From positions 186,001-250,000 of the forward strand of contig JAIVFI010000005.1 of NCBI GenBank assembly GCA_025558095.1: DNA of 64,000 bases, written 5' to 3'. This document shows positions 1 through 64,000 of this stretch, one piece after another. How positions within the stretch are numbered: the stretch's first letter is position 1; each line of letters begins with the position of its first letter. Source of the stretch: Hyaloraphidium curvatum SAG 235-1. Taxonomy: Eukaryota > Fungi > Monoblepharomycota. Made by a program: the position numbers and the translations under genes. The notes under the pieces were generated by a model, which saw nothing but the letters and a program-made list of their open reading frames with translations, was not told the DNA's origin and ran no database searches.

Positions 1-252
1 CGTCATCTCCGGTGCGTGATTTCCGCGCCCGTCCGGACGGGGCATGTGCTGATCCCGCCCAAAGTCTTCTCCGCCCTCGCCCTCGCGCTGCTGCTCGTGC
101 TGCTCGCGCTGCTGGTCCGCTTCTGCATCCGGCGGAGGCGCGTGGGAACGAGGATGGAGAAATCGGGTTCGATCGCGGGGTTAGTGCCCGAGGTGGCCGA
201 GAAGGGCAAGCTGGACGGGGAGAACGTCTTCCTGAACGTTGCTGAGGAGTGA
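1..252 (+). CDS. 3' end of a membrane protein gene (partial, runs in from the left edge)
   Basis: Hydrophobic stretch VFSALALALLLVLLALLVRFCI followed by RRRR and a short tail ending at TGA 250-252. The 5' part lies outside the window. Confidence 0.5.
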   Translation, partial: RHLRCVISAPVRTGHVLIPPKVFSALALALLLVLLALLVRFCIRRRRVGTRMEKSGSIAGLVPEVAEKGKLDGENVFLNVAEE

Positions 253-889
253 AGATCGGAAAACTCGTCGGTGCGGGGCGGCGGAGCTGCCTGTGGGACA
301 CGCTATGCCTTCGAGGCTGGGGCCACAGGACGCTTTCCTCGCCTGGCGTGTGGTGGCATCGCTTGATGGAGTTGGCGGCGCTCGGGGTGGGGACAACTGG
401 TTGGCTTAATCAGGGTCAATCGTGGAGCACTCAGCTGACCTTTCTGGCAACAGGCACATCTGGCAGCATGGCATGCTTTATGTTCGTGAGCTTCGGCAGG
501 GTCGGGGAGAGAGGAGAAAGGAAAGGGAGGAGCGAGTGTACTTGGTCTACCGAGCAATTGCGATCTTGGATTCTGCTGCTACTGGCTTATAGCACCACTG
601 CCATAACTGTGTTACAGTGTCTACAGTATCGAACGCCAATGCCTGAAGGCTTCGGGTTTCCTGGGTGCCGGTCCCGCGGGATCATCGAGAATCCTCGTCG
701 TGCTTATACTGCATCGAAAAAAACAGGCTGGGAACAGAAGTTGGCATAATCTACTTTCCAGTTTTGTAGCGCCTTGCTCCGAGTCGGTGAGCATGGAGTC
801 ATCTCATCGCGAAGGGGGAAAGTCGGCTGAACTCCCAAAAGGTGGCGTCGAAGGGCGACTTGCCATTGCGTTTCCGCCTCGCCGCGACC

Positions 890-2404
890 ATGGCACAACA
901 GCGCCTGGTGTCAGACATCGCGTACTACGTCACGACGCCGCTGACGATCCTGGCGGCGGACGCGCGGGCCGCGGCGCTGCACGCTGTTCCTGCGCTCGGC
1001 AGAGTGCTCCCCACCGATGGCGCCGAGTCGCACCCGGGATGGCCGCTCGAGTACGCCCGAGCCGTTGCGGTCAGCCGCAATCTTCTCTGTATAGACCGAC
1101 ACCGACATAGCGTCGAACGGATCCGCCGAATCGAAGCAGCGCGCGACCGTTTCATCGCCTCTGTCGACGCCGCCAAGCACAGGACACCGGCGACGAAAGC
1201 GCACCAATGGACCCTGGCCGTGGACAGGCGGAAGCTGGACTCGCTGGAGAGGTTGCACAGCGGCTCCATCCCCGACTGGGCGGGCGTTTTGGGCGCTCCT
1301 GGGGAGCTGACGTGGCGTGTGCCCGAGGAGATTGAGGAACCGACTGCAGAGCATGCTCCCAGGCTTCCGGGCCGGAAACCTTCGGAGGAGATCATTCGGG
1401 TCGCGTGCGAGTACGTGCCGGCGCCATCAGATCCTTCCGAAGAGCCGGGAGCGAAAGCGCCGAAGCTCATTGTGCTGCTTCCCGGTGGCGGACTTGCCTT
1501 TGGGTCCGCGACGGGCGTACGGCCCTTTGCGCGGCGCTTGGCAGCTTTGCACCGCGCGCCAGTACTTTCGCTGACTTATCGGAAGCCGCCGGAGTACCCA
1601 TTCCCGGCCGGCGTGCGAGATTCGGCCTGCCTCCTCGGCTTCCTCACCGGTTCGCTTCCAACAGAGCTTTTCGATTCGTCGACTACGATCCCCCTCCAAA
1701 GGGCGTTCAAGCCGGAAGAGGTGCTGCTCGTCGGCAACAGCGCAGGCGGCGGTGTTTTGCTCTCGTCGCTGCTCTACCTCCGGCGATTCCTCCCCACGCC
1801 TGCCGACTCGACCTCCTTCCTCGGCTCGGTTCTCATTTCACCGTGGCTGGATTTGCGTTGCACTGGCCCGTCTTGGGAACTGAACGGGGCCAAAGACATC
1901 CTCCCGCCTTTCCTTCGCAACGGAGTTGATGGCCGAATCTACGGCTCGTCGCGTAACCCGGTCGGCGGCTACCTCGAAGGTCACGGTGGGGCCAGGACCG
2001 GATGGCATGACGGCCCGATGCAGCCTTCGTCCGCGCTCCTCTCGCATCCGCTTCTTTCTCCGGCACTTGCTCCCCCCGACTTGCTCGCTTCGCTCCCTCC
2101 GACCCTTCTGCACTCGGGCTCTCGAGAGGCCCTCTTGTCCGACGCCGCTGCCTTGCATGCTTCGCCGGCACGTACTGCTTGGGCCCTGCAGCGCGAAATG
2201 TGCCACGATTTCCGGATGCACGACGGCACGTATGTTCGTGCGGCAACGGAGGCGGAGAGGGGTTGGGTTGAAGATCTTGCCCGGGGCAGGGCTGGAGTAG
2301 GGAAGCGAGTTGTGGAGGTGACGGGAGAGCCCGCGGGCGCCTGGGAGGGATGGAAAGTAGGGCAAACAGGATGGCAGGGGAGCGCAGCATTGCAAGCTGC
2401 TTGA
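890..2404 (+). CDS. alpha/beta hydrolase, hormone-sensitive-lipase-like (Abhydrolase_3)
   Basis: Intronless ORF with LLPGGG (HGGG-like oxyanion motif), YRKPPEYPFPA, GNSAGG nucleophile elbow, LISPWLDL, LPPTLLHSG and MCHDF. First ATG at 890. Confidence 0.85.
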   Translation: MAQQRLVSDIAYYVTTPLTILAADARAAALHAVPALGRVLPTDGAESHPGWPLEYARAVAVSRNLLCIDRHRHSVERIRRIEAARDRFIASVDAAKHRTPATKAHQWTLAVDRRKLDSLERLHSGSIPDWAGVLGAPGELTWRVPEEIEEPTAEHAPRLPGRKPSEEIIRVACEYVPAPSDPSEEPGAKAPKLIVLLPGGGLAFGSATGVRPFARRLAALHRAPVLSLTYRKPPEYPFPAGVRDSACLLGFLTGSLPTELFDSSTTIPLQRAFKPEEVLLVGNSAGGGVLLSSLLYLRRFLPTPADSTSFLGSVLISPWLDLRCTGPSWELNGAKDILPPFLRNGVDGRIYGSSRNPVGGYLEGHGGARTGWHDGPMQPSSALLSHPLLSPALAPPDLLASLPPTLLHSGSREALLSDAAALHASPARTAWALQREMCHDFRMHDGTYVRAATEAERGWVEDLARGRAGVGKRVVEVTGEPAGAWEGWKVGQTGWQGSAALQAA

Positions 2405-2465
2405 GCAAAGGGGCTGCTGGCATGGGAAGAACGATGAAGGTAGACATAGAGTTTCAATTCGGTGC

Positions 2466-3785
2466 TCAATTCTTGTCTCTACGACCTGCGCCGAACTTCG
2501 CTTCCATTTCCTGCCTTGCAATCCAAGCAGCATTTGCTTGCGGCGCCTCCACATCCGACTTCCTCACAATCTCACCTCTCCGTACCGACTTCTTCAATCG
2601 CACACCGTGCGCGAGCCCGATCGGCAGCGTGCCCTCGTGCGAGGCAAGTGCCGATGGCACGAGGCGACCGTAAACCGTCCAACCTCCCTCTCCGTCGAGC
2701 ATCTCGCCTGCATTCAGATCCTTCTTGGCCACAGATGCCACGTCCCCGAGCCACGACCTCGCCTGCCCAGTGGGCTCGCCACGCAGCGCGGCGTTGAGCA
2801 CGCTGATGCCCAGCTCGAGGCCGATCAGGTGGAACGGTTTGTACATCGCCGCATACCATCCGCATGGGCTCGTTCGGAGGCCGTACTGCTTGAAGCATGC
2901 GGCAGCGTAGCTGTTGGGAGCGCGGAAGACGGCAAAGACGCCCCAGCGCAGGTCGTTGGGGACTTCGCGCCCGTCGCGATAAAGAGACGATACGACCTCG
3001 ACAGTCCCTGTGCGCTCAAGCATGCCGCCAGCCTCCTTGGGTACAAGCACGGAGGCCAACGACTCCGCGGGGCACGGAGGAAAGAGTAGTCCGTCGTCGC
3101 GGTGTGGAGGGAGGCCGCACGCATTCGCCACCGCCGCCATCTCGATGGCGCTTTTGGTGCCATCCAAAAAGCTGTTGAACATCTGAGAATTCATACCGGC
3201 CTTTTTGGCCTCCTCCGAAGAGAGGCCGTAGTGTTTCCACACCCCGTCGGGTGTCACCTCGTGATACTCGGGCAAGTACTTGGTCCCCTTGCCTGCAGCG
3301 ACGACCTCAAAGCCGGCCGATCGCGCCCAGTCTACGATTTCCGCGATGAGTGCCGGTTGGTCCCCGTATGCCAGCGAGTACACGACGCCGGCGTCCCTGG
3401 CTTCCGCGGCGAGCAGCGGGCCGACCAGACAATCCGCCTCGACGTTCACCATGACGACGTGCTTCCGGTTCCTGAACGCCTCGCGGGCATGGGCGATTCC
3501 CGCGGCCGGGCTGCCCGTGGCCTCCACCACGACGTCCACGTCTTCTCTGGCGGCAAGCTCCGCCCCGGATTTGAGGAATGAAGTCCGGGCCGTGCGCTCC
3601 GAAGACCAGCCCACTTCGCGGACAGCTGCCCGGGCACGCGAAGGATCCAAGTCGGCGATGGCGGTCACTTCCAGGCCACGCGAGGTAGGAACCTGGTTCA
3701 GGAACATGGAGCCAAACTTTCCAGAGCCGATGAGGCCGACCCGAATGGGATTGGCCCTCGAAAGAAGCAGCGATTGAAGGCTCAT
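2466..3785 (-). CDS. NAD(P)-dependent oxidoreductase, homoserine-dehydrogenase-like with C-terminal SAF domain (COG4091), bacterial type
   Basis: Intronless, 439 aa. Rossmann VGLIGSGKFG, VVVEATG, KHVVMVNVEAD, YGDQP, AAGKG, FLDGTKSAIEMAAVANA, and SAF domain AKKDLNAGEMLDGEGG...LPIGLAHG. Confidence 0.9.
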   Translation of the reverse strand: MSLQSLLLSRANPIRVGLIGSGKFGSMFLNQVPTSRGLEVTAIADLDPSRARAAVREVGWSSERTARTSFLKSGAELAAREDVDVVVEATGSPAAGIAHAREAFRNRKHVVMVNVEADCLVGPLLAAEARDAGVVYSLAYGDQPALIAEIVDWARSAGFEVVAAGKGTKYLPEYHEVTPDGVWKHYGLSSEEAKKAGMNSQMFNSFLDGTKSAIEMAAVANACGLPPHRDDGLLFPPCPAESLASVLVPKEAGGMLERTGTVEVVSSLYRDGREVPNDLRWGVFAVFRAPNSYAAACFKQYGLRTSPCGWYAAMYKPFHLIGLELGISVLNAALRGEPTGQARSWLGDVASVAKKDLNAGEMLDGEGGWTVYGRLVPSALASHEGTLPIGLAHGVRLKKSVRRGEIVRKSDVEAPQANAAWIARQEMEAKFGAGRRDKN

Positions 3786-4067
3786 TTCGACCCCTCGTTT
3801 GAAGCACCGTCAAGGGGAAACAAGGTCTTTGAGGGTATCGTCCGATATCGGACCCCTCCAATCTTTGCGAGAGGAAGCTTTCCTTGCCGAACTCCCTAAG
3901 GTCGAGCGCTGCCTCGCGGTCGTTGTTCGGGTTGACTTCCGCGCAGTTCGCCGCTCGCCACCACCGCCGTCTCCCGCGCACCTCAAAGCTTTCCTGGCCC
4001 TTGAGGGGCTCGTAAAGAAGCTTGACATCGTTTTCCACATCTTTTGAACTCTGCGCCGTCCGCCGCC

Positions 4068-5283
4068 ATGGCTCCCGCACTGAGCGAGGCCCAGCTGAAG
4101 CAGTTTTCGGAAGAGGGCTGGCTGCTCATCCCCAACGTCTTCTCGCCCACCGAATGCGAGCTGCTCCGGCGCGAGGCCGAGGCCATCTACTCGCAGCAGC
4201 GGCAGGAGATATTCCGGGAGAAGAGCGGGGCGCCGCGGACGGCCTTCGCCGCTCACACGTACAATACCGCTTTCGGAGCTCTGGGGAGGGACGGGAGGCT
4301 GCTGGCACCCGTCGAGCAGATTTTCGGGGAGAGGACTTACATGGTTAGGATCCGGCTGCAGAATGGAGGCCAGCTATTGGGCAGGAGCCGGCGGCGTGGC
4401 CGATTCGTGGCACTGGAACTGACAACGCCCTCTCTCCCAGCACCAGTTCAAAATCAACGCCAAGGCGGCTTTCACTGGAGAAGTCTGGCAGTGGCATCAG
4501 GTCTGTGTGTCGATGTTGCCCTTTCGCAGCTCCAGGATTACTCACGCTCGATCTCGCACACTTCTTTCCTTTGAACGACTCCTCTCCTCTGTGAACCTCT
4601 TCTCTCTTCTACGAACCTGCTCTTCTCTTCTGCTTATTTTCTGGCGCTCATTTCTGCGGTCCTCGCACCTCCGCCTCATGGTTCGTGCCTGCAGGACTAC
4701 GGCACGTGGCTCCGAGACGATGGAATGCCGGAACCGCGAGCCATGAACATCGCCGTCTTCCTGGATCCGGTCATGGCGATCAACGGACCCCTGATGGTGT
4801 GCACCCTCGCCTGCTTTTCTATCGCGTTCCGAGCTAAAGCTTCCCCAGCTCATCCCCCGCTCGCACCGCGCCGGCAACCTCAAAGCCGGCCACGACCGCT
4901 CGACCACCAACTACCCCCTCTGGACGCTCGACGAAGGCGACGTCGCCCGCCTCGCGGACGAGGGCGGCATTGTCGCGCCCACCGGCGCCGCGGGCTCGGT
5001 GCTCCTCTTCCACGGGAACCTCGTGGTGCGCCCCGCCCCGGCTTCCCCGCTTGACCCGTGCTCACGCCCCGTCCCGCAGCACGGCTCGGCACCCAACATC
5101 ACCCCGTACCCCCGCCGCATCGTCTACCTCACCCTCAACGCCGTGTCGAACCACATCCGCACCCCCACGCGGCCCGACTGGATCGCGCACAGGGACTTTG
5201 CGCCGATACAGCACGGGCCGCCGGGGGAGCTGGAGGCGATGGCCAGGGCGGGAGGGGCCGCGGGGCCGGAGGCGAGGCTGTGA
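4068..5283 (+). CDS. Fe(II)/2-oxoglutarate dioxygenase, PhyH/ectoine-hydroxylase/proline-hydroxylase-like, with C-terminal PTS1 (ARL)
   Basis: Exons 4068-4343, 4441-4500, 4695-4796, 4849-5025 and 5080-5283, all GT-AG. The spliced protein reads YMHQFKINAK..WQWHQDYGTW..DGMPEPRAMN..NGPLMLIPRSH..GSVLLFHGNLVHGSAPNITPYPR, giving the HxD...H triad plus the 2OG-binding Arg. Confidence 0.9.
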
Positions 5284-6088
5284 TGGGTGCGGCCGCCGGG
5301 GGGGAATCGTTGCGAGGTTCTTGCAGGATTCTGTGTCGTTCGGGATGCAACGTGCAATCGAAAAGCCCACGTCTACTCTCCTTCTTGACGAGTCAACGAT
5401 CGTTCGTCGCAATCTTTTGATTGCAGGCGTATGTGGCCGGCCAGGATGCCGTCGAGGCAGGCATGCCGCAGATTGTTGCGGGCGCAACATCCCGCACCCG
5501 CAACTCTGCCGCAACGCCAAGCCTCCCGGTCCGGCCACTCGGAGCTACATCCTCGCGTTTCTCGGCCGCCAGAACCCGCAGCTTCCTGCCGTGCGGAGTT
5601 TTCGCGGCGTCCCTGACTTGCTGAGCGGGCGGCTCGTAAAACCCCCCTCGGCCCGAGCGGGCGGAAGGCCCTTCGTCGGCCGCGGGAGGAGGCCTGCGGC
5701 CCGCGCGACGTCGAATTGGAAGTTCGAATTCGATGCCTGCGCATTCGCGCCGCATGAATTTGCATGGGCGGGCCGCGGACGGGGGGCCGGAACGACCGCC
5801 TGCGGCGTACCTCCCGCCCGCCCGACTCCGGCGCCGGAACGCGCCTCCCGGACCCTGCGGACGGCCCTGGACAGCTTCACGGACAGCTCCGGACATCTCC
5901 TTGACCGCGAATGACCGAGTGCTATTATATATGTGATGGTGCCACTTGACTTTGTCGATGACATGCAGGCCCTTTTGCGTCGCCGGCAACACAGAGTCTA
6001 TCGTGCCGCGCATGCGCCTTGATCCTCCTCCATTCCATTAGTTACCCCAGCAGTCACAAACCCAAAACGGAGCTGCGAAAAAGAAAGC

Positions 6089-7529
6089 CTAGAAAGCCTC
6101 GGGGGCGGGCGTGGCCAGGGCCTTGAGCGCCCGGCGGAACTTGCCGTCGGCGTCGCGGCGGCCGATCATCTCGCGGCGGCCGAGGCGGAACGTGTTGGTC
6201 TCCTGCATGCGGGGCGGGGCGTCAGGGGGTTGCGCAGGAGATGCTTCGCCGGAGGGGGACCCACCGTGACCGTGACCGGGATGCTGGTGGCACCGGGGGG
6301 GATGTCGGGCTGGCCCGCGGCGTTGGAGGCGAAAATCGTCGTGCCCTGCGCAGGAGCGCCGGCCACAATCACGAGCGCGAAGCTCCCGGGGAACGGAAGG
6401 GGGTTGGCGAGCCTGATGACGCAAGAGCCGGAGGCATCCGTGGTGCAACGGCCGAGCTCGGCAGTGCTGGGGAGCGGACCCTGGAGCGCGACAGTGGCGC
6501 CCGCAACCGGGTTGCCCTGACGGTCGAGAAGACCTGTGCGAAAAGGAGCACACGTCAGCATGTCAAGGACACCATCGTCATGCACACGCACGGCGGACGG
6601 TCTGCGAGAAGACGGAAACCGGCACGGAGGCAGCAGCCGACTGCGTGGCGGTCCTGGTGACGGTCTTGGTGGCGGTCTTGACGGTGGTGGTCTTGACACG
6701 GGTGGTGGTCTTGGTGCGGGTGGTGAACCGGGTCGAGCGCGGGCAGCACAGCCGGACGTTGCCGCCGTTGTTGTTGGCGTTGGCGCCGAGGCGGGGGTTG
6801 ACGCCGTTGGGGCAGGCCGGGCACAGGTTGCGGGCAAAGAGCTCGTGGCCGGGGGCCTCGGAGTACTCCTCGTCGACCTCCTCGGCGGCGTTGACCTCGG
6901 GCACCTCGGGCACGTCGCGCTCGGCGACGTCGACCTCGGGGGCGGCGACCTCCTCCTCCGCGACCTCGGGCTCGGGCAGGGAGCGCTCCTCCACCTCGGG
7001 CACGACGTCGCGCTCCATGCGGCGGCGGTTCAGGGTGGTGGTAGTGACGGTGCGGGTGACGGTCCTGGTGCGCTTGACGGTCTTGATGGCGGTCTTGGTG
7101 GTGAACTTGGTGGAGACGACGACCCTGGGGCGTTTGGGGCTGTGGGAGGGGGGAGGGGGGAGGGGGACCTGTCAGCACCTCGCCGATGGCAGCGGCCGGC
7201 CGGCGCCCACCAGCAGCAGTCACCGCCGACGCTCTGGCCGGACACGCTGCGGCGGGGCGGGGGAGGAGTCAGCGGGGGCGATGCGGGGCGCGGGGGGGGG
7301 ACCGACCAGGTGTTGCCCTTCACCCAGGAGATCTGGTTGTTCGAGTTGGGCGACACGCCCTGGGCGGCGGCGGGGGCGGCGCCGAGCAGCGCGGCCGCGG
7401 CGCACAGCGCCAGGACGGCCAGGAGGGCCTGCGGGGGGCGTGGCGCGGGGAGCGGGGGAGCGCGGTGAGTCGCCGCGCGGCACCGATCCGGGCGGCCGCG
7501 CGCACCTTCGACGCGGACAGCTGCATCAT
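6089..7529 (-). CDS. secreted Cys/Thr-rich protein of unknown function (multi-exon)
   Basis: Spliced N-terminus MMQLSASK/ALLAVLALCAAAALLGAAPAAAQ is a signal peptide. It is followed by CC plus a basic Thr-rich strand, an acidic spacer, ELFARNLCPACP...LCCP, a second Thr-rich strand and a beta-rich domain (LLDRQGNPVAGATVALQ..CTTDASG). The last exon ends PAPEAF at stop 6089-6091. Confidence 0.7.
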
Positions 7530-8879
7530 GCCGGCGGCGCGGGGGCGGCGGGCGCGGAGGGCGGGCTGCCGGGCACAGACGCGGGGGGAGGAGAAGACTC
7601 GCGTCTGCCGCAGCGCAGGGCTGGTGAATCTGACTTCATGTTGGGCTCATCGCAAACCAATGGCCTCTCCGCGTCCCCGCCGGCCCCATCACGCCGTCCG
7701 TCCGCCACAGCGGGGGGCGCAGGTGGATCAGGAACCTCTGCCGACGCTCGGATGGGCCCCCGGACAGGCACAGGACGACCTTCGAGCGTCGGACTCTCCA
7801 CAGCCTGCATCAGCCAGGCGCATAGCTCACCCCAATCAGATTCTCATGGAAAGACGAGTCATAGGCACTTTGCAGGGCCCCCTGCCCCGCAGTCGGCCGC
7901 CAATCGCACGTCCATTGACCACACGCAGTTCCTCCGGCCGGCCGCGGGCGGTTCCGACGTCTTCCAGCGCGCGAAAACGAATAAACAGAATCCTATCGCA
8001 TTCCTTTTCGGATACCGGACCGGTGCCCCCGCCCCGCGCCGCCCCCCTGCCCCCTCCGCACCCCCCGATCGGACCAAACACCTCGGAATCCCGCCATACC
8101 CCGGCGGCGGCCGCGCTTCGGCTTCGGCGCCCCGTCGCCGCGGGGGAGGGCGGTCCCCCTCGCTGCGTCCCTGACGCCTTCAGGGGTCCTTCGCCCCGAA
8201 CGTCCGCAGCCGCAGCACGCTTTCCCCGCGGTCCATAAAAGTCAAATGAGTGGCGTTGGACGTAGTTCCGACAGCCATCCGCCGCAGCAGACGATTTACA
8301 GAGCCGCGATGTCCCCGGCAGATAGGGAACCCCGAAAGGGAAGCCACAACTGTGAGGCCGTCGGCTTCGGCCCCGTTCCGCGGACATCCCCCGCTCCCCG
8401 TACTGTGTCTCCGGCAAGAATAGAAGCCATCCAGCCGCCGATTGGCAGCTGTTCCCTGGGCGAGCGGTCGGGTGCGAAAGGGCGGGCGAGGGACCCGCAG
8501 CCGATCGCCCATCGCCCCACATCGAGCCCGCAGGCTTAGAGCCCCGGGTCCAGTTTCGGTGGCGGATGGCCCGTCGGCCTTCCTGTTTGCCGTGCGAAGC
8601 CGTCCCTGTTCCGGTGACCCATCGATCGCCCCGGGCCAGCGACCGCGAGGCATCCCGTGCCGCCGTGCGACAAAGAGCAACAGCGGCGCTGAAATTGCTT
8701 GTATGGAGCGGAAGAGACGCGGTTCGACGGGTACATTTCTTGAAATGCGCTTGGGGGCCGAGTTGGATAGTGGGACCATGAGTCTGGCCTGCCACGCCAA
8801 GGCACACGCAGCGTTCCAAAGACGGTCGATGTTGGGCCCCGCGGCCCGAAATCGGGGCACCGACACCGGTGGCGGGGCA

Positions 8880-10914
8880 ATGCTGTACCGCAGCGGCCCG
8901 GGGGCCCGGTCCTCTGGCCGCCGGCGAACACGGGGCCCGCCCTTGCCAGTGTTGCTGCGGACCCTGCTCCTCGCGCTCCTCGCGGCGCTCCTCCCCCTCC
9001 TCGCCGCGGCAAAGAAGCGCGAGCACCGGGAAGATGACCCCCCGCCCGGCCCGCGCCCGCAGAAGCCGCGGCCCAACATCGGCGACCGCTACACGGACAA
9101 CTCGAAGGTCGCCATCCTGACGTACCTCTCCGAGGCCCCGAAAAAGGGCTACGTCGCGCTGCAGGACTACCGCTCCATCGAGCCGCTTGCGGCGCACTCG
9201 ATGCGGACCTACGCGCGGCGGCACGGGTACGCGTTCGAGATGAGCACGGCGCCCGTGTCGGCGGCCCGGGAGGCCTACTGGGCAAAGATCGACCTGATAA
9301 AGGAAACGCTGGCAAAGGGGTACGACTGGGTCCTGTACACGGACATCGACGTGCTCTTTTTGGACCACACGAGGCGGCTGCAGGAGTTCATGGTGGACGC
9401 GGACGTCATAACCACCGGCGAGTGCATGGCGGGGGAGGACAGGGGGCACACGTTGCCGATCGTGCGGTCCGGGTTCATGCTCTTCCGCAACTCGCCCGCG
9501 GCGCGGAATTTCCTGGACATCTGGGCGCAGTCGTACGAGTTTTACCGCGACGTCGGGAACCCGGAGCAGTCGGCGCTCGAGACGCTCCATTCGTCGGAGG
9601 AGTTCGGGGACCGGATCTACCTGCAGGACTGGAAGAAGATGCACTCGTACGACACGTGCGATTTCGGGTACGGCGCCTTCTCGATGCACTTCCCGGGGCA
9701 CAACAAGGTCGAGCGCCTCTCGCGGGTGTGGATCCTCGCGGGCACCCTGCCGGGCGCGGATTTCGACTGGGCGCGGGACGAGGAGCTGTCGGTGCTCGCG
9801 GCGCGCGCGCTGCGCGGCCGGCTGGCCAACTTCCGCTACGGCGCAAGGGTGCAGCCGGGGACGCCGACCTTTGACCCGAACCGGACCGAGATCGCCGACA
9901 TACAGCGGTGCCTGGCCAACGCGACGGCGGAGGAGTACGAGGTGGACGCCGATTACAACTTTGGCTACCACCGCTACGCCCACTACTACGAGTTTGCGTG
10001 GCCCCAGAACAACATCCCCTCTGTGGTCTACTTCACCGTGCCCGCGCGCGACAAGATCCCCGAAAACATCCAGGCCAACATCGATTCCTGGGCCAAGCTC
10101 AACCCGGGGTTCAGGATCGTGGTGCACGACGACGCCGACATGGACCGGCTGGCGCGGCTGCTCCTCCCGACCATCTACGCGGTGTGGAAGAAGCTCCTGC
10201 CGGTGCAAAAGGCCGACATCTACCGGTACATCGTCACGGGCCTGCTGGGGGGATACTACGGCGACGCGGACACGGTCTGCAAGAGGCCGATCCTGCAATG
10301 GGGCCACGGGGGCAAGACGGCCTTTGTCTCGGGCGTCGAGGCGCAGAACGTCAAGGTCGAGGGGGAGAAGTACCACCCGGGCCAGCGCACGGTGCAGCTC
10401 ACGCAGTACGCGTTCGCGTCGGCGGCCTTCCACCCGATCATGCTGGACCTGCTGGCCAAGATCGTCAGTTTCGCCGACGTCATCGTCGCCTCGTCGGAAC
10501 CCACCCTCACGGACACGCAGAGGCTGGCGCGCATCCTCGCGACGACGGGTGGGTGTTCTTTCGTGCGGTTTCTGCGATTGCTTGCTGGCTGACCCGCAAT
10601 CGATCGCAGGCCCCGTCATATTCACCGACTGCATCGTCCAGTACGCGTGCTACATCAACGCCTCTTCCACCCCCAACACGCTCTGGGACGGGGGATCGGT
10701 CCCCGGCCTGCGGATCTTTGGCATCGAGGGCTTCGGCGCGGGGCAGTACCACTCGCTGGCCCCGCCGGCGACGGACAAGAGGGTGCTCGTGCACCACGTG
10801 TTCGGGGCGTCCAAGGCGCTCAAGGGCGAGGCGTGGTTCAGGCAGAAGAGGGAGGCCGCGGCGAAGGAGAAGGAGAAGGAAAAGGCGGGGGTGCCGGGGA
10901 AGGCGCCGGCATAG
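8880..10914 (+). CDS. two-domain glycosyltransferase: GT34 (GMA12/MNN10-like) fused to GT32 (OCH1/SUR1-like DXD)
   Basis: N-terminal hydrophobic anchor. GT34 motifs YARRHGY, YWAKIDLI, YDWVLYTDIDV, SGFMLFRN, PEQSAL and HFPG. GT32 motifs NIPSVV, SWAKLNPGF, VQKADIYRY, GGYYGDAD and HPIM. Intron 10549-10609 restores TTGPVIFT. Confidence 0.85.
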
Positions 10915-11079
10915 GCATGCTTGGAGACAGTGGCTCTGTCTTGCGGGCTCATGGCGCTCGCTCACATCTCTGCTCACTAGTATCTGAATTACATTATTCG
11001 ATTATGAGGCCGGATGATCCGCGTGGCACGGTTCGTCGATTTGGTCGATTCGAACCGTTTACTGAACGGCAAGTCTTCC

Positions 11080-11826
11080 CTATTGAGCCTCCCCTTCCTT
11101 CTCAAGCAAGTCCGCGAGCTCCACCGGCGCAGTTATCATGGCATCGTGCCCCGTCGCAATCTCCGCCAGTCTCCAGCCCCTGCTTGATGCCTCTTTGGCA
11201 AAGGCTCGGCTGCCCGAAAGCGGAGGATAGATTGGATCGATGCAGGTGATGTACGTCGCGGGCAGACCGTTCCCGACGGGACCTTTGATGTTCAGAGGGG
11301 TGTCGTAGGTGGCGAAAGGATGCGGAGTCAGCTTGCTTTCCACTAGTCGTCCAAGCTCGGGATCGTGTATGCCGAGAGCTTCCGCGTTCGGTGGAGGAAG
11401 CGAGAGCCCTCCAGAAGTCTGCATGGCGAGCTCGGTGCGATGGCGCTTCACTTCCGGGCCCAAGGAGTCCAACGGAGATATGCCACCCTCGAGGATGAGC
11501 GAGTCCAGGTAGATGAGGCGCCGAATCCGCTCCCTGGCGCGGTCCGCGACGCCCGAAATAACGGCTCCTCCGAAAGAATGCCCAACCAAGGTCACATCTT
11601 TCAAATCCTCGAAGTGCAGGAGATTGACAATGTCCGTGACAAAGGTGTCTAGTGTGATTTTCGGTCCCAGGGCCTCCAAGAGGTGCGACCGGTCCGCGAG
11701 TCCCGTGTTTGTCGGTGTGAAGACGGAATGGCCGCGAGAAGACAGGATCCGGGCGGTCTGGCGCCAGCACCACCCTCCATGCCACGCCCCGTGCACGAGG
11801 ACGAATGTTTGCGGGACTCCCGCCAT
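11080..11826 (-). CDS. alpha/beta hydrolase (Abhydrolase_6, methylesterase/salicylate-esterase-like), bacterial type
   Basis: Intronless. FVLVHGAWHGGWCW, LVGHSFGG, RLIYLD and ATGHDAMITAP. Confidence 0.9.
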   Translation of the reverse strand: MAGVPQTFVLVHGAWHGGWCWRQTARILSSRGHSVFTPTNTGLADRSHLLEALGPKITLDTFVTDIVNLLHFEDLKDVTLVGHSFGGAVISGVADRARERIRRLIYLDSLILEGGISPLDSLGPEVKRHRTELAMQTSGGLSLPPPNAEALGIHDPELGRLVESKLTPHPFATYDTPLNIKGPVGNGLPATYITCIDPIYPPLSGSRAFAKEASSRGWRLAEIATGHDAMITAPVELADLLEKEGEAQ

Positions 11827-11902
11827 CGCACGGCTGGGATGCGAAGGATGGAGTTGTCTTACTAGTTGTCTCCCGTTCTTAGAGCTCTCACTGGCCCGCT
11901 TC

Positions 11903-13389
11903 ATGAGCGTTTCATGGACCGAAGTCAAAGCTACAGCAGAGTTCGGAGAGGCTCTCTTTGCAGCAAAAGACATTCCGGCGGGGACCATTTTCCTGGCCGA
12001 GGAACCGCTTCTTGTCATCGAACCCTCGGAAGAGTTTCGGGCGCGAATCTTGAACCTCAATGCGAGCGTGTCAGAGAACGTAGTGATCTATGCTGCCGGC
12101 ATTCTATGTTTCCTTGAGGCTCCTAGTGATGTGAAGGAGAAGGTTCTTGGGCTGTATTCTCCGGATCCGGATTTGTTCGCGGACAGCGCCATGGTTCAGG
12201 ATGCAGTCCTCGCTGCGGCCCTCTCCGTGAACCTTTTGCCCTCTCTCGAGCCAGCTCTGGCTCGTTGTGTGGCGCTCATCCTCGGGGCCAACTCGTGGGG
12301 CTACCTGGACGGCTCTTGCGGGCTCTTTGCTCTGGGAAGCAAGCTCGCCCACACGTGCGGGGTCCCCGCCTCTCGATACTCGTCGCGGCCATACAAAGGA
12401 CCCGATGGGACGCTAGTCCAGGACGGTCACCATGTTGCGCTGCGTGATATTTGCGCCGGCGAAATGGTCACGACGACGTACGTTCGCCAACCGCTCGGAA
12501 GACCGCAAAGGAAAGAGTACCTCTACCACACGAAGGCATTCATTTGCGCCTGCGCGAGATGCAGCTCTGGGGTGAGGTCTGTCGTTCATTAATCGCGGGT
12601 TCGTATACTCACGACTGTGTCCAGTTACCTGACAACCTGCGCGGCCTTTCTTGTCCGTCATGTGGGCCGCGCCGCCTTCCAGGCGGACGATTTCCCGCCG
12701 ATGCATTTCAAAGTGGCGCTCACGGCGTCATTTACTGCTTCAACGAGGGAGAGGAGGCACGTTGGACATGCAACGTCTGCTCGGCTTCTTTCGAGGACGA
12801 TCCGCGAGCGCTCCTTGGCACCGCGTCAAAGATCAGCTTGAATCTCGAGGAGAAACTTGCTGCAAGAGCATTGGCCATGGATTTCGAAGCCGAAATCCGG
12901 GGACCGCCGTCAAGAGAAAGGGTGGAGTCGTTGCTGTCGACGGTCCAAAGCTTCCTCGGCGCTTCTCATTGGGCAACCAACCTTGTCCTGAAGATCTGTT
13001 TGGAGTCGGTTTCTGATTCGCTTTTGGCCGCGGTGGATTCGAAACAGCCCCTGGATAGCTTTGCTACTGACTTGACGGCACTTGAAGGAAGCTGCACTCG
13101 GCTCTGGACCTTTATCGCAGGCGACGGCGCTTCTGTGCCTCCAACGACGGACGATCCATTCGAGTACTGCGTTAGGAGCTTCATCGAAGTCACAAATGCT
13201 GTTCTGCTCTATTCCGCGCAGTTTTCCGGACAGGATGCCGTTCTCCGGAATGAAGCCCTTCGAGTGTCGAAACGCTTGCTTGGGTTGATTCGAAATCGAA
13301 TGGAGTCGACGAGGCAATGGGTTCAGCCTCATGTGGCGCTGGAGCGCTATGACGAAGCTGTCGTCCTGTGCGGTTCAGCTGAGGAGTGA
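11903..13389 (+). CDS. SET-domain protein (SMYD-like lysine methyltransferase)
   Basis: GEALFAAKDIPAGTIFLAEEPL, GLFALGSKLAHTC, ALRDICAGEMVTTTY and post-SET FICACARC. An intron at about 12572-12624 leads to a CPSC..WTCNVC zinc motif and a helical C-terminus. Confidence 0.8.
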
Positions 13390-13448
13390 TGACTGGGCTT
13401 TCGGGGGCACACCGTCATCGCTCACCAACAACAGCGTCCTCCGCAAAC

Positions 13449-14555
13449 ATGGTGAATCGGATTTTCCTGTGGACAGCTCCTCGCAGGTGAAAGACTTCAG
13501 CCACTTGAACGACCGTGGAGGCTCGAATGACCCGCGCAGCGTTTCGACGGCCTTCGAAAGGCAATTTCACGAGTACCCCCGCTGTCAGGTTCTGCATGAG
13601 CCGCTTTCCGTGCCATACCATCTGGGACCCGACAGGAAGGTCGCGCGCTTCGCGCAGGAAACGGAGGAGACCATGGAGTCGGTGCGGGCGTCCTTGGAAG
13701 CCTTCCGCGGGGAAAAGGACCGGGACATCCTGTTTGTGAAGGAACTTGCCTTCATGGCCATTCATGGACTCGCTGGTATTGACGATGACTTCATTGGAAA
13801 CTGCTCCGACCGGCTGGATTGTGTGCTTGACGAGCATCTCGGCTGGTAAGAGATTTCACTTCGACCTTCATCATTCGAACGCCGGAAGAAGATCAGGCTC
13901 TTCTTTGGTTCCGATTCCGACATCTCCTCATCGTTTTTGCTCTAGCACTCCCATCACTGGTTCATCAGCTGCGGAAGACACACCCGGACCCACGTACTTA
14001 TTCTCTGCGCCACGAGTGCGGGATCGGCGCCCTCCACCGGTTCTTTCACTACGTTACGGACACCTTGGGGCAGAACGCGATCGTCGTCGACTCTGGCGAC
14101 CTGCGATCGCACCCGGAAGCTGTTCTGCGGGCGTACTGCTCCGAAGTGGGCGTCGATTTCCGGGAGGAGATGCTGCGATGGGACAAATCTAGTTCGTGCT
14201 CCTCGCACCAGTGCCGTTTAGGAGATCACTGAAGCAGCTCTCTCGGGGGATCGCAGAGAAGGTTGCTGAGTGGGAAACGTGGTCGAAACGTGGCTGGCAT
14301 GACGTCGCGGCCTCGACTTCCATGATCGAACCCGTCAAGACGACTTTGGCTGCCGATCGGGCGAGATCCATTTCCCAGGAACCGGAAGTCAAAGAGCTTA
14401 TCGAAGCATGCCGGCCTGGTGAGACTTTTCGAGGGCATGGACTGCTGCGCTGACATTAGAGCTTAGTCTTCGACGAGCTCTACGAGCGACGCCTCCGGAT
14501 CGATCGGCCATCACTCAACAAGGATTCGATGAGCGACAGCGACTCCGACGATTGA
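13449..14555 (+). CDS. sulfotransferase-like P-loop protein (family found N-terminal to BCAT-like proteins), multi-exon
   Basis: Spliced MVNRIFLWTAPRSVSTAFER..VLHEP..FVKELA..TFIIRTP..IVVDSGDL..PEAVLRAYC..VGVDF..MLRW..WHD..ST..FDELY. Internal junctions near 13780-13940 are uncertain. Confidence 0.7.
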
Positions 14556-14590
14556 CCATGCATCTTGTCTTTGTCTCAATCTCCATCGCT

Positions 14591-17242
14591 CTACATCCTC
14601 GGGTTCGCCCCGCCCGTCGAGCCTTCCTGCCCCCGGCCGTCGAGCTCCATAGGGTCCCCTCCGCGCTCCACCGTCACCACCCTCCCGCGCCTCCCGTCGG
14701 GCGCGAAACACGCCAGTGATGCCCTCGCCCCTTGCACCCGCACTGGCCCGCCGTAAAGCGGGTCCGACCGTCCGGGATCGAGTCCGTCGGTGCGGTACCT
14801 GATTTCGCACGGCACATCCACGTTGGCGTGCAGCACGCCGTCCTGGATGACCGCCCCCGGGACGGGGGCGCGGTACCGCCACGGTCCACCCCCGCCTGCG
14901 GCAGCGTATGCACCGAACACATCCAGCCGGGGCATCTCCCTCCCCGCAACTCGCGCCGCAAACTCCCTCCACCCGCGCGCCCGCGCTTCACGGTCCCAGC
15001 TCTCGATGGGATCGCTCCCCCACGCCCGCTCGGCAATGGCGAGCAGCCTGGGCATGAGCATGTGCTCGAGCCGCTCCGCGCTCCGCACGAGCTCGCTCCA
15101 CAGCTGCGCCTGCACGCCGACGACGTTGCGCCGCCCGGATTCGGTGAGCCGTTCCAGCCGTTCGACGGTGCCGGGGCGGAGGTCCTGCCCGTATAGCGTC
15201 TTTTCCGGCGGGTCGGCGAAGAGGTCCAGGGGCGAAAAGTCCCAGGCGTTCCGGAGCGACGTGAACGCTCCCCAATACAATCCAGGCTCAAGCGGGTTCT
15301 TTTCGTACGCGAAATCGAGGTATGCGTACGGCCCGGAGCAGAGCACGATCGGAAACCCCGCATTAGCGAGGCGATACCCGAGGTCCTCGGCGCCGCTACC
15401 CCAAATGGTGTTCCACACGCAAGCAACGGGCGGCCGGCCTCCCAGCAGCGCCCGATTGACGATCCGCCGGCGCTTGCCGCCTTCTTCGGCGTCGGTGACG
15501 GCGATCTCCTCCCACCCCGCCGTCCGCTGGATCCCCATCTCGCTGCATATGGAAATCACCTGCCCCCAAAACCCGTCCAGCAGTTCCCTCAGCGAGCAAC
15601 CCCTCCGCCGCAGCTCCTCGAGAACCAGCGGGTCCCTTTCCCACGCCCCGGCGGCGACCTCGTCCCCGCCGAGGTGCACCATCTCCAGCTCCGCACCGGC
15701 TTCGTTCCAGATCGCTCTCAGTTCGCGAAGAACGTGTCGTACGAAGCGGAGCACCGATGGCCGCGCAATACACATGACGTTATCGCGGAAGGACTGCGCC
15801 GAGGAGTAGACCGAGGCGTCCCCCGGACTCGAGAGCAGGTACTCTTCGGCCTCCTCCCGCGACCCGCCCCGAGCGAGGATGTTGTGCGCGCGGGCTTCCA
15901 TCGCCCGCATCGCCGCCCTCGCGTGGCCCGGCATCTCCACCTCGGGCACAACCCGAATGTGCCTCCTCTTCGCCTCGGCCACCAGCCGCACCGCATCCGC
16001 GCGGGTCAAGAAACCGGTCCCCGGGGCGCGCGGGAACGGCCCCGACCCTTGCGCGGGTGGCAGCGCCGCCCGGGGATCCACGACCCCCGCGTGCGACCGC
16101 ACGGCGCCGACCGAGGTGAGTTCCTCCAGCCCGGGAATTTCGATCCTCCATCCCTCGTCGTCCGAAAAATGGAGCTGCAGCACCGAGAGCTTGTACAGCG
16201 CCATGGCGTCCAGCGCGCGCAAGAGGGTCGGGAGGGGGTGGAAGTTGCGCGAAATGTCGAGGTGCAGGCCGCGGTACCCGAAACGGGGCTCGTCTGAGAT
16301 GCGGATGGGGGCGAGGTCCGCCGCGGAGGATGCGGTGGCGGGGTGGAGCGCGTTGCCGGCGAGCTGGACGAGGGTGGTGCAGGCGCGGAAGGCGCCCGAT
16401 GGGGACAGGGCCTCCAGGCGGGCGTTGGCGGCCGAGACTGAGATCTCGTAGGCTTCCGGGTTGCGGTCCGGGTGCGAGTCGTTGGCCACGAGCTCGATCG
16501 GAGGTTCCTTGTCGGCGGCCTGGGGCGGCGAGCTCGACACGCGCAGCGGGGGGGCACCGAGCAGCCTGCCGAGAACCTCGGCCAGGTACTTTGCCTCCTC
16601 CTCGAACGTCGGGGCGCACACAATCAACGTCCCCTTCGTGAGCCGAAATGGCGCTCCCCGCTCGAGGCGCCAGTGCTTGGGCTTGGGCGTCACGGGGCAG
16701 ATCTCCTCCGGGGGCAGCGCACCCCGCGTGTTGGCCTCGTTGGTAGCGTACCGCAACTCGGCCGTAACCGCCGGCACCCCGTCGCGCGGGCCGCGGAGCA
16801 GCTGCTCGCGGCGCGAAAAGGGCGCCACCTTGGGCTCGCCGATGTCGACCACCGTGCCGTCCGGGAAGGCAAGGTAGAAGCCCGAGGGCGCGTCGGTTTC
16901 CGAGATGGAGAAGAAGGAGACGGCGAAGCGGGCGGCCAAGGTCTCGCCGGGGCGAAGCTCGAACGCATCCGGGTGCGCGGGGGACAGTCTGCAGAAGTCC
17001 CCATTGATGTGGGCGGCGACCAACGCGTGGCGGTTCGGCGGCACCGGGCGAGCAGGCGGCACGGCGTAGAGGTCCGCGGCGGGCGGCGCCGCGGAGGGCG
17101 TCCGCATCGACGAGAAGAGGAGGTCGAACCTTCCGGAGAGCGGGTCGGCGGACGCGTTCGTCAGCCGCACTTCCACGATGAAGGGGGCGCCGGGCAGCGG
17201 TGAGGCGTTCGTCTCGCATTCGAACTCGACGGAGAACGCCAT
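14591..17242 (-). CDS. beta-N-acetylhexosaminidase/chitobiase, GH20, bacterial-type domain architecture
   Basis: Intronless, about 883 aa. DEPRFGYRGLHLDISRNF, HFSDDEGWRIEIPGL, PEVEMPGHARAA, catalytic HLGGDEV, YLDFAY, GVQAQLWSE and PRLLAIAERAW. N-terminal CHB_HEX-like region (HINGDFCRLSP) and C-terminal IRYRTDG domain. Confidence 0.92.
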   Translation of the reverse strand: MAFSVEFECETNASPLPGAPFIVEVRLTNASADPLSGRFDLLFSSMRTPSAAPPAADLYAVPPARPVPPNRHALVAAHINGDFCRLSPAHPDAFELRPGETLAARFAVSFFSISETDAPSGFYLAFPDGTVVDIGEPKVAPFSRREQLLRGPRDGVPAVTAELRYATNEANTRGALPPEEICPVTPKPKHWRLERGAPFRLTKGTLIVCAPTFEEEAKYLAEVLGRLLGAPPLRVSSSPPQAADKEPPIELVANDSHPDRNPEAYEISVSAANARLEALSPSGAFRACTTLVQLAGNALHPATASSAADLAPIRISDEPRFGYRGLHLDISRNFHPLPTLLRALDAMALYKLSVLQLHFSDDEGWRIEIPGLEELTSVGAVRSHAGVVDPRAALPPAQGSGPFPRAPGTGFLTRADAVRLVAEAKRRHIRVVPEVEMPGHARAAMRAMEARAHNILARGGSREEAEEYLLSSPGDASVYSSAQSFRDNVMCIARPSVLRFVRHVLRELRAIWNEAGAELEMVHLGGDEVAAGAWERDPLVLEELRRRGCSLRELLDGFWGQVISICSEMGIQRTAGWEEIAVTDAEEGGKRRRIVNRALLGGRPPVACVWNTIWGSGAEDLGYRLANAGFPIVLCSGPYAYLDFAYEKNPLEPGLYWGAFTSLRNAWDFSPLDLFADPPEKTLYGQDLRPGTVERLERLTESGRRNVVGVQAQLWSELVRSAERLEHMLMPRLLAIAERAWGSDPIESWDREARARGWREFAARVAGREMPRLDVFGAYAAAGGGGPWRYRAPVPGAVIQDGVLHANVDVPCEIRYRTDGLDPGRSDPLYGGPVRVQGARASLACFAPDGRRGRVVTVERGGDPMELDGRGQEGSTGGANPRM

Positions 17243-17534
17243 CTCGGAGGAATCTGCGGGGGGCGCGTTCTTCCTCTTCTCGAGCTCGTCAGGTCGAGAG
17301 CACCGATCGGTGCCCTCCCACTCGAGCCGCCCGCCGATCGGCATCAGATTTATTCAGCCGTTCATCGCAGCATCCACCGTCAGAGATTGAAGTGCCTTTC
17401 CGGGTTGCTGGCGCCGGGTGGTTGCTTGCGCGCCAAGTCAAGCGGCATCCTCGGGGTGGCGAAGCCCCCCAGTCACATCCGCTTTACCGACGCCGTGTCG
17501 CAGCCGCTGCCGTTTCCGGCGGCCGCAGCGAACG

Positions 17535-19191
17535 ATGCGCTCTCTCCTTAGCGGCCCGGGGCGGCCTGCGCCCCGCCGTGCCCCGCTCCCGACCGCCCTT
17601 CCGGCGCGGCAGCCGGGGGGACCATTGTTCCTAAGCTTCGTGCTCCTCCTCGTCGCCGGTCTCGCCGCCGCCTCCCCGCCCGACCCGCGGACGATGCTGC
17701 TGCGCTGCGATGTTCACGACGCCCTGCGGATAGAGTTCCGGGCCCACGCGAGGGAGGCCGGCGCGGACTTCTGGGGCCCCGCGGGGCCCGACAGCGGCGG
17801 CCTGCTGCTGCGCGTGCGCCCCGATGCGCGGCAGGCGATCGAGGCGCTGGCAGGGAGCCCCTGCGAGCTCGTATCGGGGAACGTGTACGCCGACGCCGCC
17901 CTTGCCGCCGACGCACCGCTGGTGCAGAAGGACCTGGCCGGAAACCAGACCTTCTTCGTGCAGTACCCGCGCTACGACCAGGTCGTCGCTTACCTCCGGG
18001 ACCTCGCTGCCAACCTCCCCGCGGGCGTGGTGGGCTCGCTGTCGAGCATCGGAAAGTCGGTCGAGGGCAGGGACCTGTACGTGTTCCGCGTGACCTCATC
18101 CGGGGGCCCGGCGGGAAAGAAGCAGATATGGTAGGAGTGCCAACAGCTCTCGGATGGAGAAGAGATCTGAAACCTCTGCTGGCAGGATCAACGGGTTGCA
18201 GCATGCCCGGGAATGGGTCGCATGCACCACCGCCCTCTACATCCTCTCGAACCTCATCGGCTCGCACGCGACGGAGCCGCAGATGCTGGAACACTTCGAG
18301 TGGTTCGTGAGCCCGCTCGCCAACCCCGACGGGTGAGCCGTTCCGTCGCTGTCTCGACATCCGCCCCCCCTCACCGCCGCCCGCCTGTTCCGCAGCTACG
18401 AGTATTCGCACACCACGGACCGATACTGGCGGAAAAACCGCCGCCCCACTCCGGGCCCCGTGGACCTGAACCGCAACTGGCCCTACTTCTGGTCCCTCGA
18501 CGGCGGCGCCTCCACCGACCCCGACTCGGACGTTTACCGCGGCCCCTCCGCGCTCAGCGAGCCCGAAACCTCCTCCCTCCATGCGGCCATCATCGCCCTC
18601 CCGCGGCGTTTCGCCCTCTTCGACCTGCATTCCTTCGGCCAGCTCATCCTCCGCAACTGGGGCTTCACCAACCCCTCCGTCTCCTCCCTCGAACCCGCGC
18701 TGACGGCCCTCGGGAACCAGATGTGGTACGCCGCCTACCTGGCCACGGGCGCGGTGTACACCTCCATCCGCGCCGCGCAGCTGTACCCCGCCTCGGGGTG
18801 CATGGACGACTGGGCCGGCGCCGCGGGGATGGTGGCCGTCACCGTCGAGCTGCGCGACCGCGGGTCGAGGGGGTTCGCTGTGCCCCCGGATGCGATCGTG
18901 CCGACGGGGGAGGACGGGTGGGCGATGGCCAAAGCTTTCGTGGAGTTCGCCTTGTCGCCCGAGGGGGCGGCGCTGGGGCCGCAAACGAGCGTGCCCAGCG
19001 ACGGGGTGTACATAACGGACGGGAAGCCGATATTGGCGGGGTATGTGCCGCCGGTGGTGGCGACGACGCAGAAGATCGTGCGGACGACCTCGCGGAGGAG
19101 AACCACCACCAAGAGGCGGAAGACGACGACGAAGCGGAGAAAGACGACCTCGCGGAGGAGAAAGACGACCACGAGGCGAAGAGCTCAGTAG
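17535..19191 (+). CDS. secreted zinc carboxypeptidase (M14A) with basic Thr/Arg/Lys repeat tail
   Basis: Hydrophobic leader and prodomain. IGKSVEGRDL, spliced QIW/INGLQHAREW (His and Glu zinc ligands), NPDG/YEYS, WRKNR, DLNRNW, YRGPSALSEPE, DLHSFG and VELRD. Introns at about 18132-18185 and 18333-18395. Confidence 0.9.
19081..19188 (+). repeat. coding heptad repeat (R/K)TT(S/T)(R/K)RR, about 5 copies
   Basis: RTTSRRR TTTKRRK TTTKRRK TTSRRRK TTTRRRAQ. The DNA unit is about 21 bp, and acgacctcgcggaggaga occurs twice. Confidence 0.8.
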
Positions 19192-19255
19192 CCGATGACG
19201 AAGCTGCCCACGATATGCTGCGGCCCACTGCAACCAGTTCCGAACCGCGCGGAGT

Positions 19256-20804
19256 TCACTCCTCGTCGTCCTCCCTGGACCACCCGCTCCTCACGCTCCT
19301 CAGGCTCCGCACCTCCTCGTCCTCCCCCAAATCCTCCTTCAGCCACCCCGCCACCACCCCCGCCACGTGCTCTGCGTCCCCCCGATCGAGCACGAACGCA
19401 TGCGGCAGCTGGTACGGGTCCAGCTGCAGCCTTTCGAGGTGCTCGGGCGGGAAAACCGAGCGCAGGTTGCGGTAGTGCGCCAGCGGAGCCCACGCGTCGC
19501 GGGTGGAGTAGTAACCCCTGACGCGGTGCGCGTTCCGGGCGAAGAAGTCCCGGTCCAGCGCCGCGACGGCGGACATCTCGTCGTCCGACATGATCAGCGC
19601 CGAGAGGACGGTGGAGTAGCCCGCGAGGCGGAGGGCGGTGATGCGGGCGTATTCCGGGGGCTGGGAGGAGAGGCGGGCGACGAGGTCGACGAGGGCGTCC
19701 GTGGGGAGGGCGAGGCGGAGGGAGGAGATGAGGCCGGCGAGGAGGTTGCGCCACGGGGGCTTGAACATGCGCTGCGACGAAAGCACGTCAGCACGCCGGA
19801 ACCGACGGGAAAACCAAGCAACGCACATGCTGACGGACTCCGTTCGGCGTGTTGACAATGTCCTCGAGCGTGGGGAAGAGGCAGTACAGCCCCTTTATCC
19901 GCGGCTCGTCCTCGAGCGCCTTGAGCACCTGCGAGGAGATCCAAGCCCCGATCGAGTGCCCTGCGATGTAGATGCTGGCCGACGGGTACCACTCCATCGC
20001 CTGCCGGACGAGGGCGATCTTGGCTTCGACCTGTTCCGCGAGGGTGTGGGAAAAGACGTCGGAGTCCGGTGCGGGCAGGGTGGTCGAGTGGCCGATGTGT
20101 CCGGTCGCGACGATCGCAATCCGCTTCCCCAGAAACGTGTGTACGTCCGACAAGAAGTCGTTGTAGAAGTCGACGATGCCCGGATTCCCGCTGACCATGA
20201 CCAGAACCTGCTTCACGTCTCCGATTCCGGGTCTGCCCTCCCAGACCATGATGTCCGACTCGACGGTACCGGCCTGTAGAGGCAGACGGACGATCCGCAT
20301 GGTCGGATCCGGCATCCCCGCGGCGCCACCGACAGTAAGCACCGGCACGTCGTCCCGCATGGTCACCGGGGGCGGGCGCACCACGCGCGGGTCCGTCGGC
20401 GACTCCTGCTCCCCCGGCACGTGCGCGTGCGGCGGCCCCTTGGGTTCGTCCCCCGAGACGTCCTCCAGCACGTCGTGCGCGAGCTGGTGCGCGATTCGGT
20501 CCGCAGTTTTGAAGCTCATCAGGTCCCGGAGAGTTTTGGGAACGACAAAGGTGACGACCTTCTCGATGAAGGCCGAGATGGAATGCGCAGCGGGCCGGGG
20601 GCCATTCTCCGCGCGGGTAGGCGCCGCGGTCAGAAAAGGATGAAGGATGAATGAAACGACTGAGGCAAAGATGGCCGACGGCCGGAGGTGCCGCGGGATG
20701 AGGCCCCGCCGCGGGGACGAAGTCGAGTTCATCTTTTCGCGCAGCTCCCGGGCTGGGCCAGCGCCGTTCATGGGCGGTGAGAGGAGCCGCGCGAAACGGC
20801 GCAT
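19256..20804 (-). CDS. lipid-droplet-associated hydrolase (LDAH/DUF2305-like)
   Basis: VSGNPGIVDFYNDFL, HTLAEQVEAK, IAGHSIGAWI, LFPTL..IVNTPNG, YYSTRDAWAP and PHAFV. One intron at about 19771-19833. The start codon is uncertain. Confidence 0.85.
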
Positions 20805-21009
20805 GTAATGAGGTCGGAACAGGGGTCCGACCGTTCAAGCGCGAAGACAACAACGAGAGAAAACGCGGGCGCCGTCGGAGGATGGAGCCGATCGCGGGCG
20901 GCAGTCACAAGCTGCGTTCGGGCCGCACGAACTCCGACGCGGACATCTCCCATCTTTTCCGGAACTCGCTCAAAACTGGCATCGTAACATGGTGAAGCTG
21001 CTGCATTGC

Positions 21010-22518
21010 CTAATCCTCGTCTTGCGTGAGATCAATGACCTCCACTGGCCCAGATCGATTCCTCCAGTTCTGCGAAGCGTCCGTTTGCGGCCCATGAGCA
21101 GCCTTTGCTCCCCACGCTGCCCATGGGTCCACCACCGTGCGGCGCTTCCTGACCGGCACGGCTACGGTGCGCTCCGGGCTGCGTCGAACCTGTGCATCCG
21201 GGAAGCCCCTCGGCCGATCCTGAGAATCGCGGCGATCCGGGCGCCACGGCTCGGAAGGACCGGGTGGCCGCGCATAGGGAATTGGGCTCCGAGATCGAGC
21301 ACGGGGCGGTGGAGCACGGGGCGGCGGAGATCGAGGTTGAGGAGGCGGAGATCGACCTCGAAAGCCCGTCGGTTGATCCCGAGAATCGCGGCGTTCCGGG
21401 TGCCACGGCTCAGGAAGACCGGGTCGAGGAACACCGGGGATCGGGCTCCGAGAGCGACCTCGAGGCGGCGGCAATCGAAGTCGAGAAGGCGGAGATCGAG
21501 CTCGGGGAAGAGGAGATGGAGCTCGCAGCGGCGGAGATCGAGCTCGGGGTGGCGGGGAGTAAACGTATCGTCCGCGCGGGGGAGATGGGTATCTTTGGCG
21601 GCGAGGAGAGCCAGGTTGTGGAAGCGGCGACTGCATGCGCCCAGGAGGCGGAGCCCAAGCTTGCGCACGAGGAAACCGATCGACCTCAGGAGTACGTACC
21701 CTGGGAAGCCACTGTTGGGGTTGCGGCGATTGGAACCTCCGAGGTGAAGGAGAGGCCAGTCGTAGGCGGGACTCCGGCGGTCGATAAGGTGAAGGCGTCG
21801 GAAGCGGCGGCGCAGCGAACCGATCCGGCGGAGGAGAAGGCGGCTTCGGAGGCCGCGGGCCCATCCACAAGTCGTCGTCCGCACGGCGTGGTCCATCGTC
21901 ATGTTCCAAGCGGTTGTTGCTGGGACGATCCGGGAAGCTTCTCGCAAAGTTGAAAGGTTGGCTGCTCGGCGGCGAAATTGACTCCGGTGACAAGTACATG
22001 CGATCGCTCAAGATGGGCAATTCAGACCGACGGAAGTCGTTCGGCGGCATGATTGGTGGCGGACGCTGCGTTCTCGGCGCGTCTCGATTCCAGCCTTCGA
22101 GGGGAGTCGACGGCGGGGAAGGCCCGGCGAACCGTGCATCTTCTTGACGACAAGGAGGCGACAGAGACCGATCCCGACGAAAGTGCCGCGTGTCTGCAAC
22201 ATCGATGTTCCGTGGCATGCGGCCGTAGTCGAAGCGCGGCGCTTCGTGGTGCTGTTGACTTGGAAAAGCCGCATGGTGTTCTCTCGGAGCTTCCCTCATA
22301 CGAATTCGAGATGGTCCGAGCTGGACGGCGTTCGACCCGGTCAGACGACCCGCATTGGAACCCCATGAATCCGGCTCGATGAATCTACGCCCCTCCGTGC
22401 TCTGAACTGGTCGGTCCGCGTTGATGTTGTCAAAGCCCCTCAGGCGTCCCCGCGGCGGCGGCGTCCGTCCCAACACGTTCCGATTGTCGTGAAAAGGTCC
22501 GTCGGAGAAAATAGTCAT
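21010..22518 (-). CDS. Pro/Arg/Ser-rich low-complexity protein with RS/SP repeats and C-terminal SUMO-interacting motif
   Basis: 502-aa ORF with RSRSP/RSPP repeats, ending PVEVIDLTQDED. A plausible acceptor (ccgcag) just upstream suggests a further 5' exon. Confidence 0.65.
   Translation of the reverse strand: MTIFSDGPFHDNRNVLGRTPPPRGRLRGFDNINADRPVQSTEGRRFIEPDSWGSNAGRLTGSNAVQLGPSRIRMREAPREHHAAFPSQQHHEAPRFDYGRMPRNIDVADTRHFRRDRSLSPPCRQEDARFAGPSPPSTPLEGWNRDAPRTQRPPPIMPPNDFRRSELPILSDRMYLSPESISPPSSQPFNFARSFPDRPSNNRLEHDDGPRRADDDLWMGPRPPKPPSPPPDRFAAPPLPTPSPYRPPESRLRLASPSPRRFQSPQPQQWLPRVRTPEVDRFPRAQAWAPPPGRMQSPLPQPGSPRRQRYPSPPRGRYVYSPPPRARSPPLRAPSPLPRARSPPSRLRLPPPRGRSRSPIPGVPRPGLPEPWHPERRDSRDQPTGFRGRSPPPQPRSPPPRAPPPRARSRSPIPYARPPGPSEPWRPDRRDSQDRPRGFPDAQVRRSPERTVAVPVRKRRTVVDPWAAWGAKAAHGPQTDASQNWRNRSGPVEVIDLTQDED
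21211..21470. repeat. internal tandem duplication, period about 159 bp (53 aa)
   Basis: gagaatcgcggcg..ccggg.gccacggctc.g occurs at 21222 and 21381. Protein copies are RSRSPIPGVPRPGLPEPWHPERRDSRDQP and RSRSPIPYARPPGPSEPWRPDRRDSQDRP. Confidence 0.75.
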
Positions 22519-23074
22519 CGCGATAGAGGAACTGACGGGAGGCAGGAATGTTGGCGATGATTCCGAGTCGACCTGCGGACCGACACGTCACATCAACAAA
22601 CGACGCGTGCTTCGTGCCGCCATCGCGTCGAAACTGCGGCGGAATCCGCGATGCCGAACCGAGGACCCCTCATCCTGTCCATCGATGAGGCGGAGTACCT
22701 GCTGGATCAACTGCCACCGCCTGACAGTGACACATTCAACGACCCGAATGACATTGCGAACAAGGTCCTTGAACAAACTTGGAGTCCGTTGCGCAACCCT
22801 CGTTAACGCTCTCTACAGGTGCGATTGCGGCTACAAGAATTCCTGAAGGAGCTTAGGAGTGGCGCGGAAGGTTTGTTGTCTCCCCTTCTTCCGCCGTCTC
22901 GTCGTGCTCTGATCCTCGGTCACGTTATAGGAGCGGCAGCGAAGGGACCTGCGTCGTAAAAGGCTCTAATGCTTAGAGATTCACGCGACTAGGTATTCTT
23001 TTTCATGGTATACTGTTGATGATGGGTATCGAGATTCCGTGACAAAGCCTCCCCAAGTCTCCCGTCCAGCGGCC

Positions 23075-23697
23075 TCAATGTGCTCCTTCTCCCCAGAAGG
23101 CGCGTATCGGTTCGGCTTTGACCTTAGGCCAATCAATAGTAGCGTCCTTTTCGGTATCCAGCTGTCCAATTGTCGCGCTGAATTGGAAGAACGTTGAAGA
23201 CGTCGCGGAAGCCAGAAAGCCGCCACAAGAAGTCGAATCATCCAAATGCGCCAATGAAGGAGCAGTGAAGCGGCCCAAATGCCAAGAAACGGTGAGAACT
23301 CTTCCGGAAACGCAGCATGGAGACGAAACCCACACGTTCTCTCCCCTCACGATGTAGAGACCCAACGGCACCGTTTCCACGCCCTCCGATTTGCTGAAAA
23401 CGCGCTCCTCCGTGTCCGCGAGGATAATATTCAGCTTCTGGTCGAAGCCTTTCAACAAGCCCTGCCGGTCAGATGCGCAGCACGCGCCCCCGTCGTCAAT
23501 CCCAAGATCCAGGGCGTGCACTCCGAAAGACGTCCTACCACGATGAATCTCCCGTCCACCGTTAGGACTGCTACTTGTTCTGCGGCACCGGGACGCGTCC
23601 AGCCGACAACGCGTGGAAAGACTCCCGTCAGGATCCGTGGAGGCAATCGCGGCCTCCACTACACCGCACCATTCACGAAGGACTGTAGCGAGTCCAT
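23075..23697 (-). CDS. LSM8: U6 snRNA-associated Sm-like protein LSm8
   Basis: Four exons splice to MDSLQSFVNEQVAVLTVDGRFIVGLLKGFDQKLNIILADTEERVFSKSEGVETVPLGLYIVRGENVATIGQLDTEKDATIDWPKVKAEPI. Confidence 0.93.
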
Positions 23698-24237
23698 CGC
23701 GGCCGCGTTTGGCGCGCAGCGGCCGGTGCCCGGGGGAATGAGGCGCGGCGTTTTGCCGCAGCGCGAAAGTGCGGCGCGCTCCGCCCCGCGCGGTGGACCC
23801 CAACGCAAGTCCACTTCGAATCAAAGCCCCGATAGCGGTCTGCGCCGCCGGGCAACTCCTCGCATTGCCGTCGACCATCAATGACCCTGAGTGTCGGCGC
23901 CTGAGCTTGTTGCCCCGGCCGCCAGACGGCGTCCACGCTGGAGGGGCCCTCCGAGAACCAAACATCGAAACAGCACCTCCGCGCCCGCTCCGCATCACCC
24001 ATCGCGACTCCGAGGGAGCCTCGGCCGCCAGTTAGATACTCGGAGGACCTCGTTCGCCTCCCCGCAGGCCTTCCCGAGCCCTCGCCGACCCGGACGACCC
24101 CGCCTGTCACCCCGAGGTGGTCAGACTTTGCGCACCCCTCCTACGTCGACGACGCATCGCTCGCCGCACTTGCCGGTGCTGGAGCTTCCGGAAGCCTCAA
24201 ATCCTCCCGCAAAGTCGTCACCTTTGGAACGGTTGAC

Positions 24238-26271
24238 ATGATGGGTCCGTCGTCGCCCACATCCCCCGGTATGCCCGGCGCTGAACCCCAAGTGGTGGTG
24301 AGCATTGTGCCCGGAACTGGAAAGCACATCAGCTGACACGGTACCGCAGAAGAGCAAGAAGAAATCCAATGCTGTTTCGGACGAAGTTCCTACCTCCCCG
24401 CTTTCGGCCGCCGCGGCAGCCGCATCGCTCGAGTCGGGCACCCTCAAAGCGGGGTCGGTTCCGATGGACGATGCTTCTGGGGCCTCGAAACCCGACCGCT
24501 ACTCCCGAAAGACTCTCATGTGGTTTGGTGCTGGCGCCTTGCTCGCTTGCGCCATCGGCGCCACCCTCGGCGTCGTCTTTGGCGTCGTTCTGCCCCAGCA
24601 GTCCGCGAGGAGCACCACCTCCACGCCGACGCCGATCGTCGAGGTCACTCCTACGAACACTGCCCTGCCCAGCGCCACCTCGGCGTCGAGCGAACTGCCA
24701 GCTGCCACCACGACGTCCGTGGGAACGCAGACTGCCGTAGGAACGCAGACTGCGGTGCCCACGGCCGTTCTGCCGGCGCTGAACGCCTGCTCCAACAACT
24801 CCTTCATCAACGGCTCGTTGCTAGGAGCCGCTGGAGCGAGGTCTCTCAACCGCCTTGAGCCGCCAGCCGACGGCAGGCCGATGATGGGCTTCTCGATCGA
24901 GTGGGGAGAAGACTACCCTCTGAACTTGACAAACAGGCTCAATGGACGCGCACCGTCGATCGTCGGTGGCTTTGCTCACCTGCGGAATGCAACCTACTGG
25001 GAGCAGAACATCATCGATTGGTGAGGGGCGCCACGGTCGTGTGACACCATCGCACGTGCTTACCTTAGATCCGTCAGGTACGCATGGCAGGTTGCGGAAG
25101 GCACTGTTGCGAACCACGACGAGTCACACAGTGGCAATGACTACGTCGGCGCTTCAAACCCGCCGGCCATTTTGTTGGTTGCCCTCATGCCCCACTTCTC
25201 CATGGACCAGCTGTCGCAAGCTACTGCGGATGGGATTGCGGAGCACTTTGCACGCATCAACCATGACCGCGGGGTGCCGATCATGCTGAGATTAGGCCAC
25301 GAGATGAACGGAAGTGAGCTCAAGTCTGATCCGGCCTCCTGGTCTAGCCTGACTCGCGACCCGCAGACTGGAACCCATACTCGCAGCGTCCCCTCGGCTA
25401 CGTGCAGGGCTTCCGGCGTCTGGCAACGGCAATACGCAGGAAGACGAACCTGACAGCAATGGTCTGGGCACCCAACTTCGGATCCGGCTACCCTTACGGC
25501 TCGCCCAACACGTTCACACCGGCGGAGTTCTCGGCCGAGTGGAACGCCACGGACACCAACCGCGACGGCAAGCTGGACGGCAAAGACGATCCCTACACGC
25601 CCTACTGGCCCGGAGCAGAATACGTGGACTGGGTCGGCATGTCGGCGTATTGGCTAAGCTACAGCTGGCCCATGGGCACCAACGAGCTGACTCCGCGGGG
25701 CTACCTGGAGAGCATCGTCAACGGCACCAACGAAGAGGCAATTCGGCACAGCCAGCCGCCGTGGGACATCTACGACAGTTAGTTGAGCCGTCTCGTTACT
25801 TGCCCGTTGCGTCTCACCATGCCCTCGATAGTGTTCTGCAAGCGCTACAACAAGCCCTTCATCCTCCCCGAATCCGGTGCTGCCTTTTACCTGAACAAGA
25901 ACGACCACCGGGACGAGGTCACCGGGGCGCTTGACCCCTATGTCGCGCCTCCGGGCCCGGGCGAGTTGGCGCTGAAGCGATCGTGGTGGCGTCAAGCCTG
26001 GAACAGGGACAACATTGCAAGGTGGCCCCTGCTCAAGGCCATCGTCAACTTTGAGGAGCTGAAGATTGACGAGCGGGTGAGATCGGCCATGGCGGTTCGA
26101 ATCGTGGTGGATTACTGATCCTTCGCTCAGGGCAACACCTCGTACCTGTTCACGTTCAACAGCACGATCAAGAACGCTTTCTTGGCGGACCTGAACGCCA
26201 GCCGCGTGGACGCCATCTGGGCAGATGATCTCCGCGGCTTTGACTGCAGCGGTCGCATCGACCTCAATTGA
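24238..26271 (+). CDS. GH26 family glycoside hydrolase, type II membrane-anchored, Thr-rich stalk
   Basis: TM segment WFGAGALLACAIGATLGVVFGVVL. RLGHEMNG/NWNPY (acid/base Glu), MVWAPN, DDPYTPYWPGAEYVDWVGMS and KPFILPESGA (nucleophile Glu). Several GT-AG introns. Confidence 0.85.
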
Positions 26272-26457
26272 TTCCCTCTGATTTTGATCTGCATTCGAGC
26301 GATATCCATCTATTGATGATGTAGCAATTCTGAACACTACACTCCATTCCAACTTTGGCTTGGCTTCAAGGCGTTCAGGTCCTTTCCGTGTTGGACGAGT
26401 CGATCAGCCCCAGTGATCTTGCGCACTCTCACGAAAGGAGAACCCCCAGTGGCCACA

Positions 26458-29400
26458 ATGGGCTCGGTTGCGCCGGGTCCTCCGGCAGATGGGCCGCCTA
26501 AAGTGCCGCCCATTGTCACCAACCCGCCCTCCGGGTTCCTCTACTGCCCATCGCCGCTCTGGAACTCCCAGACACTTGGAGGACTATCGCCCTGCTTCCT
26601 CATCACGACCTTCCCTGTTCTCCTACTTCTGGCGACGATTCTAATCGCATTTCTGCCGTACTTTGCGCGAATTCTGTTCCGGAGAGACCTGCGTGGTCAG
26701 TATCAGGCCTTGGAAGACGATGGAGGAGCCTCGGACGAGAACGGCCGCGGAGCTGGCAACGGACGCGTTCAAATCACGGCTACGACGGCAGAGGGCGTGA
26801 CCGTGTTGCCACATGCCCCGGAGGCGGCGACGGCCGTGGAGATTGGCGCCGCAGCTCCGTCAGCGCGGTTCCCGATCCCGGTTGCACCCGTGCCCCTGTT
26901 CCTGACCATCGTTCAATACTGCCTCCTCACGATCCTTGCGATTTCCCTCTTTGAGGCTCTCTACCTCGCCCAGCATGTCTTTGTGCCCGACGCCAGCAAA
27001 CCTGGCCCGATCCTGCGCTGGACCTTGACGCCCGTGTGGACCGTTGTGCCGTGGATGGTCACGGTGTTGATCTGGACCGTCGTCTACGCGATTTGGGCCA
27101 TTGACTTCGAGGAGGACGTCGCGGTCACTACCGGATCGGTCACTGAAAAGAACCGCATCGTCGTTCCGAAGTACAAGTTCCGCTGGAGGTACCAGGGCAT
27201 CCACGTCATCTTCTTTGTGGCTGCGCTCGTGGAACTTTACCACCGGGCGCAGTGGGTCTCGCGGATGGACGGGATTCATGGCGTCTTTACTGGCACCTGG
27301 CGCGGAGAGCGCATGAAGGAGCTTTGGGGTGGCGTGTTGACCGCGATGGGCAAGCTCGGCTTCGGCAATATCCAACTGGGCGATTCCGCTTCGTGGATGG
27401 CCCTGGCTCCAACGACGAAAATGAAAGATGGAGGTGACATGGAAGGGATGGGAGGCTGGACCGCAGTTGCTGGTGAGGACTGGAGGTGGGCACTTCTTGA
27501 TCCGCCACTTCCTTTTCCTAACCTTTTGACCGCAGCTTCCTCGTCACATTCGGAGTCCGATTTGTGCTTCTTCTGACGGTCTTGGTGCTCGAGTTTTCGG
27601 CCGTTTACGTTTGCCAATACCTGAAGCCGGGGGATCCGGATGCCGCAGTTTCCGAAGACGACGACGACCTCCTTGACGACGCAGGAGCGAAAGCGCTGAA
27701 GGAAGTGAAGGAGCAGATGGCAAAGGCACCCCAAACATGGGACGACTTTATCCAGAGGTTCCGCAAAGTGCTCCGTTTCGCGTGGCCCGATCGGTGGGCA
27801 GGAAGGGCATCGCTCATTGGATGTTTCATTCTGCTGGTGCTCGGCCGCATCGTGAACGTCAACGTGCCTCTGACCTACAAGAGAGTGGTTGACGATCTCA
27901 CGAATCCGACAAGCACAACTCTCCCCTATCGTTCGCTCTTCCTCTTTGCTGGGCTCAAGATCCTCCAAGGGGGTTTATTGGATGGTGCGTAGTCGTGTCC
28001 GATGATTTCGCTGCTGTCCTGACTCGTGCCTTCCTCAGCGATGTCGGGTCTCCTCTGGGTTCCCGTAGCTCAGCACATCACAAAGGACGTGTCGGTCAAG
28101 CTGTTTCAGCACCTCATGTCACTAAGCATCCGGTGGCACATGCTGCGAAAGACAGGCGAGACGATTAAGATCCAAAGCCGCGGTGTGACGTCGATTGTCG
28201 ACATTCTCAATGCATGGTGGGTTGTTGGCCTCATTGCTTGGCTCCCTGATTGACGCGCCGTTGATTTGCATCTCAAGCCTGCTTCAAGTGGCGCCTATAT
28301 TCCTGGACATTGGCCTTGCTTGCACCTATTTCAGCACGCAGTTCGACAGCATGTTCTCCCTCATCGTGTTCTCGACCATGATCATCTACATCTTCGCGTC
28401 GTTCAAGCTGACCCAGCTGCGGGTGCGCCACCGGAAGGCTTCGAATCAGCTCGAGAACAAGGTTTCCGGCAAAGCTGTCGATGCTCTCGTCAATTTTGAG
28501 TCGGTGAAGTACTTTGCCAACGAACGATTCGAGGCCAAGGAATACGCGACGGCTTTCGATAACTATCAAGCCATGGAATGGCAGGTCAGCATCATGAACA
28601 GCATAGCAAATGTGATTCAGGTTATGATTATCCAACTCGGCATGCTGATTGGCGCCATCGAGGTGGGTCGCGCCAAGTTTCCATGCCGGATGGACAGACC
28701 AATGCCTCGGATGGCAGTGCGCGAGGCGCATCGTCGAATACAGAACGTACACCGTCGGGGACTTCGTATTATTGCGAGTTTGCCTTGCCTCTTTGCGTTG
28801 GTTTCAAGCTTGTTGACGTTCCCCTTTAGCTTGACGTACGTCGGCCAGCTCTACGGCCCGCTGGGACAGTTGCAGCGCCAGTACCGGACGCTTCAGGTCT
28901 GGCAGTGCAACGTTGCGATATGTGCATGCACTTACCGAGCGATGAGCAGAGGGCCATGATTGATCTCGAGAGCATGCTGGAACTTTTCGAGACGGTTCCC
29001 GAGGTTCAAGACAAGCCCAACGCGGTTGCACTGAGTTGTCCCGCTGGACAGATCGATTTCGACCACATCACGTTTGCCTACGACGCCGGAAAGACGCCGG
29101 TGATAAAGGACTTCGACGCTCATGTGCAAGCTGGCCATACCGTTGCTCTCGTGGGAACGAGCGGTGGCGGCAAGAGCACCACGCTGCGTCTCCTTTACCG
29201 CTTCATGGACGTTACCGGAGGGGCGATCCGTGTGGATGGGCAGGACATCCGCGACGTGACGCAGGACTCCCTGCGCAAAGTTATCGGCGTGGTGCCGCAG
29301 GACACGGCGCTTTTTAACAACACCATCCGCTACAACATCCGCTACGGAAGGCTGGACGCCACGGACCAGGAGGTGGAGGAAGCCGCGAAAGCCGCGCAGA

Positions 29401-29991
29401 TCTACGACCGCGTCATGAGCTTCGAGCTCGGGTTCGATACGATCGTAGGGGAGCGCGGGTTGCGTTTGAGCGGAGGCGAGAAGTAAGCTGCTTTCGACGT
29501 TTCCTTTCCGAGCTATTGCTTATCGCTCTTCCAAAGACAAAGGATCGCGATTGCTCGGACGATCCTGCGGCGGCCCAAGATCTTGTTCTTGGACGAGGCC
29601 ACCAGCGCGCTTGACACTCAAACAGAAAAAGGTCCGTCCCGAGCCGCGGATGATGCTTCGTTTTCCAACACCCGCTCCTACAGCCATCCAGGAACAGCTC
29701 AACCAGCTCAGCGCCGGCAAGACGACCCTTACGATCGCGCACCGCCTTTCTACCGTGATCAACTCGGACATGATCCTGGTGCTCGACCAGGGCCGCATCA
29801 TCGAGCGCGGATCCTTCGACGAGCTGCTGGCGCTCAACGGCATCTTTGCCGGGATGTGGCAGGCCCAGCTCCGGGATCCGCTGGAGGACAAGCAGCCAAA
29901 GAGGGACAGGAGCGCCGATCCGACGCCTGGACTGCGGAGTGGCAGGGGCGTGAGCCTGCGGCGGGATGGGGACAGCGAGTTGGACGACTAG
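26458..29991 (+). CDS. HMT1: ABCB6/HMT1-type half ABC transporter with N-terminal membrane extension
   Basis: N-terminal TM extension. [40 protein letters not shown], Walker [16 protein letters not shown], signature LSGGEK and [16 protein letters not shown]. Multi-exon. Confidence 0.9.
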
Positions 29992-30027
29992 CTGTGTTTA
30001 GCTTTGTCTTTTGGGACAGTGTTCCGC

Positions 30028-31386
30028 CTAGGCCAGCGGGGCGTCGCCCGAGTTCTGGCGGATGTTCTCCATTTCGCCAGCATAGAAGCCGCAGATGTGC
30101 TCCCACGCTTCGCGAGCCGTGTCCACCATGACGAAAAGCTTCAAATCGCTTGGCGCGATGACGCCATTATCTGCCAGGAAGGTGAAGTTGACCGCGCTCT
30201 GCCACCAGTCCTTGCCCAGGAGGACGATCGGAATCCGCGCCATCTTGCCCGTCTGCACCAGCGTGAGGCATTCGAAAAGTTCGTCCTGGAAGCGAACACG
30301 CGTCAGAAAAAGAGCGTCGCCGGCAGCCGCAATGTGCCCACAAAAGTGCCAAAGCCACCTGGGCACGCGACCAGCGCCTTTGCCCGCAAGAGGAAGTGCA
30401 TCTTGCGGATCGCGAAATAGTGGTGGCTGAAGCACAGCTCCGGCGTCACATATGGGTTGGGATGTTGCTCGTGCGGGAGCGTGATGTTCAAGCCGATGCT
30501 CTCGCATTTTGCGTCGTAGGCCCCCCTATTGGCCGCCTCCATGATCCCCGGGCCGCCGCCGGTACACACGACGAGGCGGAACCCGTCCGAGTGCTGCGCG
30601 ACGAGCTTGCCCAGCAGCCTGGCCTCGTCGTAGTGCCGGGAAAGGGGCAGCAGCTTCCTCGCCGTCTCGAGGGCCGCGACGGCTTTGTCGTCCCCGGCGG
30701 CGACCATCGCGCCGAGCTCCTCTATCCGCGCCTCGATCTCGGCCAAAGGCCGGATCCGAGCAGAGCCGAAAACCACCACCGTGGATTCGATCCCGCGGGA
30801 CTGCATCACCGATTCCACTTTTGTGTACTCGAGACCCAACCGCATTGGGCGGACCTCGTCCGAGGTCATGAAGTCGTTGTCGTGCCATGCGATCTTGTAG
30901 GTCGACGACTTTTCCTGGGCCGTCAGAGGTTTTGCGGCGGGAAGGGCGGGCTCGGCGACGACCGCCTTCGAGGGGGCAGTCTCGGCGGCTTCGGGAAGCG
31001 GGGGCGTGATCGGGGGGGTGGCGGGAATCACCGGGTACTGAGGGAGACACCGTGTCACACGCGCGACCGACCGGAACACGAATCCGGCGCACCTCTTCCG
31101 CCGTGTGCAAGAAGTTCCTGTGCCCCTTCATCTTGTCGATTACGATTTTGACGATGTTCGAGAGGCTGACGGCCCTCCTCGGCTCCCCGTCCGCGTCGAG
31201 CCATCGCCGCGAAAGCGTTCGGCCGCGGCGGTCCCCCTCGCGCGACTGGCTGCGGTCCCCCTGGCGCGACAGCGACAGGCGGCCCAGCGTAGACGTGTGG
31301 GGTTCCGAATGCCCGTTGTTGGAGGAGGCGGAGGAGGCGGAGCTGAAAGAGGAGGAGGCGTCCGGCTTGGGGACGGCGAGGTCCAT
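30028..31386 (-). CDS. LOG-family (TIGR00730, type II) nucleotide phosphoribohydrolase with Ser/Arg-rich N-terminal extension
   Basis: [63 protein letters not shown] and PGGFGT/DELFE..TLVQTGK. Introns at about 31035-31088 and 30287-30343. Confidence 0.88.
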
Positions 31387-31611
31387 CGCGGCGGCAGCGG
31401 GCCGGGAGGGCGCGGGGAGCAAAGTCCGGGCTTCAAAGACGTGGTTTCCCGCGTTTCCGCTCCGATTCGCTTCGGCGCGGTGTTTCGGGATGGGGAGCTG
31501 CGAACACCGCCGGCGCGTTGTCAATGTGCATGCCGCCGCGCGGGCCGGCGATCACAGAAGGGACCGAGAGCCGCCACTTTTCAAAACGAGGACACGAGGG
31601 ACACGTCCAGG

Positions 31612-32327
31612 ATGGCAGACGGTAGGCACTCTCCCTCCTTCTTTCCCCCCGGCACGTCATTCATTCGACGCGCCCCGCCGCTCCGCGCCCACCCCATGCC
31701 CTTGCCGCGCCGCCGATAAGTGAACGTCCCCGCGGTGGCTTGGAAGGCCGTCAACGTCGCCTGCGCGGCCTTTGTCCTCGTCTCGGCCATCTTCTGGATG
31801 ATCTCGGGCGGATTCAGGGGCGTCGTGCTCGGCATCTTCGAGATGTGGGTCCCCGCGCCGCCGGACGCCCTCGCTGCTGGATGACGCGTCGCCGGTCGCG
31901 CTCGCGAAACAGCCTCCTGTCGGGCCTGCTCATCTTCCTGGAGTTCAAGGCCTTCGAGCCCGTCTCGAAATGGGCGCCCTTCCTCTTCATCCCCTTCGGC
32001 CGCGGCCTCGTGATGTTCCTGATGGGCATCCTCGTGCTCGACTCGGCGTGGTGGCTCTACAGTACGTCCCCTCCCGCGTTTCTCCGCCTTTGTTCGCCCT
32101 CCGACCCCCACCCAGTCCTCACCCTGGTCCTCAACACCCTCGTGGGGATCTACTACATGGTCGCGCAGTTCGTCCCGCAGCTCCCGCAGCCCGTGCTCTC
32201 GGCGGGCATGTCCGGCCTCGTGGGCGGCGGCGACGCGAACGAGGGCAAGCTGCCGTACGGGGACATCGAGCAGCAGGGCGGGTTCGCGGGGTACGGGGCG
32301 CCGGGGGGCTCCGTGGGGCAGGAGTGA
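31612..32327 (+). CDS. COPI-associated/Tvp15-like Golgi membrane protein
   Basis: Four exons splice to MADVNVPAVAWKAVNV..GVVLGIFE..LLIFLEF..KWAPFLFIPFGRGLVMFLMGILVL..LVGIYYMVAQFVP, matching the FL...GRG family pattern. Confidence 0.75.
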
Positions 32328-32483
32328 TGGGCAGGGGGACTGACTTGACTCAGGATCATCGTGATGACAAGCTCTACACGTAATGCCGGGAATGCTATTC
32401 AGAAGCGTGACAAAGATGGCCCGAGGATTGGTGGCGGGGCGGGCTGTCCCCTTGGAAGAATCGTCGGGCGGACCGATCGCGCC

Positions 32484-33851
32484 TCAGCGCTTCTTGGCCT
32501 GCTTGGCCGCGCGGCGCTGCCGCTCGAGCTCGCGCTCCTCCTCCGACTCGTCTGCAGGAACTGAATCAGCCTTACCCCTGGTAGCGGGCACGACGGCGCC
32601 TCGACGAACCGGTATCGTAGTCCCTCTTCCCCCTGCGCTTGTTCTTGAGCAGCATCAGCGCCGACGCCGACACCAGGCTCCCCTTGGGCGACGGCGCGGT
32701 GCGCTTCCACGCGGGAGGGGAAGTCGGCCCGGCACCGAGGACGAAGCCGGGGCCGGCTTTTTCCCAGTGCGACCCGCCGTCTGCGGGCTGGCCGGCCGGG
32801 CCCGACGCCTCGCCGGCCGCGGCATCCGCGCCGCCCGTCGCGCCAAACATCCCCGCCTCCCCCTTTGTCGGCCTCCCCCCGTCCACCCCCGGCGCGGCGA
32901 AAATGTCCGACATCCTCACCCTCTCCCAGTTCTTCCCCTCCTCGGCGATGATCTCCTCCACCGTCCTCCCCGTCAGCGCGCTCCGCGCCGTCCACGGCCT
33001 CTCGCACAGCTCCGCGTCCTCCCCGCGCTTCCCGGTCCCGTGCCCGCTCTTGCGCTTCACGAACCACCCCGACCCCTCGGCGGAGCGCGGGTCGGACTTG
33101 ACCTTGCCCCCGTACGACGCCGTTTTCCAGCGCGGCGGCGCCTCGAACCGGAACAGCGACCACCTGCCGCGCAGGCGCCGCCCGTGGAACACGATGCTGA
33201 GCTTCTTGGTGGCCCACTGCTCCGCGAACATGCGCGAATGGCGGGCGCGGTTGTACGTCCCCGGTGCGTCCGCCGAGGACGGGCCGTCGGCGTCCGAGTC
33301 GGAACCGGAGCCGTGCGCGCGCCGCGATTCGGCGGCCTTGTCGACGACTTCGAACCAGCCGATGTCGTAGCACTGCACGGAGCCGGCGCCGTAGCAGTCG
33401 GGCGGGATGTGGCCTTGGAGCGGGGGGGACCCTGAGCGCCGCGTCCCGTGCGGGCGGCAGGGAGACGAACCTTCGAAGGTGGCGTAGTTCTTTGCGTGGT
33501 CGTTGGTCTCCACCGCCAGCCGCTTGACCCCGGGGTCGTCGCTGAAGCCCTTCTTGACCGCCCAGCTCTTGAGCACGCCGCCGTGCTCCAGGCGCAGGTC
33601 GTAGTGCAGCCCCGCCTGTCTCCGCGTCAGCACCGCGGGCTCCCCGCGGGCACCGAGTGCCGAACCTGCTTCGCATCGTGCCGCTGCACGACGAACATGC
33701 GGCCGCACTCGAGCAGCGCGTCGAGCTCGGCGCGGGAGACGTGCGGGTGCGGGGAACTGAGGGGCGGCGGCGGGAGGGCGGAGCCGGCGGCACGGGGCGG
33801 GGGCGCGGGAGAGTCGGGGGACGGGCTGCGCGAGCCCGACGAGGTGGCCAT
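32484..33851 (-). CDS. stand-alone LigD 3'-phosphoesterase (PE) domain protein
   Basis: Spliced FVVQRHDAKQ/AGLHYDLRLEHGGVLKSWAVKKG..KRLAVETNDHAKNYATFEG/HIPPDCYGAGSV..YDIG..HGRRLRGRWSL..RSALTGRTVEEI. Basic NLS-like C-terminus, and the last exon is inferred. Confidence 0.85.
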
Positions 33852-34366
33852 CGTGGTCGATGGCCGGTGGAAATGGTGGGGGACGGGAGTCCCCGTCGGC
33901 CGCGCGGGAGCACGGTGGGGCGGGCACCTACCGCCGGCCATTCCCAGGCCGAAGCATCAATCCAATGTAATAAGCGTCGGCCAAGAACATCACAGATGAA
34001 CTCCAAAGCGTCTGGATCTGGGTTGTACAGGTGATGAGTGCGCCTTGCCGGGTCATGGCTGCGCCGGCCCAGCCGCATTAGAGATCAAGGGCGGCCCGGC
34101 GGCCAGCCGGATTCGTTGACCGAAGCAACGACTAGCTCTGATGGCTGCTAGACCTTCATGAAGACGGAATGTGTGTGTGAAGGGGGGGGCGATTGGAACT
34201 CCGCCGCAGCCGATCGATCCCCCACCTCAGCTGAACCCTTTCGGCCGTTCGGTGCTCGGTGCGCGGGCGTGATTCCCCGCGAGTGCCGCGCGGCGCCGGC
34301 AGCACACTGGAGCTCATCGCCCGCGTCGGGCGACCGGCGGTGCCGGGCGGGGCGGCGGGCGGCGGG

Positions 34367-35503
34367 ATGGCGGCGGACTCTTGCCGGCGGGCGGCGGGCG
34401 CGCGCACTCCGCGGCCGCCGTCCCTCCGGCGCCGTGCGGCGTGGCGCGCGTCGGCGTGGGCGACGGCGATGATGCTGCTCGTCGGGCTCGGCGGCCCGGA
34501 GGAGGGCCGCGCGCAGCTGTTCCAGGCCGCCGACGCCGCGGAGGGCCCCGCCGAGCTGCTCGCCGCGGACCTCGCGGAGAGGCAGCGCCAGGTGCTGCCC
34601 GGCGGGCCGGACGTGTCGGCAAACTACCCCGACGTCACCTCGCAGCCGTGCCCGAACTACCCATTCACGCAGACGGCTCGCTGCGGCCCGCAGCACGGCG
34701 GCCTGCGCTGCCGCTCCGACTACTGCTGCTCCGCCTGGGGCTACTGCGGAAACGAGAGCGACTGGTGCGAGTTCTCGTACGGCCTGGCGTGCCAGCTGGG
34801 GTACGGCAGATGCTGGTTCGACGAGACCGTGACGTGCACAAACGGGCCCACCCTGACGCCCGTCACGCGCACGCGCACCTCGACCGCAACGTCCTCCGCC
34901 CCGCCGACGACCACCGCTGCGCCGACCACCACGGTGGTGCCGACCACGGGGACCTCGCTCGTGACCTCCCGCCCGACGACGGCCACCACGGGCTCTGCGT
35001 TCACATCGAGCGCACCCGCGACCACAAAGACGGCGGCCACCACGAGCATTGCGCCGACGACGGCCACCACCGCCTCGCCGAGCACCGCCTCCCCGTCCAC
35101 CTCCTCGTTCGCCACCACCGCCGCGCCAACAACCCCGCGGCCCTCCACCACCACCCCTCCCACCCGCACGACCCCCAGCTCCACCCTCTCGACGACCACC
35201 ACCACCCCCTTCCCCTCGGACCTCGTCGACCCCGCCTGCTCCCCGTACTACGAACCCACCCCCACCCCCGGCCTCCGCGCCTTCCTCCGCTTCCTCCGGC
35301 GGCAGGACGACCTCCCCCCCGCGGACGCCTGCGTCCTCCCCAAACCCCCGCCCCGCCCGACGGAGCAGGCCCAGGGCGTCGCGCAGCAGTACGGCACCTA
35401 CGCCGCCGTCGGCGCGGGGGTGGTCGGCGCGGGGGCGCTGGGCGCGTGGGGGATCGGGGAGGCGTGGGCGCGGGGGAGGGGAAACCCGGCGGCCGTGGTG
35501 TGA
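34367..35503 (+). CDS. chitin-binding (hevein/CBM18) surface protein with Ser/Thr-rich stalk and hydrophobic C-terminus
   Basis: RCGPQHGGLRCRSDYCCSAWGYCGNESDWC..CQLGYGRC, about 120 aa of Thr-rich stalk, and C-terminal TYAAVGAGVVGAGALGAWGI. Confidence 0.85.
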   Translation: MAADSCRRAAGARTPRPPSLRRRAAWRASAWATAMMLLVGLGGPEEGRAQLFQAADAAEGPAELLAADLAERQRQVLPGGPDVSANYPDVTSQPCPNYPFTQTARCGPQHGGLRCRSDYCCSAWGYCGNESDWCEFSYGLACQLGYGRCWFDETVTCTNGPTLTPVTRTRTSTATSSAPPTTTAAPTTTVVPTTGTSLVTSRPTTATTGSAFTSSAPATTKTAATTSIAPTTATTASPSTASPSTSSFATTAAPTTPRPSTTTPPTRTTPSSTLSTTTTTPFPSDLVDPACSPYYEPTPTPGLRAFLRFLRRQDDLPPADACVLPKPPPRPTEQAQGVAQQYGTYAAVGAGVVGAGALGAWGIGEAWARGRGNPAAVV

Positions 35504-35593
35504 TCCCCACGTGGGGGGCGGCAAGGAATCCCCGTGAGGGGGGCGAGGAGGAATGTATTTGGCGATTTGGTATGCATCTCTGTCGGAACGGAA

Positions 35594-36577
35594 TCACCGC
35601 GCCCTGGCCCGCGCCCTGCCCGCGTCCTTCCTGCCCGCTGCTGCTGCCGGAGCCGCCGCCGGCGCCGGCGCCGAAACCGGGGCGAAGGAAATCGTAATCG
35701 CCGTGTTCGGCGGCACCGAGAAGGTCACCGGCGTCGCGCCGTCCTCCCCCGGCACCCCCACCGACACGGGCGCCGCCACCCCTCCACCTCCCCCCTGCGC
35801 GGGCGCAGGAGCGGGGGATGGCGGTCCCGCCGCCGCCCCCGCGGACTCGGACGCCGTCCTCCTCCGTCCGGACGCCAGCGAGGGCGTCCGCCTGCGCTCG
35901 ACGGCCGTGCTCGCGTTCCACGCGGGCGGTTCGTCCTTCTCGCGGTCCTTCTGGGACCATGTGGCGCGGCGGGTGCGCGGTTTGGGGGTTTCGGGAGGGG
36001 GCGAGGCTGTTGGCGGGGAAGGAGGGCGGGGAGCGGGCACAGGGTGGGGAGAGGGCGCGGGTGGGGAGACGGGAGAGGGAGCGGGGGCGTTCGTTCGCTT
36101 GTCCTTCTTGTCCTTCTGCATCCGCACGGGGGCGGAGGGTGGTTCCTCCCCCGTTGCCTGCCCGGCCGGCACCGGCGCAGGAGCGGCGACCCCCTCGGCC
36201 CGCGGCTGAGCATGCTGCACCCCCGCGTGCTCCGGGAACCCGTCGGGCGGGACCAGCCCGATCTGCTTGTAGTACGCCTGCCACGACGCCGGCGGCGGCG
36301 GGGCCATCCCCATCCCCATCCCCGGCGGCGGCATTGGCATCCCCGCCCCCGGGAACCCCCAGTACGCCTGCGGCGGCGGCGGGCAGTACCCCCCCGTCTG
36401 AGGAAACTGCGGCGCATAGGGCGACGCGGCCCTCTGCGGGGACGAGGCGAGGCCGGCCGACATGCGGCGCTCGTTCTCCATCGCCGCGCGGAGGTACGCG
36501 CGCATCTCGGCGAAGCGGTCCGGGGAGGCGGGGGTGAGGGAGGGGGTGGAGACGCCGGGGGACGGGGGGAGGGACAT
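35594..36577 (-). CDS. Pro-rich low-complexity hypothetical protein
   Basis: ORF from MSLPPSPG with Pro/Gly/Met/Tyr-rich segments and a basic patch KDKKDKR. No recognisable domain. Confidence 0.5.
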   Translation of the reverse strand: MSLPPSPGVSTPSLTPASPDRFAEMRAYLRAAMENERRMSAGLASSPQRAASPYAPQFPQTGGYCPPPPQAYWGFPGAGMPMPPPGMGMGMAPPPPASWQAYYKQIGLVPPDGFPEHAGVQHAQPRAEGVAAPAPVPAGQATGEEPPSAPVRMQKDKKDKRTNAPAPSPVSPPAPSPHPVPAPRPPSPPTASPPPETPKPRTRRATWSQKDREKDEPPAWNASTAVERRRTPSLASGRRRTASESAGAAAGPPSPAPAPAQGGGGGVAAPVSVGVPGEDGATPVTFSVPPNTAITISFAPVSAPAPAAAPAAAAGRKDAGRARARAR

Positions 36578-36713
36578 CTTGCTGCCGGAGGTGGGGCGGG
36601 CGGGAGGGAGGGAGGGAGGGAGGCGGAGTTGATGCGGAGTCGGAGTTGCATGCGGGGCGATTCGGCGGGTGAGTGGGGTGACCGACGCCGTAAACAAACA
36701 GGCTACGGGGACG

Positions 36714-37655
36714 ATGTCGGCGGCGATCGGGCGGGCGGTTCCCCGCGCGTTCGCGCTCTCTACGCGCCTGTTGAGACCGGGAATGCCGGCGGTGCCGCCG
36801 TTGGGCGCGTATCGGGGTCTCTGCGCCACCAGGCACGCGTCGGGGACGAACCTTCCTCTTGGGCCCTTCAGGCAGCAGTTTCTCTCCATTCGGACCGCGA
36901 ATCCTTGCCTATCGACGCTTTGGCGACAGCCCTGCGCCGCTCGGACCCCCGTTTCCCCCTTCTCCACCGCCCGGAGCCCCCCGGCCGCGCGCGCCGCCCC
37001 TGCTCCGCCTCCGCGCACCGTCGAGACGCGGACGTCCTCCCAGGCCTCGGAAGAGCCCGGCTTCGAGCTCATCTATGAATGCACGCCGGGCGTGAGACTG
37101 CAGCGGTGGTACGCCGTCGCGATGGCCGTCGCGGGCCCGCTCATCTGGCTTTACGTTTCGGCCGAGTATCCCGTCGAGAGCACCTTCATTTCCTTCCTCA
37201 TCAGTGGGCCTCCCGTCCCTACCGTTTTCTCCGCACGCTGACGCGCGCCGCCCGCAGTGACGCTCGCCGCCACCGGCACCGGCCTCATCACCTGGCTCAT
37301 CAGCCGCCGCGAGGTGTACCGCCTGTACCTCGGCCCCTCCCCCGCGCGATCCAAGCAGCACGCGCTGCGCCCCGACACCCCCGTTGTGGTGTACCGCCTG
37401 ACGATGGTCCCGAACCGGTTCCGGCGGTACGCGCTGCGCCTGGACGACCTGCAGTTCGAACCCAACTGGATCTTCTACAACTGGGGGTGCAGGCCCGCTT
37501 CGGGGATCAGGACGCCGCTGGGGACGAGGCAGAGGTTCCACGTGGACAAGGTGGAGCTGGAGAGGAGGGGTTACGTGAGGGTGTGGGACACGATAAAGGA
37601 GAGGACGGAGCCGGGTGTCAGGGGGGGGATCATGCGGAGGTGGACGAGGGATTGA
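36714..37655 (+). CDS. probable mitochondrial inner-membrane protein (TMEM70/TMEM186/TMEM223-like topology)
   Basis: Arg/Ala/Ser-rich N-terminus lacking acidic residues. ELIYE followed by two TM helices (intron at about 37204-37257) and then REVYRLYL. Confidence 0.55.
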
Positions 37656-37734
37656 GGGGCCGCGGGCTCGTCGTGGGGGCTGTCCGTCCCGGAGGTTGTC
37701 ATTGGGGCCAAGAGAAGAGACACCGATCGCGAGA

Positions 37735-38243
37735 TCAGAATTTGAGCTCCCTGCCTTCCTTCCTCATCTCCGCAATCACCTCCTGCGCGCTGCGGAACGC
37801 CTCGACGCCCGCAGGAGCGCCGCAGTACTTTTGGAAAGGGTCAGACGGTCGTCGGGAAGTGAAGGAACGCCGCCACCGACCACAGTGACCTGGAGCAACG
37901 CCTCCCGGATCTCCGTCAGCGTGCACCCGTTGTTGATCGCCCCCCTCACGTGGCCCTTGAACTCGGTGATCCGGTTCAGCGCCGAGAGCATCACCAGGTT
38001 GAGCAGCGACCTCGTCTTCAGGTCGAGCCCCGGGCGCGTCCAGATTTCGCCCCACGCCATCCCGCTGATGATCTCCTGCTGCGGCCGGTTGAACTCGTCC
38101 ACCGAGCCGAGCGCGCGGTCCACGTAGATGTCGCCCATGACCTTGCGGCGCACGTCGAGGCCGCGGGTGACCTGGTCCACGGTCATGGCGCTGTACGACT
38201 CGCGCTTGTCCAGCGGGGCGTGCTTCGAGGATGATTCCGACAT
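37735..38243 (-). CDS. carboxymuconolactone decarboxylase/AhpD family protein
   Basis: GLDVRRKVMGDIYVDRAL, AWGEIWTRPGLDLKTRSL, FKGHVRGAINNGCT..EIREALLQV and, after one intron, YCGAPAGVEAF. Confidence 0.9.
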
Positions 38244-38376
38244 CTTTTTCGGGGCGATTCGCGGGATGATGTGAGGAACCACTGGCGAATGGAGGAGCGG
38301 GTTGTGGCGGGCTCCCAGAAGCGCGTCGGACCGCGCCGGCGGGCGACAGTTTCTTCCGGGCGTCTCCCTCGACGCG

Positions 38377-39355
38377 ATGAAGATCGAAGGATCCACTTTC
38401 CTCCTCACCGGAGCCTCGACGGGCATCGGCAATGCCATCGCCCACCGCCTGGCCTCCCGCGGCGCCAAGATCATGCTGGCGAACCGCAATGCCGAGGCTG
38501 GCACAAAACTGCTCAACGAGCTCAAGGAAAAGTACAACTTGAGCGACAGCCAGGTCGCCTTCAAGCAGACGGACGTGGCGAATCTGGATGCTGTCCGGGC
38601 GCTCCACGAAGCGACGCTGCAGAAGTTCGGGACTTACGACGGCCTCATCAACGTGCGTCCCCAGTCTTCGCGGCTCGGAGGTCCTTCTCGTTCCTGACCG
38701 AGGACCGCAGAATGCCGGTTTCGGGTCCAAGCCCCTGCTGGACGAGATCCGCGACGAGACGGACAACTGGATCGAGTCCCTGACGGTCAACTACATCGGT
38801 GCGATGCTCCTGAGCAGGCTCGCCATGAGCCACTGGGCCAAGAAGCGCAAGACGGGCGTCATCATCAACTCGGGCTCCACGGCGTCGTTCGGGCTCCACA
38901 TGGACCTCTCCTACTCGGTCGCCAAGTCGGGCCTGAACTTTGCGACCCAGTCCATCACCGCCATGCTCGAGCGCTCCACGGACCCCGCGATCCAGAACTG
39001 CGCCCGGGTGAACACGCTCGCGATCGGGATCGTGTTCACGGACGCCTTCGCGAGGCGGTTCAAGAACGAGGAGGAGGTCATGAAGGACGGCTGGTGGGGC
39101 CGCATCGGTGGGTGCGGCTTGCAGACGGCCGGATCGCAATTCTCATGCCGGACGTTCTTCTCAGCGCGGTCGTTCGGTGGCTTTACCTCGATGGAGCTCA
39201 TGGTCGACCGCTACATCCAGCTCATCGAGGACGACACCCAGAAGGGCAAGGTCTACATCGTGCTCGGCAAGGAGCTCAAGGACGCGCCGCCGCACCCGCC
39301 CGGGGAGTACTACCTGCCGATGCAGAAGCTTCCGGAGCGCAAATCCAAGATTTGA
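38377..39355 (+). CDS. short-chain dehydrogenase/reductase (15-hydroxyprostaglandin-dehydrogenase-like)
   Basis: LLTGASTGIG, QTDVA, spliced LIN/NAG, IINSGS, YSVAK and RVNTLAIG. Two introns. Ends in SKI. Confidence 0.88.
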
Positions 39356-39739
39356 GACGTGTTTGCTGGAAGTCTGTGACTAGAAGCAACCAAAGCAAAT
39401 CGTTTGCGTTGCGCTGAATGGAGGCATCCTCTAGTCCGAAGGTGCAACCGCTATGGTCGACTGCCGCTGCAATGAATCCACCGCCCGCTTCACGGTGTCT
39501 TCGAACCGCGAGATCGGCGAGAATGCCGCCCAGCGACAACTGGGCCAAAGCATCGTTGCCTTCCTTTTTGATGGCTTCGGCGCGCCCCTGGCGCGATGCG
39601 CTCGCCATTGTCGCGGAGCGCGATATCAAGGAAAGGGCCCCCGTTTGCGAGTTACGACGTGATGACGGTACCAGTAGTGCATTGGGCGATCAACTCTACG
39701 TTGCACAAGATTCAAGGTAATCCATGAGCCGATCCATGG

Positions 39740-41317
39740 TCAATAGGGGCACACGTTCTCGACGCTGACCCTGGCCCCGAGCCCCCTGAGCACGCTCCAC
39801 AGCGCCACAAGCACGGTGACGCTCGTTACCAGAACAACTCTCACGCTGCTGAAGGTGACGGAGAAACCCGGAAAGGTGGCCTCGAGGTCCGGCGCCGCGG
39901 CGAGGCGTTCCAGGGTTTCGATGTGAGATGCCGGACGGGAGTGGATCGCGGCCTGTCGAGGGGTAAGCGGGAGCGAAGATGAAAGTACGAGGGCGCGAAG
40001 ACGGTTTGCGGCCAGGATATACAAAGAGGAGACGGTACGGATGCCCCCGTTCGCGAACGCATTTTCGAGGAGGTCCTTGACAATAAGCGTTCCACTCACT
40101 ACTGCCGAGCCCAAAATCCAGACAGGGATGCAGCCGGTGGCAGCCAGACAAATGACTCCGCTGAGAAACAGCTCCACGGCCAAGTTCACGACCAAGGACC
40201 GGCGGCCTCCGGCGCCCACCACTGTCCGCGTGCGCCAGACGGCAGCGAGCGCCTCGTGGAGTACTTGGTACTCTTCATCGCCGGAAGGTGGATCGGGGCC
40301 GTTGTCGCGCAACGCGGCAGCGCAGCGAGTCACGAAGCTATCCAAAGTCAGCGATGCCGCGCGGTTCTGCAAACGCTTCTCCAATCCGATCAAAAGGAAA
40401 TTCGGCTGAAAGAACCATGCGTTCAAGAAGTTGCAGCCGTAGACAATGCACAAGGCGGCGATGTTGACGGTGCCCAGCAGCCCAGCCCACCATACGGGCC
40501 AAAACTCCGCGGCCATCGTAACGAAGAGCGACCAGGAGCATAAAACCGACCAAACGAATACGCTTGAAGCCGTGCAAAACAAAAGGTAGACGACACGGAT
40601 CGCGCCGTCAACTCTGGGAAACCAGCCTGCACATTCCTCTCGATCGCAGGGGCAAAGTGCGTCGCCCGCTACGTGCTCAACCAAAGGGGAGCGTGTCGTG
40701 CCACTCATCGGTGAGCGCCCCCTAATCTGCAGCCACCGGACCAGTTGGGCACCGATGTGGGTGTCGAGAGGGTTGGATGATGGCTTCTCGGCTTCCACAT
40801 CCTCGTCTCTGACTCTGTTTGAAGAGCCCTCGCCTTTCGTTCGCCAAACTATGTGACGAAAGAAGCCGAACCCAAGTATCGTTATGTCCCACACGAGAAT
40901 GTGGACGGCAAAGGCGACGGTTGCCGATGCCATTGCCGCGGCGCTGTAGCGGCCCGTGGGCGGCAAGAAGTAAAAGACCAGGCCCCACAGCGGGACGCGG
41001 AGCAAGTCGTTTGGCAGACGATTGAACGTCGTGATGGTTGCGGAGATCTTCGAGAGCTGCAACGTGAAGACAGCGTGCAGAACCCGGAAAGGACGCAGCG
41101 CATCGAGCAACGCGTCGAGCGTCAAGGGGTCAGCTCTCCTCAGCTCTTCCGCACGATCGCTGTGCTTGGTGTCACGGTCGTAGGGGAAAGGGGACGCGGC
41201 GTACAGGATTGGAGCCGGAAAGACGACGAGCCACTCGCGATCCGAGAGTCGGAAAGGGGGCTCGACGACGATGCTCTCGCTCGCAGCGTGGACGCGCTCG
41301 TCCATTTCCAGATCCAT
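39740..41317 (-). CDS. multi-pass (about 7 TM) membrane protein of unknown function
   Basis: Intronless ORF of about 525 aa with roughly seven hydrophobic segments. C-terminus ATFPGFSVTFSSVRVVLVTSVTVLVALWSVL. Confidence 0.7.
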   Translation of the reverse strand: MDLEMDERVHAASESIVVEPPFRLSDREWLVVFPAPILYAASPFPYDRDTKHSDRAEELRRADPLTLDALLDALRPFRVLHAVFTLQLSKISATITTFNRLPNDLLRVPLWGLVFYFLPPTGRYSAAAMASATVAFAVHILVWDITILGFGFFRHIVWRTKGEGSSNRVRDEDVEAEKPSSNPLDTHIGAQLVRWLQIRGRSPMSGTTRSPLVEHVAGDALCPCDREECAGWFPRVDGAIRVVYLLFCTASSVFVWSVLCSWSLFVTMAAEFWPVWWAGLLGTVNIAALCIVYGCNFLNAWFFQPNFLLIGLEKRLQNRAASLTLDSFVTRCAAALRDNGPDPPSGDEEYQVLHEALAAVWRTRTVVGAGGRRSLVVNLAVELFLSGVICLAATGCIPVWILGSAVVSGTLIVKDLLENAFANGGIRTVSSLYILAANRLRALVLSSSLPLTPRQAAIHSRPASHIETLERLAAAPDLEATFPGFSVTFSSVRVVLVTSVTVLVALWSVLRGLGARVSVENVCPY

Positions 41318-41790
41318 TCCCGGCCCGAATTCACGGTTTGACGCTGCACACGGGTAGGGCAGGCTCCTGGAAGCGGGAGACAAACTGCGTGTTCAGCAAC
41401 CCCGAGCCCGAGATCCCAACCGTGGCCTCGGCCATTTCCCCCAAATCGATCGGAAATCATGCCGTACAACACTCTCCTTCTGCGGCAACCCAGATGAAGT
41501 ACTTCGCCCTTCCTGGCGATTGATCGATGCAGCTACCCGAGTGAAGAAGTGGATTATCGCGCGGGTCCGATCGGCGAGGCGCCTATGACCACTATACATG
41601 AAAGGGTCGATATTTCATGATCGTGAACCACTGGACATGAATATTCAGATGATCGAATCCATGCCCCTCGTGCTGCGTGTGCGGCGTGCGGAATCGGAAT
41701 CTCGGGATCTCCCGCCGCAACCCCGCGTCCCTGTGTGAGTCACGCAGCCACCAGACTCTCTTCCACTGCGAGCACGACAACGCAAGCAAC

Positions 41791-42867
41791 ATGTCAGACA
41801 CGACGGTCGGCAACCCCCGTGCGCTCGTCTTCCCCTTCCACCTTCGGACGGAGCCCATCGAAAGGCTCCTCGTTGCTTCGTTTAATGGCGACCCCGAGTT
41901 CGAGATGTTGGAGCCGCAGGTGTTCGACGATGCCGAGCTCGGCCGGGGCCTACGTGTGCTCGCGTACCGAAAGGACGGAAAGGTCGACGTCTACACCCAG
42001 CCTGGGCTGCGGTTCGACGCGGAAGGGTTCGACGTCGGGGCGGGGCTCGGCCAGCACGCGGAGGTGCCCATGGATCCGGCGCGCTTCGAAATCAGCGATG
42101 AAGGTGTGGACGTGGACATTGCCTTCACCGACGTCAAGGGGCGCCGGGTCGAGCTGTGCATCCGCGAGGCTCCCGGGGAGAACCTGCGTTTCCCCTTCCT
42201 GGCTCCCGTGGGAGCGGACGTGGCGGACCCCAAGAAGCTCTTTCTCGTAGACATGCAAGAGTTCGACTTTGTGCGGTCCGCTGGGACGATCTTTCGTGCA
42301 AGGGTGGGCGACTGCGAGCTCGTGCCCGCGTCATTTCCCATTCCGCGCAACTGGAATTGGGTTTACTTTGTGCGGTACGCATCCAAGCTTCTCATAGGCC
42401 AGGTGTGCCCGCCCGAGACGCGGCCGGTCGTCGGCCTGTGGGAGCCGACGTCGAAGGAGATCGAGGCCGGACCGATGCGCCTCGCCATAGATGCGCATGG
42501 GTCAGTCGAGCACGCGCGCGTGGCGACGCCCTCTGGGGATCTTCGGTTGTCGTTCAGCCCTGCGTTTCCGAATCTGGCAGGCTTAGACTTGGCGCCCGGC
42601 GGGAGCTTAGAAGGCTCATGGGACTACATCAGCGCGGGTTCGGTCTTGACGGGCGGCCGCTATGCGGTGCGGTGCGATGGCAAGGCGGCCTTGGTCACGC
42701 TAGACGTCACGCAGCCTTGGAGTCCAGTGGGGCTGCCCTTCGCTTTCCGTCTGTTCACCTTCGCGGTGAGCTCGTTCCGCATGTGGCCGACCACCTATCG
42801 CTGGGAGGCCAAAGTTGATCTGGAAAGCCTCGCACTGGACGGGCGATGGCAGCGCAAAGGCCGTTGA
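41791..42867 (+). CDS. hypothetical beta-rich protein, intronless, bacterial-looking
   Basis: 358-aa globular-looking ORF (LEPQVFDD..GRGLRVLAYRKDGKVDVY..FTDVKGRRV..FLAPVG..DFVR..FRMWPTTYRWEA). Function not recognised. Confidence 0.65.
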   Translation: MSDTTVGNPRALVFPFHLRTEPIERLLVASFNGDPEFEMLEPQVFDDAELGRGLRVLAYRKDGKVDVYTQPGLRFDAEGFDVGAGLGQHAEVPMDPARFEISDEGVDVDIAFTDVKGRRVELCIREAPGENLRFPFLAPVGADVADPKKLFLVDMQEFDFVRSAGTIFRARVGDCELVPASFPIPRNWNWVYFVRYASKLLIGQVCPPETRPVVGLWEPTSKEIEAGPMRLAIDAHGSVEHARVATPSGDLRLSFSPAFPNLAGLDLAPGGSLEGSWDYISAGSVLTGGRYAVRCDGKAALVTLDVTQPWSPVGLPFAFRLFTFAVSSFRMWPTTYRWEAKVDLESLALDGRWQRKGR

Positions 42868-42871
42868 AGCC

Positions 42872-43525
42872 TCATTCAAATTGTCTGGCGGCCATGTGCA
42901 GCAACATCCGCGAATACACGCTGTGTCCGATCATGACGAGCCGCGGGATCTCCCAGATGGACCGCGACGAGCAAATGCCGCTGCCGAACCAAAGATCCGT
43001 CTCCGCCCCCCTGGTCGTGACGGCGAGCCATGTGTAACCCCCCACTTTGGCCTCGGGCTCCCCGGTCGACCACAGAAAGAGGACCTCTCCAGTCGTTCCG
43101 CCTGCCGGGAAGTACGAATCCAGGCTTTTCGAGAGCACGCGGAATCCGGGAATGTGGACGTCCCCTGGATGATACGTTCCAACTTCTGCCACCTTCACAG
43201 CCCGATCCCTGTCCGGAACGATGAACGGCAGGACTAGTCGCTCGGGAAAGAATCCCCAGGAGGAAAAGAATCTTTCTGCGTAGAGATCGATCGATTTGCG
43301 GGGGCTCCGTCCGGAAACGGCCAACGAGGCCGGAGTAGCAATGGTGACGACAAAAGCATCCTTGAACACGTGTGGAAGGTGCGTCAACGACGCCGAGTCT
43401 GCTGTGTCGAGGAGGGAGCCGACCGGGGGCCGTGGGAGCGCAGACACGCGAGCGGAGGCTCGCCACAGCAGTCCGAAGCCGAGTGCAACAGTTCCAAAAG
43501 CTGCTGCTGTAAGTTTCAAGGCCAT
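42872..43525 (-). CDS. hypothetical protein with N-terminal membrane anchor
   Basis: MALKLTAAAFGTVALGFGLLW..DAF..FFSSWGFFPER..LWFGSG..HSVYSRMLL. Intronless. Confidence 0.6.
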   Translation of the reverse strand: MALKLTAAAFGTVALGFGLLWRASARVSALPRPPVGSLLDTADSASLTHLPHVFKDAFVVTIATPASLAVSGRSPRKSIDLYAERFFSSWGFFPERLVLPFIVPDRDRAVKVAEVGTYHPGDVHIPGFRVLSKSLDSYFPAGGTTGEVLFLWSTGEPEAKVGGYTWLAVTTRGAETDLWFGSGICSSRSIWEIPRLVMIGHSVYSRMLLHMAARQFE

Positions 43526-43664
43526 TTGACGTGAAAGCGGGAGCGCTTCTTTCGCACGGAGCTGCCCTTTCAGTGGAGCCGCGCGCGCGCGTCCGACTCT
43601 CCGTCCGAACTTCAGGGCGCAAACATCGCGCCCTTCGGACATTGATTCGCGTCTCCGGGCCACG

Positions 43665-45155
43665 ATGGCCACCGTCAATGTCCATGCACTGCTGGACCAG
43701 CTGAAGGTCCTGTACAAGACCAAAGCCAAGGTTCGCCGCGATGTTTCGGCGTCTCCCGGAGCTCGTGTTGACGCCCCTTCCGCCTCGCGCTCGAATCGCT
43801 TTCCCGATGTTCCTCGCGTCTAGCCTTTGGAGGAGCTCTACCAGTTCCAGAACTTCCACAGCCCACCGCTCACGGACGCGGATCTTTCCGCGAAGCCCAT
43901 GGTCCTCCTACTGGGCCAGTACTCGACCGGCAAATCGACCTTCATCGAGTACCTGCTCGGACGACAATACCCCGGCTGCACCATTGGACCCGAGCCCACT
44001 ACGGACCGCTTCGTGGCCGTCATGGGCTCCAACCAGGACCGTGTGATTCCCGGAAATGCGGCCGCGGTGTCCGCGGAGCTTCCTTTCACGGCCTTGGCAC
44101 GATTCGGGACGGCGTTCCTCAACCGTTTCCAAGTGTCGCAGATGGCATGCCAGGCTCTGGACGAGTACATCCTCAGCAAGTGTCTTTGGACGTCCCAAGG
44201 CCACAATCTGTCTCACCTCGCTTCCCTCCAGTCGACACCCCCGGGATCCTGTCTGGTGCCAAACAGACTATCGACCGCAACTACGATTTCACCGGAGTGG
44301 TTTCGTGGTTCGCCGAACGGGCGGACCTTATCCTTCTCTTGTTCGACGCCCACAAGCTGGACATCTCGGACGAGTTCAAGGCCTGCATTCAAGCCATCAA
44401 GGTGTGAAAGCGGAGTCGTGGGCAAGCAGCGCTTCTCTAACCCTGCTACGTTGTCAAAGAGTCACGACGAAAAAATCCGCGTCGTGCTCAACAAGGCTGA
44501 CCAAGTCAACCAGCAGCAGCTCCTCAGGGTCTACGGAGCGCTGATGTACTCGCTCGGCAGGGTGGTGCGCAGTCCCGAGGTGCCGAGAGTCTACTGCGGC
44601 TCCTTCTGGAACCAGCCGTTCCGGTACAAGGAGCTCGAATCGCTTTTCCAGGCGGAGATGGCCGTGGGTTCGATTGTGGTTACGGTTGTGTCCTGGCAGC
44701 AGCTCACACGTAGTCCTCCAGGACCTTGTCAACATGCTGAAGGAGCTGCCGAGGAACGCCGCCATCCGAAAAGTCAACGAAATCGTCAAGAGGGTGCGGA
44801 CGGCCCGCGTCCACGGGCTCATTATCGGCCACCTGCGTTCAAAGATGCCGGCCATGTTCGGAAAGAAGGACAAGCAGGCGGAGCTTTACGCAAACCTGCC
44901 GCGGGAGTTTGCGCAGGTGCAGCAGCAGTACCAGCTCGCACCGGGCGATTTCCCCGATGCCCAGCGGTTCTTGGAGAGGATCAAGCTCTTTGACCTGGAC
45001 AAGATGGCGAAACCGGACAAGAAGGTGTACGCTGCCGTGGACGAGCTGCTCGCCGTAGACCTCCCGAAATTGATGACGTGGGTTGGAAACGTCCTTCGCT
45101 CGCAAGCAGCTGACCTTTTCTCAACAGCGGGGTGCCTCAGGCCACCCTGAGGTAG
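43665..45155 (+). CDS. EHD-family dynamin-like ATPase lacking the EH domain
   Basis: PLEELYQF..FHSPPLTDAD..KPMVLLLGQYSTGKSTFI, IGPEPTTDRF, IPGNA, spliced DTPGILSG, WFAERADLILLLFDAHKLDISDEF, KIRVVLNKAD and LLRVYGALM. The stop comes right after the helical domain. Confidence 0.9.
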
Positions 45156-45271
45156 GAACGGCAAAGAACAAGACTCTCGTAGACATGGAGATCTGCCAGT
45201 GATTGTTGAATAGTATCTAACTTCTAATGGCATTGTGTGTCCATCCACGATCGATCACCAGTCCCGTTCCC

Positions 45272-48200
45272 TCACTTGGAAGCGAACTCCGAAACCACCT
45301 TGTCCCGAAGGGCATCCAGTATCTTCTTGGCATCCCCAAACACCATGCGCGTGTTGTCCTTCTGCGGATTCGGGCGGGACACTCAGTGACGCTTGCATAG
45401 ATTCCGCGAAACAACCCACGTAGAACAACGGGTTCGGCACCTCGGCGTAGCCCGACCCGAGACTGCGCTTGACGACTATGCAAGTCTTAGCCTCCCACGG
45501 GTGGAGCACGGGCATGCCGGCGATCGGCGAGTTGGGTTCGAGAGCAATCGGGTTCACGGTATCTGCAGCCGTCGGTTGTAAGCTCAACGTTGCGCTCATT
45601 CTTGACATGAAGCGTACCATTGGCGCCCACGACGAGGGCAACGTCAGTCTTGTCAAAGTCGTGGTTGATTTCCTCCATCTGGCGGCGCGGAATGAGCTGC
45701 GCTCGACGACGATTTGCAATCGCAACCCACCTCGAGCACAATGTCGTAAGGCACTCCAGCCTCAGCCAGCCTGAAGGAAAGATGGTGATGTTCAGCGGCG
45801 GATCTGGTGCCAGTGAACCAAAAGCTCTCACAGGACATTGAGCTGACCGGGCATGCGCCCGGCGACCGGGTGAATGCCGAAGCGGACCTCCACGCCATTC
45901 TCCTTGAGAGTCTTCACCATCTCGGCAACCCCGTACTGCGCGTTGGCGACTGCGAGTCCGTAGCCTGCCCAGCGGATGGTAAGAATCGAACGCGCCTTAC
46001 TGGCAACGAAGCACCGAACCAGGCACGATGATGACGCTCTTTGCGTGGGCCAGGGCCGAAGCCGCGTCGTCGACCTTCCATTCCGTGTGCGTGCCCATGT
46101 CCACCTTGGCCTGTGCCTGCGTCACGGTCGCGTAGCCTCCAAAGACGACGTTGAGGACCGAGCGGTTCATGGCCTGCACCATGATCCACGTCAGGACGGC
46201 GCCCGAGACGCCGATCAGCGAGCCGACGGTGGCCAGGAGGTCGTTCTGGAGCATGAACCCCTCCGCGACGAGCGCCCAGCCCGAGTACGAGTTCAGGATC
46301 GTCAGCATCACTGGAAGAGGAGAAAGCGTGCGGTCAGCATCAACCAGGCAAAAGAAAACAGAGTTCACCCACCGGGCATATCACCACCGCCGACAGAGGC
46401 CGTCAGGTGCCATCCCTGCACAAAGCTGAGCACCACGTTCAGGCACAAGCACGCCAGCCCGACAGAGGGCGACGAAGTGGTCATGAACAGCGCTCCGGCG
46501 GCAAGGTTGGTCCCGATCATGGCGAGGTTGATGAGGTTCTTGCCCGGCAGGTCGAGCGCCGTGGACTTCATCAGCCCCTGCAGCTTCCCGAACGCCACGA
46601 GCGAGCCGGTGAAGGTGATCCCGCCGATAAGGGTGCCCGCGTACGCCGTCGACAGATGCAGCAGGTCCCCGCCCGGATGGGCCATGTAGGCGCCGACCGA
46701 GGTGAGCACCGCGGCCAGGCCGACGAACGAGTGCAGCGCCGCCACCATCTGCGGCAGCTCCGTTGGCGACACCCTCCGTCCCATGTACAGCCCCGCAGCG
46801 GAGCCGGCCGCGGCCAGCCCGGCGAACTGCGCCAGCACCGGCCCTTCAAAGCCCATGCCCGTCACCGCCGAGGCGATCCCGATGCCGACGCCCATCATGC
46901 CGAGGGAGCTCCCCGAGCGCGCCGTCTTCTGCGAGGACAGGCCCTGCAGCGAGGCGATGCACAGCACGGAGCTGGCGAGGTAGCCGGCCTGCACGATGCC
47001 CGGGGCACCGCCCGCGGCGGCGTTGGCGAACAGCGCGGCGAAGGCCACCGTCGGCACGGCCCAGAGGTAGCCGTAGTCGGGCGGGTCCTGCGGCCGGCGG
47101 AACATGGCCAGCATGCGCATGGTGACCACGAAGCCGCCGGCGACGTTGATCATGGCCAGGAACACGGAGGAGGCGGCGAGCACCTGGGCCGCGGTCGTCG
47201 GGAGGTAGCCACCGCCGAGGAGCACGATGCCGCCGACGGCGACGAGGCCCGAAATGGCGTTCGTTGCCGACATGAGGGGCGAATGCAGGGCTGGCACCAC
47301 GCCCCAGACGAGCCGGTATCCGACCAGTGAGGCGAGGGCAAATATGGTGAGCGAGTTCATGGCCTCGGGCGCCGACGCCCCGCCCGCGGCGGCCAGCAGC
47401 GACAGGCCGGCAGTGGCGGCGACCACCTCCCTGGCCTTTGCCTGGAGCGGCGTGACCGGTTTGGGCTCGGGCGCCTTGGCCGCCTCGGCAGCCTTGGCGG
47501 CAGGCGCTGCGGCCGGGGCCGGGGGCGCCGCCGGGCGCGGCGGGGGCCAGGTGACCTCGCCCTCGAGGGTGACGAGCGCGCCGCGGGTGACCTCGTCCTG
47601 CATGTCCACGCGGAGGTAGGGCTCCTTGGGGGACCCGATCGACAGGAGGAAGTTGACGATGTTGTTGGAGTAGAGCGTGCTCGACTGCGTCGGCAGCCGC
47701 GAGGCGTAGTCCGTGAACCCGAACACCTTGACCCCGCGGTAGTCGACCCTCTGCCCCGGTACGGTGGCCTCGCAGTTGCCGCCCTGCTCGGCGGCGAGGT
47801 CCACGATGATGGAGCCGTGCTTCATGGCCTTGACGTGCTCCTTGGTCAGCAGCACCGGCGCGCGCTGGCCGGGGATGGCCGCCGTGGTGACGACGATGTC
47901 GACGTCGGCGCACTGCTTCATGAGGAGCTCGGACTGGGCCTTGAGGTATCTGGGTGGAGTTGCCGATTCGGCGGCCGGCAATCAGCCCCCGCCTTCCCGC
48001 GCAGCCGGCGCCACCCACCCTTCACTCATCACCCTCGCGTAACCCCCCGTGCCCGTCCCGTCCTCCTGGTACGGCACCGTGAGGTACTCGCCCCCGAGGC
48101 TCTCCACCTGCTCCTTGGTCGCCGGCCGCGTGTCGAGCGCGCGGACGATGGCGCCCAGCCGGCGGCCGGTGGCAATGGCCGACAGGCCGGCGACGCCGGC

Positions 48201-49200
48201 GCCGATGACGAGCATCTTGGCGGGGGGGACTTTGCCGGCGGCGGTGACCTGGCCGGTGAAGTAGCGGCCGAAGTTGTCGGCGGCGATCAGGACCTGCCGG
48301 CGGGGCGCAAAGAGTGAGGGCGGGTCGATCGGGGTCGCAATGGCCGCTCCGTACCGCCTTGTACCCGACGACGTTGGCCATGCTCGACAGCGCGTCAAAC
48401 GTCTGCGCCCTGGATATGCGCGGCACGCAGTCCATGGCCAAAGCCGTCACCCTCCGCGCCGCGAGCTGTTTCACGAGGTCGGGGTTCAGTCCCGGGAAGA
48501 GGAACGAGATGAGGACGGAGGATTCCTTGAGCAGTGCGGTCTCGTAGTACTCGGCGATGCCCTGGGAGGTGAGGGGGTTGGGGCTGGGGGGGCGGACCTT
48601 GAGGATCACGTCCGAGGTGCCGTCTAATATAATGGGGGTTGAGAAGAACCAGATGGGGAATTAGCGAGAGAAAGCAGCGAGTTTTTAGGTGAGTTTCGGG
48701 GTTTGCCGGGCGATTAGCCGGGGAATTTGGCGAGGAGATCAGCAGGCGGGACAAAGGGAGGCGGCGATCGGCCACGCACAGAGGTCCGCCGCGTTCTCGA
48801 CGATCGACGCGCCGGCATCGGCGTACTCCGAGTCGGTGAACTCGCTCGCCGCCCCGGCCCCGCGCTCGATCTGCACCGCAGCGAAGCCCGCCTTCTTGAG
48901 GCGCGCGACGTTCTGCGGGGTCATGGCCACGCGCCGCTCGCCGGCAAAGACCTCCTTGGGCACGCCGACGGTGATGTCCTTCCACGGCACGCCGGCGAGC
49001 AGCGGCGACGCGTGCGCCTTGGGCGGCGCGGCCGGGGCGTCGGGAGCCGCGCGGGCGACGGCCTCGCGGGCGGGGGGCGCGGCGCGGAAGGCGCGCGGGC
49101 CGGCCAGGGTCGGCGGGAGGACGAGGCGCGCGCGGGCCATGGCGGCGCCGGGCGCTGCCAGCGGCGGCAGCCGGGCCAGCCGGGGAGTCCTCGCCGGCAT
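45272..49200 (-). CDS. NNT: mitochondrial NAD(P) transhydrogenase (alpha-beta fusion)
   Basis: Presequence, then [105 protein letters not shown] and KRSLGSGYA. Multi-exon. Confidence 0.96.
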
Positions 49201-50172
49201 CGGCGCGGCGCGGGAGACACGCGGAAAGGGGGGAAGCGCCGCCGGATCTCCTCGGCCAAGGAAAAAGGCGGCCTTTTGCGCGGGTTGCCGGCTCGAGAGG
49301 GCGCCCGCGTCGCCGGGTCGCGGGATTCGGCCGGCCCGATCGGCAATGATACTCGGCGCCGCTGCCGGCCCGCCGGCCCGGGCTATGCGCAAAATGGGCA
49401 CGCTTTGCCGCCACCAACCGCACCGAATCACCTTCCGCGAACCATCGGGCTGGACCGCCATCATCTTCATTGTTTCGGGCACGCGGTGGATGTCCGGCTT
49501 GCGCTTTCCAACGAGGTGCTGGCGGGCAAGACGGGCTTGACAGCCGGCCGGGACTGATCCAAAGAATGCCTGGCCGGAATGCTGACCTAGCCACCTCTGC
49601 TGCGTCTTACTATGTGCTAAAGGCACGAATCTCGGATTCCGGAAGCGATCTGCGTAACTCCGCAGTCGGGTCAGGCAGGGAGATACGGCCGACGGCCGTG
49701 TGCCCCGATGCCCGATCGCTGTCGGGCCATGCCCCGCCCGGATGTTACTAGGAAGTAAACCAATGCAGATCTGGATCCTGGATGCGCTCTGTGCCTGATG
49801 TGGGCAGAAGCGGCAGGCTCGGGTCGACAGGGTCGCGTTTGTTTTCGGCCTGCCCGGTCGGGTGACCTCCGACCTGATTCCGTCCGCCTCCCCTTCTCGC
49901 TCCGCTGCGTTTTCGGGGCCGTTGCACACGGCAGTGGAGTTAACGCGAGCGGCTCCGCGCATTGCGGGGCCATTCGGGGTGGATTCCGCCGGTGCTCGGG
50001 CCTTTCGCGATATGGGCCTCTAGAGGCGCCCGCTCACCCGAGCAGGCGCGAGCACAGCCGGCGGGCAGCGGACCGCCGGAAAGTGACAGGCGCGGGGCGG
50101 CATTGCGGCTCGGCGGCCCGCGGAGGCACTTAGACCGTCCGGAGGCGTTCCCGACGGGCCGACGGCGGCACC

Positions 50173-51525
50173 ATGGCCGCCCTGCGCTCGCCGCAGCTGC
50201 CCCTCGCGGCGCCGCAGCCCGACGCCGACCCGCTCGACGACATGGACGTCGACGCCGGCGCTGAGACCGAGACGGAGGAGGACGGCGACGCGACCGAGGA
50301 GGACGAGGAGCCGCTGCGCGAGCCCGACGAGGGCACCGCCGAGGGCACCTCGCTCAAGGAGGCGCACCTGCTGAGCATGCTGCAGCGCCGCCGCGGCGAC
50401 GCTCAAGCAAACGGCCACGCGGGGCTGCCGCCGCCCGCACCGGCGCACCCCGCAAGGCCGCCGCCGGTGCCGGTGCCCCCCCGCCAGCGGCGCCTCTCGC
50501 AGCCGCCCGTCTTCTCGCCCTACCCCGCGCCCAACGCATCCCCCGCCGCAAACGGGCACTTTGCCTCGGTGCCCAACGGCGTCTCCTTCTTCCCCCCGCC
50601 CCGCGCCCCGCACGCGACCGCCAACGCCTCGCCGGCAATGCTCCCCGTCAGCACGGCCTACGGCTCGGTCACGTCGATCGCCAGCGTCGAGTCCATCCGC
50701 GAGCTGGAGATGTCTATCTTCGGCACCGAGATCGACGGGAGCGCCGCGACGAGGGTGCAGTCGGAACGGTCGCGGGCGGCGCCGGCGCCCTTTTCGCTGG
50801 GCACGTGGGAGGGCGAGGGGCTCGAGGACGGCGGGTCGGACGCCGAGACGGAGGAGGAGGACTTTTCGGACGAGGAGAGCGAGGAGGAGGAGGAGGATGC
50901 GGGACCGGGCGGCGGGCCGGTACGCGCGAAGAGGTCGCCGATGATGGTCGCCACAGGGTCGGACCCGACGCGGAGGTACATCTGCCCGCAACCGGGGTGC
51001 GGCAAGGTGTACAAGAACCCTGGTGGGTGGTTGCCCGCCCCGCTGCTGTGCACCGTTGCTCATCTTTCTGTCATTCAGGCGGCCTCAAGTATCACCTCGC
51101 GCACGGTCACGCGGTCTACAAGCCCTACAAGTGCTGCGTCGAGGACTGCGGCAAGCGGTACCGCAACAGCGGCGGCCTCAAAGTGAGCCTTCCCAACTGT
51201 CTGCAGCCCATCTCGCTCGCTGACGCCTTGCCCGCAGTACCACCTCGAGCACGCGCACCCCGCTGTCTTCCTCTCCATGCGCAAGGTCAACGCGGCCGGC
51301 AAGCCCAAGATCGACCTCAGCGCGTGCTACGACAGCGGCACGAAGCCCCAACCGCAGCCGCCCAAGCCCGAGAAGTCCCCCCGCGCGCGCGGGACGCCTT
51401 GGGGTTCGCCCCCGGCGCTGTCGACGCTCTCGGTGGGGTCGGCGCCGCGGCGCGGGGGTGCGGTGCCCGTGGCGCTGCCGAGGCAGGGGTACTTCCCCGG
51501 CGGCGTGGCGAGGAGCGTGCACTAG
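50173..51525 (+). CDS. C2H2 zinc-finger transcription factor, SFP1-like fingers
   Basis: Spliced YICPQPGCGKVYKNP/GGLKYHLAHGH and KPYKCCVEDCGKRYRNSGGLK/YHLEHAH. Acidic and Pro-rich N-terminus. Confidence 0.85.
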
Positions 51526-51805
51526 CGCTCCCCCTTCTTCGGATCTGTTTCGACGGCTGTCGCTCTCTTTCGGACCGGGTGGACCGGCCTGTTTCTGACT
51601 TCTTGCTTCCCTCGCGGCGAGGGAAACGTACATACAACCATACCGCGCGCCGTGGGCGCGGGCGCGGGGCTTAATCCTTGGCGGCGACGGTGGACGGACG
51701 GTGCTCTTTGGCGGCGTGCTCTCTGGCGTGGGATCCCGGCGGATGTCTTCTTGATCGTTGGGACGGAATACATGGCGGATGGAGGATGACTCGTGCCCCG
51801 GGAGG

Positions 51806-52759
51806 TCAGTCCGCCGGGTCCATCGTGCCCGCCTTGAGCGGCCGCATTTTGGAGAAGTCGACCGCGACCTCCCTGGTTTTGCGGAACCAGGCCGAGTGGA
51901 TGTCGATCGCCACGAGCTCCTCGCGCAGCCCGTGGGCGTCCCTGAAGTCGGTCCACGCCCGCATGGCGAAGGGGTGGGACACGACGTCGTCGAAAATGAC
52001 GAACCCGCCCGCCGGAACGAGCTCGTAAAGCTCGAACAGTGCGTCGCGGTAGGATTGGTAAAAGTTGCCGTCCACGCGGAGCACGGCCAGCTTCCCGCGG
52101 TGGCGTTCCCGGAAGCGGGGCAGGGTCTCGTTGAACAGCCCCCTGTGGAAGTGCACGCGGGCGTCGAGCAGGCCGTAGCGCTCAAAGGTTGTCCTCACGG
52201 ACTCCTCAGCAACCGCGAGGTACGGCCCGAACTCGTTGTATCCGGGGAGCGTCTCGAAGGCGTCGAAGACGTGCACGTCTCTGTCCCGCTCGCCCAGAGA
52301 ATCGAGCACGCCCTTGGCGAAGATGCAGGTGCCGCCCCGCCAAACGCCCAGCTCGGCGAACCCGCCCGCGACCCCGTCGGCGACGGCGCGTTCCAGAAGC
52401 TCCCGCACGTTGTCCAGCCGCAAGTGACCAACCATCGTCTGCGCCAGAGGCGGCCAATCGTTGCCGATGAGCCGCTTCGAGTGGTTGTAAGGCCCCGCGG
52501 TGCAAGCGTTACAGTTCGGCTGTCCCCCGAAGCACGAGCCGGCCTCTTGATGCAGCGAGCCCGTGAGCGCCCACTTCAAGAGGCGCAGGTAGCTGTCCCT
52601 CGTGTCCGGCGCCGAAGACCGCGAAGTTCGGAAAGGGTCGTCCCCCGAGAAGCGGGACGACAGGGCGAGGAGCAATAGCACGGTTGCGACGCCGGCCGAG
52701 GCCAGCTTCCACGCGGCGGCGGACATTGCAGGCATGCTTCCGTCTGCTCGGCCGTGCAT
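51806..52759 (-). CDS. TylF/MycF-family (macrocin-type) O-methyltransferase with N-terminal signal anchor
   Basis: Intronless. GNDWP..TMVGHLRLDNV, GGFAELGVWRGG, VFDAFE, FHRGLFNETLP, LAVLRVDGNFYQS and GGFVIFDD. Confidence 0.9.
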   Translation of the reverse strand: MHGRADGSMPAMSAAAWKLASAGVATVLLLLALSSRFSGDDPFRTSRSSAPDTRDSYLRLLKWALTGSLHQEAGSCFGGQPNCNACTAGPYNHSKRLIGNDWPPLAQTMVGHLRLDNVRELLERAVADGVAGGFAELGVWRGGTCIFAKGVLDSLGERDRDVHVFDAFETLPGYNEFGPYLAVAEESVRTTFERYGLLDARVHFHRGLFNETLPRFRERHRGKLAVLRVDGNFYQSYRDALFELYELVPAGGFVIFDDVVSHPFAMRAWTDFRDAHGLREELVAIDIHSAWFRKTREVAVDFSKMRPLKAGTMDPAD

Positions 52760-52858
52760 GATTGTCCTCAGCCTGCGCTCCAAGCCTGTGGGCGAATACT
52801 TCGCAGGGACAGCAACTGATGGGGAACGGAACGAACGAGTGGAACCCGCCCACCGAAA

Positions 52859-53749
52859 ATGTCGCCGCCGCCGCGCGTTCGTCTCGTCGGCCCTGCTTTC
52901 CTATGCGTGATGCCGTTCCACGCGTCGCCCGATGCGCCCGATGCCGACGACGCCGAGACGCCCCGGGACGCTGGCCCCACTTGGTTCCAGGGGATCCTTC
53001 TGTTCGGGACCGCGCCCGGGGCGCCGGCACGGCAGATTGGTGTGATGGGCGTGCCCGCGAAGGAGGCGAGGGAGTTCCACCCGTGCTGCTTCCCCGCCGG
53101 CGGTGGGTGGTCTTACGGGCAGGCCTTGGCCACAGACTGACGGCGTCTCCCCATCGAAACAGACCCGCCGAGCTTCTACGACGTGACCTTTGCCGACTTC
53201 GTCACCGGCGCCCGATGGACTGTTCCCGGCGTGGGCAGGCGGAGCGGGCGGGGGGACTACGTGGAGCTGAGCACGCGCCTGGAGGACTGGACGGAGCACG
53301 ACCACGCGTGCGACCACGCCCACGGGCCGGGCGACCACAGGCACGGGCCCGAGTGCGGGCAGCCGGCGGGACACTCCCATGGCGGCGGTGCTGGGGCCTC
53401 GGTTGGGGTCGCGGAGGCCAAGGCCTCTTCCCGAGGAAGCGCCCCCGCGGCCAAGAGCCCAAAATCGAAGGACTCCCGAAACGGAAGATCCGAATCGGAC
53501 TACCGCGAATCCGTCTCCTTCGACAGCGGCTCCGACTCGGACTCGGACGCGTGGACCTCGGCCTCGGAAGAATATGAGCCGAAGCCCCCCCCCCGTGCCC
53601 CCTCCAGTACCTCCTTCTCGTTCGAGACCACGGAAATCAAGGTCGGCACCGACGCCGAGAGGCACGTGCGGAAGTTCTTCCCGAAGCTGCAGTACGACGA
53701 GGACGTGCTGGTGTTGGTCGGCAGGGCGAAGCTGGAACTGGGGTACTGA
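52859..53749 (+). CDS. hypothetical protein with His-rich segment
   Basis: Two ORF pieces joined by a GT-AG intron (about 53103-53163). Contains HDHACDHAHGPGDHRHG..HSHG. Confidence 0.5.
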
Positions 53750-54086
53750 GCGGCAGAGGAGTCTGGGACGGTCATCTACCCGATTGGAGCTCGGACGCAT
53801 GGATTGACGACTGTTAGGTTCTCTCTTGCGCGGTTTGAGCGTGGACTGTAGGCACGGGGCGTTGGGAATGAAAAGCGACGAGGGCGAGAGCTGCCCGAAG
53901 CTGGACCTGGTTCAATGTAAAGCAGATGAGCGTTTGTAACGTAACTCGTGATTGAAGATGCGGGCCGCCTGATTTGCTAGGAGAACGAAGGAGCTTTTTC
54001 GGTTGGGGATTGTCACCCTTTTGCTCGCCACCTGGAAAGAGTCGTGTTCTGCAACCCATACTTCCTTCCCTGCCGCCGAAGCAAAC

Positions 54087-56129
54087 ATGTCCGTCGCGCA
54101 GGCCGAGAAGAAGAACATGTGGGCCGGATTCGCCGCGGCGGCGGCGCGATGCGGGGCGACTGACGCGTCCTTCCGCGGATGTCTCCCATTCGTAGCTTCG
54201 GCACCGGAGTGTGGCCCTGGGACTGTCAGTACCTCCGACCTGCTTCGCCGCGGAGCATCCTTTCTCATTTTCTTTGCCTCAAACCTTTTGCCGCGCACGA
54301 TCATCGCTTTGCGCTGCCCCGACATCCTGCCACGCACGCCCGCCGTCACCAGACTACGGCGTGTCTGCCTCCATCACCGACAGGGCCAAGGAAGCTTACA
54401 AAACGCTGGTTGAATTCGTAGAACACGATTGGAAAATAATCTTGCGTTATTCTTCCCGGATGCGGTGTCTGACTCGTTGCCCTTCAACAGCATCCCCGCC
54501 GAGAAGGTGTATGCAGCCCAGCTCGGCATCGGCGAGAAGCGCTTCGCCGTCGTGCCCCCCGTCATCGATGAGCTCAAGGCCAAGGCCAAGTCGCTGGGGC
54601 TATGGAACATGTGGGAACGAGACGGCGGATCGGTGTCCCTGCGGCGCTGATTTTTGCTTCTCCTCGTGTCCCAGGTTCATGACCGTCGACTACAGCCGCG
54701 AGTACGGCGTGCCCGGCCCCGGCTTTACCACCCTGGAGTACGCCATCATGTGCGAGGTGCTCGGGCAGTCGTCGCTCGCCCCCGAGGCGACCAACTGCGC
54801 CGCCCCCGACACGGGCAACATGCACGTCATCGCGAGGTTCGGCAACGCGGAGCAGAGGCAGAAGTGGCTCGTGCCGCTCATGAACGGCGACATCCGCTCG
54901 GCCTTGTGGGTTTCTTGCTGCCCGAGCGGGAAGCCTCCTGACCGACCGGTCCTCGCATTCCCCAGCGCCATGACCGAGCCCGCTGTGGCTTCCTCCGACG
55001 CTACCAACATTTGCGCGAGCGTCAAAAAGGACGGCGACTACTACGTCATCAACGGGCGCAAGTGGTGGACCTCGGGCTTCCCCGACCCGCGCTGCAAGAT
55101 CATGGTCTTCGTTGGGCAGACCAACCCCGACAGCAATGACAAGTACTCCCGCCAGACGGTCCTGCTGGTCGAGAAGGACCTCCCTGGCGTCAAGCTCGTC
55201 CGCAACCTTACTGTATTGGGTTACGATGATGCGTGGGTTGCTTACCGAGTTTCTGGGGGTGGTTGCCCGGGTGACCTTTTGTGATCCCCCACCCAGGCCC
55301 CACGGCCACAGCGAGGTGCTCTTCGAGAACGTCAGGGTGCACAAGTCGAACCTCGTTGCCGGCGAGGGCCGCGGTTTCGAGGTGCTCCAGGGCCGTCTGG
55401 GGCCCGGCCGCATCCACTACGGTGGGTCGGTGGTCATTGGGTGTGCCGACTCGCCGCTCACTGAAAGCTCCCTTTTCACAGGTATGCGCGCCCTGGGCAG
55501 GGCTGAGCGCGTGTTCGACCGCATGCTCGTCGAGGCCACCAAGACGGACCGTCGCCCCTTCGGCAAGATCAAGGCCGAATACGGCGGGACTCAGACCATG
55601 ATCGCCGAAGCCCGCATGGCATGTCTCGGTGGACTTCGCGCTGCCTGCAAGCTGACACACATCGGTACAGAACATCACCGCCGCCCGCGGGCTCGTGCTG
55701 CAGGCTGCCGACGCGATCGACAAGAAGGGCCCCAAGGGCGCTCAGCGTGAGATCGGCATGGTGGGTTCGACGACCACCGACTTGAACGTCCAACTGACGG
55801 AACTCCCTTCAGGTCAAGGTGTTCGTGCCCCGTGTGGTGCAGGAAATCGTCGACCAGGCCATCCAGCTCGCCGGCGGCGGCGGTGTCTCGCAGGAGTACG
55901 AGCTCGCCTACGCCTTCCACACGACCCGCGCCGAGCGCCTCGGTGACGGACCCGGTATGTTTCTGTGCCGTTCTTGCTTCCGCCGCCGAGCTCACCTCTG
56001 CATGGGACAGACGCAGTGCACCTGTGGCAGCTGGCCCGCCGCGAGCTCGCGCGCGCTGCCGAGGTCACCGAGAAGGTCACCAAGCGCAAGGAGCGCGAAG
56101 TGGCCATGTTGAACAAGTACCGCCTGTAG
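54087..56129 (+). CDS. acyl-CoA dehydrogenase (ACAD10/11-like catalytic domain), probably peroxisomal
   Basis: KAKSLGLWN, LEYAIMCEVLG, APEATNCAAPDTGNM, SAFAMTEPAVASSDATN, INGRKWWTSG, GYDDAPHGH, QGRLGPGRIH, DQAIQLAGGGGVSQ and RLGDGPD.VH. About 10 introns. Ends in YRL. Confidence 0.92.
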
Positions 56130-56280
56130 ACCACTGGTCTCTTGATGGATTAGATGCTGGTTTTCCCGACAGTCTATGCGCGTGATGCCCGACGCCGGAT
56201 TTGTCTAATTGCTGCTCGAACAGTGCCAAAGTCGCATCTTCCCTCGCCGCCTCCATCCTTCACCGCGCTCGCGGAGCGCA

Positions 56281-58078
56281 TCACGACCCCCTCTTTGCCG
56301 GGTTCGTGTACGCCCAGATCTTGCCGTCGCACGAGTAGCGGACGTCCTCGGCAAAGGTGACGGAGTCCATCGGGAAGTCCCGCATGAAGTGCTCGCGGAT
56401 CGGGTCGTACGTGATCAGGTAGCTGGCGTTGCCGCGCTCCTCGACCTTGGCCTCCTCGAAGTGCTGGGGGCGGCGCGGGTCAGCTCCGTCGGAGCGATCG
56501 CCCGCGGCTTGCTTACCGAGACCATCTTGAGCCGGGGCATGCGGCGGAACATCTCCGCGTTGAAGGACTGCCGCCACCAGCTCTGCTTCAGGGCCAGCTC
56601 CCCGGGCCCGGGAGGCACGCCGGAGTAGAACACGGCGCCGGATTCGGGAACGGCGAGTGGTTTCCTGTAGCGCTCGGCAAACATCGCTGCGGAGACAAGA
56701 GTTGGACTGCGATCGGATTCGTCCGCAAGCGAAACCCACCGTAGAAATCCCACTGGGGCTGACCGTAAAGCTGAGACAGCGTCGAGTTGCCAAAGATGAC
56801 GGATTCAAAGTAGCCAGGGGGGGTGACCTTGTTGACGATTTCGGGCCAGGTGTCGCCAAACCAGTCTGCGGAAACAACGTCAGCCATCAAGAAGGATGCA
56901 TGGCTGCGGACGACCCACAGTTGGACATGGCGACCCAGTCAACGTACTGCTCGCCGGGCCAGTACGGCGTGTATGGGTCGTCCTGCTCGTCGACCTTGCC
57001 GTCCTTGTTGGTGTCGAGCGCCCTCCACTCGGCCGAGGTGTTGGCCGGCGTGTAGATCGAGGGCGAGTACGGGTATCCGGCGCCCATGTTGGGCGCCCAC
57101 GCAAGCGCCGTCAGGTTAGTCACGGAGCGGATGAATCCGGAGAGCTTGCGGAAGGTGCGGACGAAGGCCAAGGGCCGCTGGCCGTACGGGTTCCAGTCTG
57201 CGGATGACAGCCTTTAGTTCCGATCGAGATTGAAATGCATCTGCTGCTCACTTCCGTTCATTTCGTGGGCTGGTTGGCGACGGCGGCGAAAACGGAGGAA
57301 GCGTGAGCTATCGACGACAGGGCAACCGCAGGCCAGCGGACGCACCGAAACGCAGGAAAACGGGGATGCCGAAAACGTAGTTGACATCCCTCATCTGCTC
57401 CGCGAATCCCCGCCAGATTCTATCAGGAATCTGGTCGAGCGCATTGTCGGGCATGAGGGCGATCTGGAGCATGCTGGCCGAGATGCGCTTCCCGCCCTCC
57501 TGGGCCTGCTTCTTGAGCTCCGAAGCGTACCACGCAACCATGTCGCGCTCCCAGGTTTCGTTGGAGATGTGGATCCAGGCGCCGATCATCATGGGCCGGT
57601 GTTCCATGCGCGCCTCGATCTGGGCTGCGGTGTCCTTGGACCAGTCGATCGAGAAGCCGATGTAGGGCTTGTTCCAGGGCTGTTCGAGCCGCTGGTAGTC
57701 GCCGTATGCTGCGTCGTACGTGAAGGAGCAGTCCGGCACCTCGGAATTGTTTGCCGACGGCTTCCAGATGATGACGGGAGCATTGTTCGCAAGGGCCTCG
57801 TTGCGCAGCACCACCAGCTGCCACACCGTCAGGCCTATCCAGGTGGCCGCCAGGCTGAAGGCGACCAGGATTTTGACCAGCAGCATGGCGTCGTCGACGC
57901 TCTTCTGCCACCGGATGCGCTCCTCCCGCTTCGCGTACTGCGACACGGTCGGCGACACGCCGGCATCGTCCGCGGCCTTCGAGGCGCGCCTGCGGGCGTC
58001 ACCCATGCCGCCCACGGTGTTGCGCTCGACGCCGGGCGGCGCCAACATGGCGGGGTCCTGCTCGCCGTCGGCCTTCAT
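56281..58078 (-). CDS. GH26 family glycoside hydrolase, type II membrane-anchored (paralog of 24238-26271)
   Basis: TM segment ILVAFSLAATWIGLTVWQLVVL. IGFSIDW, spliced LRFAHEMNGNWNPYGQRP, AWAPN, DDPYTPYWPGEQYVDWV, KPLAVPESGA and GELALKQSWWRQ. Confidence 0.85.
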
Positions 58079-58368
58079 CGGGGGATCGGGCGTGCGGGGT
58101 TGTTTGGGGTGCCCCGGCAAGACCGGGCGGGGCGCGGCGGCGGGCGGGCTGCGCGCCTGAATGGAACTGCTCCGTCGCGCTAGACGGCCGGCATGCGGCG
58201 GCCCGACGGGGCGGAATGCGTTGTTGCTTTGGGAGTCCGTCCAAACACGGTGTTGTGCCAGCCACCGAGAGCGGGGGTTCGCGGGCGCTAACCTCGCGCA
58301 ACTACGCGAAAAAAGCTAGCCCGCTCCCACAAGCCGGGACAACCGTCACACGCAAGCCCGCACTCACG

Positions 58369-61300
58369 ATGAGCGGCAAGAAGCAGGCCACGCTGGCGTG
58401 AGTGCGCGCCGTCGGGCACCGCCCGCCGCGCATGGCCGCGCGCGTCGCCGCGGCTGCACTCCGCGCGGCGCTGCCACGGACCTTCTCACGCGCGCCGCCC
58501 CTCCGGCCCCCCGTCCCGCCGCTGCGCCGCCCGCCGTGCAGGGCCTTCTTCGGCGGGGGCGCCGCGAAGGCGAAGGAGCCGCCCACGCCCGCAAAGGCCC
58601 CGAGCGACGGGGGGAAGAGCTCCAGCGAGGACGACGACGACGTGGTCGCCAAGCCGAGCAAGTGTCGCCCGTTTCCGCTCCTGTGCATCGGGATCTAACG
58701 CGGAAAATCCCAGAATCGCGTCGTCTCAAGCGGCCCAAGGCCGTCGCCTCGTCCGACTCGGAGCCCGAGCCCAAGCCCGCCCCCTCCGAGGGCACGACCC
58801 CGGAGAAGGAGAACGGCCAGGACAACGGCAGGAAAAAGCGCAAGAAGCGCGACGATGGCGAGGGAGATGGCGGAGAGCGGAGGCAGTCGGCCGCGGAGAT
58901 GGACCTGGACGATGCGCTGGACCGCATCGGCACCCCGGGCTCGGTGGCGTCGAGGGGCAAGGTGGCGGCGATGAGGCCGAAATCGGCGCCTCCGTCGGCG
59001 GGCCCGCAGGAGGACGAGGAAGGCAAGGAAGCCGATGCTGCACCGGCGCACGAGGCTTCCCCCGCCAAGCGTGCCCGGTCGCTGTCGAGGTCGCGAACCC
59101 CGGAGCCCGCCGCCCAAGCCGAGGATGCGGAGCCGGAAGCCAAAGCGCCCTCCCGAGCTCCGTCCCCGAAGAAGGAGGTCAAGAAGGCGCCGGCAAAGAA
59201 CGCGCTCGAATCCATGATGGCCGCTTCCGCCAAGAAGGGCAAAGGCAAGGAGGCGCCCGCGGCGTCGTCCTCGAAAAAGGCGGACAAGGACGCGGACGAG
59301 GACGGGCACGAGGCAGCGGACGACATGGACGCTGAAGCCGCGGCCCAACAGTGCGTTTCGCTCTTTGGCTTCTCCGTTCGGCCACTGATGCATAACACCG
59401 GTAGAGCTCTCAAGTCCCTGGGAAGCCAGACGGCCGAATGGAAGCAGGGCGAAAAGGTGCCCTACGCTGCCCTCTGCCGCATGTTCGAGAAGAACGAGGC
59501 CACCACCAAGCGCCTGGAAAAGATCGACATCACGCGGTCCTTCTTCCAATCCGTGTTCCAGCTGTCGCCCGAGAACCTGCTGGAGACGGTCTACCTCTGC
59601 TTGAACAAGGTTTGCTGTGTTGTATGGGGCGACTGGCGCAGCTTGCTAACCGCCAGCCAACGCCAGATCGCACCGGACTACGAGGGCCACGAACTCGGTG
59701 TCGGCGTCACCATCCTCATGAAAGCCATCGCCGGTGCCACGGGCCGCTCGGTCCCGGCGATCAAATCGAGCATGGAGGAGGTCGGCGACCTGGGCGAGGT
59801 CGCGGAAACATCGCGGAACAACCAGCGCACCATGTTCAAGCCCAAGCCGCTCACGGTGCCGCAGGTCTTCAAGACGCTGAAGGAGATCGCCAGCTTCTCG
59901 GGGCAAAAGTCGCAGGAAAAGAAGGTCGAGAAGATCCAGTCCATGATCGCGGCGTGCAACGGCAGCGAGGCCAAATTCCTCATCCGCTCGCTCGAGGGAA
60001 AGCTGCGCATCGGGCTTGCGGAAAAGACGGTGCTCGTCGCCCTCGGCCATGCTGCCGTGCTGGCGCGGCCCGAGAACAAGAAGCTCTCGGCGGACAAGCT
60101 GGTCGCCAAGCTCGCCGCGGCGGGCGAAACCATCAGCGCCGTCTTCACCGAGATGCCGAGCTACGACCGAATCGTACCCGTGCTCCTCGACAAGGGCATC
60201 GATGCGCTGGCCGACGAGTGCCACCTCACACCCGGCATCCCGCTCAAGCCCATGCTCGCGCACCCGACCAAGGCCATCACGGACGTGCTGAACCGCTTCG
60301 AGGGGATCAAGTTCACGTGCGAGTGGAAATACGACGGCGAGCGTGCGCAGGTGCACCGGCTCGAGGACGGCAGCACCTTCATCTACTCGCGCAACTCGGA
60401 GAACCTGACCCCCAAGTACCCCGAGGTCCTGGAGCGCATCGGCAACGCGGCCAAGGAGGGCGTCAAGTCCTTTGTGCTCGACTGCGAATGCGTCGCCTGG
60501 GACCGGGAGAAGAAGCAGATCCGCCCGTTCCAGGCCCTGAGCACGCGCAAGCGCAAGGACGTCAACATCGCCGACATCGAGATCCAAGTCGTCCTGTTTG
60601 CGTTCGACATTCTCTACCTGGACGGGGACATCCTGATCCGGAAGCCGCTCGAGGAGCGCAGGCGGATCCTGCACGAAAACTTCCGCGAAGTCGAGGGCGA
60701 GTTTGCGTTCGCGCAGTACGACGACGGGCACACCGTGGAGGAGATCCAGCGCATCCTGGACGAGTCGATTGCCGGCGGTTGCGAGGGGCTGATGGTCAAG
60801 ACGCTCGACAAGGAGGCGAGCTACGAGCCCAGCAAGCGGTCGCGGAACTGGCTCAAGGTTTGGTGCTGCAGCTCACTTCGTCTGCACAGACTCACCATTG
60901 GTGAGCAGGTCAAGAAGGATTACCTTGCCGACAACAAAGGCGGCATCGGGGACAGCCTGGACCTGGTTGTCATTGGCGGATACCATGGACGCGGCAAGCG
61001 TACCGGAGGTTACGGAGGATTCCTTCTTGCGTGCTACGATTCCGACAACGAGCAGTACCAGACCATCTGCAAGGTGACTCCGCCGCAGGCGACTGTCATT
61101 CGCCCTGCTGACCGTTCTTCCAGATTGGCACCGGCTTTTCGGACGAGGACCTCAGCAAGCACACCAACTTTTTCAAGGAGCACGTTATCGACATCCCGCG
61201 GCCCTACTACATCTACTCGGACGATCCGCGCGTCGTTCCTGACGTGTGGTTCGAGCCCGTCCAGGTGTGGGAAGTCAAGTGTGCCGATCTGTCCATCTCC

Positions 61301-61550
61301 CCCGTGCACAAGGCCGGAATCGGCGAGGTGGGCTTGCCGCAGGCTCGCTGCGGAGTTTCAAAGCGACTCACGAATTGTTTTTCAGGTCCACGGCGGCAAG
61401 GGAATCTCGCTCCGTTTCCCGCGCTTCATCCGCATCCGTGACGACAAGGGCCCGGAGGATGCGACAACGGCGGATCAGGTGGCCGAGATGTACCGCAGCC
61501 AGGCGGTCGTCAGCAACGGCAAAGGAGGAATCAACGACGTGGATTACTAG
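58369..61550 (+). CDS. LIG1: DNA ligase I (ATP-dependent)
   Basis: Exon 1 [10 protein letters not shown] plus AFF forms a PIP box. [29 protein letters not shown], active-site [44 protein letters not shown] and [15 protein letters not shown]. Multi-exon. Confidence 0.96.
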
Positions 61551-61626
61551 ATTTGCACGGTGACGCAGAGGACTCAATTGGAACGATACCAGGCCACGAC
61601 AAAGATACTTGTAGATAGGAAAGCAA

Positions 61627-62773
61627 TCAGAGCTTTGCACGAATCAGTCGCGCGGTCGCGGACATTTGCAGGATCCGGCGCGGGCCATGTGTGCAGCGCT
61701 CCAGGATCCAGGAGCAGATGTCGTCCCGCACAACATCCTTGAGCCCGTTCGGCTACCGCGCGAAAGAAAGTCAAGTTATTGGGCGTGTGGCAGGCGCGAC
61801 GTCGTCCCACCTCGTTCAGAAGATCGTGGCTCGCGCCTTCCCAGACCACCACCCGTTTGTCCTCGGCATCGGCGAGCTCGTACAGCTGTTTGCAGCTCTC
61901 TGTGTCCACGATAGCGTCACGATCGCCGACATGGATCAGCAACGGCATATCCAAGCGTCTGTGCGCCTCTGCCAGCATGGAGCGCCCGGCACGGATGAAG
62001 TCGGCGGCGGTTCCGACTGCATGACGGTCAAAACTCAACAACTATGCGAGCGGAACCAAAGTACTCACCAACAACCCTGTCGGTGTTGTTGAACGGGTCG
62101 CTGAAATACTCCTCGCCGACGGAAGGATCGCTGGAAATGTCGTCCGCAACTGGAAAACGAAGACCTCCTCAGACTCAGTAGCGCCAACGGCTCGACTGCA
62201 CCCACGGATCCTATTCTTCAATGACAGACGGGGGAGCAGCGGAGAAATCCCCAGTATGAGTTTCTCCATTATCCATGGCATCCTCTTGTCGTGATTGACC
62301 TCGAGCATGGGTGCAACGGCGATCGCGCCGGCGAACTCAAATTCGTGGTGGTACTTTGCCGCCGCATGCAGAGCGAGTGTTCCGCCATAACCGATTCCCA
62401 GGACGAAATGGGGAGCATCTCCATGCCGCGTCCGCAGCATGGCCTCCCGAGCGTCCGTCAGAGTCCGGTCCCAGCCCTCGTTGTACCCTTTGGATTCCGA
62501 CTTGTTGTGCCTCAGCGTTCTCCCGTGGCCACGCTGGTCGTACGAATGCACCTGGATACCCTGCTCCGCCAAGTGCGTGAAGGCAACGGAGTACCGGAGA
62601 CAGTGTTCTCCCAGGCCGTGGAATGCCGTCACGACGCATCGCGGAGGGCGCCCATTCGGATCCTGCGGCCAGGCCAACCAGGTCTTGCAATAGAGCTCAG
62701 CTCCATCCGAATGCTTCACGTATTCGCCGCCGTGGAGCTCAAAGACCTCGTCCTCGTCCGAGTCACGCGGCAT
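61627..62773 (-). CDS. monoglyceride-lipase-like alpha/beta hydrolase (Hydrolase_4) lacking the catalytic Ser, with C-terminal PTS1 (AKL)
   Basis: FHGLGEHCLRY, YDQRGHGRT, elbow GIGYGG in place of GHSMGG, PLLIHVGDRDAIV and HDLLNE/P. The last exon ends RLIRAKL. Confidence 0.85.
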
Positions 62774-63087
62774 CTCCGTCCGTGATGGACGATTGTAAGA
62801 GACTCCAGAGCAGCCTCGCGACCTCGATACGAGCAGAGTTGCTCAGCGAGCCGCGAGAGCGGGATCGCGAAAACGGACTCGTGCAGGTTCCGTCTCCTCG
62901 CGATCGACACGCGATTCTCGCCCAGATGGCAACAAAACGGAAGCTTAGGCGTTCCTAGCAGTTCTTTCCGGTAGCCAATGAACCCGCTGGCGCGTTCGTT
63001 CGCGTCGTTTTCGCGAGCCGCGAGTGATCGGGCCTGCGCGCGTCCTCGCAAGGCCGTCCCCCTTGGCGCGAGCGCCAACGGAAAGCC

Positions 63088-64000
63088 ATGGTTCTTCCGG
63101 AACCCGGCTACGATGTCTTCGACATTCCGTACGACGAGGAGTTCGAAATCGTGCGGCCGCGGCGGCGCGAGCGGAGCCTGAGCATCACCATTTCGTCCAA
63201 CGACCTGCGGGCCCCCCTTTCGGACTCGGGATTCGGCTCCGAGGAAGACAACCGCAGCGAGGACGAAGACGATGAGGAAGCGCCCAGCAAGGAGGAGGAA
63301 GAGGAGGAGGAGGAGGACGATCCGCCTCCGCGCTCCAGGGGAACGAAGCGCGCGCGGTCGGTATCCGCGGACGCCGCTTCGGTGTCGGCAGACAAGCGTC
63401 CGTCCCTCCCGGATGACGAACGCGTTCGGGGCTACCCAAAGAACAGGCTGCCGAAGCCTTTCTTTGTTCTGGACCACAGCGGACGGACCGTTCGCGTCAT
63501 TCAGCAGACCGCCGCGGGCCCGGTGATTAGCGAAGTGTTACCCGACGGCACGTCGCGCGAGGAGCCGATGGACATGAGTCGCTTCGTTCCAGGAGGGGAC
63601 AAGGCGAAGAAGAACGCGCTAGTGCTCGGCATGTTCTACTGCGATCCCCAGGTGGGCTCGTGCGACGTCGGTCCCGAGCGGCACTTCTGACTCGGGCGCT
63701 GCAGAAATTTGGAAACCATCCAATCGGCTCTGCTGCCATCAGGGATTCCGTGCGCTTGCTGGAGCTTGAACTGGACTACAACGTGTATTCTGTGGACAGG
63801 GAGCACACAACCCGGGACTCGATGGACCGGCGCCACTTCAAGATCGACCTTTCGAACGGGATCCGTGCAGCACGCTCGTTGAAGAGCGAGCTGAAGGAAC
63901 GGGGCCTGTCCAAGGTCCGATTCAGTGTCGTGATTGGGGACTACTTCAGGCTTCCGGCAGGTTGGTGGAATCCAGTAGGCGCTCGCAATCAGCAGCTCAC
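63088..64000 (+). CDS. hypothetical protein with acidic N-terminal region (partial, runs off the right edge)
   Basis: ORF 63088 to about 63650, GT-AG intron (about 63652-63703), then an open frame to the window end (..VYSVD..VVIGDYFRLPAGWW). Family not recognised. Confidence 0.55.

Follow-up and report, generated by a model that had tools for sequence, protein, structure and literature searches.

Hyaloraphidium curvatum (Monoblepharidomycetes), an early-diverging fungus, carries a head-to-head pair of bacterial-type genes that probably derives from one transfer of part of a bacterial operon, after which one gene was inverted and the pair remodelled in the fungus, and that may serve a hydroxylate-then-oxidise function. 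The pair lies in the window analysed here, a 64,000-nucleotide stretch of a single contig, and comprises gene A, encoding a DRL/COG4091-type (DXR-II-like) NAD(P) oxidoreductase with a C-terminal SAF domain, and gene B, encoding a PhyH-type Fe/2-oxoglutarate hydroxylase (PF05721). Both genes are intact and transcribed, and both products share 65–75% identity with proteobacterial, mainly alphaproteobacterial, homologues. In the scenario we favour, an ancestor of H. curvatum would have taken up one proteobacterial piece carrying the hydroxylase gene followed by the oxidoreductase gene. Inversion of one of them in the fungus would have led to divergence from a 282-bp spacer, and separate eukaryotic promoters could serve the two genes. 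Four spliceosomal introns, all of phase 0, and a terminal A-R-L would then have been added to the hydroxylase gene, whereas its partner stayed intronless.

Structure, expression and integration of the gene pair

The features of the locus are as follows (positions within the window).

2465..5826, no strand assigned: spliced transcript contig of 2986 nt (record 2 of run X1), spanning both genes, gene B in spliced form, and the spacer
2466..3785, minus strand: gene A, oxidoreductase coding sequence, 439 aa plus stop, intronless (ORF list, Pfam, transcript contig)
3786..4067, no strand assigned: 282-bp spacer separating the divergent start codons, presumed promoter region (sequence)
4068..5283, plus strand: gene B, PhyH-type hydroxylase, five exons and four introns (transcript contig, bacterial alignments)
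4068..4343, plus strand: gene B exon 1, 92 codons, PhyH 22.9 bits, equivalent to bacterial PhyH residues 1–90, joint 4342/4440 in the transcript
4344..4440, plus strand: gene B intron 1, 97 nt, GT..AG, phase 0, skipped in the transcript contig, unique in the genome
4441..4500, plus strand: gene B exon 2, 20 codons, last residues W-H-Q with H as first iron ligand, equivalent to bacterial PhyH residues 91–110
4501..4694, plus strand: gene B intron 2, 194 nt, GT..AG, phase 0, between Q and D of the HxD motif, skipped in the transcript contig, unique in the genome
4695..4796, plus strand: gene B exon 3, 34 codons, first residues D-Y-G-T-W with D as second iron ligand, 81–86% identity to bacterial PhyH residues 111–144
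4797..4848, plus strand: gene B intron 3, 52 nt, GT..AG, phase 0, skipped in the transcript contig
4849..5025, plus strand: gene B exon 4, 59 codons, equivalent to bacterial PhyH residues 145–203
5026..5079, plus strand: gene B intron 4, 54 nt, GT..AG, phase 0, skipped in the transcript contig
5080..5283, plus strand: gene B exon 5, 67 codons plus stop, first codon being the distal iron-binding His (alignment H-G-S-A-x-N-I-T-P-Y)

The original prediction of a divergent bacterial-type pair with one intronless and one intron-bearing member was borne out at each point of gene structure. Positions 3786–4067 separate the two starts; gene A forms a continuous open reading frame with unbroken coverage by a transcript contig (one public RNA run, kept as contigs); and the four GT..AG introns of gene B (97, 194, 52 and 54 nt) are all absent from the transcript contig, which extends over gene A as well. 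Intron 2 does split the WHQ/DY iron motif, as proposed (H 4495–4497, Q 4498–4500, D 4695–4697). Intron 4 is in frame and stop-free, yet spliced, and corresponds to an 18-residue gap relative to every bacterial homologue. Placed in order, the five exons match bacterial PhyH proteins (267 aa) from end to end, without gap or overlap. Comparisons of gene B were made exon by exon, or through the open frame 4849–5280, which includes intron 4. An introner-like origin of the introns was considered and rejected, introns 1 and 2 each occurring only once in the 32-Mb genome.

A transcript contig spanning two genes does not equal one transcript, and neither starts nor strand can be read from contigs. In orientation and spacing the genes have the geometry of a bidirectional pair (divergent, <1 kb), and a shared promoter would be possible in this arrangement. 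Within the spacer (3786–4067), no sigma-70-like site and no relics of bacterial promoters or terminators were found.

Gene A taken alone looks bacterial, being intronless and 65–70% identical to its best matches, which would suit bacterial contamination or a chimeric assembly. However, the four introns of gene B are removed in RNA, and spliced gene B is continuous with gene A in a single contig. The same 937-kb genomic contig carries fungal genes, among them a DNA ligase gene whose matches are H. curvatum, followed by chytrid and other fungal proteins, and the base composition and GC3 of both genes fall within the range of neighbouring fungal genes. The probability of an artefact is thus close to nil: the pair is integrated in a fungal chromosome, since its introns are spliced in RNA and fungal genes lie on the same contig. 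The original prediction was correct in looking to a zoosporic-fungus lineage for the host. Composition was uninformative as a signature of foreign DNA, the putative donors being equally GC-rich and the neighbours alike in GC and GC3.

Enzyme families of the two products

Gene A displays the domain order of the DRL/DXR-II-like superfamily, to which it belongs: a Rossmann NAD(P) domain (GFO_IDH_MocA, residues 14–112), the DRL catalytic domain (DRL_cat, PF21135, residues 141–325, 189.5 bits, 5.5e-56) and the SAF domain (352–413). Its G-x-G-x-x-G motif reads G-S-G-K-F-G, and the DRL motif D-G-S-K-T appears as D-G-T-K-S, the published numbering of which can be matched only uncertainly to the PDB chain. 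The gene is single copy in the 32-Mb genome and retains 182 of the 191 columns that are ≥95% conserved in bacterial oxidoreductases. A search of 5.8 billion proteins returned 8000 matches, the best 120 of which show 65–70% identity; the named ones are proteobacterial, mostly alphaproteobacterial, and none of these best 120 of 8000 exceeds 70% identity apart from gene A itself. In an Atlas search, the nearest clusters were all bacterial and only DRL.

The Brucella DRL structure 3UPL is a distant relation (E 1e-52, residues 11–418), and the similarity of gene A to Brucella DXR-II is far lower than to its PhyH-linked orthologues. A role as DXP reductoisomerase is unlikely, because isoprenoids in fungi come via the mevalonate route. 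True DXR-II enzymes are defined by membership in the DXR-II clade, by conserved Thr229, His250 and Arg320 and by complementation of a dxr mutant. The Rossmann, DRL catalytic and SAF build of gene A is common to Brucella abortus DXR-II (DRL; 3UPL/3UPY) and to DLO1 and DLO2 (PMC3847144), the DLO families having failed to complement the DXR mutant (PMC3847144). By host names alone, the bacteria listed for DLO2 (Bradyrhizobium, Xanthobacter; PMC3847144) fit the orthologue group of gene A.

The hydroxylase retains the HxD...H triad, read as W-H-Q/D-Y across exons 2 and 3 and as the H-G-S that opens exon 5 (5080–5082); the corresponding columns (H109, D111 and H204 of A1) are invariant in 16 bacterial orthologues. 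Against the PhyH family model, for which the cut-off is 22 bits, exon 1 reaches 22.9 bits and exon 4 17.1 bits, and the bacterial proteins tiled by the gene B exons carry PF05721. Conservation extends to 135 of the 152 columns that are ≥95% conserved in bacterial PhyH, triad included, and to 15 of 15 conserved columns within exon 2.

Structural relatives of the bacterial PhyH orthologue in the PDB are the proline hydroxylase H11 (5e-63), GriE (4e-48) and EctD (2e-44). On these comparisons, the hydroxylase is closest to free-amino-acid hydroxylases. The trans-3/4-proline hydroxylase H11 (7E01, 7DZZ, 8H7Y), the leucine 5-hydroxylase GriE (5NCH) and the ectoine hydroxylase EctD (4Q5O, 3EMR) have in common with it the fold (Z 23–27), the HxD...H triad, the W-H-x-D-[YF]-x-x-W...D-G-M-P signature and a size of ~265 aa, and differ in that identity reaches only about 30–42% in structural alignments. 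Assignment as the ectoine hydroxylase EctD (TIGR02408) was rejected because the bacterial orthologue scores 167.8 bits, far below the cut-off of 336.5; the fungal exons score 36, 21, 18 and 30 bits against this model. Proline hydroxylase H11 and GriE stand closer to the hydroxylase of the pair than ectoine hydroxylase does.

The bacterial gene pair and its probable transfer

Bacterial homologues of the two genes form a co-directional, intronless pair, often translationally close and sometimes placed after a GntR/FCD regulator. Of 83 bacterial loci compared by tblastn, 62 have PhyH upstream of the oxidoreductase and in the same orientation, with a spacing of <200 nt in 43 of those 62, and a divergent arrangement occurs in none; the two were thus neighbours in bacteria, as had been anticipated. 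PhyH stands directly upstream in Indioceanicola, Arenibaculum, an Azospirillum MAG and the locus of the highly similar match P0055; this match and P0019, the most similar ones, sit in ordinary bacterial gene contexts. Towards the alphaproteobacterial pairs (Indioceanicola profundi CP030127.1, Arenibaculum pallidiluteum, Stellaceae and Xanthobacteraceae MAGs), the fungal genes are full-length and colinear, likewise adjacent, and keep nearly all conserved residues. In contrast to the bacterial pair, the fungal one is divergent, with four introns and an A-R-L tail in one gene, and the regulator was not carried along; the original description of a frequent GntR companion did not hold, such a regulator being found in only five loci. 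The claimed change of order did hold: a bacterial PhyH-then-oxidoreductase tandem stands against a fungal head-to-head pair, and one inversion is needed to derive the latter from the former.

The pair is conserved in >500 bacterial genomes, and neighbours beyond it vary (TauD, acyl-CoA ligases, enoyl-CoA hydratase, FAA hydrolase, M20 peptidase, binding proteins). A tartronate-semialdehyde-reductase-like gene occurs near the pair in one bacterial genome. The bacterial neighbourhoods examined gave no consistent pointer to a substrate beyond the pair itself, which, as their only constant part, points to a functional unit. In the literature, no link was found between PhyH and SAF or COG4091 oxidoreductases.

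Adjacency could instead be a mere relic of joint transfer, with the enzymes now acting separately, for example in peroxisome and cytosol or on unrelated substrates, and no two-step pathway. Such a separation would agree with the PTS1-like tail, present on the hydroxylase only, with a second H11-like PhyH in the H. curvatum genome that stands without an oxidoreductase partner, and with the 21 of 83 bacterial loci that have no PhyH near the oxidoreductase (≤5 kb fetched on each side, less on short contigs), from which it follows that the oxidoreductase can work without an adjacent partner. Nevertheless, both fungal genes have been kept intact, adjacent and transcribed, and the constancy of the bacterial pair amid changing surroundings also argues for joint action, so we judge a loss of functional connection unlikely.

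Transfer of a single operon fragment is the best reading of the locus because the genes are linked in bacteria and the same bacteria best match both proteins. Azospirillales/Stellaceae-type loci top both similarity lists, and the similarities of the fungal oxidoreductase and PhyH exons to 53 bacterial pairs are correlated (Spearman 0.52, p 7e-5), a value inflated by shared bacterial phylogeny. In trees, the rows for the PhyH exons fall with the Azospirillales/Stellaceae set (SH-aLRT 91), and placement with Xanthobacteraceae is not rejected (p-AU 0.22). Placement of the oxidoreductase was examined in a quick tree with 82 rows, in a FastTree built from the 120 best matches and by AU tests on reduced sets; its grouping with the Azospirillales/Stellaceae set is not rejected (p-AU 0.54), a Xanthobacteraceae-type clade is equally good, and gene A occupies a long branch (0.65–0.75) in a polytomy. 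A precise donor could not be assigned, the oxidoreductase having no stable sister in any of the three tree analyses. By sequence, the donor is most likely alphaproteobacterial, and one common donor for both genes is compatible with the data but not proven, because the AU tests reject neither placement for either gene. Of the evidence sought for such a donor, the shared best-matching genomes and the grouping of PhyH favour it, and the AU tests pick no clade.

Two independent bacterial transfers, landing or later brought side by side, would accommodate both the failure of the trees to fix one donor and the unequal introns, four in one gene and none in the other, which could hint at different ages and count against a single event. 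We nonetheless give this explanation a low probability: homologues are neighbours in the 62 loci described above, two single-copy genes are very unlikely to end up side by side by chance in a genome of 32 Mb, and the two genes, which share their best-matching genomes, have diverged alike from their bacterial orthologues (medians 66% and 68%). Less probable still is that these are old, vertically inherited eukaryotic genes lost elsewhere, or that they passed from eukaryotes to bacteria. The long branches of the fungal sequences would fit such a history, but the named relatives, and all those with gene context examined, are bacterial, the operon arrangement is bacterial, and the fungal sequences nest among proteobacterial orthologues, a 98* branch dividing them from the gammaproteobacterial group.

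Predicted chemistry, localization and significance

A precedent for the predicted order of reactions is found in 4-methylproline biosynthesis, where GriE hydroxylates and the NAD+ dehydrogenase GriF then oxidises to the aldehyde (PMC5676206). The logic would be alike, with an Fe/2OG hydroxylase of the same subfamily yielding a hydroxy amino acid for an NAD+ dehydrogenase (PMC5676206); the systems differ in that GriF is a zinc alcohol dehydrogenase, whereas fungal gene A encodes a DRL-type enzyme, and in that the griselimycin genes sit within a biosynthetic cluster, whereas PhyH and the oxidoreductase form a two-gene module. Given the GriE/GriF precedent, a hydroxylate-then-oxidise order is plausible. 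By this analogy, the hydroxylase would hydroxylate a free amino or imino acid, like its nearest solved relatives, and the homoserine-dehydrogenase-like oxidoreductase would then use NAD(P)+ to convert the new hydroxyl into a carbonyl, in the manner of GriF acting after GriE.

The C-terminal ARL tripeptide noted in the original prediction is present in gene B, which ends in A-R-L-stop (5272–5283; ARL codons 5272–5280) and conforms to the [SAC]-[KRH]-[LM] tripeptide of PTS1 proteins. PTS1-like tails occur in none of 60 bacterial PhyH proteins and none of 83 bacterial oxidoreductases, and gene A has no visible targeting signal. Peroxin genes are present in the H. curvatum genome (Pex14_N 78.5 bits, Pex2/10/12 125 bits). 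Upstream of the tail, Glu occupies position -5 and Pro position -6, and Glu at -5 (with Pro at -6) may weaken PTS1 function. The A-R-L tail may direct the hydroxylase into peroxisomes.

Horizontal movement of a bacterial operon into fungi has been described for the enterobactin operon in the yeasts Wickerhamiella/Starmerella (bioRxiv 10.1101/399394, PMC10690196). As in that case, linked genes of one bacterial operon appear to have been acquired together and kept as neighbours; H. curvatum differs in that only two genes are involved, the recipient is early-diverging, one inversion has taken place, and introns and a targeting-like tail were gained.

The locus offers a clean example of a bacterial operon fragment becoming eukaryotic, and one with internal controls. 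The two neighbouring genes would share both origin and age, one of them having gained four introns and a targeting-like tail and the other nothing, and a co-directional operon would have turned into a head-to-head pair. The retention of just these two genes by the fungus suggests that the pair suffices for a function. Tentatively, and with less confidence than in the transfer itself, we propose that the PhyH and DLO2-type pair may constitute an undescribed, self-sufficient route, spread over hundreds of proteobacterial species, in which a free amino or imino acid is first hydroxylated and then oxidised, and of which the bare fungal pair would be the minimal functional unit, its first, O2- and 2-oxoglutarate-consuming step having possibly moved to peroxisomes. 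To our knowledge, the DLO oxidoreductases, named in 2013, have remained without known activity since, and the pair offers a defined target for their substrate screening.

Structure and splicing of the divergent gene pair

Two divergently oriented genes, encoding a DRL/COG4091-type oxidoreductase with a SAF domain (gene A) and a PhyH-type Fe/2-oxoglutarate hydroxylase (gene B), occupy the following positions in the window.

Features of the gene pair
2466-3785, minus strand, gene A coding sequence, a single open frame of 439 codons
4068, plus strand, ATG start codon of the five-exon gene B
4068-4343, plus strand, gene B exon 1 (exon-wise translation)
4441-4500, plus strand, gene B exon 2 (exon-wise translation)
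4695-4796, plus strand, gene B exon 3 (exon-wise translation)
4849-5025, plus strand, gene B exon 4 (exon-wise translation)
5080-5283, plus strand, gene B exon 5 (exon-wise translation)

The gene A product comprises Rossmann (GFO_IDH_MocA), DRL catalytic (5.5e-56) and SAF domains. Translated singly, the gene B exons gave matches in the correct order to both the PhyH family and the model for ectoine hydroxylase; in tblastn of three bacterial PhyH proteins against the window, the five exons tiled residues 3-247 with zero residues lost or duplicated at the junctions. All four introns (within 4344-5079) are phase 0. Intron 2 interrupts the HxD iron motif, separating Q from D in W-H-Q|D-Y, and the distal histidine directly follows intron 4. 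The protein terminates in A-R-L. The exon ends preceding the introns are of the ATG, CAG or GTG type. An origin of the introns as mobile-element copies was ruled out, introns 1 and 2 having no further copy in the genome.

From one public run containing the stretch, an RNA contig of 2986 nt spans 2465-5826, lacking the four predicted introns (97, 194, 52 and 54 nt, each bounded by GT..AG) and running unbroken over gene A and the spacer; the contigs of this run are unstranded, and one contig over two genes does not equate to one transcript. The run holds spliced RNA, all four gene B introns are real, intron 4 included, and gene A is intronless. The gene structures of the original prediction were right in every detail checked. 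At 54 nt and free of stops, intron 4 keeps the reading frame, and its retention would place 18 extra residues directly ahead of the iron-binding distal histidine. Read depth within the introns is reduced but nonzero, which means that the run also includes unspliced RNA or DNA.

A convergent alpha/beta-hydrolase gene (842-2404, Abhydrolase_3) has its stop codon 61 bp from that of gene A. Around this interval (2404-2468), two transcript contigs terminate at 2462 and 2465, and the latter carries Illumina adapter sequence, which suggests a sharp RNA end at the gene A stop codon.

Bacterial relatives and origin of the pair

Identity to gene A is 65-70% for the best 120 of its 8000 matches, and those with a name are Proteobacteria, predominantly Alphaproteobacteria (Indioceanicola, Arenibaculum, Azospirillum, Skermanella, Microvirga, Hyphomicrobiales and Acetobacteraceae); among these 120, no nearer relative other than gene A itself was found, and the nearest Atlas clusters are bacterial without exception. 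In the first three bacterial genomes inspected, the gene directly preceding the oxidoreductase, in the same orientation, encodes a PhyH protein of 266-267 aa, as it does at the locus of P0055, the most similar match. Adding 80 further species genomes gave 83 loci, with PhyH upstream on the same strand in 62, at less than 200 nt in 43 of these and at 265-3028 nt in 19, and divergent or downstream in none of the 83. Four of the 21 loci without PhyH have less than 800 nt of upstream sequence. Neighbourhoods outside the pair are variable, and a GntR/FCD regulator precedes it at only five loci; the bacterial linkage originally claimed is thus upheld, whereas GntR as the usual partner is not.

In 27 Xanthobacteraceae-type loci (e.g. 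L078:6346-7239), the oxidoreductase is closely followed downstream, on the opposite strand, by a TauD/TfdA-family dioxygenase gene, possibly an additional component of the bacterial pathway left behind in the transfer. In Indioceanicola profundi (L001:7323-8204), a tartronate-semialdehyde-reductase/HIBADH-like gene overlaps the oxidoreductase end by 4 nt; the overlap suggests translational coupling, and the gene's identity hints that the intermediate may be a hydroxy acid or a semialdehyde.

Phylogenetically, the branch leading to gene A is long (0.65-0.75 changes per site), is broken by none of the best 120 matches and arises within a polytomy of alphaproteobacterial clades; a starred branch divides gene A from the gammaproteobacterial group. 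Gene B, entered as its two larger exon blocks in separate, unjoined rows, adjoins Indioceanicola with the Azospirillales/Stellaceae set (SH-aLRT 91). AU tests rejected neither gene A with the Azospirillales/Stellaceae set (p 0.54) nor the alternative of gene B with Xanthobacteraceae (p 0.22). Across 53 bacterial loci with both genes, similarity to the fungal oxidoreductase correlates with similarity to the exons of fungal PhyH (Spearman 0.52, p 7e-5), a value inflated by shared bacterial phylogeny, and loci L001, L096, L002, L064, L018, L020 and L072 top both similarity lists. Divergence from bacterial orthologues is also alike (medians 66% and 68%). Given adjacency in both kingdoms, similar divergence and shared top loci, single transfer of both genes is by far the most economical reading, favouring the bacterial operon fragment originally proposed. 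The donor can at best be narrowed to an alphaproteobacterium, possibly one from the Azospirillales/Stellaceae set, and inversion of the PhyH gene alone would be required to convert the bacterial PhyH-then-oxidoreductase order into the head-to-head arrangement.

Contamination is excluded by the gene B introns and the flanking fungal genes. The same 937-kb contig carries DNA ligase I (long exon 58398-61547), whose nearest relatives after itself, at 50-60% identity, are proteins of chytrid, monoblepharid, blastoclad and Mortierella type. Gene A is single-copy in the genome (31.9 Mb, 55 contigs), and neither GC content nor GC3 distinguished the pair from neighbouring genes. A DNA ligase on a 19-kb Logan contig (P0122) is 79% identical to that of Hyaloraphidium, so a fairly close relative has already been sequenced. 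The window also holds, at 14591-17344, an intronless 917-aa GH20 chitobiase ORF of bacterial-style architecture (Glyco_hydro_20b, Glyco_hydro_20, CHB_HEX_C).

Enzyme identity, targeting and proposed chemistry

Gene A matches Brucella DRL (DXR-II, 3UPL) at E 1e-52, far more weakly than it matches its PhyH-linked orthologues. The superfamily has been divided into DXR-II, DLO1 and DLO2; the DLO members tried there failed to complement a dxr mutant, and Bradyrhizobium and Xanthobacter are among the hosts listed for DLO2 (PMC3847144). Given the weaker DRL match and these listed hosts, gene A probably encodes a DLO2-type enzyme.

Against the model for ectoine hydroxylase, a bacterial gene B orthologue reaches 168 bits (cut-off 336.5), and its nearest solved relative is the trans-3/4-proline hydroxylase H11 (5e-63), followed by the leucine 5-hydroxylase GriE (4e-48) and EctD (2e-44), all three acting on free amino or imino acids. 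Its structural model (pLDDT 73) superposes on these with Z 23-27, compared with 19.6 for human PHYH. Of columns at least 95% conserved in bacteria, gene A retains 182 of 191 and gene B 135 of 152, iron triad included, and both fungal enzymes are therefore likely to be active.

The genome contains a second H11/EctD-like PhyH gene (C15:299951-300817; L086:1501-2406) whose two exons are separated by a short intron. It shares 39-49% identity with the bacterial PhyH probe, is nearest to H11 among solved structures (2e-27, second exon) and ends in P-R-L; as gene A is single-copy, it has no adjoining DRL-type gene.

PTS1-like C-terminal tripeptides are absent from all 60 bacterial PhyH orthologues, most of which terminate in A-A-E, and from all 83 oxidoreductases; by this comparison, the A-R-L of gene B is a change acquired after transfer. 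Pex14 and Pex2/10/12 are encoded in the genome, and gene A shows no terminal extension at either end relative to bacterial homologues and no visible targeting signal. The suggested split between peroxisome (gene B) and cytosol is possible on the basis of three residues.

Beyond the origin, structure, splicing, expression and catalytic-residue conservation shown for the pair, the gene B hydroxylase would yield a hydroxy amino acid, whose new alcohol the homoserine-dehydrogenase-like gene A product would oxidize to an aldehyde or ketone. The hydroxylate-then-oxidize sequence has a documented precedent in the same hydroxylase subfamily, in which GriF acts after GriE (PMC5676206); our search found no literature connecting the PhyH and DRL/SAF oxidoreductase families.

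Significance of the transferred pair

Linked bacterial genes are known to have entered other fungi, most prominently as the enterobactin operon of yeasts, and the H. curvatum pair belongs to this kind of event. It differs in its early-diverging fungal host, in its inversion to a head-to-head arrangement, in the contrast between one gene with four phase-0 introns and a neighbour of the same origin that has none, and in a targeting tail that was likely acquired. The system is well documented but not new in kind, and it offers a way into what the DLO oxidoreductases do.
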